Positions 1 to 64,000 of a DNA stretch of 64,000 bases are shown piece by piece (position 1 is the first letter of the stretch; each line of letters opens with the position of its first letter). Source of the stretch: Piromyces finnis finn (taxonomy: Eukaryota; Fungi; Neocallimastigomycota); NCBI GenBank assembly GCA_002104945.1, contig MCFH01000013.1, positions 682,001 to 746,000 of the forward strand. The letters are read 5' to 3'. A model generated the notes under the pieces. The model searched no databases. It was not told the DNA's origin and worked only from the letters and a program-made list of their open reading frames with translations. The translations under genes and the position numbers were made by a program.

Positions 1-1
1 A

Positions 2-2113
2 ACAGATGTTACACGTGCCTTTGGTTACTTTAATTGTTTAGGTAGTTTAAATGCTAGTCCATGGATTGTTAAAATGGAATTAGACTTTGGAGATAATAAT
101 CAAAATGGTACTGGTATCCATCTTACCTCAGAATCTGATAAGCATGATGAAGAAGCAGCAGACATAAAGCTTAAACTTGGTAATAATCATAGTGATGAAT
201 TCTTAGTATTGACAAATGGTGCTGTATTAGATGCAATTCGTTGTGGTGCCGACGCTAATAATAATGAAACCCCTGGATTTAGTTTATGTACATTAGATGA
301 TACTGCACAAATTATTGTTGATATTGCAAGAAGTGCATTAGGTAATGAAAGTAGCAAGCGTAATAAAGGTACATATCAATATCAAGGTATTAGCAAGAAT
401 GCTAGATCAACAACCGGTTGGGGTGCAGCAGCAACTAAAATTAGAGATGTTGCATTAAGTCACGGTGCATATGGTGCAAGAACTACAATAAATGCAAATC
501 AAAAAGTCAAGTCAAGTAAAGGTATGATGGTAATGGTGTTAGGTTTAAGAGATTTAGTTGAGACAGCACAAAGATGGATAGGCGCTAGACGTGGCTCAAC
601 TGAAACTGGTTCTGATAGTTTAGAGTTAATGAGCCTAAAAAGACGTGGTAGTGATGCTGCCATAAAAATGGGAAAAAGAAAGGATGGAGAATTATCTATT
701 CCACCATCAATTGAACCACCAACAGGTCAATTAGCTCTCGTTTTTACAGATATTAAGAATTCGACAGCATTATGGGAAACACATGCTATAGCTATGAGAA
801 ATTCAATTAAATTACATAATATGAGAATGCGTGCATTATTAAAACAATATGGAGGTTATGAAGTTAAAACAGATGGTGATAGTTTTATGGTTAGTTTTGT
901 AGATTTAATGTCAGCTGTTCAATGGTGTTTAGATGTTCAAACCGAACTTATTAAAATTGATTGGCCACCAGAAATTTTAGAAAGTGAAGATGGGGAAGAA
1001 ATTTGGTGGGATACCATTAATGGTGAACCAGTCTATGATGACGAATATCTAGATGATGAAGATATTGATGATGATATAGATGATGACCTTAATGATGATG
1101 ATGAAGATAATTTAATATATCAAGAAAAAGAGGATATTCCATTGGAAACTAGAATAGCCATGAGAAAAAAGAATAGTATTGCATTATTATTTAGAGGTCT
1201 CTGTGTTCGTATGGGTATTCATTATGGTACACCATTGTGTGAAATGGATCCAACAACAGGTCGTATGGATTATTTTGGACCTATGGTTAATCGTGCCTCT
1301 AGAATTTGTTCAGCCGCACAAGGAGGACAAATCTTTATCAGTTCAGAAGTTGTCCGAGAAATCACTAAAAGAAAAGGAGGTGATCCATCATTAATTAGAA
1401 TGAATAATACATTAGATGAAAAGATTGCTGATTCTATGAATATTAAAACATGGATTATTGGTGAAAAGAAATTAAAAGGTTTGGAAACACCAGAAGTACT
1501 TCATTGTATGTATCCTAAACAATATTACTTACGTCATGATTACTTTACTTGGATGCAAAACCAAAAGCAAGAAAGTACTAATAATATTGGAAATCTCATG
1601 GATATTCGTATGAATCCAATAGATATCAATTCTTTAAAAATGAATCGTAGTTCAGAACCTACTAGAATTGATAGAAACTATGTACAAACTCTTGGTAATT
1701 TATGTCTACGTTTAGAGTTTTTAGCTGTTAATGCTCAAAATATCTGTTTTAATAATCAAAACTTTGATGAAAGAATACCCGTATACCCATATCTCATTAA
1801 TTCATCAAGTATATCTATTCCAATAGAAGCTACAGAAAAGGAATTAACAGCTGCTCTTGAAGGAATAGCTATACGTATTGAGAATGCTGTAAGTATTCTT
1901 ACTTTAATTCAAAGTAGTCCTCTTAATCGTATATTAAAAACTCTTGGTTCATATATTGATGTAAGTCCTAATCAAATATTGACCGCTTTACAAGAATATG
2001 TACTTGCAATGAAAGAAAGAGATGAACGTCTCGAACGTATTAGAAATGAAAGAAGAGAACGTGAAAGACGTATAAAGAATAGAGCATCAAAAGCAGCAAA
2101 TACTTCCATTTAA
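2..2113 (+). CDS. CYR1: Adenylate cyclase, 3' part (end of PP2C-like domain, class III catalytic domain, C-terminal coiled coil); runs off the window's left edge
   Basis: Frame open from base 2 (TDVTRAFGYF...). Catalytic motifs PPTGQLALVFTDIKNST, YEVKTDGDSFMV, RGLCVRMGIH, RMDYFGPMVNRASR match fungal adenylate cyclases. Stop TAA at 2111-2113. Confidence 0.95.
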   Translation, partial: TDVTRAFGYFNCLGSLNASPWIVKMELDFGDNNQNGTGIHLTSESDKHDEEAADIKLKLGNNHSDEFLVLTNGAVLDAIRCGADANNNETPGFSLCTLDDTAQIIVDIARSALGNESSKRNKGTYQYQGISKNARSTTGWGAAATKIRDVALSHGAYGARTTINANQKVKSSKGMMVMVLGLRDLVETAQRWIGARRGSTETGSDSLELMSLKRRGSDAAIKMGKRKDGELSIPPSIEPPTGQLALVFTDIKNSTALWETHAIAMRNSIKLHNMRMRALLKQYGGYEVKTDGDSFMVSFVDLMSAVQWCLDVQTELIKIDWPPEILESEDGEEIWWDTINGEPVYDDEYLDDEDIDDDIDDDLNDDDEDNLIYQEKEDIPLETRIAMRKKNSIALLFRGLCVRMGIHYGTPLCEMDPTTGRMDYFGPMVNRASRICSAAQGGQIFISSEVVREITKRKGGDPSLIRMNNTLDEKIADSMNIKTWIIGEKKLKGLETPEVLHCMYPKQYYLRHDYFTWMQNQKQESTNNIGNLMDIRMNPIDINSLKMNRSSEPTRIDRNYVQTLGNLCLRLEFLAVNAQNICFNNQNFDERIPVYPYLINSSSISIPIEATEKELTAALEGIAIRIENAVSILTLIQSSPLNRILKTLGSYIDVSPNQILTALQEYVLAMKERDERLERIRNERRERERRIKNRASKAANTSI

Positions 2114-3801
2114 TTAGATTATAAATTTTTGCATAATATTTATATAGTTTTTTTTTTTTTTTTTCTTATCCACTATTATTATTATTATTTCTATGATAAA
2201 GAAAAAATAATACAAAAAAAAATATATATATATTTTTTTTTTAAGAAATATAAAATATAAATTATAAATATAAATAACAAAATAAAAGATTAATAAGTAA
2301 AAGAAAATAATTTTAAAAATAAATTAATACATCAACTATTATTAAATTATAAATTAATATTATATTATTTATATAAATATCAAAAACATAAAAAATAAAA
2401 AAAAGAAATAAAACAAGAAAAATAAAATATAAAATAATAAAAAAAAAAAAATAACATAGTATAACATATAAAATAAATGAAAAATAAATAAATAAATAAA
2501 ATAATTATACATAGTAAAATTTAAGAAACAAACCATAAATAAATAAATAAATAAAATAAAATAAAAAAAGTAAATAAAAATAACAAATATATAGATAACT
2601 ATTAAATATTTAAAAAAAAAAAAAAAGTATTACAATTATATAAATAGCATAAAAATATAAAAATATTATATTTATTATAGATTTTCGTAAATATCTTATA
2701 AATAAAATGAATACATTTATTAAATATAATTAATAAATATTTTATCAAAATAAATATTATATTTTATTATTTATATTTTTTTATTGTTTGTGTTTTTTTT
2801 TTTTTTTTTTTTTTTTTTTGTTTTTTTAGAAATAATTATAATAATAAATATTGTTTATGAATATAATAATACTACATTAAAATGTATTTTTTATTATTAT
2901 TATTATTATTATATTATAATCATTCAATTTTATAAATATATATATATAGACCTTTTAATATAACCAAAAAATTTAAAAGCTTTGAAAATAAATGATATTT
3001 ATATAGATATGAAAAGAGTATATTAATTAGATTCACTTTTTTTTTTTTTCTTTTTTTTATATTAAATAATATAAAGAATAACTCTTTATAAGTAATACCC
3101 TACAAGCCTATTTAATAATTTTTTTTAATAGAAAATGATTCAACATTTCATATTTTAAAGCCTTTCCTATTTCATGTTACTATCTTTTTTTTTTTTAAAA
3201 AAAAAAAAAATGTAAAGTCATCAAACATTTTATAATGTACCTATTTTAATTCTTTTATTTTTCTTTATATAATTTTTTTTAAAAAAAAAAAAAAAAAGAA
3301 AGAAAACAACAATGAAATCTCTTTTACTTTCTTTTAATATTTTGCTGTTCAATAAATTGAAAGAATCAAAAGAGTTTTAAAAATATAAAAATAGGTTTTA
3401 ATGATTTTATATATAAAACATAAAAATATAAATATACTATGCGTCATTAATAAATCTATATAAAATCAACAAATTAACATCTTTATTTATAATACTGTTC
3501 TTTTTTTTTTTTTTTTTTAAAGTTTATATATATATTATGAAAGAAATACAATTTAAGTTTATCATTAGATAGAAAAAAAAAGCTTTTAATAATTATATAT
3601 TCTTTCCTTCTTTTTCTTAAAAGAAAATATAATAAATATCAGTCCAATTTATGAAAGGATTAGTTATTTATTTACATTTTATAAACTAACCCTTAATAAT
3701 ATTATGGTTAGATTAACAGTAAAGCATTAAATTTTTATTAAATTTAAATTATTTTATTATTATACTTTTTTTTTTCTTCTTCTTTATATTTATAGTTAAT
3801 T

Positions 3802-5776
3802 ATGAGTGAAATAAAAGTTGAACAATTTCCAGTAAAATTAGAAACCGAAAAACATTTAAAATATTTAAAAGAACTTAATAATCATCAAGATGAATTAGAA
3901 TATTGGTTAACTGAAGCTTTAAGATTAAATGGAATATATTGGGGTGTTACTGCAGCCTGTATATTAAAACATCCAGAAATTTATGATTTTAAAGAAATGA
4001 CAAAATTTATATTATCTTGTCAAAATGAAGATGGTAATATTATAAATATAATATATATTTTACTTATAATTTTAAATTAATTATTTACATATACTTTTTT
4101 TTTTAATTCCATATTACTTAATAATTAAATATATATTCATCACTTTTTTATTATTATTATTTTTCTAAATTATTATTATTATGAAATCAATAATCTTTGA
4201 ATAATAACAACAACAACAACAACAATAATAAAATGATAATTTAACAATATTACTCTTATTACTTTTTTTATTATTTTTTTTTATTTTTACTCTAATAATA
4301 AAAATATAATTCTTAAAATATTTAAAATTTATATACATAAAAGGCGGTTTTGGTGGATGTACAGACCATGATTCTCATTTATTATATACCTTAAGTGCCA
4401 TTCAAGTTTTAGTTATTTGTGATACCCTTTCAGAAGTCGATAAAGATAAAGTTGTTGAATGTAAATAACCCACTTTTTTTTTTTTTTTTTAAAAAAAAAT
4501 AATGAATTGACAACAATAAATTATAAAAATTTTAAATATATAATAAGCAACAACAATAATAAAAAGATAAATACACACATACCTATATAGAAAATAAACA
4601 TAATTTTCATTTCAATATAATCAGCATTTGTACTAATTGTAAAAATTTGAACATAATATATTCAACAATATTGCAATGTTAATGCATTTTATATATATTA
4701 TATGAACAACGGTACTAACACAATTATAAAAATTCAATTGTTGTAATATTAATATAATTTCATCCGATATCAATCAATGTTATATACTTGTAAAAAAAAA
4801 AAAAAAAAAAAAATTGCCAAAATATATTTTATCTTATATATATAAAAGATTATTGTTACTATTATTATTATTATTATTATTTTTTTTTTTTTTAAAAAAA
4901 ATAATAATTTATATCTAAAGTTTTGCAATGTTTAAATATTACTGAAATTATTCATAGTTTAAAAATTGTAATTCCAATAACCGTTTATTTAATTTTAATA
5001 ATATACATATGCATTGTAATGACAAAAATTTTAATTGGCAATAATTAAAATAAAACAATTTATTAAATTACAAATGTATATAAATGCATAAAGAAAAGAA
5101 AAAGAATGATAGAAAAAGGATTATTAAACTTTTTTTTTTTATTTACTTTTATTAGATGTTTCAAAACTTCAAAATCCAGATGGTTCATTTTCAGGTGATG
5201 AATGGGGTGAAGTTGATACACGTTTTTCTTATTGCGCTTTATCCTGTTTAAAAATGTTACATCGTTTAGATGCTGTTGATGTACCTAAAGCAGTTGAATA
5301 CATTAAAAAGTGTATGAACTTTGATGGTGGTTTTGGTAGTATAGAATCAGCTGAATCTCATTCTGGTCAAAGTAAGTTACTTTTAAATTTATAAAAACAT
5401 TTTATTAAAAAAAATTTAATCCTCAATTGTTGTTATATGAAATACAAGAGTAGAAATATAGTATCTCTAAATTTATTAATACATAATTACTAATAATTAT
5501 ATTATAATTTTTATTTCTATTCTATTGATATTATCTAAATTTTATTAAAGTTTTTTGTTGTGTTGGTGCATTAGCTATTGTTGACCGTTTAGATGTTGTT
5601 GACGCAGACAAATTAGGATGGTGGTTAGCTGAAAGACAATTACCAAATGGTGGTCTTAACGGTAGACCAGAAAAACTCGAAGATGTATAAATACAACAAT
5701 CTTTTATTTCTAATTTATTTAATCATTTAAAAATATAAAATTAAATAATTATATATATATATTGATATTAATTATG

Positions 5777-5809
<33 letters not shown>

Positions 5810-6396
5810 AAAGGTATGCTATTCATGGTGGGTTTTATCTTCATTATCAATCATTGATAGAATTCATTGGATTAACAAAGAAAAATTAATAAACTTTATT
5901 TTATCATGTCAGGTAAACTTTTTTTTTTTTTTTTTTATAGAAATATTATCTATTTAACATATGTATAGCATAGATATATATTGTTAAATATTAAAACAAG
6001 CATAAAAAAGGATCATTAATATGTTTTTAAAAAAACAAAAAAAATTCATTCAATAATAATATTTAGGATGCTGACACTGGCGGTTTTTCTGATCGTCCTG
6101 GTGATATGGTTGATGTCTTTCATACTTTATTTGGTGTAACAGGTAAGATTTATATATCCAAAAATAAATGTTTATAATAATTCTTATTTAACATCTTTTA
6201 TAATTCAATTTAATGATTTAATATTTTATTTTATTTTATTTTTATATTTTCTTTAATCATTCTTATTTAAAATAACAATTAAGGTTTATCTTTATTAGGA
6301 TATCCAAATCTCGACAAAATTGACCCTGTATATTGTATGCCTGTATCAGCAATAGAACGTTTAAATATAAAAACTAGAACATATAATCAAATTTAA
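3802..6396 (+). CDS. BET2: Rab geranylgeranyltransferase (GGTase-II) beta subunit, 7 exons
   Basis: Exons 3802-4033, 4344-4460, 5156-5371, 5551-5684, 5814-5912, 6067-6142, 6284-6396, all GT-AG. Motifs [86 protein letters not shown]. Confidence 0.95.
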
Positions 6397-6690
6397 GACT
6401 AATCTTTAAAAAAAAATAATTTATATTTCCTATCTTTTAAATAAAGTCTATTAAATAAAAGCATATATAAAAAAAATACTTTTTCCTTATTAATTATCAT
6501 AATTTCAATATAAAACTACATTAATGTTTTAAAACACAGCAATATTATTACAAAGTTTTTATATATTTTTATATATTTTTTTATTTAATATTATACTCTT
6601 TTACATAATATAATATTATATTGTACAAGACTTTCAAAAAAATTCTTCATTTTAATAAATTTAACTTACTAAAATTAAAAATCAAGTCAC

Positions 6691-7712
6691 TTAGTAACCA
6701 CTGTTAGCAATAGTTTCGTTGACAGCCTTTAAGGAAGCTTCAGCGTTTTGGGCAGCCTTAGCCTTAAGGTTAAGGACGGCCTTCTTCTTTTCGTAGTAAG
6801 CTTGGGCCTTGACCTTACGCTTAGCTTCAAGCTTTTCAACGACATCTTGGTACTTCCAACCGAATTCACTGCTGACTCTCTTAAGAGCGGTGTACTTACG
6901 TCCTGGCTTAAGACGGAGGACACGGAGAGCTTCTGGAACAACGTTTCTCTTAATCTTGTCGTATGGAGCTGGAATACCATCGAAGACCTTAAGACGGTCC
7001 ATGGCAGCAGTACCACGGGCGGTCTTGTGTGGAACCATACCACGAACAACATGGTAGAACATGCGGGATGGAGCACGGAAGTGGAATGGACCACGAGCTG
7101 GGTTGAAGACGGTAGCCTTGTGGAAGTAACGTTGGAATCTTAACTTGTTTCTGAAGAATGGACCGCTAATAGCGAGTTCTTCACAACGGACAACAACGAT
7201 CTTTTGACCCTTAAGGAGTTCCTTAGCAACAATAGAAGCTAAACGACCTAAAAGGTGACCCTTGGCATCAATGACAATTTGCTAAAAATTTATATAAAAA
7301 TTTAAAGGTTAATATACCATTTTTATTTAAAATAATTATATATTTTAAATTTTAAAGTTTTTAGTCTTTTGTACTAAAACCCTCTTGACTTTTTCTACGA
7401 CACTAAAAAAGCCAAGGATATTATCTATATGGAATAAAGAATATTAATTTACTTTTTATGATAATTAATCATGATTATAAAAAAACCAAAATATATTCAT
7501 CTATTAATTCTAACTAAAGATAAATAAACTTGTCGTATTTCCCTATATTTTTTATAACTACTACTATATGTAAAAAAAACTAATCATTTAATTAATTATC
7601 AATATAAATTAATATTCTTACTATATATTCCATAAGAATATATTATTATTCATTAGGTTATCGCATTTCAAAAATAAATATTTTAACTATGTTTCACCTT
7701 TTCGAAAGTCAT
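6691..7712 (-). CDS. RPL16: 60S ribosomal protein uL13 (L16/L13a), 2 exons
   Basis: Exon 1 7712-7698 (MTFEK), exon 2 7281-6691 ([16 protein letters not shown]...[27 protein letters not shown]...). Strong optimal-codon bias (AAG, TTC, TAC, AAC). Confidence 0.97.
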
Positions 7713-8683
7713 TTTGGACTATTAATCAATTTAATCTTAAAGGAACAATAAATTGATATTTGGTAAGAGAGAGAAAAAAAATTAATCTATGAGAGATTAT
7801 TTTTGATAAATTACTTCGTTTCTACAAAATAATTTAGACCAATTACCATTCTATATTCAGTTAGTAATAACCAATAAAATTTTAAAATTTCTATTCAAAT
7901 TATAATAAATATATTTAATACATTACATATTATTACAAAAATTCTTTTTATAACATAACCCTGATTAAAACCTTAATTAAATATATACAAAACTTTATTT
8001 AAATGAAATTTCTTTATTGAAAATACTCCTAACCCACTATATTTTATATTACTTTAAAAAATCTCCTAATTAATAATTTACATATAAATTTTATTATTAT
8101 TTTAATATATAAATTTCCTAAATTCCTAAATTTATTATTAAATTTTAAATTATATATTTTTACTACAATATAGTAATAATATATTAATAATTATTGAAAT
8201 TTATTATAATTAATTTTTTAAATAGTTTTTTATATTCCGCAATTATAATTACTTTATACAATGATAAATGAGAAAAATACAATAATATTTAAAAAACTTA
8301 AAAAAAAACATATCAAATATAAAAATATAACTATAAATTTATATATTAAATAATAATATTTATAACAACACTATTATTTTAACAATTTTCAAATTTAAAT
8401 ATTCTTATATTACTTATACTTAAACATCCAATAAATAATAATACCTTTCTCCTTATAATAAATGTATTTATATTTTTCTTTTAAATTATAATTTACATAG
8501 TTCATCATAATATTTAATTATCCTGTTTTTTATTTGTATTTGAATATTAACATCTTATTAAATTCCAATTATAAAAAAACACTTTATAATATTTCTACGT
8601 TCACACTGATATGATAGTATTTTTTTATATAAAAGTCACAATACTTTATTAAGGATTTTAACAATTTTTGTCTATTGAATAAT

Positions 8684-9183
8684 TTATTCGTTATCTTGAG
8701 TTCTAACACGAGCTTGGGCGTTAGTAACCTTAACGTTTAATTGCTTGGCACGTTCAACGATTTCAATTCTCTTCTTGGAAGAAACGTTGTGAGCAATTTC
8801 AGCAGCGTAGGTACGGTTGTGCATGAGTAAAAGTTCTAAATCCTTAACGTTGGAAACAACGAACTTCTTGAAACCATTTGGTAAGAGATCGCGGGTCTTG
8901 CTGTTGGATCCGTAACCGATCTTTGGCATTCTAATGGTACCACGGAAACGTCTACGGACGACACCATCAATACCTTTTGGTTTTCTCCAGGAGGCCTAAT
9001 TACAATAGTATTATTAAATTTTATATATATTAATAATTACCCTTTCTATTTTTATATTCAATATTTTTCATAATAAAGTCATAAAATTATTACATCAACT
9101 CTCTTGAAACGGTCGGATTGATGACGGAAGAATTTGGTAGTGTGCTTCTTAACAATCTTAGTCTTGTTGATTGGAGTAACCAT
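8684..9183 (-). CDS. RPL32: 60S ribosomal protein eL32, 2 exons
   Basis: Exon 1 9183-9094 ([30 protein letters not shown]), exon 2 8995-8684 ([19 protein letters not shown]...MPKIGYGSN...[12 protein letters not shown]). Confidence 0.97.
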
Positions 9184-12100
9184 TGTGACTACTTTATAAT
9201 TATTATAATAATTCAATTCATTTAGTTACCATTTATATATTTTATAATAAATAATAATAAAACTTTAATCAATGATGGATGCATAATTCATCCATTTTGT
9301 TTTACTTAAAGTTTTCAAAAACAATATATTTTATATTGTTTTCAATCACTTAAACATCATCATAATTAAAAAAAAAACATCATTTAATAATAAATAAATT
9401 CATGAAATTACCTACACTATTTAATTAAAATAATAGCAAAGAGGGAGTAAACCCTTTTTTTGGAATTTGCATTGATCACATATAGTAATCATAAATATTG
9501 AAGCCACACCAATCAAATTTCAGTAAAATAAATAAATAATATATAAGAATATCATTAACTATATATTACTTATAAAATGTAAATAAATTTATTTATATAC
9601 ATAAATATATGCTTTTAACATATTTCTATGTATACTAATAATAAAAGGTTAGATTTATATAATGTTAATAGTTAATACAATATTATTGTTTACGATTTCT
9701 TTTTTTTTTTTTTTTTTTTTTTTACATATAATTGATGGTTTATTTACATGAGATCATTATAAATATTATTTCATTAATTTTGATTTTTTGAAATCTAAAA
9801 AAAAAAAAAGTTTTAAAAACTTAACTTTAATTATAAAATAATTTAAAAATATGTCTTTATTATAATTTTAAAATTTAATTGTATATATTTATGCTGAATA
9901 ATACTCATAATGAATAATCCATCATACTACATAAAATCTATTTAAATACATTTATTTGGAAAAATTCTACCTAAAAATCTTTATAAACTAATATAATTAA
10001 AATATAATTAAAAAAACACATAAAAATAAAAAGATATTAAATAATATATAAAAAAAGGTAATAATGAAAAATTACATAAAAATAAAAAGATAAGTTTATT
10101 TTGGAATATTTAATTTATTAAATAATCTTCAACAAAAATTTCAATAACTTTTTGTCAACATTTTAAATTTAAGTAGATTCACTTTTATCCTATAAGTAAT
10201 TTATAGCTTGTGAAACAAACTCTCTATTAATAAAAAAGTGTTTCTATTATGTCTTTTTTTTTTTCTTAATAATCAAATATACTTTATAAAATTTTAAAAT
10301 TTCGAAACAATTTTTTTATTATTGATTAATAAATAAAGAATTCTAATGAATTCTAAATATATACTATTTAATGAAAATCATCAATATTAGTATAATATTC
10401 TTTTCTTCTTTTCTATAATTATTATTTATGATAATTATTCATTAATAAATTAAATGCATTTTTAAGAATATAAATTATATATATATTTTTAATTTTAAAA
10501 TAGAGCAAACATTAATAATTTGGTAGTTTTAATTCATTTTAAAAAACTAACATAAACGAATTTCAATATTTTGTTTTGTATTAAAGAAATGAAAATGTGG
10601 ATTTAAATTTATTAAGTGGATTTAAATTTTTATTAAAGGAAAATAAATATTAAAATTTGTTTTGATAGCAATTTTTTGTGAAACTTTTTTTTCATTTTAA
10701 TAATATATATATATTAGTGTATTATTAATAATAGAAGTAAATATTAAACATGTTTTTTTTTTTTTTTTAATCTTTCAAAAAGTATTATTTTATAATATAA
10801 ATTAAAAAATAAAAAGTATTTTAGGCTTGTTATTAAGTATTTTGTCTCTTAAATTTAAAAAAAATATTGAATTATTATTTATTTAAATTTATTAATATTT
10901 CAAATCAAATGTAATTAAATGTAAACGTACGTAATGTAATTACCAAATAATTAAAATTTTAACAATTTTTTCCTATCAATTTTTTATTAGCCAGTCAAAT
11001 TTCTAGGATAATTAATCTATTAAGGTAAAATGTTAAAAATTATTAATATTATTAAATATAATTTTTAACATTAAATGATAACAACTGAAATTAATTATTA
11101 AAAAATTGTAACACAAAAAAGTTATATTAAAATAAAGATAACAAACAAGAACTGATAATGATTCTAATTATTATTCTAATTATTATACTTGATGATAAGA
11201 TTTTTTTAATGGAATTTTAACATTTAAATAGAATTTCTTTAACGAACCTTTTTTTTTTATAAAATTAATGTCTGCTCTAACTTTAAAAAGTTATAAATTT
11301 ATAACTGTTTTTTTTTTATTAAGAAAAAAGTGAATTATGCAATTTTTTTTGACATTTTTTAAAATAGCAAAATGGTAATTTTCTATCTTTTTAAAAATTT
11401 ATCTGTATCATTATCAAAATTTGAAATTAAAGGTTTACTTTATTAAAAATAAAGTTTATATATTATATAAGGAAATAGTTTAAAAACTTTAATTTATTCT
11501 TTGTTACACTACATTTTTAGAATAATTAATATAGTTTTTTTTTTTGAAAAAAAATTATGTATTACATTTTAAATATTCATAATAAACTTCTACTTATTTA
11601 TAGTATTAATATAGGATTATAAAAATATAGGATAATTAACCTATGTCTTATTTCTTTTCTATTTTATTATTATTTTTCTTTTAATTTTCTGACTATTCCT
11701 ATTACCATATTATTTAAACAAAGTTTATTTTTCCTTTATTTAGGATCAATGTTAAAATATTTATAATGTTTGGGAATAATATATATATAATAAATTGTAA
11801 TATATAATAAATTAAATATAATAATCTATTATCTTTATTTTTTTTATATTGTTAAATATAAATTAATTAGATAGAGTATTTTTTAGATAAATTATTATCA
11901 TATTTTACTTTTATATTGACTGATTTCATCTTTAATATATTATAATAATATATTATTATATATTATAAATATAATAAATATAATTAGCTACTATAAAGAT
12001 AATGAAGTTTATTATCATTTATATTGTACAATTATTTTTATTATCATTATGTCATATTACCTCTAGCAAAAATGTATCTAATTTAAATATTAATATATTT

Positions 12101-13133
12101 TTTTAAAAAATGTTTTAATTTTTAAAATAGTGTCAAAAAAAAAAATTTTTTTTTCTTTCTTTACCTTTTTATAGTTTTATTTATTATTACTACATAATGA
12201 AATAATGAGAGTTTGATATATTTATATATTTATATAAATAATAATACCTAATAATAAATTTATAATTAAATAAAGCAAAAAACAAAAACAAACTAAAAGA
12301 ATAAAAAAACAAAAAACGATACAAAGTAAAGGCTTATTAAATTAAAGAAAGAATATATAATAATTATTTATTTTCAAGATTCTTTTTATTATTTATTATA
12401 TGATAAGAAATACAAAATTCAATATATTTTTTTAAAAAAGTATATATTTTATTCTAAAATAATATCTATAGTATTTTTAATATAAGTTGAATTTTTTAAT
12501 TTTCTAAAATAATTATTAAATTATCTTTATTTTTCATATAATATATATTATATATATATAAAACTCTATTAATAAACAAAACAAAACAACTAAATAAATA
12601 TATCGTAATTTATTTTTTAAAAAAAGAGAAAAAGTACGTTTTTCAAATATTTTATTTTACATATAAAAACAGCAATTTTCCTAGTGAAAATAACAAACTA
12701 TTTAATAGCTTTATATTTAATTAAAAAATAACATTTTAATATTTTATTTTTATATGAAATACTATTTTTATAAAGAAAAAACAATTGTATATTTTTGTGA
12801 AAAAACTTTTTTTTTAAATATAAAGGTAATTTAAAATATAATAATTCAAAATTTAATTATTTTTTTACTATTAAAATATTAGATATGTTTCATTTGTTTA
12901 GATAAATGAAAAATATTAAAAATTAGTATTAATACTAAAATTTATATTATTTTTTTTATGATAATATAATTAGTCAATAGAAATAAATTCAATAATTATA
13001 TAAACAAATAATTATTTATTTTTAATAATAATAGTAATTAAAAAAAAAAAAGATATCTATTAAACGTTATTATAATAATATAATTGATATCATTTTATTC
13101 AATAAAGCAATAACAACAACAATATAGTTAAAA

Positions 13134-16126
13134 ATGTTATCTCCTTCCCTTAAGCCAAAAAATGTTGATAATTCTGATGCACAAAGTGCTTGGCATCAAT
13201 TTACACAACAAAAGCCTTCAGAAAAGGAAAGTGATGCTAATGCTGCTTGGAATCAATTTAATAAAGATATTTTAGGTATATTAATTAATAAAGTAAATAT
13301 TTAAGTTTATTTATTAAAATATTAATATTTAAATATTGTTTAATTACACAGGAAAATATGAAAAAAATAACAATTTCAGAACTTATAAAACGGATGATTA
13401 TGAAAGTTATATTAACTTTGTTAATTATGATGCATTGGGTATTGGTGCATGGAAACAATATGTAAGTTAAAAAATAAATTATGTATTATATTTTAATATT
13501 AAGTATTAATATTAATTTTATATTATGAATAATAATATTAGGGTGTAGAAAGAACAAAGGCACAAATTGAAAGAAGAACTCCGTTCAATAATAATACTTC
13601 ATATTCTACTGTAGTTAATCGTGAAAATCAATCTTTAAGTAAAAATGATGTTAATAACGTAAATATTGTAATTGATTCAGGAAATTCATCATCAACATTA
13701 CCAAATAATAATGATGAACCAATAATTGTCGTAGAATCCGCATCTGAAAAATCTGAGTTAAATAATGATGGTGCAGCATGGAATCAATATGTAAATTTTA
13801 ATTTTTAATTTATTAATAATTAATAATGATTATAAATTAATTTTTTATAAAAAAAATATAAATAAAATTAGAAAAAACAAGAAAAGGAAATTAATCTTGA
13901 AGCTATTGATGAAAACAATAAATTTTACTCAAATGAAGCTTTAGGTGCTAGTACTGCATCTTTAAATATTCCATTTTTGGAACAACCAAGTCGTCGTGAT
14001 AGAACTGAAAGTATTCGTTCTGTACCATTCTTTAAAGCTGATGATACAAATGAAAAGGCTGAAACTGCTTCAATTAAGTCATTTTCAGCTATGAATAATT
14101 CAACAACAAAGGATAAAGATTCTTTAGGCCTTCCAAAATATACTTTCAAAATTCTTAAAAATGAAACTAGTGCTTGGCAAACTCAAAGAAAAGATAATTA
14201 TGCTCAAAGTACTTATTCATCAAATAAAGATGAGTCATCTACTGAAGTAAAAAGTAAAGATAATAGTAAAGATGATGCTAAGAGTGAAAGTACCTTTAAG
14301 ACTGAAAATAATGCTACTCATCAAAGTGCATGGAAAGCTTATTCTAAAAAAACATTAGATGAAATCTTTAATGAATATGATTTTAATAATGTTATTGGAA
14401 AAGGTTACTGTGGTACTATTTTTAAAGGTATGAATAAAATTACTAAACAAGCTATTGCCATTAAAGCTGAAAGTGTAAATAGTAAGGACAAACATTTACA
14501 TTTAGAATATGCTATATATCAAAGATTATACGGTGTTGGTAAGTATTTTTTTTTAATAATTTTTATTTTTTATTATTATCCAATAATAACAAAATACATA
14601 TTTAAAATAAAAATATATAATAAAGAGGGTATGCCAAAAGTACTTTATTTCGGTAATAGAGGCACAGATAATATTATGATTATGGAATTATTAGGTCCAT
14701 CCATTGAAAGTTTATTCAATATCTGTGAGCGTAACTTTTCAATAAAAACTGTCTGTATGATTGGTAAACAATTGGTATGTATTTTTAATGAAAAAATAGT
14801 ATTTTATAAATATATGGTATAGATATTAACTTTTTATTTATTAAAATATAGCTTACTAGATTAGAAATGGTTCACAAAAGAGGTATCATTTACAGAGATA
14901 TTAAACCAGAAAACTTTTTAATCGGACTTATTGATTATACAAAGCCAATTACAAATAAGTTAGAAGAAGAAGTTGATACTTACTTAAGTGATACCAGAAA
15001 ATTACCTAACGTTTCAACTGTATATTTAGCTGATTTTGGTCTTTCAGAATTCTATCGTGATGAATTAACTGGAATTTACGTTCCTGATGTTCTCAAACCA
15101 CCATGTGGTACACCAAGATATATGAGTTTAAATACACATAAATGTCGTCGTAAGTATTTTGATATAAATTTAATGAGTAGGATTTTTTAAAAGAAATCAA
15201 AAAATTCACAATTTATTATTATTATTAATAATAAGAACAAACACCAAGAGATGATATTGAAGCCTTGGGATATTGCTTAGTTTACTTCTTACTTGGTGGT
15301 CGTCTTCCATGGATGGGTATTGTTGCTAATACACCTGATCAAATGATTAAATTGATTGGTAATGTTAAAAAGAATTTACCATTAGATAAACTTTGTCAAG
15401 GACAACCAAGTAAGTTATATATAGAATTCAAAAAATCATTTTAAAAAATATTTATTAATTCATATTAAATTCTCTTTTATTATTTCCATATTGTTAGAGC
15501 AATTTATTACATTTATTGAACATTGTAGAAACTTGGGCTATTATGATTTACCAAATTATGATTATTTAAGAGGACTTATGGATGAAGGTATTATATATAA
15601 ATAATAAAGTTTTGTATTGGTTTAAAGTTAATATATTAATAATACAATTCTATTTATAGTTTTAAAGGAACAAGGTGAAGAAGATGATGGTTATTTCGAT
15701 TGGATTCCATATCTTAGTTCAATGAGAGATATGCAAATAAAAAAGCGTAAGAAGCAATTAGAAAAAGAAAGAAAGGAACAAGAAAAGGAACAAAAGAAAT
15801 TAGCTAAGAAAAATAAAAAGGAAAAGAAAGAACAAAAAGAACAGCAAAAGGAACAACAAAAAGAACAACAAAAAGAACAACAAAAAGAAGTTAAATATAG
15901 CAGTACTAGTGCATTACCAAAAGAAAAAGGTATGAGTGATGATAAAATTGAACAAACATCAAATAGTAATATTCCAAAGTCAAAATCAGAAGGAATTATT
16001 AGTAATAATGATGATGATAAAAAAAGTAGTCGCGAATCAGTTAGTTCACAAAAAAGTCGTAGTAGAGGTCTTAAAAGCAGAATAAGAAGTTTATTAGATT
16101 TTAAATCAAAGAAAAATCAAAAATAA
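13134..16126 (+). CDS. Casein kinase 1 family Ser/Thr kinase with long repeat-bearing N-terminal extension, 9 exons
   Basis: Exons 13134-13275, 13352-13461, 13542-13790, 13872-14538, 14626-14774, 14852-15149, 15236-15409, 15498-15587, 15660-16126. CK1 motifs AIKAES, MELLGPSIESLF, IIYRDIKPENFLIG, DFGL, GTPRYMSLNTH, RDDIEALGY, LPWMG, PNYDYL, YFDW. The first three exons are less certain than the kinase exons. Confidence 0.88.
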
Positions 16127-18748
16127 ACATACAATATAGTCTAATCATAAATATATGATTATATAAAATTCATTATTTTAATTTTTTTTCATACCCTATC
16201 AAATTTCACATCTATCAGTCTATTATTTAAATTCAATTTTTTTTATTTTAGTTTATTATTATTTTTTTAAATTAAATATTTTTTGAAAACAAAACCAACC
16301 AACCAACCAAACAAAAAAAGAGCAAAACAGCAACAAAAAAAAAAAACTGAAAAAAAAAATTAAAAAAATTAAAAAAAAAAAAAAAAAAAAAAAATTGAAA
16401 AAATCAAAAAAATTCATTATTTAAGAAATTCAAAAAAAGTTACATAAAGTGTTAATAAGAATTATAAATTTATTAATGTATTAATTAATAGTAATAATAA
16501 TACCATTAATAATTTATAATATTTTTTAGTATTGTTAAACAGATAATTAAAACATTTTAAGTTATATATATAGTATGTTATTCTTTGTCATTTTTTTTTT
16601 ACAGCAATAATACAACAAATAATCATTAAATGATAAATAGTTTATTTTAAATCTTTCAATTATTATCAAGATTTTTATTAGATTTACAAATTTACAAATA
16701 CTTTTCTATCATGTTTTTAGTTAAAAGTTAAAACATAAAATTTGTCAATAAGTACAAATAGAAAAACAATTTTAATAATAAAATATTTATAAAAATCATT
16801 ATTATTTGATTTCCTTTATTATTTTGAATATTTAGTTTTTATTAAATATTTTATATAATTAATATTAATATTATAATATTATATATACTATTTTTAAATA
16901 TATATAATATATAACTTTTTATATTTAAAATCTCAAACAAAAAAAAAAAAAAAAATCAACAAACTATAATGTTATTGAACTTATGCTTCACTATTATTTT
17001 ATTTTCAATATTTAAAAACAATCATATTGTTACTATTATACTTTTATTTTTCTCTCTATTTTTTATATTTGTTTATTTGTCTGTCTGCCTGTCTGTCTTT
17101 GTAATAGTTACTTTTGGCATTAAGAGAAAACAATTATTTTTATTTTTATTATTATTTTTTTTAATTGATATTTTTATGATTTTCTTTTATTTTATGTATA
17201 AAAAAATGGAAAACTAAAAAAAATATTTTATTATATTTTTAAAATATATCATAAATACTATCCTAATAAAATACCAAAATGTATATAATATTAATGATAT
17301 TAATGTATAAATTAGTTACATTTTACATATCTTTACTTACATTATACTACATACTACATCTACATTTACAATACATTTTCTTTTAATGTATGCATGTATT
17401 AATATATTATTATTATATATACCAATATATTAATTATACAATTTTTTAAATTTTCAATTTAATTTTTATAATATTTTTTTTTTTTTTTAAATTTAAAATT
17501 TATTTATAATAATTGGTATTTTTTTTTTTTCTTTCCTTTTGAAAATTATTATTATAGTAAATATAGAAATAAATAATAATAATAAAAAGAAAAAATAATA
17601 GATTATTATTTTTTTTTTATAGTTTTTTAAAAAAGTATTTTATAGATTAAAGCCTTTTTTTTTTTAATATTTTATAAAATATTAAAAGAATAATAAATAT
17701 ATATAGTAAATAATCAAACAAAAAAGCAAGCAAACAAAGCGAAAAACAAACCAAAACAAAACAAAAACAAAAAAAAAAAAAAAATTAATAAAAGAAATTT
17801 TATTAAAAAAAAAAAAAAAAAAAAAAAAAATTCGAATCACTGATAAGTTTATTTTAAATAGATTATTTTTACGAAATTATTAGACTCTTTTATTATTTCG
17901 TTATTATAAAATCTTATTTTATAATTTAATAACATATATAAAAAGTATATTTAGATTTGAATTTGTAAAAAATCTAGGTATTTAGTATATCACAAAAAAA
18001 TTAAAAAAAAAAGGATAAGGATAATACCGAGATATTGATATAATATTTAATTAAAGATTATTTAACTTTTGGCTTTTCTTATCTTGTTTAAATTTAATAA
18101 GGTTAAAGGAAAAGTTTAATATTTATTGAAAAGACAGAGTAAAAAAAAAAAAAAAAAAAGGAAAAACGATAAAAATTTAAGTATATATAATTCTTTTTGT
18201 TAAAAAGGATTAAAAGAAGTATAATAATATATAGGCAAAGTATTTGGGTAAATTTTTATTATATTATATCTTTTGTAATAATTGAATTATTTTATTATAG
18301 TAATATTGAAATAGTAATTTGTATATATATTATTGAGAGAAATGATTATATTGAAAGACAACAGTAATATATAAATCAATATATAGTTTTATAATTTTAT
18401 AAACGATCATGATAAATAATTAAAAGAAAGTTTTAAATGGTTTAATGAGTCTATATTAATATTATTCACCAAGTTGATATTGTGTTAAATTATATTATTA
18501 ATTTTTAGTAATAATAACATATTTAAATAATGTCAGTCAAAGATATTAATGCAATGTTGATTTATTAAATATTTGAACAAAATAATTATAAATTAATTTT
18601 TATTGATAAATGCAACATAAGAAAAGGTTATATTTTAATAGTTGAAAGTAATTTTTTTTTTTTTTTTGTTTGTTTCAAAGGCAAAACTTGAATAATTTAA
18701 GATAATTGTAAATATTTAAATAGAAATAATGTTATTGGTAAAATATAG

Positions 18749-18790
<42 letters not shown>

Positions 18791-19086
18791 ATAAGTAAAA
18801 TATTTAGAAAAAACAAAAGGCATATGATATATAGAATGTTGGTAGAAAGTTTAAGTTATAGTAGAAAGTGAATGTATAATAGGATTAAGAGTTTCAAATA
18901 ATTAATAATAATTGTATAAATTATAAATTTGTTAGAAAAGTCTAATGTAAAAAAAAAGAGCTTCTTTATGTACAATTTTATTGATTTCATTTATAAATTA
19001 TATTTATTTTAATTGTTATTTTTTTTATATTTTAATTATTAAATATTTTCAGGTTAATATTCTTTATTTGGAAATAATAGTTTGAC

Positions 19087-22675
<3,589 letters not shown>

Positions 22676-23071
22676 ATTAGTTTATAATAAGAGAAAAAAA
22701 GAAATGATTAAATAATGATAAATATATCTATTATGTTATAAAATATATAAAGAATTTATATATCCTGTAACATTTTTTTAACTTTTCTATTTTTATTTTT
22801 ATTATTATCATTATTATTATTTTACTATTCTTTTATGTAGAAAGAATATAAATTCATTTAATATATATATATATACACTATTTTTATTTCTAATATTTAT
22901 ACTATTATTTAAATTTTATTTCAATCGTTTATAAATAATTAAAAAATTTGATTCTATAGTATCTTTGTCATTTATTTATTTTATTTATTTATTTATTATA
23001 GTATTTATCTTTTATTTTTATTAGCGAAATCATTTAAAATTTGGTAGAATCCTACCAAAGTGAAAAAAGAT

Positions 23072-23102
<31 letters not shown>

Positions 23103-23289
23103 TAAAAAAAATTTTTTAAAAAAAGCCTTTTTTTTTTTTTTCTATTTTTTAAAGTGTAATAATATATTTATGTTTTATTAAAGAAATACCGTCGGTAGTT
23201 CAATACACACACACCTATATATATATTATGTTATTTTCATCATCATCATCATCATCATTATTATTTTATTATTATTTTATTTTTTAATT

Positions 23290-23329
<40 letters not shown>

Positions 23330-23374
23330 TTTGGTATAGGAAGAAGGAAAGGAAAAAAAAAAAAAAAAGATTTA

Positions 23375-25333
23375 TTAGGAGGAGGAGGAAGAAGAAGCAT
23401 TAGCCTTGGCTAATTGTTGACGTTTAGCTTCTTTTCTTTTTTTAGTTTTTTCTTGAGATTCTTTAATGGCTGGTTCTAACTTTCCATTTTTAGCTAAAAC
23501 TTTTAAAAGTTCAATAATAAGAGGGAACCAATTATGACGTCTTCTAGCATTTTCGACAGAATAACGATTTAATTTAGCTTCATGCATATGAATTTTATCT
23601 AAAATATCTTGTTTATCCATTTTAGCAGCTTCTAATTCAGCTATTTTTGATTCATCCTTTTCTAATTCATGAATTTTTTGTGAAATTTCTTTCATTTCCT
23701 TTTGATAACCTTCTAATGGATCCTTGGTCACAGCCATTAAATTAAATCTAATTTCAGATGTTTGATATTGAGCTATTCTCTTTTCAATCACTGGTTTTAC
23801 CTTACTTAACCAATTTTCCTCTAAACAAATAAAAATAACCAAAGATATATATTATTATTGACCATTTATATAAATATTTATTATACAATCAATAGAATAA
23901 ATTTAATCTCTCTATTTATTTGACAATTGAATTTATAAATCTTTTTATATTCCCTATTGAATTTTATAAATTTACCTGTACATTCACCATGGTTAACTGG
24001 ACCTTCTTTTAATCCATCAATTTCCATTAAAGAACCATTAACTGGTACATAACTTATAAAGTGGAAAACCTTTTATTTTATATATTTGTTATAATATCAT
24101 TGGTAGGAATTAATAAATTAATATATCATCATAGTATATAATAATTATGTATATGTTATATATATAGATGCTATACATTTTTTTTTTTTTTTTAAAAAAA
24201 ATATAAATACTATTATTTATGATACTTACATCATCTTTAGAAGTAGCCATTCTTTCATCAGATTCAAAAGGTTCTTGAGTTTTGAATGAATTATGAACTT
24301 TTCTTATATGATCATTTTCACCAATAGCAATACCTTTCATTGTTGGATCTAAATCTTTTGTAATTTCCTTAAAACTTTCTAATTCAGCTCCAAGTTTAAT
24401 TTCTTTTCTATTTAATAAAATACCAAGAATGGCTTGGGTAGCACATGCATTATTAACCTCTTTATATTTAAATATATATTTTACGAAATTTTTAAAATTA
24501 GTTTTTTTTTTTTTTTTTTTGATAAACAAAATTTTGATTTTTTAATAGTCTATTTTGTAATTATTATTGTATTACTTTGTTTGGCAAAGAACATTTTATT
24601 TATAGCATTCATATCAACAGCAGCATCATTATGAACCCAGTTAAATAAGAAAATTAAACCATAAACAGGTCTTTATTTTATACATTATAAAGATATATTA
24701 ATTATTTATATATTTTTTGAATGGATAATACATTACTATATTTATTTTATTTTTTTTTTTTAAAAAAAAGAGAAGTTATATTCATGCTTATTATTAACAA
24801 TATTTATAATTTATGCATTATATTTCTCTTTTTTTAATTTATAATTGATTGTCTATATATATATAAATATATAAAAATTAACTAAATAATTACTTTAAAG
24901 TTTCCAAAAATTCTTCTGATAAATCATAAATTTCTTCAACTAATTTATATAAATATTTGTTTGTTGGTTAGATGATAAAGCATTTCATTTTTATAATATT
25001 TTTATGTTTTAGTATTTGTTGTTTCATTTTTTTTTTAAAAAAAAAAAAAAAAAAAAATTGGTTAAGATCAAGTTATATTAAAATTAGTATATATAAAATA
25101 TTTTTTAGTAAGATTTTGAGGATATTATCTACTATGAAATAGTAAATAAAAAGAAAAGAAGAAGAAAAGTAAAATAATAAAATAAATAAATAAAAAAAAA
25201 ACTTGTTGAACAAAAATTTTAATGCTAATAAAAGATTCTTAATATTACCTAAAATTCCTTCAACACCCATTTCTTTAATTAATTGGGTGAAAACTCCTGG
25301 ATCGCTTTCAATAGTTGTCCATGAACCACTCAT
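23375..25333 (-). CDS. UCH37: Ubiquitin C-terminal hydrolase UCH37/UCH-L5, 6 exons
   Basis: Exons 25333-25249, 24939-24894, 24670-24576, 24459-24230, 24069-23976, 23820-23375. Motifs [29 protein letters not shown] (catalytic Cys), FHFISYVP (His), EIDGLKEGP (Asp), RFNLMAV, RRHNW.PLI.ELLK. Confidence 0.95.
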
Positions 25334-26747
25334 TTTTATTAATGTTTATATTAATTTATTTTTTAATAATATATATATATATATATAGATGTATATTTAC
25401 AAAATATGGAATACTTTATATTTATTCAATAAAGTTTTTTAAAAATGAGTTTTTTTTTTTTTCTTTATTATATAGAAAAAGTAAAAAACGTGTTGTTAAT
25501 AATTATAAATCTAATAAAATATAATATTATTATTATTATAATTTCTTTGTAATTTAAAATGAAAAATTTTGTTAATGAAAATTGAAAATTTTATAAGGGT
25601 TAGTATATAAACATTTTTTAAACTTTTATTATAAATTACAAACTTTTGTTATTGTGAACATTTATGGACACATAATTTTATTCATCTATATCATATATTT
25701 ATGAACACACACGTGATTAACTTATAAAACATAAACATGTATTAAAAGTGTTGTAAAAGTAATATCTACGTGTTGTAGAGATAGTTATTTTTATTTATTT
25801 TATTTTATATGGTCCCATAACCTTACATCTAATTATATAACTGTAATATTTACAATGTAACTTTTTTTCTTTGTTAACCTTGTGAATAAAATTATTTATT
25901 AATTAAATTTATTTCACAGTTATAATATACAAATCTTTTTTTATATTTTACTTGTTTTTTTTTTTTTTTTTCGTACTATATTTTATAATAATATTAGTTA
26001 TTATGTAATATTATTTAAAAAATGATATATTTTAAAAAGATATAATATTATTACAATATTACATATATATTAACTTTTTTTTTATTAAGTGAAAGTATTG
26101 TTAAATGTATACTTAAATCTTTCTTTTATATAAGTATAATTATATTTTTATTAAATAAATATACTAATATTTCATATTTAATGCTAACTGTTTTTATATA
26201 TTTAAATATTTATTGTAAATAGTGTTTAGTTTGCAAAATTGAAAGTAGTTTAGAGTATTAAAGGTTTTTATTTCTATAGCAGTAATAATTAAAGTTAATC
26301 ATGTAGTAATATAATAAAAAATATACCTTTAAATTAAAATGAATATACATTAGATAATTGTTGAATTAAAAGTATTTTTTCTATTTCTCCATAATATTTA
26401 TTAATATATAGAATAATTATATTGATGTATTATTAACATTGATAATAATAATATAATAGTAATGCTTAGTAACTTTTTTTTTTTACTAAAGATTATATAT
26501 ATATTATTATGTTATTACAATATTATTTATATTTTATTATAGGAATAATTTTCTATAAATAAAATATTTATCTACATTAGTAATATTGTTTAAAAGTATT
26601 CATCATCATAAATTTATAGATAATTTATAGATTATATTAGTATTAAAAATAATTAAGTAATATATATATAATAAAGTAGTATACAATAACATTTTATGTA
26701 TTCTCTACAATAATTTCAACAACGGTATTATTCATGTAATTACTGTT

Positions 26748-26790
26748 AATAAATAAATAAATAAATAAATGAATAAATAAATAAATAAAA

Positions 26791-26857
<67 letters not shown>

Positions 26858-26858
26858 A
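26748..26858. repeat. (AAAT)n microsatellite
   Basis: About 110 bp of near-perfect TAAA repeats in the long intergenic region. Confidence 0.95.
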
Positions 26859-29800
26859 AATGTTTTAATTTATAAGGAAAAAACATTATAATTAAATTTC
26901 AACTCCTTTTTTTATATTCATTAAAGTTTACCATTAATAATATAAAAAAATATAAAAGAATAATTGTTGTTTTATGGTCTACATTATAGAATAATAAAAG
27001 GTAAAACAAGTTGAAACTAAATTTTAAAAAAAAGTTTTAGGTGTATTTATTATTCACAATTAAATAAAACGGTATATATAAAAATACATTTTTATCATAT
27101 ATTTAATTTAATTTAATATATGTTTCTTTTTCATATTACTGTAAGAAAATTAAAAGAATTGTCAATAATAGCTTAATTATATTTTAAAACATCACTTGAA
27201 ATATTATCGAATTTCAAATAAAGTACCCTCCTTCTACGACAGCCATAACTCGTGCCAGATCAATTTGACTTTATGTAGTGTTTTTATCATTAAGATGTGT
27301 TTAAGAAAATGTCTATAATGAAAAATTGATTGCAATTCACTTTTTTGTTTTGTATTATCCAAATAATAAAATTGATTTTTAATTTTAATTTTATAATGAA
27401 CTAGATATTAATAAATTAATATTAATAATTATATAATAGTATAGCTATAATAATCGCCATAATAAATATAAATAGTTAAGAAATTTTATCGTAATCTTTT
27501 ATGAAATATATTAATTAAAATTTGGGGATAGTTTTATGCATTTCTCCAATTTATTATTTGTGATATTTTCCAAAAAAGTGTATATTAAAAGTTATATTAA
27601 AGAGAAATATTTATTTATGACGTCCAATGATTTTCATTATATTAATTTCCAAAATAGGAAATTTTTTATATTGATAAAAAATTTTTTGAAATTTTATTAA
27701 TTTAGATGAATGTTTTTTTTTAATAGCATGGTTGTGTTGTGTGCTTATTTTCTTTATTATTTAATGCAAGTTAAGAAAATAAAAGAAAGAAAAAATTTGC
27801 TTGTTACCTTGAGTAATAAACTAAAGTCTAGTCAATATTTTTTATAGGTCTTATTTTTAAAATATATATTATTATTATATTTACAAATTATATAAATATT
27901 TTTTTTTATAAAACAAATAAATTGGCTTATCAATTTTTTCTATTGTTTAAAATCAATATAAATTTTATTTTAAATTATATAAATTTTGATTATAAAAATA
28001 ATATTAATATATTATATCATTTATTATTTAATATAAAATTTGATACTGAATTATTATAATTTTTTGTTTCAAAACAAATTAATAAAAAAAGAAAATATTC
28101 TCAATTCTTAAACTACAATTATTAATACATCTCAAATACTACATAAATGTTGTATCATAAGGAATAATCTAAAAGAAATTTAAAAGTTTTTTTTTATATT
28201 TTTTGAAACATTAATATATTATTCAAGGTGCAACTCTCATGACTAATTTCATTTTCAGTAAATGAGTATTTAATGATATATATGTATTTTTTTTAAAAAG
28301 GGATCCTTCACACATTCTAGGTGGCTTAGAAAATGTCATATTTAGGAAAGTATCATCTTTTTAATAGTAAGCAACATAAAAAAATAAAAACAATGAGAAT
28401 GATTAATTTTGTACGATTATAATTATATGTATATAATATATATTTTAGATAAATATTTGGTTGTAACATAATACTAACCAATTTTATTTAATATTTTGTT
28501 ATTGAAGGATAATTCAAAAAAAAAAAAAAAAAAAAGAAATCTTTATTATTACTTTTTTAATTTAGTATTAAATAATAATAATAAAAAAATAATAAATATA
28601 TATACTTAATGACTAAAAGAAGATTATTAAATGTAACACAATTTAATTTTATTTGTACAACTCTTTTTTTATGATATATTTTTTAATTATATAATTTTAA
28701 ACAATTTATATTTATTCTTTTTTTCTTTTTATATGGTTTTATATTTATAAATAAGAAGATTACTACTAATCATTATTATATAATGAAATGTAAAAAAAAA
28801 AAAAACTTTTAAAAAAGTAATACTTATATATTTTTAAATGGAAATATCAAGATTTTATTATTTAATATTTTTTTTTTAAAAAAGGCTTAAATCATTTTTT
28901 TCGTTTTATTTTTAAAAGCCATTAAATGTTTGTTTTGTATCATAAGTAAAACAATTTAAATATATTATTAATACAATGATACAATACTATGTATACATAC
29001 ATATATATATATTTTTCTATGTTTTATGTTTATATATATTTTTTCTTTTCTGTAAAATTTTCCTTTCTCATTTTATATATTTATGAAACAATTTCATTAT
29101 ATATTAAATTTAATATTAATTGTCATAATTTTTACAAAAAGAAAACAATATTAAATATATAAATGTTTTATTTTATCATGTTTTTTTTTTTTTATAAATT
29201 GAAATAGTATAAACGTAATATTGATAATTGTAATATATTTGCTCTATTAAATAAACTCATGATATTATATATTGAATATATAAAAATATATTTTTTTTTT
29301 CAAAATAATTTTTAAAATTCTAAACAATTTAATTTAAATAAATTAAATTTTATATATAAATGAAACAAATTTATTTTATATGGAAAATTTGTATCATTCT
29401 TAATATTGTCTCAATAATTTATATATTAAAATAGAAAATATAACCAAATGACGAAGGCTTGAATGTCAAATATATAAATAAATATATTTTTTAAAATAGC
29501 AAGTTTAGAATTTATAATTAAAGATTTTAACTTTATCAAAAAAAAAAATAATTAGGATTAATTATTACAGTAAATAACAAAAAGGGTAATAAGTAGACCA
29601 TTGCAAATCGAAATTCCTTTTAAAGTAATTTTATTAATGAGGAACGTTTTAAAATTATTCTTTTTTAATGTATCAAAAACAATTTTTATTTCTTTTTTTT
29701 TTGTTAAAGATTTAATTTTAAAAATGATATTTTTACATATATCATAAACTTTTAATTATAATATTACTATCAGTGTAACTCAATATTTTAAAATAAATGG

Positions 29801-32542
29801 TTAAACTTTATTTATAACATTACTTTTGTGTAAACAAGCTTCTTTTTTTTTTTTCATAATATTCTTATTTTACTATTAAAAATTTAATGATTAAGGGTAT
29901 TAATTTTTTTTTATTTTCCTAATTCTTATTTATTATTTAAAACAAGGTTTTGTTACACATAAAAAATTTTTTAAACAATTTTCCTTAATAATATAAATTT
30001 AATTTATTTGTTTTATATAATAATTAACTTTATATATTATAAGAACTATTAATACTATTTTATATATAATTATTAATAGAGGATTGTAAAGTACTTAATT
30101 ATCACATTAACATAGTATGATAATGCATTCTTTTATTAGAAGAAGAGGTAGACATACAAAAGAATTTATTATAAAATACCAATACAAAAAGTAGAAATAA
30201 CAGTATTTTTATAGACATTAATAAAGTATGTATTTGTATACATTTTAACAAAAAAAGTACTGATCTACATAATTTAATTAAAATATATATAGGAATCTAA
30301 ATATTAAGGTATTAATATTATTCAAATTTTAGATTATAGTTATCCCATTTAACCCAAAGCATTTTAGTATTAAGATGATGAAAAAAAAAACTTTTATTCC
30401 TGATGGTTCAACAGTTAAAATGAATGTGATTAATTTAAAAAATATTTTTGAAAAATAAAAAAGGAAAACAGAAATATTAATTATATATATAAAGCTAAAG
30501 TGAAAGTACTTAAATAATTAATAAAAAGTATAAACTATCTATATATATTTTTTTTCATACCATAATTATTTAATAAGGAATATTTTATTAACAATTGAAT
30601 TGATGTAATTTATAAGAAAGGATATATATATATATAATATATAGAGAATTAAAATAGATATAAAAAGATGTAAAGTCATAACTAATAAATTAATATGTAA
30701 TAAAGTTATATAAAATTATGGATATTATTATATAGCATTTAATATTACCAAGAATGTTCAAGTAGCCATTTTAAAACACTAAAAAAAAACTAACTTTTAA
30801 TATTATAAATTAATTTATCCATTTTAATTAATATGATAATTAAATGTTAATCGTTTCATACAAAATTAATTATTATTATAAATTTTGATTATATGATAAT
30901 GTTTTAATATAAAATAATATATATAATATTTTGTAAATCTAGCCTGGTATGTTAAATAAAAATACACAGCTCATAACGGCGGTAGTGCTGTTTTAGGATG
31001 AAGATCATTTTTAATTAATTTTTATATAATCATAATTTTTTTCAATATAAATATTCTATTAGTATTATTTGTTTTTATTTATAATTATCATTGGTTTAAA
31101 TATATAAATTAGGCTTTTTACAAATGGTTACACTAGCTCAATATTTAAATCTAATAAATTAAAAAACCCAATTTGATATTTTTTTTAGGGATATTTTTTT
31201 TTTAAACTTTACTATTTATCCAATTTTTTTTAGTTTAAATTAAATTGTAATATATATTTATATTATTTTTTTAAAACATCATATATTATATTATATTATG
31301 ATTATAAATTATTCCTATTTGTTATATTAAAAATTGACTTTATGGAAAATTATTTCATTTATTAGAGTATATTAAATATGTATTATAATATATTATGTAT
31401 ATATATAATTAATTTATTTTCTGAAAAAAAAGAGACAAAATAGTCAATTGGATTAAATAATATATATTATCAATTGATTCATATATATTATAGTTTGTAT
31501 ATAAATATGTACATTTTATTTCATTTTTATTTCATACAATTTATAGTTTATTTCTTATTAAATCGTTTACTGAGACAAAAAATTTTATTTATTATAAAAC
31601 ATATAGTATAATAATATTTAATTAATTTTATTCTTGTACTAAAACTGGATTTTGATTTAAATATAAATTTAAGTTTATAGAAACTTGATTTTTTTATATT
31701 AAAAATTCAATAGATGATGAATAAATTTTTTAACATATTTTTTTTTAATTTATTTCAAAATCTTATTTATTACAGATTAGCTTAGTTTTTTTTTCTTTCT
31801 CAAAAAAAAAAAAAAAAATAAAATAAAATGCATAATTCTAATATAATATTAATATAAAAAATAAAATAAAATTCTATTTAATAATAACCAGGAAATATTA
31901 TAATTATAATATAGATCACTTTGAAAACTATATAAATATCAGATATTTCCCTTTTTTTTTTTTTTAATATATATTTAAGAATTTTTTTAATAATTTTAAA
32001 GTTTTAATAATATTATCATATATGAAAATAAAATACTTTTAAAAAGTATTTTAAAATAGTATAAAAGTATTTTATATATATTAATAAATATAACATTAGT
32101 TGATAATTAAATGTTATAGAGCTTCGATAGTTTTAATATATATATATATAATATAATCATTATTATATTAATGAAAATAATATTATTAAATTAAAAAGTC
32201 CAAATAAAAAAATTATGAATTATTACAATTATTAATTGAAAATAATTTTTTTTTTAAAAAAGTTATTATATTAATAAAAGTAGGTAATTAAAAAAAATAA
32301 TATTTATATTGAAAATGGTATTATTTTAATATCAATAAAAGTAGATAGTTAAAATATAATATCTATATATATTTTTATTGCTTTTTCAACTATTATTAAT
32401 ATAAATCTATATTCTATATTTTTAAAGAATTTCATTTGAATTATACCATTTGAAATAAGCAATTTATAAAATATAAGTGAAAAAAAAAAAAAAACATACC
32501 CATTAATAATATTTATAATAATAAGAAAATATAAATTTAAAA

Positions 32543-34827
32543 ATGAATGAAAAGCTCAAGGAGATAGAAAGAAACATTGATCTTTCAATATTTCATATAA
32601 AAAATAGGTAGGCATTCTAGTAATAGTATCTTTACAATATAGCTTTAAATTTAACTTTTTTTTTTTTTAAAAAAAATTAGAAAAAAAACTAAAAACAATA
32701 AAAAGAATAGAACTGACTATGATATAAAACAAGAAACCTTTAGAAAGCAAGAAAAATTTAGAAGAACAGTACTGGCAACAAAAGCTATTGTTAGTCAAAA
32801 ATTATATAAAATATATAGTAATAGTTTGGAAAAGTATTTTAATGATAAATGGAAATTAAGTAGAGCTGTAAGTATAAAATACAATGAAAAAAAATTCTTT
32901 TAATTTTTATTATAAGGAAAATATATTAATATAAATTATATTTGTCTTTTTAATAATTTCAGCAAGTATATCGTTTTTTGGATTGTGCAAAAATTATTGA
33001 GGTGTGTATTTTTTTTTTTTAATATTATATATATCATTCAATATTTGTATTAATAATATATTTAAATATTATATATATTTCATTAAAAACAACAACAATA
33101 GAAATTAAGTGACTTTGAATTACAACGTAAGCTTTTATTATATATTTATATATAATTACATGAAAACTAAATAGGATTAAATTTTTATTATTAAATTATT
33201 GTATTATAGCTTATAATGAAAGAGTATGTCGTTCATTAAATAAACTTACAAAGAATACAAAATATATGCGTATATTGTGGCAGGAAGTATTAAATAGTAT
33301 TAATAACAATCTTCAATTAGTTAATAGTGTATTGGTTGAAAAGGTAGGTTAATTTAAAAAAAAAAAAGTATAGTTTTTGTTATTGAACATAAATTAAATA
33401 TATATTTTGGCATATTATAATAGGTTTATGAAGATTTGATTAGTAGAAATGTTATCCCATCTAATGCTTCATTGCTAAAAATGGATGATAATGAGGATAT
33501 TAATGAATCAGCAAATGTTATTATAACAAAATCATCATCCTCAATTCCATTTGATATATTTGAATTTAGTATTAGGTCAAGCAATATGAAAACTACATCA
33601 CCTAAAATTAGCAATGATGAAAAACTTTCATGCAATACTTATAACAATGAATCCTATAATAATGGGTATCAAAACAATCAGTTCATAGCTCATTCACTAA
33701 ATGAAAGTGATAATAATTCTCCAAGAATTGAAAATAATACAAATAGTTGCGCTAGTAGTCCAGGTGCTGTTACATCAGATATCAAGGATCAAAAATACTA
33801 TAATAAAAGTAAAAGTCCAATATCTTTAGCAATTGAATCTCAACCAAAAACCCAATCAAATCAACAAAATCTAGTGGCAAATAACTATTGTCCAATAAGT
33901 ACTCCCCCACAACAAATCATTAATTCTTTCCCGGATAGTCCCGAATATGATAAAAACAACAATAATAATAACAACAATTTGAAGCCTGTAAAGATTGAAG
34001 AAGAAAATAAAATGTACAATACAACTCCATCTTCAAATACAAATAGTTATAATTGTTATCCAACCCCAAGCTATACTATGAAAAGTATAGTAGATCAAAG
34101 TAATAACAATAACAATAATAATAACAACAATAGTAATAATAACAATAATAACTACAACAATAATTTAAGCAATTCAAAAACAAATACTATCATTAATCAA
34201 TTTAATGGAAATCCAACTAATTCATTTATTTCAAATGGAATGGCTACCACTAATTATTGGTATCAAAATACTACAAATAATTCAAATAATGTTGAAAATA
34301 TTAATAATACTAGTAATTCAAATAATAACTTTAATAATTATCCGTCTCCATTTGAATTTTTTAGACAACAACATCCAATAAGAAATGAACCAATTAATCA
34401 AGGCTGTTATAATATAAACAACAGCAATAATGGAGGTTTAGTATCTACAAATATATACCCAAATAATACAAATACTAATACCACAAATAATAGTAACACT
34501 TCTATTGCAACAACAACAACAACAACTAATGTGAATGACTATTCCAGTCAAAATGGACAAAATTATAATATATCCAGTTCAAATAATAATTATCCATATA
34601 ATACTCGAAATTGTATAAATAATAATCATAATAATAACAACAATCAAAACAATTTTAATAGTAATTATAACCCAATGAATACTAATTATATTAAAGGAAA
34701 TATTAGTAATAATTATCCATCACCAAATATGAAAAATACCACTTTAAATAAAACAATGGATATAAAAAATATCCATAATGACATAAATAATAACAATTGT
34801 AATAATGGCTATAATAATTATAATTAT

Positions 34828-34875
<48 letters not shown>

Positions 34876-35065
34876 AATAATAATAATTATAATTATAATT
34901 ATAACAACAATAATAACAACAACAACAATTATTATTATAATTATAGCAACAACAACAACAACAACAATAATAATAACAATAACAATAATTATAATTATAA
35001 TAATAGTAATAGTAGCAATAATAATAATAATTGTAGCAATGTTACTAATTGTAATAATGATAATT

Positions 35066-35096
<31 letters not shown>

Positions 35097-35295
35097 AAGC
35101 AACAATAACATTTTTTATAGTAATAATAGTAATACATTTAATTCTAATAGTAATAATAATGATGATAATAAAAACTATAATAATCAAACTTCTTCCAATA
35201 CTAATTTTAATAATAGAAATACTACGCTGGTCGAAAGTACTAATATTAAAGTTACTAAAAAGAAGAATTTTATGGATTTAGAAAATTTAATTTAA
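32543..35295 (+). CDS. Putative DNA-binding protein: small helical N-terminal domain plus about 600 aa Asn-rich disordered tail, 6 exons
   Basis: Exons 32543-32607, 32681-32867, 32963-33001, 33102-33126, 33210-33343, 33424-35295 join in frame with GT-AG ends. Domain reads ...FRRTVLATKAIVSQKLYKIYSNSLEKYFNDKWKLSRAQVYRFLDCAKIIEKLSDFELQPYNERVCRSLNKLTKNTKYMRILWQEVLNSINNNLQLVNSVLVEKVY. The ORF track shows only the last exon. Confidence 0.8.
34800..35105 (+). repeat. Coding (AAC)n/(AAT)n poly-Asn tracts
   Basis: Long AAC/AAT runs encoding N/Y-rich tracts inside the last exon. Confidence 0.95.
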
Positions 35296-36479
35296 AAAAA
35301 ATTATAAATATATATCTTATTTCTTTTTCATATTAATCCATTTTAACCATTTTAATTTATATATAAAAAACATTTATTTATATATAACCAATATACCATG
35401 TTCTATTTTTTTTTCATTTTTTTTTATATATATATTTTATAAATGTACCTTTTATAGTTGTTATAATATTTAAGCTTTATGTAATTTATAAAAATATAAA
35501 TTTAAATGAAAAAGAAATAAATAAAAAAAATAAAACAAAGTAATTTAAAGAATTATATATATGTATAAAAAAAAAGGTGTCAATAGTTTTATATTCTCAT
35601 TTAGTTTTATTCGAAAAAAAAAAAAAAAATTTTTTTTTCTTTTTAATCCTCGTTTTAGATTTTTATTAATTAATTTAAGATTCAAATTAAATAGAAAAAG
35701 AAAAGTTTTACTTTTAATTAATATGAAACTTGAAATTTTAAATTTTTTTTTTTTTATTTTTTCTTAATATGGAAAATAAAAATATGCGGCTTTTTTTTTT
35801 TTTGCGGTCGATTGAATCATTGTTACATAAAAAAAAAAAAGTTGAAAAGTCTACTATTTATTTTAAAATTAAAAAAAAAAAAAAAAAAAAATACTTATTC
35901 AAACTAATTAAGAAAGTAAATATTATATATATATAAATACATCATTAAATAAATTATTAAAAATTAGGCATAAATAAAACTTTTTTGAAATTTTTATTTT
36001 ATTCAAAATCTTTTAGTAATTTATTATATATTTCAAAAATGATGTATTTTGTCATTGACTTTCCTTATATTAAAAATGTATTTAATGGTTTCTATGGATT
36101 TACAAAAGGTAATAAAATATAATATTCAGTGGATATTTTTTTTTTGTAAAGATCCTAACATACTGTTGAAGCATTTATAAATTAGTGATAATTTGATAAA
36201 ACCAATTGGAGATATACGATAATGGTATGTATAATTATACCATATATTTATTCATTTATTCATATTTCATATGACTTTTATACTCTTTACTTGTATAATA
36301 CTCGGCTTTTCATGTTTTCATGCATTATTAATTTATGATTAAAAAAAAAAAAAAAAAAAAAAAAAAACAGATAGCACGATGAATAGTGAATCATTAAATA
36401 TTACTGAATCAACTGAAAATGAATAAAAAAAAAAACATATCTACTAAAGAAGAAAAAAGAAATAAAGACAACTATAGAT

Positions 36480-36870
36480 GCAGTAAAAAGTATGGATCCT
36501 ATGGTAATAATGAATGTTATAGTAAGTATGAATGGATGGTGTGGACTTTCTAATGAACATTGCAAAATTAGTTTAGAATGTCAATATGAATTTGGTAGAT
36601 GGAAAGGTAAAAATCAGTCTTCTATATCTACAATTCAACCATCCTCAGTAACGTATGAGTGTGGTAAAAACATTGACAAATGTAAAAAAAAAAAAAAAGA
36701 TATTATTGTGGTAAAACTAGTGCCTCCAATCTAAATATAGTTCCTGTAAGACCTATCAACAACACAAAACTACCAACACTAATAAATGGGGTAAAGACAT
36801 TGGCAAATGTCAAAAAGGATATTATTGTAGTAAATATGGATGATGTGGTAACACTAAAACTTATTTATCA
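36480..36870 (+). pseudogene. Degraded gene with about three CBM18 (chitin-binding, hevein-like) modules
   Basis: Fragments GNNECYSK.../WCGLSNEHCKISLECQYEFGR, ECGKNIDKC, WGKDIGKCQKGYYCSKYG*CG resemble CGxxxGxCxxGxCCSKYGWCG; frameshifts, a TGA stop and Cys losses. Confidence 0.75.
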
Positions 36871-37864
36871 ATATTAACCAAATTCCGATTGACAACGATA
36901 AGTTGAAACCACTATCGAGTAGATAATATTTAACATATTCTTCAAATTCAAAGTTCTCTTCATTAAAATAATTTATTAAGAAGCTACATTTATTATCATT
37001 ATCATTATTATCATATTCATTAATGGTATTAATAATATTAGCTGAATCTATATTATTATCATCATTGTAATTATTATCATATTCATCATTTTTTTCATAA
37101 TCATTATCATTAGTATGTTCATTAATTCCTTATTTTAAATTTTATTGAAATTAACATTTTTATGTTTTTTATAATGGGTATAACAACATTTAATTATACC
37201 TATAATTATCATTATCATTATACAAGCATAAGATTCTATAGCTCTAGCAGAAGGAGTAGAATATGAAGGAAAATTATAGGTTGAAAAAGAATCGCATAAT
37301 TTTTTATTATATTTATAATTTATATTTTTTGAAAAACAGTAAATTTGCTAATATATAAAAATAATAATATTTTTTGATATGATGTTAAAACATTTATAAT
37401 TTTACACTAAAAACTCTTATATTTTTAAGAGTAGAATATATATAGATATATCAATTATTTGGTTTAAGAAGATTAAGTCTAATAATTTTGTTGTTGATAA
37501 TATTTAATATTAATTAAAAATCTACAACAAATAAATTTTTTTAAAAAGTTCGAAGACGTGGTAATAAATGACAAGAAATACAAAAAAAAAAAAATTTTTT
37601 TTTCCATGCATTTTCTGGATTTCTCTCTCTCTCTTTTTTCTTTTTTTTGTGCTTAACAAATTTCAATAGTTTTTAGGAGACATTTTATTAATTATGTATT
37701 AAATTTTAACTTTGCTTACAAAAGTTAAAATAACGAAAAAGACTATTTATATTTATAAATATTCTTTTACTATAATTAAAAAAAAAAGTCTTTTTTTTTT
37801 TTTTTTTTTTTTTTTGAGAGGGTTTTTGATAGTTTTTAATTATTAAAAGTTCAAATAATAACAA

Positions 37865-37901
<37 letters not shown>

Positions 37902-37989
37902 AAAGTCGTTCGTGTTTTAATAAGATAGGTAAATTTTAAAATTTGTTTTTCTTTTAATCTTAAAAATATATAAACCTTCAAAATTTACA

Positions 37990-38655
37990 AAAAAAAAAAG
38001 GTGCTATTCCTTCAAGGTTTTATTTCAAGTTTTATGACCAAACTCAGTAAACCAATGTTGAACACTTTGATGACTACTTCTGCACTATGGACAATAGATA
38101 GGATCAACTAATTCGGCGGCAGCTTTAGCAACTTTAGTATCCAACTTATATCTACTTTTTGATTTCAATATCCGATAGTAACCTTTTGAAAATTCAAGAT
38201 GCTTAGAGTATGATTTAATTAAAATTTTTTTAGTTTCTTTAAATCTTTTATCATCATTATGCTACGTTTTGATTAATATTTCTTTGAAATTTTTTTTCAA
38301 TTATAGTTTTTTAATCAATTTGGCATCTTTATGCACTTTTTGTATTTTGTATTTTCTTGGTAAGCGGCGGTCTTATTCGATTTGCATATTTGCATCATGT
38401 ATATATTTTATAAATTTAGAAATGCCATTAAAAAAAGTAAGAAATAATACAATTGGAATTTTTTTTTTTTTATTGAAATATCTATCTTGAACTACTATAC
38501 CTTTTGTTGATAGAGGTGATATAATCAAATTATTAGAAATAGAATATAAGCAATATAAATGATTCATCTTTGTGAACACCCGCAACTCATCATATTTCTT
38601 TATTAATACCCTTTTACGCAATCCCAAACTTATTCTCGAATGAGTCACCAAGTTA
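37990..38655 (-). mobile_element. Decayed 3' fragment of a non-LTR retrotransposon related to the element at 44111-48476
   Basis: Translates (with shifts and stops) to VAGVHK, LYSISNNLIISPLSTKGIVVQDRYFNKK, NSNCIISY, EFSKGYYRILKSKSRYKLDTKVAKAAAELVDP, QSVQHW. These are colinear with VAGVHK, LYSISKDLNIPPLSAKCALAQVRCFNKW, NSNCIISY, EFAYGFYWLLKARSGYKLDARIAKAAKFVDP, QSIKHW of the intact ORF. Confidence 0.9.
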
Positions 38656-38737
38656 GTTGTTATAACAATCAAGCGTAAAAAAAGAAAAAAATAAATTCAA
38701 ACTTTTAATATTAATAGATAACTATATAAACAAATAA

Positions 38738-38768
<31 letters not shown>

Positions 38769-39002
38769 CTAATTTAAAGAAAAAATACTTTTTTTTTTTT
38801 ATTAATAATAAATAAATTTACAAGATAAAGTTATATAAAAATTAATTTTATATTTTTAGTTCATTTTATAATACTTGATATTTTATTCATATATACAATG
38901 AATTATTTTTTTTTTTAAAGTTTTTATTTTTTTTTTTATTTTTTTTTTTTTTAATATTCTTTGGTATTAAATATAGTATTGGATATTATTTAAATATCAA
39001 AT

Positions 39003-40822
39003 TTATTTGTGAATACAACCAGTGTTTTGAGTTAATTCAATTGGACATTCAACTTCATCAAAGACCATAGCTGGGTTGTCAGATCCAAGGAACCAATCGA
39101 AACGCCAGTAACAAGCATCACGAATAGCTTCTGGAAGAATATCACATTCACTACGCTTACCAACACCACCATAACGGTTACCCCAACCATCAGTATCAGT
39201 ATTGAATTGAGTGGAACAACCATTGAAAATACCGACACCACCACCTGGAATTTGGAGATCGAAGTGGTTAGCACCAAGATCACCACCAGTGTTAGTAACT
39301 TGGACGACTAATTGTTTACCTCTAGCTGGACCTTCAGTGAAGGTAATAGCGTAACAACGACAACACCAATCAGCTTCAGTTAAACCTTCAATAGAAGCAG
39401 CGGCATAACCGTAAGATAAAACTTCAGAAACAGCCCATGGTTGTTGGTTCAAACACATGTAAGATTCACCACCTTCACAACCAGACTTAGCACTGTAGTT
39501 AGTGATTGGGGTAATACCATCAATTTTACATTGTTGAACTGGTTGGGTGACAAGAGCCTTTTCTGGCCATGAACAAGATGGTTTACAACAATCCCAGTAA
39601 CGGGTAGTGGTACCGACCTTTTTACCAATTGGGTATTCGTGTTCCCAGTCCATGTAATCATTGTTAAGAATATCATTACATTCACACATCTTAATTTCAC
39701 AAGCCTTACCATCTTCCCAACCCCAGAGGAAACCATCTTGTTCATTGTAAACAGTACAAGTATCACACCATTTTTGTCCGTGTGGACCCTTACCTGTAGC
39801 TGGTCTTAATTCAGCATTAACATCTGGTTCACATTGTTTGTAACCTTCGCTACCCTTACAAGTAGTACCAGCTTGACAACATTTTTCTTCCATTCCAGCA
39901 CCACCACATTGCTTCCAAGCTTCAACACAGTCAGTTTGATCAGTGTTAACAGTACATACAGCCTCAAATGGTTTCATTGTGTATGAACCATTGTTTTGAG
40001 TTTTGGTTGGTTGTACAGTGCTCTTTTGAGTAGTTTTTTGAGTAGTTCTTTGAGTGGTCTTTTGAGTAGTAGCTTGTTTGACAATACCACACCATTCACC
40101 ATTTTCAACACCCCAGTCACCTGATTAATATTTAATTTTATATATATATTTCAATTGTTAATATATATAAAAGGAATACTTTTTATAACTTTCAATTTCT
40201 ATTAATAATAATAAATATAAAATACCTGATTCATCAGAATAAACTATATCATTTCCATTACAGCATGGATAATCTGGAAGAGACCAGCATGAAGCACCAG
40301 AAGTTGGTTGTTCTGGTTCAATACCACACCTTTACAATTAAATACATCAATTTTATTATTATTTATTTTCATTTATTTTTTTTACTTTTTTATTAAAAAT
40401 ACTCATATATCTATCTAAAGTAAAGATAGTTAAAACTTACCAGTTACCATTTTCAACACCCCAATTACCAGTTTCATCAACATAGACTACTTCGGCTCCT
40501 GGTTGGCAACATGGATAATCTTTATATATTTAATGAATAATAAAATATATTATTTATTTTAATAAGTATATTTAATAATCTCGTTTATTTTTACTTTTTA
40601 TGTTAAAAGATATTAATATTTCTGTGGAATTTTTATATAAATTTAATTCGTCAATGTATTTTTCTCCTTAATTTTCGAATTAACCATATTGATTTTTTAC
40701 TGATTTTCAAACATAAACTAAAATTAATCCATTTAATATTTATTAAAAGTACCTGGAAGGAAGGAGCAAGCTTTAACTGAAACAAGTAAAGCAGTAGCTA
40801 ATAAAGCATTTTTGAATTGCAT
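39003..40822 (-). CDS. Secreted GH45 endoglucanase: signal peptide, 2 fungal dockerins (NCDD/CBM10 family), Thr/Gln linker, CBM1, a third CBM10-like module, GH45; 4 exons
   Basis: Exons 40822-40753, 40519-40441, 40329-40226, 40120-39003. Dockerins YPCC...WGVENGNWCGI and YPCC...WGVENGEWCGI; CBM1 CVEAWKQCGG...CCQAGTTC...YKQC; GH45 TTRYWDCCKPSCSW and GGDLGANHFDLQIPGGGVGIFNGC. Confidence 0.93.
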
Positions 40823-42915
40823 TTTTTATATTTAATGTTCTTTAATTAATAATATTATTTTTAATTATGAGTCCTGCTCTGAAGATTTTTTTTTTTTTTT
40901 TTTTCCGTTATAGATTTCTTTGTTGCTAGTAAAATTAATTTCAATTTAACTAACTTTAAAACTTAAATTTTAAAAAAAGAAAAATTTAAAATTTATTTAA
41001 AATAAGAGAATTATTTTTCTTTTATATTAAAAGGTTTTATAGGAAGAATTATTTAATATTATATTTTTATATTCCTATTTATTATTAACAATTAAATTAA
41101 TTGATAAATGGTAAATAATATATATAAATATATAAATCTTATTTATATATATATTATATATTAAATAAAATAGGAATAAAAGTATTAAAATTTTCAATTT
41201 AAATATCTCATTTGTATACAATAAAAATGAACCATTAATATACTATGGAATATATTGTATTATATTGAAACAGAAACTTATCATATAATAAAAGTTTATT
41301 TAATATATAAATAATTAATTAATGGTTATTAAATATATAACCTATTCCAAATATATTATAAATATATAATAGTATAATACAATATTTATATTTTTAATAT
41401 TATAGTTAAAATAATAGCATTAGTAATTTTAATTATGGCTTTTTTATTAAATAGAATGCAAAATACTATATCTTTTTTTTTTTTATCTTCTTTTATATAT
41501 TAACAGGTAAAAAGAATAGTATAGGTGAAAATAAAAGTGATAGATTATTAAAAAGAATTAACAGCTATTGTTTTACAACAAACTGTTTTACTTTTATTAG
41601 AGATATATAATTCTTTAAACATCACTAATAATATAACTCTTAAGAATGACAAATTAATTAATTTGGTATTACTCAACTTTATTCATATTATAGTTTTCTA
41701 CTAATTAAAAGTAGAAAGTAGAATGTTGTGAATATTCTATGAAGGTAGTAATATCTTTGGTATAAATTTTTTAGTTTATAATTTAAATTTGAGTAATTTT
41801 AATAAAGAAAAAAAAAAGTATAATGAAAAAACTTTAATTAATTTATTATGAATTAAAGTTTATTAATTTAATTATTTAATTTTTATTTTTAGTTTTTTGA
41901 ATATGAAAATCTTCAAAAATAATATTACTATATTTAAATTCATTTAATTTTTTTAAAAAAGAAAACTTTTATAATATTAAAAATAAAGAATCGAACTATT
42001 GTATTATATATTATTTGACCTTTTTTCTTTTACTGATAAAAAAAACTAACTTTTTTTTTTTGAATTATCATATTTTTTAAAATAAAACGTGTCAATCTCA
42101 ATTTAATATTTTAATTTAATATAATATATTATTAAATAAAGTATAATAAATGGTTATTAGTATTATTCTATAATTTTTCATAATAAAAAATAGTTTAATC
42201 ATAATATTTTACAATTAATATAATAAAAACTTTAATCCTTAATAAATATTAAGCTGTGTAACATAGAATGGATGATTATTTAAAAATATATACAAATATA
42301 GTATGATTAACCTATAGATTGAAAACTCTAATTAATATATTTTCTAATAAAAGCAAATCCTTTATCCTTTATTTATTAAAAAAATAGTAATTAAACTTTA
42401 ACCAATTATACTTATTTAATAATTAACTAATCATATATTATTCTATATATCGTGTAACAATGCTTTTTTAATTATAATATTTTTTTATTAAAAATTTATT
42501 TTTATTTTATTTTATTGAAAAAATCGCCGTTATGATTAATTATTAATTTTTTTACCAATTGTTTTCTTTACCAAAGGATAAAAAATAGATTTATAAAAAA
42601 AATCCTTATATTGAATGCTTAATGATAATATGGCAATGTCTTTAATGAAACTATTAATAATTCAACATCAGAATTGAAATAGCATTTATTAAAAATATAA
42701 AATTTAATAATAACCAAATATATAATAAAATATTTATAGAATAGCAATCTAAAATGGAATAAGATACTATTTAATATGATAATTTAGTGGAAAACACAAT
42801 TTTTAGAAAATGATAATATAAAATGTGTTTATTTATTTATTATAATTAATGTGTACAATTAACATAAAAGAAATATATAATAGATATATTCTTTTCAGTT
42901 ATAATAACAATTTAT

Positions 42916-43268
42916 TACATTTTTTCGACTGGGTTACTTGCTAAATTTACTACATATTTTTGACTGGGGTCATTACACTATGTAGAGGGTTACTACATTA
43001 CTTGGTGAATTTATTACATATTATCTACTGGGTCATTACATTATGTAGAGGGTTACTACATTACTTGGTGAATTTATTACATATTATCTACTGGGGTCAT
43101 TACGTTATGTAGAGGGTTACTACATTATGTAGAGGGTCATTACATTATGTAGAGGGTTACTACATTATTTGCTAAATTTACTATATATTTTTTACTGGGG
43201 TCATTACGTTATGTAGAGGGTCACTACACTATGTAGAGGGTTACTACATTACTTGGTGAATTTATTAC
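42916..43268. repeat. Complex minisatellite of about 16 units (20-23 bp) built from three subunit types in higher-order order Z-X(n)-Y
   Basis: X=TACATTATGTAGAGGGTTAC (20 bp, 7 copies), Y=TACATTACTTGGTGAATTTAT (21 bp), Z=TACATATTATCTACTGGGGTCAT (22-23 bp); anchor TAC(A/G)(T/C) at 42951, 42974, 42994, 43015, 43037, 43057, 43078, 43101, 43121, 43141, 43161, 43182, 43205, 43225, 43245. Confidence 0.95.
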
Positions 43269-44097
43269 TTTTAATGAATATAAAAAGTATGAATTTTTAT
43301 TTTAAATTTCAAAATACAGATTTTACAAAGTTATTATTATTCTTTTAAATATTTATATAAATTATTATTATTTGATTTTTAATTTAAAAATTATTATAAT
43401 TTTTTTTCTTGAGATAGCAACAATCCATAAAAGTTTAGTTGTTAAATTCTTAGTTGTTTGACATATCCACTAACTATTATGAAATATACATGGTTTGAAA
43501 AATATTATTTTTCATTAAATAAATCTTATTAAACTTAAATATTAATTATAATAAAGAACTTTTATTTGATATTACTACTAAGAGAAAATTATTGAAGAGG
43601 TTTTTTTTTATTTTTTAATTAAATAAAGTTAAAGTATAAAGTTATTCCAATTATGAAAAGTCTTATTAATTCATATTTGGAATATATAAAATATAGAGTT
43701 ATTGATTATTCAAAATTTACTACTGTTAGAATATAATTTTTCCATACTTTTAAATATGCTATGAAAAATTATATTTTTTATAATGAATTTCTTAATTAGG
43801 AAGAATGTATCAACTAATACAAATAATTTATATTTTTATAATATATCAATATATCATTATATTGTTAATTCATTTTCATGTAAATATTTTTCCCCTTTAT
43901 TTTAAACATAAAAGTAAAAAAGTAAACTTGAATGGAAAGGTGTTACATATTAATATTAGTATTAAAACCTTTTCATTTATATAATTCATTCTTTTAATTA
44001 ATTTTAATATTATAGAAAAAATATATTAATATTAATAGCTTTTAGTATAGCTCTAGGTTTCTTTTTATCTTAGGACATAATATTTCAATGTATTTTT

Positions 44098-44108
44098 AGA
44101 TAAAATAT

Positions 44109-44111
<3 letters not shown>
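44098..44111. repeat. Target-site duplication, left copy
   Basis: AGATAAAATATAAT identical to 48477-48490; the last T is shared with the T run. Confidence 0.9.
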
Positions 44112-44147
<36 letters not shown>

Positions 44148-44166
44148 GGCATCAAATATTTTAAAC

Positions 44167-44172
44167 TTTATT
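44167..44172 (-). terminator. Polyadenylation signal AATAAA of the LINE
   Basis: TTTATT on + strand, 22 nt before the poly(A) start at 44144 in element orientation. Confidence 0.6.
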
Positions 44173-44385
44173 ATTAATTTAATTAAAATTATAATACATG
44201 TAATAAAAAAATTAAAAATAAAAATAAAAATAAAAAAAAATATGTTTAAATAAACACAAATGAATAAAAATTGGGTATAATGTATTCTAGTAATTTTAAT
44301 TAAAGTAAGAAAGCCACTATCATACTAAAGTATAATAATTGTATTTGACTTCCAATGGGACACCGAGCCAAAGATCAAAATTTTG

Positions 44386-47300
44386 TCATGGAACAAAATT
44401 ATGATCTCCATTGGTTGCGCTGGCCCTCCTGGCCTGTCTTACTGTTTCTTCAGCATTGACGCTCTTGGATGTTGCTTCAAACCTTTTGAACATTGACCAT
44501 TGCTGGCCAATAGCAAAAGGCATGATTTTGGTTAGAAGTTCCGCGGTTACCGTCAAGAATGGTGTTCCTTCATTAGTACCAGATTGAATCTGACGCTTAC
44601 AAAGTTCTTTCCATTCCCTTGAATTGTAATTAATATTGTTAAAATTTCTTCCCCCAAGAAGGAATTTAAATATTTTACTGCACACACTAGAATAATCATA
44701 CACATTAATATTCACCGGATTATTAGAACTATTACTATCATTAACTAAATTACTATCTAAATTAGAATTATTATCTTCACTATATCTATTATTACTAATA
44801 TTATTACTATTATTATTATTATTATTATTATAACTACTACTACTATTGTTATTATTATTGTTGTTATTATTACTATTGTTACTATTACTATTAATGTTAT
44901 TGCTATCTCTACTGATATTAACATTTTCATTATTATTGATAGGACTGTTGGAATTACGTTGACTAAAAAAATTTAATAGCTGGACTATAGAATCATAATG
45001 TTTAATACGGATATCTCTAAATGTTGGACAATCTAATAACCAATGTTTAATACTTTGAACACCACACTTGCAACATGGACAGTAGTTAGAACAAACTGGA
45101 TCAACAAATTTAGCAGCTTTGGCAATTCTAGCATCCAACTTGTATCCGCTTCTTGCTTTCAATAGCCAGTAGAAGCCATAGGCAAACTCTGGATACTCAT
45201 AACATAATTTAATAAAATCTTTAGTTTCAATAAATTTATTATCATCATAATATTGCGCTTTGATTGAATTCCCTTTGAGATCTTTCCAATAAAAGTTTTT
45301 AACTGCTTTAACATCTTCATGCTTCTTTAGTTTTTTATCAAGTGTCCTACTTGATTTGCACCACGTGTATTTTCTAAATTTAGGAATGTAATTGACAAGG
45401 TATGAGATAATACAATTTGAGTTTTTCCATTTGTTAAAACATCTAACCTGAGCTAACGCACATTTGGCTGACAATGGAGGAATATTCAAATCTTTTGAGA
45501 TAGAGTATAAAGATATAAACGATACAGCTTTATGAACTCCGGCTACCCATCGTATTCCTTTGTTGACATGCTTCTGAGCAATCCTAGACCTAGCTTTATT
45601 GGATCCAAGTAATGGTGCAAAGTATGAAACTCTGCTGATTACTTGTGAGTTAAGTACTAGTTTTTTGAAAGGAATAGGAATATTAGGATTTCTTAAGAAT
45701 TTACTGATTGAGAAAAGTCCTTTCAAAACCTTGTTATTAAGAGTTTTAATTACTGGTTTAAGGGACAAATTCTTATCAAATGGAACACCAAGATAAGTAT
45801 AACAATCAGTAGTTGGAATGGGTTGTCCTGCTAAGTAAAATGTTGGATCTCTCTTGTTCTGATTTTCTATTGATTCAGGGCGAATCACCATCGTTGAACA
45901 TTTCTGGATACCAAATTCCATTTCATTATACAATGCCCATTCATTAACTCTTCTAAGCATCTTTTTTAAGCATCCTCTTGTTGGAGCACAAATAACTATA
46001 TCATCTGCAAAAAGTCCACCACAGCATCGAGTGTCACCTAAACTGATTCCGAGATCTTCGCACTCTTTAAAAATATCATTAATAAAGAGATTAAAAAGAA
46101 TAGGCGAAAGTGGGCAACCTTGACGGACTCCTTTCTTCACATCAAAAGATTTCGAAAATTGTCCATCTAATTTGACATTAGCCTTAGATGTTAAATATAA
46201 ATTTTTGATAAATTGTAAACTCTTACCTCGGATTCCTAAACAATCTAATTTATGGATAATATTACCGATTGGGACTGAATCATATGCTTTCCTGAGTTCT
46301 AAAAAGGCCAAATATGTCTCTTTATTATCTAATTGACGTCTACGGCATATTTCTTGGATTGAAATGAAAAGACTAATACTTTCTTCTTTTTTTCGAAAAC
46401 CAAATTGTTCAAGTCTAATGAAATTATTCTTTAGACCATATTCTGAGATTCTAGTGGTGACAATTTTGGAAATCAACTTAATACCATTATTGATAAGTGA
46501 TATACCTCGATAGTTATCACAATCTGTCAAATCTCCCTTCTTAGGAATGGAAACAATACTGGATTCATTCCATGAGTTGGGGAAATCTCCATCCCAAATA
46601 CGGTTGAATAATTTAAGAATAAAATTTAAACCATAAGCATCATTATCTGAAGTGGTATTACCAGAAGAATTATTACCTGTAGCATTATTAGAATCATTAA
46701 TTGATGGAATTAATGCTTTGTAAAATTCAATTGGAATACCATCCGGACCTGATGCTTTATAATTTGGAGTAGAGAGGATAGCTGACTTGACTTCATCAAT
46801 ACTAATATCTTGGTTGATATCCCACTCATCAAGCATAGGAAGTGAAAAATGTTTATTCGTTGGTTCTTCATACCAATGCTCCAAATCAAGACTTACACCA
46901 TTTGGATCTGATACAAGGTTTTCGAAATGATCATGCCACACTTCTAGTTGTTCTTCCGTAGCAACAACTAATTCTCCATTTTTATTTTTAATTGGTTGAG
47001 CAATAAAGAAAGAATCTTTTCCAATTTTTGCAGTTTTCTTGATCCATTTCCAGGCCTTCTTAGGATTATGACTCTTCATATACTCACATCTTGTTTTAAT
47101 CCAATGAAGATATTCTTGCTTCCTAAATTCATTACATCTTTTGTGGATGTAATCAATGAGCTTACGGTAGATTTTAATTCTTTTAATAAATTCATCTATA
47201 TCATAAATTCTTTTTTTTTTAAATCTCTTATACAACTTCATTTTGATTTTTTGAAGATTAAAAATTTGTTGTGAAATATGAAATGAAGACTTTATAACAT

Positions 47301-48476
47301 TATTTGCTGAGGTAATACTGAGCTCGTCTGCAATTGAAAAAGCAGTTGAAGTAAACTCTTTGGAAAGTTCATCTGTAGAAACATTAGAATCGTTGAGTTT
47401 TGCTGAAAGTATTTGGAATTTATTATGACTGATAATAGATTCCTTTTCCTCAATACATTTTAATCTATTCCATTTCAGAATTTTCTTAGGAACATTAAAG
47501 TCATTAGAAAAATCTTCCATAGGAATAATTTTACCATTAATAAGAAGTGGCTTATGGTCTGATACAGGATAAAAATTATTTATAAATGATCCTGAGTGAA
47601 TAAGATCTTTCATCTTCGAATTGATAAGAGCATGGTCAATGTCGGAAGATTGATCACCTCGAGTCCAAGAGATAGTAGACCCTCTAAGCGGAAGAATTTC
47701 CCAATCTCCTAATCCATTAGTTGATAACCAGTTGGATAATTTTACTTTAGACATATTAAAATCACCAACAAGAATCGATGGATGGGATGAATGAGTTTGT
47801 AACCACAAGCGAACTTCTAACTTTGCATGATCAACATAGATGTTGTGATGACTATGAGGCATATAAACATTTCCAATCGAGCATTTGAATCTATTCCAAA
47901 GACTAAAAGTATAAATAGAAATAATATACTTTCCAGAGAAGTTTTCAAGTGAGGCTTGACACGAATTGTGAAAACCTAAATATAAACCTCTCATTCCAGG
48001 AACTGATTCGTCAGCTTTCTTGAAAAAGTGTCTATAGTTCCGCAAAGTAACACGACAAGGATAATCTGTATTCGATCCAGAACCATTACCAGTTTCTTGG
48101 AAACATAAAAATAATGGTTTGAAAATAGCTGTGAAATAGCTAATACTATCTTTCTTTTCGTGATTCCACCCATTGGTGTTCCAACTAAGACAAAAAGAAA
48201 AGTTATCAGGCTTGTTGGATGAGGAAGAATCGTTGCTATTATTACTATTATTAAAGTCATCATTACTAATGGATGATGCATCAGAGGAATAAGTAGAACT
48301 ATTACTAGATGGCTGTGAAATTGAAGAACTATCAACTATTGAACTGTTATCAGAGTTGATAGAACTATTAGAATTAATTGTTGAATGTTGAGATTGAAAT
48401 TGTGTTTGCTGTAGAACTGGAATATTTTCATGATGGGAAACTTGTTGAAGATCTTGTTGAAGATCAACCTCAATAA
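44386..48476 (-). CDS. LINE ORF2-like polyprotein: AP endonuclease, reverse transcriptase, C-terminal CCHC zinc finger (no own start codon in this copy)
   Basis: APE: SWNTNG, FQET, GNVY, GDFN, DIDH, SDH. RT: KASGPDGIP, NYRGISL, QFGFR, FLELRKAYDSV, GVRQGCPLSPILF, FADD, YTYLG. Zinc finger CPCCKCGVQSIKHWLLDC. The ORF-track start at 48495 lies in flank/TSD. Confidence 0.93.
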
Positions 48477-48490
48477 AGATAAAATATAAT
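48477..48490. repeat. Target-site duplication, right copy
   Basis: AGATAAAATATAAT identical to 44098-44111. Confidence 0.9.
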
Positions 48491-49352
48491 ATCAAATGTG
48501 TTGTTATAATAATTTAAATTATAACTTTCGTAAGTTGACATAATATGCTATATCAATTATATATATAACAATAAGTGGATTTGAGTTAATGTAGTAGTAT
48601 ATTTAAGTGCTTTACCTCCATTATTGAGGTTGTTATTTCATATTAAAATCTTCATACAATTTGATTTTCTCCATTTATCATAAAATATAATTTAATAACT
48701 ATGTAACTACATAACTACTTAATTCTCTTTTAAAGAATTACAAGCTAATAAATGAATTTTTTTATATACAAAACCAATGTTACTAAAATATCGAATAAAT
48801 ATTAATATTAAATAATATAAAAATTATTTATTACATTTTTTTGTAAATATATTTTAAAACTTTAAATTTACTATCGTTTTTATACTTTATAATTTTACAT
48901 ATACTTTAATACTGTTAATAAAAAAATGTTGCGGAAATATCATCAAAAACCATATCTAAATATTTTCAAAATATCCGGGAAAAAATCCTAAAATTGCTAT
49001 ATTAACAAATACTAATTTTATATTTTCAATGTATAATAAAAATCAAATATCATATCATAATAGCAAAATACACCATAATGAAATATCTATTTTATATAAT
49101 AAATTTTTCTCTTAATAAAAATTTTTAAAATTTTTATTAATAATAAACTAATAATTTTGGGTATTCATTAAATATAATAATAATATCTAATGACAAAAAA
49201 AAACCATAATTATTATTAATTATGATAAAGGTATATATTATTAGTTATTTTTACTTTTCATATACTATGGTATATATATATATTTTTTTTAAGTTATATT
49301 TTTAAATTTTTGATATTTTTGTAAAAATGGGTAAAAATTATTTAATAATTTT

Positions 49353-51008
49353 TTAATGGTACTTGACACGACATTTACGAATAGCCTTTCCTTTTGGTTT
49401 TCTGGAGGATGGCTTTTTGTTATTTGAATCATTTTGTTTAATAGCGTTAACAGTCTTTGAAATAGTAGTTTGGTTAAATTCTTCAATAGCTTGAGTTGGT
49501 GTTGGAGTTTCTACTTCATTATTATTTTCATTATCAACATCATCATCGTCATTATCATCAACACCAGCAACTGTTACAGTTGGTTCTGGTTGAACTTCAG
49601 TAATTGTTACAGTTGGTTCTGGCTTAACAACACAAATTCCATCGTTATTTTCAGTATATCCACTGTTACAATAACATCTTCCTTCAACTAATGTACTTAT
49701 TTCATTACATTTTTCACATGAACTTCCATTGTTACATTTAGAACAATTAAGTGGACAAGCGGAGCATCTGCATTTATCTCCAACAAATGATCCTTCTCCA
49801 CAATCCATATTAATATTAAAACGAGCAATACCACTAGAATTAGCTTCGATGAATTCCTTGTATGTAATTTCTTCAGTTATAGAGTTTGGTAATTTACCAT
49901 AATTCTTATTTTCAATATTAATTTTGAATTGACTGAACTCTGCGAATACACCGTTAGCATCAATTCCCCATTTAGCATTTTCTTTGTTGTCAATAATAAC
50001 ACTTTCACAATTTTCAACAAATTCTTTTTGGAATTCTTCAAAATTTAATTTTTTGTTTGAAGAAAGGATACAAATAACTTGATTTTGATCTTGATTATTA
50101 CATTGATTTTGGTAGATTTCTATTATGTATTTTTGTTTTTCAGCAAGAATACCATCAATGTGTGCATATTGGGCATCTTCTCTCTTTAGAACATATCCTT
50201 CATAGAAATCACCAAAAAGCTCTTTCATTTGGTCATAATCTTCATTAAAAGAATTTTTAACAATATCATAGAATTCTTTGTTATCACAATTTTCTCCATT
50301 AATATTATTAGTTGAAAGATACCATCTCCAGTGATAGACACCATTTGTTTTATCTCTTATATTGGTATAATCAATGTAGATACCACACTTTTCTCTAAGG
50401 TTATCTAAACCAGAGTTCATATCCCAATGAACAATAGCATATGGAGTATTATTGGAAGATGGTCCGAAATGTGAAACATCAAAAGTCTTGTTAATATCAT
50501 CTGGTTTAACATTGGAATATAATAAGTATGTAGCAATGGCAAGTTCACTTTTAAATGTTTGTTTAATAGTAATTCCATCACAAGATTTTAAATCCTTAAT
50601 AGTTAAAGAAAAATATCCAGCCTCTTCTTCTGAAGTACTAAAGTTTGAAATTTCATTGTCATTTTGATAAACTCTAACATAATTATTTATTTCATTATTA
50701 TTAAATTTATAATTTTCGGAGTTAAGACCTTCATTACCATTCTTTAAATTAGAAATTTTTAAGTTGAAAGAACTACTAATAGAAAAAATGGGTTTTTCTT
50801 TATTAACAGAAATTTTATCAATATCATCATCAATACCGAAATTTACAAAATTAATGTTACATTCATCTTTCTTTCTTAAAACACCGTTTTTAGTGTATTC
50901 AAGTTCAATACCATTATTCATTATTTTAAAAAGACTGAAATGAGCACTTACTAAGCAAGCATTATACAAAGTAAGTAAAGTGAAGAATTTTAAAAAATTC
51001 TTTACCAT
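49353..51008 (-). CDS. Intronless secreted protein of unknown function with a furin/EGF-like Cys-rich module, PEPTVT repeats, an acidic stretch and a basic C-terminus
   Basis: Signal-peptide-like MVKNFLKFFTLLTLYNACLVSA; Cys module CRCSACPLNCSKCNNGSSCEKC...GRCYCNSGY...GICV; 551-aa uninterrupted ORF. Confidence 0.85.
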   Translation of the reverse strand: MVKNFLKFFTLLTLYNACLVSAHFSLFKIMNNGIELEYTKNGVLRKKDECNINFVNFGIDDDIDKISVNKEKPIFSISSSFNLKISNLKNGNEGLNSENYKFNNNEINNYVRVYQNDNEISNFSTSEEEAGYFSLTIKDLKSCDGITIKQTFKSELAIATYLLYSNVKPDDINKTFDVSHFGPSSNNTPYAIVHWDMNSGLDNLREKCGIYIDYTNIRDKTNGVYHWRWYLSTNNINGENCDNKEFYDIVKNSFNEDYDQMKELFGDFYEGYVLKREDAQYAHIDGILAEKQKYIIEIYQNQCNNQDQNQVICILSSNKKLNFEEFQKEFVENCESVIIDNKENAKWGIDANGVFAEFSQFKINIENKNYGKLPNSITEEITYKEFIEANSSGIARFNINMDCGEGSFVGDKCRCSACPLNCSKCNNGSSCEKCNEISTLVEGRCYCNSGYTENNDGICVVKPEPTVTITEVQPEPTVTVAGVDDNDDDDVDNENNNEVETPTPTQAIEEFNQTTISKTVNAIKQNDSNNKKPSSRKPKGKAIRKCRVKYH

Positions 51009-54000
51009 TTTGTTATCTTTAAACTTTCAACAAAGGGTATATTAATTTTATTTCTATATAAATATAATTTTTTTTTATTATTTATTTAATTATGTTAATA
51101 TTAACACCTATTATATAATATTTAAAAATTAAATAATAAAATAGTTAGATTACAAATATTAATAATAAATGAATGATTTTTTTTTTAATATTAAATAAAA
51201 TTAGTTTTAAATATTTTTTTTTACTAACCTAAGATTATAGATGAAATATGGATTGGTATAAAAAATATTAAATATTATAATATTTTTGAATATTCAATAT
51301 TAATGAATATATTTTTTTTAAAGAAAAATCAAGTTCCTTTTATATCTAAAATCCAAATATAACAATAATTATAATAATTACATGTAACTTATAAACAAAT
51401 AGTAAATTAAATATGGGGAAAATAATATTAAAAATTTATTTTTAAAATTTATTATTATTTCTATAAATTAATTTGTTATTAAAACTTAATTGTAACTATT
51501 TTTAAATTAAATATATTTTTCTTTATATAAAGTTTGGAGAAATTCTTTTAATTAAATAATCATTAAAGCTTTTAATAAAAAATTAAAATTTTAAATATAT
51601 ATATTTTTTTACAATGCAAAATAATAAAAAAGTGTGTACTTTATTATTCTTCTTATCGATTGATCAATATATATATAATAAACAGATTATTATCATTATT
51701 AATTTAATACTAAACTTTTAATTTTATTAAATATAATTTTATTTCAGTGGATTACTATATTTTTATTTTTATTTTATAATTATTTTTTTTTTGTATTAAT
51801 AATATAATTTCAATATAAATAATAATAAAGATGATTTACTATAAATATGTTATAATTATAATTCTTATTCTATAAAAAAAAAAGTTGCAAAGTTGTTTAA
51901 ATTTATATAAATAATGAATTATTTAATTATTTTATTGAGTTATTCAATAAACTTGAAAAAAATTAAATGTTTTATATCATTTAGAATATTAAGGATGTAA
52001 ATATAATTATATTACTTAAATCATAGGTTATTAATAATAATAATTTATTATCTTTTAAACAATTAATTGTAATTTACAAAAATATCTCATACATTAATGA
52101 ATAAACCAAAAGTCATTTAATGTAAAAAAAAAAAAAAACTTTAAAAATTATAAAAATATTTTTTATTTATTATTTATTCATAAATATTGATAAATATAGA
52201 TAATTAAATATTAAATATTTATAAGATATTATCTAGAAAAATCATCATTTTTTTTTTTTTAAAAAAAAAGTCACTAAATATATTCATTACAAAAATAGTT
52301 TTCATTATTTACTCTAGTTTTTGTTTAGTTTTAATTCAAAATATTAAAATTGTGATATTGAATATATATAAATTTATATAAATGCTTTAATGTAACAACA
52401 TATTACAAAAAAACGAATATATTTTTTTTCTTTAGATTTATATACTAATTACAAAGAACAATTATATTTTTATATAATATAAAAAAGAGTATTTTGAGTA
52501 TCTTTTGTTAATATATTGGTAGATTTCATTCCTATTATATAAATCTTTTTAAATCTTTATGGTATAAGAATTTTATACATTAAATATTTTTAATACCTAA
52601 TTTATAAAGTACATTATTCCTTTATATTTAAAAAATACATGTTAAAAAATACATGTTATAATAAAATTTAAAGTTACAAAACAATTATTAATAAATGTTT
52701 TTTTTTAATAAATACTAATTATTTCCTTTTTCATGGATCTATTTAATAGTAATATAATTATTTTGTATAGCAAAAAAAAAATATTTTAAGATAATAAAGT
52801 GAAATGTTGTTATATAGACATTTTATCATTCATTTAATCCTTCGAAATTTTAATTATCAATAATAATTATTTATTTTAAAATAATAACAATGTATTTTAA
52901 AATACTTTTCAATAATATTTATTTTAAAATATGTATTTTAAAATACTTAAAGTTATATATAATCATCATTTAATTAAAATATCATATTGAAACAATTCTA
53001 TTACATGAACTTTTAAAATATTAAAATTTCCCATTTCAACGAAATAATCCCATGTTTTGAGGAAATATAAACATTTTATACATCCACAATTCAAAAAACA
53101 ATTATTAATTTTACATTTTTATTTATTATATATTACATCTTAACACTTTTACATTTTTCCTTTTTATATCAATTCCAATACTTTTATATTTTTCTTTTCA
53201 TTTTCTAAAAAAAACTATCTTAGAGATAATAACTTTTCATTTTTTTTAAAACCTCTTCCCTAAACAACAAATTCTTTTCATAATTTCTAAAAACTTTTTT
53301 AATTTTTCTTTTTACAACCAATTTCCATTAATTGGTTAAAAATGTTACACGAATATAGATTGACAGAAAATTTCCATTTTTATAAATATGATATTAATAT
53401 AAAATAATATTAATATTAATATCCATTTTAATGTAAATTTATTGGATAGTAAAATTATTATTATTATTATTATTATTACCATAATATTTAATTGAGAGGT
53501 TTAAACTTTTAGAATATTGAAAAAAAAAGTTTATAGTTATTTAATATGCTAATAAAAAACAAAAGTTTTTATTTATAATTAATGTGCCTATAACAAATAT
53601 ATTCAGAATATAAAATGAATATAAAATAAATAAAACCAAACAATTTCTGCCTAAACAAATATAGTTTAAGCAATTAATTTTTTTCTAAATTTTTAAAATT
53701 CTGAAACATATATTAAAGTTTATTTTTATGGAAATTCAGGTTTTTAAGATAATGAATGAAAAAAGTTTCATGTAACAAAGTTTTTAAATTATTTTTTAAT
53801 TTAAATATTGAATGATTTATTAATAATTCAACTATTAATATATTATATTTTGATATCAATATAAAGGAAAAAAGAAAAAAGAAAAAAAAAACAATTATAT
53901 ATAATCTAAATATATTAGATTATACCCATTAATATATATTAGACATTATTATGGAACAAAAAAAATTGTTTTGTGGTTATAATTTTTTTAAACCCTTCCA

Positions 54001-56725
54001 TGACTATTAAACAAAAAAAATTATCATTAGAATATGACGATTATAGGTTATATATAACAAGGGAAATGATATAAACAATACACAAAGTAAATCAAAAATA
54101 TATAAGCATAAATGTATACACTATGTATACTATAAAGTATATAATGTATTATATAAAAGAAAAACAATATTCTTTTTTTTTTAAATAATATTTAAACTCA
54201 ATTGTGTTGGTGATTCATTTATTAATTTTTAAAACAAAAAATTAATAAATTTCAATTAAATTATTTTAAAAGTTTCTGAATATATTTATGAATTAAAAAG
54301 TGTTATTAACTTATTCCATTTAATAATACTATTATTGAATGCCATACCACTATATCAGATACTAGTGTTTATTAATAATGTCAAAGTTAACTCTTATTAG
54401 GCACTCTCTATTTATTTCGGCACTTTCCCCCACTTTGTCTATACTAAAATAAAAATAAAAATAGATGAAATGTCTTTTTTTTTTTACGATATTCCATTGT
54501 AATTTAATATATTTTTTTTATTATTTTAATGGAGAAATTTCATTTTATTATCAATATACTGCAATATACTAAAAAAATGAATATTATGTTAAAGTTCATA
54601 TATTATTAATCGATTATTTATATATAAAATTAAATAACAAATTCAATATTTTTAAGTTCAATACTTGTAAATTCTATGAATCCATTAAATATATTTTAAA
54701 AATTAATATTTATACTGATATAGTTATATTAAAATTTTACATTTAAATTATTAAAAATAACAAAATTCTATTGGATAAAATGATATATTAAATATTAAAA
54801 GTCCATATAATTAAGATTCAAACTTAAATTTCCTTTAAATCACTATGTTTATATTTAATATTGTATTGTGATGTATATTATAAATAAACTTTAATATTAA
54901 TAATGTTATATTTTTTGGTATTATTTTCTTTTTTATTTATTTAATTTTAAACTTAAAATTATATATAAAATATGAATACTAAACAACAATAATAAGTAAA
55001 AATAAAAAGTTTATTTATATAAGAAATGCAAAAAATATTTTTGTTGTGGAATGACATCATTCATTTATTTATGCTCTAAGGTGATAATAAGGAAGAAATA
55101 GAATATAAAATGCTGATAAAATCATTTTTCTATACTTTAAATTATAATTTTCTTTATTTTTTTTATCAAGTCCAATTATATATTTTATTTAATTCCTCTT
55201 CCTTTTTATGGATGAAATATGAACTTCATTATTAATTTTTTTTGGGAAAGATTTACAGATGATCTTTTTAATTAACAAAGTTACAAAACATTTTTAATAT
55301 AGGAATAATACTAGAAAAAAAAATGGAGAAAACTTTTACTCTAGAAATTAAATAAACGAATAAATAACTAATGAACTAAATAAATTAATAAATATAGTTA
55401 AATAAGTATATATTAATAAATAAATTAAATATTTAATATTTAATAGTAATAGTAAATGAAATAATAGCATAAATAAATAAATATCTATATATTTAATTTT
55501 TTGGCTTTTTAATAATTTTTATTAATTAGTCAGAGCTAAAAAGCTAATAAAATAATTATTAAAAGGTCATAAGTTAAATACATCATTAGTAGAAATTAGA
55601 GGGAGGAAAGGAAACTAATATCAAACCAAAATACTTTCTTTATAGGAAAAAAGAAATAAATTATTTTTAAATAAAATAAAGTTTCAATTTGTAGCAAAAC
55701 TTAAATTATTAATGTTTTTGTTTGAATTCAAATAAAGATTTTGGAAAATTTTCTTTTTTTAGAAACATTCTAATCCCATTGAATTAGTTTAAAACGAAAA
55801 TTGTTACCTTACATTTATAATAAGCTTTATATATGTATTTTTACAATATTTTAAATATAATAATATTTAGTCAAATATAAATAAAATAAAAATCAATATT
55901 AATAAAACCTTTATTTATTCTACTACAACAAAAGCAATGTTTTTTTTTTTATGGGCTTGAAGTGATTATGGGATAGTTTATATATATATTAAATAATATA
56001 TTTAATATATAATGCTTTTTATTTTATACTCTAAAAGTTTAAAAGTTTATATTATTATGTAAATAATTAAGTTTTATAAATATTTGAAATTATTAATTAA
56101 TTATAGGTTACACAAAAAGATTAATTAAAACATAAACTTTTTATTATTTTTCTTTAAAAATCATATATAAAGATAAAATTTCATTCTTACATAACTTTTT
56201 TTTTTTTTTTAAAAAAAAAAAAAGTAAAATTAGATAAAGAAAATAAAGTAAAAAAAAAAAAAAAGTAAATCTTTATATATAGAGTTTTTATATATAAAAG
56301 TAAAAGTATATATAAAAAAATAAGTAAAATAAAAGTAAAAATTGTAATTTCAATAGAAAATAAAATATTACAAATATTAGAATTACAAAAAATAAATTTA
56401 CTTATTTCTACAGTATAAAAAAAATAACAAATAAAGCTTATATGTTGTTATTTTTTTTGTAATGAAAATGTATAATAATTGTCTGAATTAAAATGGTTTA
56501 TATAATATAAAAGTAATAAAATTACTGTAAATAGCTTTTTTTTATTTATATCATTCAATTTATAAAAAAAATTTTTTATTACTTTATAATTCATAACAGT
56601 GTTTTAATTAGCTATATAGTATTAATAATATAATAATTGTTATATATAATATTTTTACTTTTTTTGTTTTTTTAATTTACTATTAAAATTATTTTAAAAT
56701 ATTGTCTAATAACAATATTAATAAA

Positions 56726-59686
56726 ATGGATGTTGTAAAATCAATTAAAAGTTTATTAAATCAAGGAAACTTGACAGATTTCAAATTCTTTTGTTTAAAT
56801 AGCAATATTGACGCTGAAAACTTTGCAATAAATAATTCATTTGATATATTGACTTATGCAATAGAAGAAGATGCCACAGCTGAAATAATTGATTTTATAT
56901 GTTCATTATACAAGAATATTAACTATGAACTTCCAAATGGAAAGATACCTTTATTTGTAGCAATTATTAAAAATAAATATAAAATCGCAGATATATTACT
57001 CAAAAATCATGCTGACATTAATTTTATAAATAAAAATCAAGATAATATACTTTTATTTCTCTTGAAAACTGAAAATATATCATTAAAAAATTTAAGATAC
57101 TTAATTAAAAATGACATCAATATTTATTTTACAGATAAACGAAAAAAAAATATTCTTTATTATATAGGTGATAAAAGATATAAACCTATATTGGATATTA
57201 TTATAAATGAATATATTTATGATAATGATTTTATATTAGATCTTATAACTTTAGGAAAAAGAGGTATTAAAATTTCAAAAAAATTACTTATCAGTAAGGT
57301 TAGTCATCGTGTTGAAAAGTTTGATCTTTTTTCATTATCTTATTATAAAAAGGCAATACAATGGTTTAATTTAGATATCATTGAATTTTTTGCTAAATAT
57401 TGTAGTAAATCCTTTGAATATTACGTGTCAGTAAACGGAAACGATTTATTAAGAGAATCCATATTGAATCAAAATGAATGTGTTGTTGAATACATTCTTA
57501 AAAATGAACTTTATGATATTAATGAATCACATGATAAGAGTAGAACAATTGAAAATATAACAATGGAACCTTTAATTTTAGCTATTACTATAAATAATCC
57601 AAACATTGTTAAACTTTTAATTGATTATAAATTTGATGTTAATATAAAAGCTAATGATAGAACCAATGCATTATCATTTGCTTGTATTGTAAACAATACT
57701 GAATTGGCAAAAATGTTAGTAAAGGCTGGTGCTAAAATTAATAAGTATTACTATTTCGTAGAATTACCAATTGCTGCTCGTAATGGTAATTTTGAATTAG
57801 TAAAATTTTTATTGAAAACGTATAGAAAACAGCAAGGCTATGATAAAAAGTTATCAGTAAATACATTAAAAATGAAATTAAAATGGAATAATTATTGTTA
57901 CAAAAATTATCAACCACATGAACAACAATATTTTTCTCAATTAGACCATCAATCTCAAGAATCCCAACAAGAATCATTAATAAATAGGAATCAATCCACT
58001 CTTTATCAATATCAAAAGCAACAAAAACAAATATATATGTATGGCAACTGTTTATACGCTGCTATGTATGCGTTAACTAATGGTCATAGAGAAATTTATG
58101 AATATTTAATGGATTATAGTGATTTCTATTCCAAGGATAATTCAATATATAAAGTTCCTATGGTAATTGCCTTGTCAGAAAATAATCTCAAAGTTTTAGA
58201 ATATCTTTCAATGAAAGGAATACCCCTTAACCAATCTTTTAATTTTAAGGTTAGTCTTTCTGATAGTTTTGTTAAAAATCTTTCAAAATTTTGTGATGTC
58301 CAGTATAATGAAGAACCCCTTATTTCCCTTGAAAATACTTCTCTTTTACATTATAGTGTATATAAAAGAGAGTATGCTATAGTTCAATATCTTATCAATA
58401 ATGGTGTTGATATCAACTATCAATGTGAAAAAGGATATACTGCACTTATGATTGCTACGAAAAACAATGATATAAGAATGGTTAATCTTTTAGTAGCAAA
58501 TGGCGCTAAGGTCAATATTAAGGATAAGGAACAAATGTGTCCATTATTAATAGCTTGTATTAATGGATTTGTTGTTCTTGTTAAATATTTTATTGATAGT
58601 GGTGGTGATATTAATGTGAAATCTAAATTTGGAGAAAATATGTTACATCTTTCATACCAATTAGCTATTGGCAATGAGCATTTCATTATGGAAAAGTATA
58701 ATAGGATTTATTTTAACTTGAAAGGTGTTAGATCTCAACGCAGTTCATTTGAACATATGGTCAACTATCTTTTAGTTCATAAGATTGATATTACTGTAAG
58801 GGATATTAATCTTATTAGCACTGTCGACTATGCTGTAGTGAACAATCGTGTATCAGATGCTAAATATTTCTTAATTAATGGTGCAAATCCAAATTGTCAA
58901 TATAATGAGTTAGACTTATTAAAGTATGTTATACTTAAAAATTGGTTAAATATGGTTAGATTATTAATCAATTTTGGTGCTGATATTGAAAGAAAAGATA
59001 AGCACTTTAATACCCCACTTTCATGTGCTGTTCGTGCAGGAAGTATTGATATACTTAAGGAGCTAGTTCAAGCTGGTGTTAATTTAAAATCAAGAGATGA
59101 AAACGGTTATACCCCATTAATATATGCAGTTAAAAGAAATAGCTTAGTCATGATAAATTATCTTATTTCAAAAGGTGTTGATATTAACGAAAAAGATAAT
59201 GAAGGTTGTGACGCTTTACTTCATGCTATTTCTGCTCCAAATAATTCAATAGATGTTATTCAATGTCTTATTGATCATGGCGCTGATATAAATTCAAAAA
59301 GTAATCATTTAATAGCTCCAATTTTATTAGCAGCTAAAAATAATGATTATACTATTGTAAGATATCTTGCAAATAAAGGTGCTGATATCAATACTAAAGA
59401 TATCACCGGTTATAATTCATTAATGTTTGCTATTTTAAATCATAATATTCCTATGATGAAATTTTTAATTGAAAATAATATATCTATTAATGATAGAAAT
59501 CATCAGGATTATACAGCTTTGATGATTGCTTCAGAAAACGGATATATTAATATAGTAAGATATTTAGTGGAACATGGTGCAGATATTTCAATAAAATTAA
59601 AAAAGCATACCACAGCAATAAAATTAGCATCAAAAAGAAAACATTATGAAGTTGTTAATTACCTAACAGCTAGCATAATGGCTTAA
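56726..59686 (+). CDS. Intronless ankyrin-repeat protein
   Basis: Many repeats of type GYTPLIYAVKRNSLVMINYLISKGVDIN, GYTALMIATKNNDIRMVNLLVANGAKVN. First ATG at 56726 (the ORF track starts at an upstream TTG). Confidence 0.93.
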   Translation: MDVVKSIKSLLNQGNLTDFKFFCLNSNIDAENFAINNSFDILTYAIEEDATAEIIDFICSLYKNINYELPNGKIPLFVAIIKNKYKIADILLKNHADINFINKNQDNILLFLLKTENISLKNLRYLIKNDINIYFTDKRKKNILYYIGDKRYKPILDIIINEYIYDNDFILDLITLGKRGIKISKKLLISKVSHRVEKFDLFSLSYYKKAIQWFNLDIIEFFAKYCSKSFEYYVSVNGNDLLRESILNQNECVVEYILKNELYDINESHDKSRTIENITMEPLILAITINNPNIVKLLIDYKFDVNIKANDRTNALSFACIVNNTELAKMLVKAGAKINKYYYFVELPIAARNGNFELVKFLLKTYRKQQGYDKKLSVNTLKMKLKWNNYCYKNYQPHEQQYFSQLDHQSQESQQESLINRNQSTLYQYQKQQKQIYMYGNCLYAAMYALTNGHREIYEYLMDYSDFYSKDNSIYKVPMVIALSENNLKVLEYLSMKGIPLNQSFNFKVSLSDSFVKNLSKFCDVQYNEEPLISLENTSLLHYSVYKREYAIVQYLINNGVDINYQCEKGYTALMIATKNNDIRMVNLLVANGAKVNIKDKEQMCPLLIACINGFVVLVKYFIDSGGDINVKSKFGENMLHLSYQLAIGNEHFIMEKYNRIYFNLKGVRSQRSSFEHMVNYLLVHKIDITVRDINLISTVDYAVVNNRVSDAKYFLINGANPNCQYNELDLLKYVILKNWLNMVRLLINFGADIERKDKHFNTPLSCAVRAGSIDILKELVQAGVNLKSRDENGYTPLIYAVKRNSLVMINYLISKGVDINEKDNEGCDALLHAISAPNNSIDVIQCLIDHGADINSKSNHLIAPILLAAKNNDYTIVRYLANKGADINTKDITGYNSLMFAILNHNIPMMKFLIENNISINDRNHQDYTALMIASENGYINIVRYLVEHGADISIKLKKHTTAIKLASKRKHYEVVNYLTASIMA

Positions 59687-60699
59687 AAATTTAAGTTTAG
59701 TCTTTAAAATAAACATAAACAAACCCAAAAACAAAATTAATCAACAAAAAATCATATTAAACAAATTAGTAATAAGCAATGGAAAGAAAGAAGAAAAAGA
59801 TGAAAAAAAAAAAAAGAAAACAATTATATACCGTAGTATTAAAGAAAAAAATAATACATAGTGATCCCTTTTATTTTTTCTTTTACTTTTTCTTCTTCTT
59901 CTTCTTCTTTTAATTCATCAATTTAACAATTTTTGTATTTCAAATTCAAATTCAAAAATTTCGATTTAAATGAAATCACATTAAATAATAATAATAACAA
60001 TAACAATAATCTGTATAATATTCAAAAAATAATCCTCTTCAAAAATAATTGTATCTAAAAATAATCTTATCAAATAATAATTAAAATAATAGTTATATCC
60101 CATCTATTATTATATATTATAATTATAATTGTAATAAATAATAATAGATTTTTAAAATATCGTTTTTAATACTTTTTTAAAAACAAACAAACAAATATTT
60201 TTAATAATAACTTTAAGAAATAATTAATAATGATTTTTATAATAGGAATTTTTTTTTCATTCTAATTTTATATAACTATTATTAAAATTTATTTATTATT
60301 ATTAATATAAAATAGTTAAATCTTTAAAAGTTTTATCTATTTTTGAGCTTTTAAAAATAAGGTTTTTTTTTTAATTCAATAATAATAAATAAATCGCTGT
60401 ATATATCTTTTTTGAAAAAAATAACAAAAATTTAATACAATTTTATTAACAGAAATTTAATTAAAATCAAAATAAAAATTTTAAATAATTATATAGTGAA
60501 ACAATTAAAAACAAAGAAGAATAAAATAAAATGAAAAAAAAAAAAAAAAAAATAAAAAATAAAAAAAGAAACAAAGAAAAAAAAACTAAAATAAAAAAAA
60601 CAGTTTTAAACAAAAAAAGAAAAAAAAATTTTTTTTTAAAGTGTTTTAAAATATTTTGTGTTTTTTATTAATTTTTAAAAGTATTATATATATATATAT

Positions 60700-61300
60700 A
60701 TATTTTTTTTTTTCTTGTAAATTTAAATTCATATTTAAAAATATATCATAAAAATTTAACAAATTTACAACATTAGTGATCAGTTTTATTGTACCATTTC
60801 TATATCTAACTAGATTGCACCTACTTTTGATCTTGGTATTCATTTCCTACCAATAATTAATCAATATAACTTAATTTGATGAATCCATAAAATTGAAATT
60901 GAATAGTAAAATTAATTTTGTAGAAAACTCATTCTTTTGATATTCACGTAATCGTAGTGTATTTATCTTTTTCAAAATACGATATAATAATTTCATTTAT
61001 TTTTAGTATAGTTTTTTCTTACACACTTTCAATTCAATAAAGGTAGAACTAAATGAGCATAAACCACTCTAAATTGAAGAATACATTAGTTTTTTGAATT
61101 TAGAAGCAATGCCATACAATTTCATATTCCATATCAAAGAAATTGCTCATACCTCCAAGAGCTAATTTTTATGAATAAATCTCCATAGGAAATCAGTAAA
61201 TATTATTGGGGAAAATAAATGACTTTTTCAAGTTAATGGAAGCACCTTTAAATCGGAAAGACAAAAGAAGTTTAAATACGAATTTAAAAAATTTGTAAAC
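60700..61300 (-). mobile_element. Probable highly decayed LINE fragment (region from RT thumb to zinc finger)
   Basis: Minus-strand pieces SFRFKGASIN, GIASKFKKLMYSS, RYRNGTIKLITNVVNLLNFY appear in the same order as TFYLAGQPIP, NIPIPFKKLVLNS, TFRDIRIKHYDSIVQLLNFF of the intact ORF; many stops and shifts. Confidence 0.5.
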
Positions 61301-61661
61301 TCAATCAAAAATATTTATCATAAACACTTGATATTTTATATATTGAGTTGAGGGAAGGAACAACAGAACAATATTATTATTATTTTTTTTAATAAAGTCT
61401 AAAAAATAAAATTTTATTTAATAAACCTTTGATAGTTATATATATAGTATATACTATATTAAATATTTATATTTAATGATGTTAATAGGATAAAATACTT
61501 GATTATTTTTCCATACTATCTTTAAAAATTAGGGAAATAGTTGTATTTAGTGATATCTAGAAAATAAATATTAGAACCTTTTTCTACTTCTTATGAAATA
61601 AAAAAAAATGAAAAAAAAAAAAAAAATAGTATAGTTCTCATTCTATAAATAATAAATAATT

Positions 61662-63326
61662 CTATTGATTTTGACTTTGTGCATATTTAAGTTTTTCTAA
61701 TAATGGGATTTTAAAGTAACTCTTCATGATCTTCTGATGGATTTCTTGATTAGTATCAATACTAAATTGAAGTTCATCATCCCAAACCTTAATTTTATTT
61801 TTACCTAACATTATATAATTTTTTATCTCTTGATTTCGCCTATTCTTCATTTTCCATTCATAAATTTTGATTTCTTCTTCAAGTTTTTTGATTCTTTGAT
61901 TCCTAATTTGCGCGATTTCTTTTTGATGATATTCTTTTTGTCCATTAACCGTTGTTAGAATAATTGATTCTAACCTTGGAAGTCCAAATATTCCATTAGA
62001 AATCTTATCAATAGAATCGATTTTTGGGTTACCACTTAAATTAATAGTTTTTAAACATGAACAACAAATCATCAGTACTGGAATATATTCTAAATTGTTG
62101 TTACTAACATCTAATTCCTCTAAATCATTCATATTCACTATATCACAAGGTATATGGGTTAACCCTTTATCACTTATATTTAATTTTAAATTCCATATAT
62201 TTTCATAATACAATATACTTTTAGGAGAGTCAAATTTTAATCTTCTTAAATTTGTTAAATTTTCTATCTCTTTGGGTAATTCTATGATTTCATTATAGGT
62301 AATATTTAATTTCTGTAATTTTATTAAATTTCCTATCGCCTTGGGTAATTCAACCAATTTATTATTGCTTAAATTTAATTTATACAAACTTGTTAAATTT
62401 CCTATCTCGTTTGGTAACTCAGTTAATTCATTATTTTCAATATGTAATTTTTGCAAATTTTCTAATTCTCCAATTTCTTTAGGAAGTTCTTTTAATTTAT
62501 TCCCGTATAAATAAATATATTTTAGATTAATTAAATATTTTATTTCTTTTGGAAATTTATATAATTCAATTTCATCGAAATATATTTGACATAGATTTGT
62601 TAGGTTCATTATCTCTTTTGGTAGTTCTTTTAACGCAATATTATTAATAGATAAATATTTTAAATTTGTTAAGTTATACAACTCTAATGGTAAATTGACT
62701 AATTTATTAAATTGGAGATTTAACTCTTGTAAATTTAATAAATTCTCTATTTCTTTTGGTAGCTCAGTTAATTTATTGTCATAAAGATATAATTCCTGTA
62801 AACTTTTTAAACTCCCTATTTCTTTTGGTAGTTCTGTCAATTCATTTTCATTGATTGATATATGTTTCAAATTTGTTAAATTCCTTATTTCACTAGGTAA
62901 CTTATTTAATTTATTGCAATTAAGGTACAAATAATATAAATTCTTCAGATGGCCTATTTCTTTTGGTAGTTCAGTTAATTTATTATTATAGAGATGCAAT
63001 TCCTGTAAACTTTTTAAATTCCCTATTTCTTTTGGCAATTTAGTTAAATCATTATTATATAAGTTTAACGTTTGCAATTTTTTTAAATCACATATTTCTT
63101 TTGGTAGTTCTTTTAAAGCATTAGAACCAAGATCTAGTATTTGTAAATTTTCTGCTTTTGATAATAATTGTGATAACTTATTTATTACTTGTTTATATTG
63201 ATTTTCTTTTAAACAAGATATTTTTTTAACAGTTAAACTTTTTAATCTTGGCGCTAGTTTCTCAATATTTATTGTCAAAAGATCTTCACCATATAATTCT
63301 TTATCCACTAGAAGTTCATGACACAT
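61662..63326 (-). CDS. Leucine-rich repeat protein, about 14 canonical 23-aa LRRs plus degenerate ones; 5' end uncertain
   Basis: Repeats such as GNLKSLQELHLYNNKLTELPKEI. First ATG 63326; the frame is open to 63353, so an upstream exon is possible. Confidence 0.88.
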   Translation of the reverse strand: MCHELLVDKELYGEDLLTINIEKLAPRLKSLTVKKISCLKENQYKQVINKLSQLLSKAENLQILDLGSNALKELPKEICDLKKLQTLNLYNNDLTKLPKEIGNLKSLQELHLYNNKLTELPKEIGHLKNLYYLYLNCNKLNKLPSEIRNLTNLKHISINENELTELPKEIGSLKSLQELYLYDNKLTELPKEIENLLNLQELNLQFNKLVNLPLELYNLTNLKYLSINNIALKELPKEIMNLTNLCQIYFDEIELYKFPKEIKYLINLKYIYLYGNKLKELPKEIGELENLQKLHIENNELTELPNEIGNLTSLYKLNLSNNKLVELPKAIGNLIKLQKLNITYNEIIELPKEIENLTNLRRLKFDSPKSILYYENIWNLKLNISDKGLTHIPCDIVNMNDLEELDVSNNNLEYIPVLMICCSCLKTINLSGNPKIDSIDKISNGIFGLPRLESIILTTVNGQKEYHQKEIAQIRNQRIKKLEEEIKIYEWKMKNRRNQEIKNYIMLGKNKIKVWDDELQFSIDTNQEIHQKIMKSYFKIPLLEKLKYAQSQNQ

Positions 63327-64000
63327 TATCTTGCTCAAATAAATAAACTTCAACTTAAATTTTAGAAATTACTATAAAGTAATGATTTATTTTCAAATAT
63401 AAATATTATATATCCATACAAGTATATATAATATTTCAAAAAATAATGTATACTTTAAATAATGTAATTAGTTTGAAATGAAATTAAAAACTTTTAATTT
63501 TAAAAAAGAATAGCAAACATTGATATAACTACAACTATCTAAAAAAAAGCAATATTGTTATCAAAAGTTCAAAAGTGATGAAGAAATATGTATTTGTAGG
63601 TTCATTAATCAAATATTTTTCAATAAGTAAAAATAGAAAAATAATATTAAAATATTATTAATAAAATTTATAAAAAATAAATTAAACTTTAATTTTGATT
63701 AAAATAATTAAAAATATATATAAGAAAATAAAAAGTTTAATTGATATGTTTTATAACAATTACTAAAGAAATAAAAAGTAATTATTATATATGTAGTATT
63801 TATTAATTTCTGAAAAGCATTTAGTTTCAGTAGTGCCTAGATACTTCTATTTCATTTAAAAAAAATATTTTATTTTACTTTTTTTTTTTTTAAACTATAA
63901 TAATATGTTAATTTGAAAAGAAAAATAACGAAAATAAAGCTGATTTCATTTCTTGATATTTTTTATTTATTAGGATTGGTAATTACATAATTAAATAATG

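What the first reader, a model, noticed from the sequence alone, without database searches (positions are those of the whole stretch)
32543..33450. Hidden five-intron domain resembling an uncharacterised phage/bacterial HTH-like family: candidate domesticated transcription-factor family
The ORF track misses five short exons that assemble into QKLYKIYSNSLEKYFNDKWKLSRAQVYRFLDCAKIIEKL...PYNERVCRSLNKL...RILWQEVL...VNSVLVEKV. From memory this matches, motif by motif, a widespread unnamed prokaryotic/phage pattern roughly LYR..y.tFeeYc.erW..sR..aYrlidaa.v.enL...P.nErq.RpL.kL...q..aW..av....ta..V..vV. The SRAQVYR helix looks like an HTH recognition helix. Fusion to a long Asn-rich tail is typical of transcription factors, and five introns imply old domestication. 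There is precedent in the viral KilA-N origin of fungal SBF/APSES factors. I know no functional description of this family in fungi.
Basis: partly seen in the sequence, partly recalled or inferred. Interest (0 to 1): 0.75.

Follow-up and report, generated by a model that had tools for sequence, protein, structure and literature searches.

The report
Phage-type HTH gene of gut fungus
A real six-exon gene of the gut fungus Piromyces finnis begins with a DNA-binding-type domain clearly related to an unnamed domain of phages and bacterial plasmids, and it belongs to an undescribed protein family found so far only in flagellated (zoosporic) fungi.

Summary
The five short exons and the long sixth exon (32543-35295, + strand) form one gene. 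A cDNA-derived contig removes introns 1-4 exactly as modelled. A Neocallimastix orthologue has introns at the same five sites. Intron 5 is retained in the contigs of all four runs, so the fusion to the Asn-rich tail rests on comparative evidence only.

The roughly 150-residue domain defines a conserved family without a Pfam model. It was found only in Chytridiomycota, Monoblepharidomycetes, Neocallimastigomycota and one blastoclad, always as 'hypothetical protein'.

The recalled prokaryotic pattern is real. The fungal profile matches an unnamed family of bacterial plasmid proteins (hhalign probability 98.3%, E 1.6e-14). It also hits one ORF in each of 80 phage contigs (up to 54 bits). In phages the domain sits in front of Dam or MT-A70 adenine methyltransferases or DUF5131. 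On two Bacteroidota plasmids it lies directly after parA.

Predicted structures (pLDDT 89-91) resemble the ParB/Noc/KorB helix-turn-helix DNA-binding domain. The ParB N-terminal domain is absent.

The most likely function is a sequence-specific DNA-binding regulator. This is inferred, not shown.

This scan had already noted paralogues of the family on other DNA of this genome.

The parts
32543..32607 (+). Exon 1. It holds the start codon and the N-terminal motif (E-x-E-R-N-I-D-L-S-I-F-H) that matches the family's EEQRIDLKVLHH.
   Evidence: The ATG and the first residues (MNEK) are shared with orthologue P0055. The X1 contig covers 32552-32607. Weak family-HMM hit to positions 1-18.
32608..32680 (+). 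Intron 1 (73 nt, GT..AG). It splits a codon after its second base.
   Evidence: Removed in X1 contig record 1, by record arithmetic. Same site in the Neocallimastix orthologue.
32681..32867 (+). Exon 2. It holds a basic NLS-like stretch, the long first helix, the first HTH helix, and the start of the invariant SRA(QVYR) motif.
   Evidence: Family HMM E 1.3e-18, positions 15-66. A phmmer search with this exon found 43 family clusters. Bacterial HMM E 0.002.
32868..32962 (+). Intron 2 (95 nt, phase 0), between SRA and QVYR.
   Evidence: Joint 32867>32963, GT..AG, in run X1. Same site in P0055, and about the same site in paralogue P0039.
32963..33001 (+). Exon 3 (13 codons). It encodes the putative recognition helix QVYRFLDCAKIIE.
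   Evidence: Family HMM E 1.4e-5, positions 66-78. 95% DNA identity to the orthologue. SRAQVYR is invariant in 19-21 family members.
33002..33101 (+). Intron 3 (100 nt, phase 0). The site is conserved across fungal phyla.
   Evidence: Removed in the X1 contig. Same site in Spizellomyces P0046 and Gonapodya P0028. Many public gene models, including this gene's own (P0001), read through this site.
33102..33126 (+). Exon 4 (25 nt, KLSDFELQ plus one base). It encodes the loop after the recognition helix.
   Evidence: In the X1 contig by arithmetic. 96% DNA identity to the orthologue.
33127..33209 (+). Intron 4 (83 nt, phase 1).
   Evidence: Joint 33126>33210, GT..AG, in run X1. Same site in P0055.
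33210..33343 (+). Exon 5. It holds the helices with the P-x-x-E-R-x-C-R-x-L and L-W motifs and the first half of the last helix.
   Evidence: Family HMM E 2.2e-13, positions 88-132. Bacterial HMM E 0.016.
33344..33423 (+). Intron 5 (80 nt, phase 0, GTAGGT..TAG). It is retained in all RNA contigs seen. If kept, the reading frame stops at TAA 33350-33352 and gives a 152-residue product.
   Evidence: Retention: 33210-34091 and similar spans are continuous in runs X1-X4. Intron status: same site in P0055, 43% DNA identity, 80 vs 138 nt, in-frame stops in both species. Product lengths.
33424..35295 (+). Exon 6. Its first ~12 codons complete the last helix of the domain. A 623-residue tail (37% Asn) follows and ends in the motif MDLENLI, then stop TAA.
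   Evidence: ORF. The 12-mer at 33424 ranks 3rd of 50,916. The orthologue's ORF runs 670 codons and ends in the same MDLENLI. The first 59 residues are 73% identical to the orthologue. Composition. No Pfam hit.

Best explanation
This is an expressed nuclear gene of Piromyces finnis. Its first ~150 residues form a compact all-helical helix-turn-helix domain of the ParB/KorB/Noc type. The domain descends from a DNA-targeting module of phages and plasmids. In phages that module sits in front of adenine methyltransferases or DUF5131. On some plasmids it takes the ParB place after ParA.

Shown here:
- The gene structure.
- The homology to the fungal, bacterial and viral families.
- The predicted fold.
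- The old age of the gene in zoosporic fungi.

Inferred:
- The domain binds specific double-stranded DNA. The invariant SRAQVYR helix would lie in the major groove.
- A basic stretch just upstream may serve nuclear import.
- The long Asn-rich tail with its conserved C-terminal MDLENLI motif recruits partners, so the protein acts as a lineage-specific transcription regulator.
- Retention of intron 5 would give a truncated 152-residue product that lacks half of the last helix and the whole tail. It could therefore limit the amount of full-length protein.
For: Gene structure.

Fungal family: 43 clusters found from exon 2 alone, all named ones from zoosporic fungi. 29 columns are invariant in 19 members.

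Prokaryotic and viral homology.

Domain partners in phages: Dam, MT-A70 and DUF5131 follow the domain in the same ORF.

ParB slot after parA in Emticicia and Spirosoma plasmids.

Fold:
- Models with pLDDT 89 and 91.
- Noc DNA-binding domain Z 7.6 with 114 of 116 residues aligned.
- Spo0J Z 6.9, ParB Z 6.6, KorB Z 5.9-6.9, SopB Z 5.7.
- The top Foldseek rows are all ParB-family DNA-binding domains.
- Phage proteins reach TM 0.63-0.73.
- Weak support from borfam_49 and from a cluster carrying Plasmid_parti_N/DUF3102.

Age and single origin: the shared intron 3 site, and the fungi falling on one side of a branch with SH-aLRT 100.

Coding tail.
Against: No DNA binding, nuclear localisation or target genes have been shown for any member.

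The structural Z-scores (5-8) are in the range the tool calls middling for helical proteins. The Rubisco chaperone Raf1, which is not a DNA-binding protein, scores as high (Z 7.3).

All four RNA data sets show intron 5 retained. The abundant transcript may therefore encode only a truncated domain.

No hit reached significance in Pfam, PHROGs, NCBIfam or PDB sequence searches.
Confidence: 0.62

Rival explanations
1. The domain binds DNA, but the protein is not a classical activator or repressor. It is the surviving targeting arm of a phage-type DNA methyltransferase or partition system. It works in chromatin marking, adenine-methylation guidance or reading, or DNA segregation.
For: In viral contigs the same domain precedes Dam or MT-A70 adenine methyltransferases. 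Cyanobacterial members lie next to or are named as cytosine methylases. Bacteroidota members follow parA. Early-diverging fungi carry abundant 6mA (PMC12695648 and PMC12019607, abstracts listed).
Against: The fungal proteins carry no methyltransferase, ParA-interaction or ParB N-terminal domain. No link to any 6mA enzyme was tested. The family is absent from the named Mucoromycota hits, although those fungi also have 6mA.
Confidence: 0.2
2. The helical domain has lost DNA binding and serves as a protein-binding scaffold, as the similarly folded alpha domain of Raf1 does.
For: Raf1 alpha domains score as high as the ParB DNA-binding domains (Z 6.0-7.3). Fold similarity alone does not show function.
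Against: The most conserved stretch of the family is the putative recognition helix (SRAQVYR invariant). Its R and Y are also invariant in the bacterial family. Sequence homology links the domain to phage and plasmid proteins, not to Raf1.
Confidence: 0.1
3. The main product is the short 152-residue protein from the intron-5-retaining transcript. The Asn-rich ORF is not joined to it.
For: All four runs' contigs keep 33344-33423, and no spliced joint was listed.
Against: Contigs drop rare variants. The last helix of the fold spans the exon 5/6 junction (residues 145-157 of the orthologue model). The residues at 33424 continue the family alignment without a gap. The intron is unconserved while both flanks are conserved in frame. 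The tail ORF is kept for 623 and 670 codons with the same end in two genera.
Confidence: 0.08

Closest known systems
Unnamed phage/plasmid HTH module. It occurs as the N-terminal domain of phage Dam, MT-A70 and DUF5131 proteins, in cyanobacterial plasmid 'hypothetical proteins', and in ParA-adjacent proteins of Bacteroidota plasmids.
   Same: Homologous over ~110-120 columns: hhalign probability 98.3%, and the fungal HMM scores up to 54 bits. The motifs are shared: L-Y-R, T-F-E-x-Y, R-x-x-x-Y-R-L-I-x-A-A, P-x-x-E-R, and L-x-x-W.
   Different: The fungal genes have spliceosomal introns and a long low-complexity tail. They lack the enzyme domain and the bacterial C-terminal domain. The fungi form their own long-branched group.
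Central HTH DNA-binding domain of ParB, Spo0J, Noc, KorB, SopB and VirB.
   Same: These are the best solved-structure matches for both models, covering nearly the whole DNA-binding domain. Noc 6y93: Z 7.6, 114 of 116 residues, rmsd 3.3. The order of helices around the HTH is the same.
   Different: There is no ParB/Srx CTP-binding N-terminal domain, no ParA partner, and no significant sequence match. Identity is 8-18%.
KilA-N domain of phages and DNA viruses, which gave rise to the fungal APSES/SBF-MBF factors (eLife 2016, PMC4862756, listed).
   Same: The same evolutionary theme: a viral or prokaryotic DNA-binding domain taken into an early fungus and built into regulators.
   Different: A different fold and family; no KilA-N/APSES Pfam hit was obtained. 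APSES factors are kept in Dikarya. This family was found only in zoosporic fungi.
Borrelia PF49 / Plasmid_parti and DUF3102 plasmid and phage proteins.
   Same: Weak, recurrent signals. borfam_49 matches 6 of 19 members over the HTH region. A language-model feature search lists a cluster carrying Plasmid_parti_N/DUF3102.
   Different: None reaches a curated cut-off: best E 0.02, at 14.6 bits for the member shown against a cut-off of 60. These are leads only.

Membership tests
Zoosporic-fungus SRAQVYR family (unnamed, no Pfam model) | Domain-wide match to the family profile, including the invariant W-x-x-S-R-A-Q-V-Y-R and L-W motifs | tested here: met
   Exons 2, 3 and 5 hit the profile at E 1.3e-18, 1.4e-5 and 2.2e-13 in colinear order. 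The invariant residues are present in the exon translations.
Zoosporic-fungus SRAQVYR family (unnamed, no Pfam model) | Phase-0 intron directly after the recognition helix (C-A-x-V-L-K | ...) | tested here: met
   Window intron 3 lies at the same site as in Spizellomyces and Gonapodya and in Neocallimastix P0055.
Unnamed phage/plasmid HTH module | Profile-level homology to bacterial and viral members | tested here: met
   hhalign 98.3%, E 1.6e-14. The fungal HMM hits 130 of 130 bacterial proteins and one ORF in each of 80 viral loci. The bacterial HMM ranks the window's exon fragments first, but weakly (E 0.002 and 0.016).
ParB superfamily (ParB/Spo0J/Noc/KorB) | Central HTH DNA-binding domain fold | tested here: met
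   Family DNA-binding domains head all three structure searches, with Z 5.4-7.6. The Z values are moderate and the models are of relatives (P0042, P0055), not of the window's own joined protein.
ParB superfamily (ParB/Spo0J/Noc/KorB) | N-terminal ParB/Srx CTP-binding domain | tested here: not met
   No ParBc hit in the exons, in full-length fungal members or in bacterial relatives. The domain starts within 20 residues of the N-terminus.
ParB superfamily (ParB/Spo0J/Noc/KorB) | Works with a ParA ATPase and a centromere site | not testable with these tools
   Only two bacterial relatives were seen to lie after parA. Nothing comparable can be read from the fungal locus.
KilA-N / APSES | Match to KilA-N or APSES profiles | tested here: not met
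   No such Pfam hit at E up to 5-10.
Sequence-specific transcription factor (functional class) | Binds specific DNA and changes transcription | not testable with these tools
   Inferred from the fold, the conserved recognition helix, the basic stretch and the low-complexity tail. There is no experiment.

The most novel reading that the evidence does not exclude
The family is what remains of a phage-type HTH-adenine-methyltransferase gene captured by an early flagellated fungus. It still acts with the 6mA system of early-diverging fungi, guiding or reading adenine methylation at promoters, rather than as an ordinary activator. Intron-5 retention would switch the protein between a full-length form and a truncated, inactive form.
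Probability: 0.08. Interest if true: 0.85.

Novelty: new variant of a known kind. Interest (0 to 1): 0.62.

Why it matters
Zoosporic fungi, including the anaerobic gut fungi used for plant-biomass breakdown, have few studied regulators. This is a conserved, multi-copy family with a likely DNA-binding domain. It has no Pfam model, no name and no paper.

Its clear kinship to a phage and plasmid DNA-targeting module gives a second case, beside KilA-N/APSES, of a mobile-element DNA-binding domain built into fungal regulators.

It also names an equally unannotated prokaryotic family: at least 478 clusters (the best 120 listed are nearly all cyanobacterial, the rest unnamed), plus phage methyltransferase N-termini.

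The public gene models are wrong. The Piromyces model stops at 99 residues and the Neocallimastix model at 267, so routine annotation hides the family.

The function can be tested directly by DAP-seq or EMSA with a 150-residue domain.

Tried and rejected
Searches exon by exon found nothing usable:
- Pfam, none.
- PHROGs, one hit at E 0.095.
- PDB sequences.
- tblastn against phages.
- ESM Atlas features.

The tail (exon 6, residues 1-260) found no relatives.

The family profile found nothing in PDB sequences. It gave no consistent hit in PHROGs, Pfam or NCBIfam.

The word-indexed profile search with the fungal alignment returned only fungal proteins. The viral-contig scan with the fungal alignment found none.

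tblastn against the GenBank phage set found nothing significant with P0010, P0042 or two bacterial members. The phage link came only from IMG/VR contigs through the bacterial alignment.

Rejected readings:
- Bacterial contamination or recent transfer. The gene has spliceosomal introns, one at a site shared across phyla.
- Pseudogene. Exons are conserved between genera and a long ORF is kept.
- Membership of canonical ParB. The N-terminal domain is absent.

A 255-letter loose end before 32526 in run X1 looked like an upstream exon, but it is not in the window. It is left unexplained.

A second conserved C-terminal motif of some chytrid members (L-Q-P-x-L-N-G-R-W-V) is absent from the Neocallimastigomycota members.

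The donor lineage could not be resolved.

Full report
**Scope and rules followed.** The spliced model was never joined. Each exon was searched by reference. As a stored proxy I used natural proteins returned by the tools, above all P0055, the Neocallimastix orthologue. Read laying received 3,201 letters.

**The sequence.** The window has 20% G+C. It carries a GH45 cellulase, a LINE reverse transcriptase, and ankyrin and LRR genes. Translation of 32500-33520 in three frames, together with the GT/AG sites, gives one consistent model:
- Exon 1: 32543-32607
- Exon 2: 32681-32867
- Exon 3: 32963-33001
- Exon 4: 33102-33126
- Exon 5: 33210-33343
- Exon 6: 33424-35295

The introns are 73, 95, 100, 83 and 80 nt long, all GT..AG, with 11-18% G+C. 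By arithmetic the model has 773 codons. The tail is 37% Asn.

**Transcript evidence.** Four public runs from three studies hold the stretch. A 1230-nt contig of run X1 lies on 32552-32607, 32710-32867, 32963-32999 and 33210-34091. Joints 32867>32963 and 33126>33210 are listed. The unplaced 29 and 27 letters of the contig equal exactly 32681-32709, and 33000-33001 plus 33102-33126. So introns 1-4 are removed as modelled, and the contig is cDNA. The stretch 33344-33423 is continuous in contigs of all four runs, and no 33343>33424 joint appears. With it retained, the frame ends at TAA 33350-33352 and the product has 152 residues. Contigs cannot show that a spliced form is absent.

**A fungal family.** An exhaustive phmmer search with exon 2 (62 residues) gave 43 clusters at E below 1e-3.
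- The first, P0001, is 100% identical. It is 'hypothetical protein BCR36DRAFT_349337, partial [Piromyces finnis]'. This names the organism. It also shows that the public model (99 residues) runs into intron 3.
- The named members come from many chytrid orders: Geranomyces, Spizellomyces, Nowakowskiella, Rhizoclosmatium, Polychytrium, Cladochytrium, Chytridium, Homolaphlyctis and others.
- Further named members come from Gonapodya, Neocallimastix and Pecoramyces, and the blastoclad Paraphysoderma.
- All are 'hypothetical', and none has a Pfam family.
- An alignment of 19 domains (A1) has 29 invariant columns, including W-x-x-S-R-A-Q-V-Y-R and L-W.
- Its HMM, run on every stop-to-stop fragment of 32300-33700 on both strands, picks the exons in order: exon 1 to positions 1-18, exon 2 to 15-66, exon 3 to 66-78, exon 5 to 88-132.

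**Intron 5 and the tail.** P0055 (N. lanati) is the orthologue. It starts with the same MNEK, and its gene has introns at the same five sites. Between the two genera the exons are 74-96% identical in DNA. The five introns are 43-64% identical and differ in length; intron 5 is 80 vs 138 nt, with in-frame stops in both. The 12 residues from 33424 rank 3rd of 50,916 window 12-mers against the family's V-W-x-E-L-L columns, in register and without a gap. In the AlphaFold model of P0055:1-172, helix 145-157 spans this junction. The orthologue's exon-6 ORF runs 670 codons and ends in MDLENLI, like the window's 623 codons. Its public 267-residue model is therefore also wrong. I conclude that intron 5 is a true intron and that the tail is coding and joined to the domain. 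In the data at hand, however, the retained form dominates.

**Age.** The phase-0 intron after the recognition helix (window intron 3) lies at the same site in Spizellomyces and Gonapodya. More than a dozen public short models from other species read through that same site. The paralogue P0039 shares only some sites. The gene is therefore an old resident of fungal genomes.

**Fold.** Two models were made: P0042:42-196 (pLDDT 89, pTM 0.78) and P0055:1-172 (pLDDT 91, pTM 0.84). Both are all-helical.
- Foldseek's top PDB rows are Noc, P1 ParB, VirB and SopB DNA-binding domains, with E 0.4-2.
- The Foldseek-independent search gives Raf1 Z 7.3, KorB 6.9 and 6.0, Spo0J 5.9, SopB 5.7, ParB 5.6.
- The second model gives Noc Z 7.6 (114 of 116 residues), Spo0J 6.9 and 6.8, ParB 6.6, KorB 5.9.
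- These Z values are moderate, and the tool warns about helical proteins. The theme is nevertheless constant.
- Predicted phage proteins match better: BFVD E 1e-3 with TM 0.63, and an ESM Atlas phage DUF5131 protein with TM 0.73 over 142 residues.

**Prokaryotic and viral kin by sequence.** A tblastn search with P0042:42-196 against plasmids found 62 records, mostly cyanobacterial. The best was Emticicia at E 2e-4.
- In Emticicia and Spirosoma the gene follows parA directly. In Spirosoma the order is rep, parA, then this gene.
- In Gloeothece it follows cytosine methyltransferase genes.
- Ten such proteins have no Pfam family.
- The fungal HMM scores them 26-44 bits over positions 23-139.
- hhalign of A1 against A2 gives probability 98.3%, E 1.6e-14, 110 columns and 27% identity.
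- The A2 profile finds at least 478 clusters. Of the best 120 listed, all that carry a name are 'hypothetical' (a few UniRef entries say 'Site-specific DNA-cytosine methylase') and nearly all of these are cyanobacterial; the rest are unnamed metagenome entries. None has a Pfam domain. The fungal HMM hits all 130 tested.
- A2 also finds 91 relatives on IMG/VR viral contigs. The fungal HMM hits exactly one ORF in each of the 80 fetched loci, up to 53.9 bits.
- In eight of ten of these ORFs the domain precedes Dam, MT-A70 or DUF5131. This agrees with the structural DUF5131 match.
- Trees put all 21 fungal rows on one side of a branch (SH-aLRT 100). The donor is unresolved.

**Interpretation.** Shown: a real spliced gene, an undescribed zoosporic-fungus family, homology to an unnamed phage and plasmid DNA-targeting module, and a ParB-type HTH fold without the ParB N-terminal domain. 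Inferred: sequence-specific DNA binding through the SRAQVYR helix and a regulatory role of the tail. It works like a ParB/KorB DNA-binding domain, but it is not a ParB.

**Earlier scan notes.** Read after my own analysis, they report paralogues of the same family on other pieces of this genome with the same reading. They were not used as evidence.

Noticed in passing
window 33344-33423: Intron 5 is retained in the transcript contigs of all four runs (three studies), while introns 1-4 are spliced in run X1's transcript contig, the only one that spans them. This may be a regulated, detained intron that truncates the domain.
   Followed up: partly
window 32526 (run X1 loose end): One contig continues upstream of 32526 with 255 letters that are not in the window. 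An AG lies at 32524-32525, and the loose letters stay open in the gene's frame. It could be a 5' exon from elsewhere, a paralogue or a chimera. It is unexplained.
   Followed up: partly
P0001 (Piromyces finnis) and P0055 (Neocallimastix lanati; L015:4001-7369): Both public gene models of this gene are wrong. One stops inside intron 3 at 99 residues. The other splices out most of the 670-codon tail ORF.
   Followed up: yes
L004:3803-4585, L013:2288-3091, and P0068-P0187: A large prokaryotic family (at least 478 clusters, largely cyanobacterial plasmids) has no Pfam model. On two Bacteroidota plasmids it occupies the ParB position after parA.
   Followed up: partly
P0004, P0006, P0009, P0010, P0046 (C-terminal parts): Some chytrid members share a second conserved block (L-Q-P-x-L-N-G-R-W-V ... 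W-R) far downstream of the HTH domain. It is absent from the anaerobic-fungus members.
   Followed up: partly
structure searches: The alpha domain of the Rubisco assembly factor Raf1 (plants and cyanobacteria) scores as high as ParB DNA-binding domains against these models. This hints that Raf1's alpha domain has a ParB-HTH-like arrangement.
   Followed up: no
window 35272-35292: The C-terminal heptad MDLENLI is identical in Piromyces and Neocallimastix, after more than 600 poorly conserved Asn-rich residues. It may be a short docking motif.
   Followed up: partly
window 44386-48495 (-), 39003-39977 (-), 74-2113 (+): A LINE-type reverse transcriptase ORF of 1369 codons, a GH45 cellulase with an N-terminal extension, and an adenylate/guanylate cyclase domain ORF lie in the same window.
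   Followed up: no
window 33107>33955 and 34527>33958: High-depth 'joints' between CAA/AAC-rich stretches in several runs look like low-complexity assembly artefacts, not splicing.
   Followed up: no
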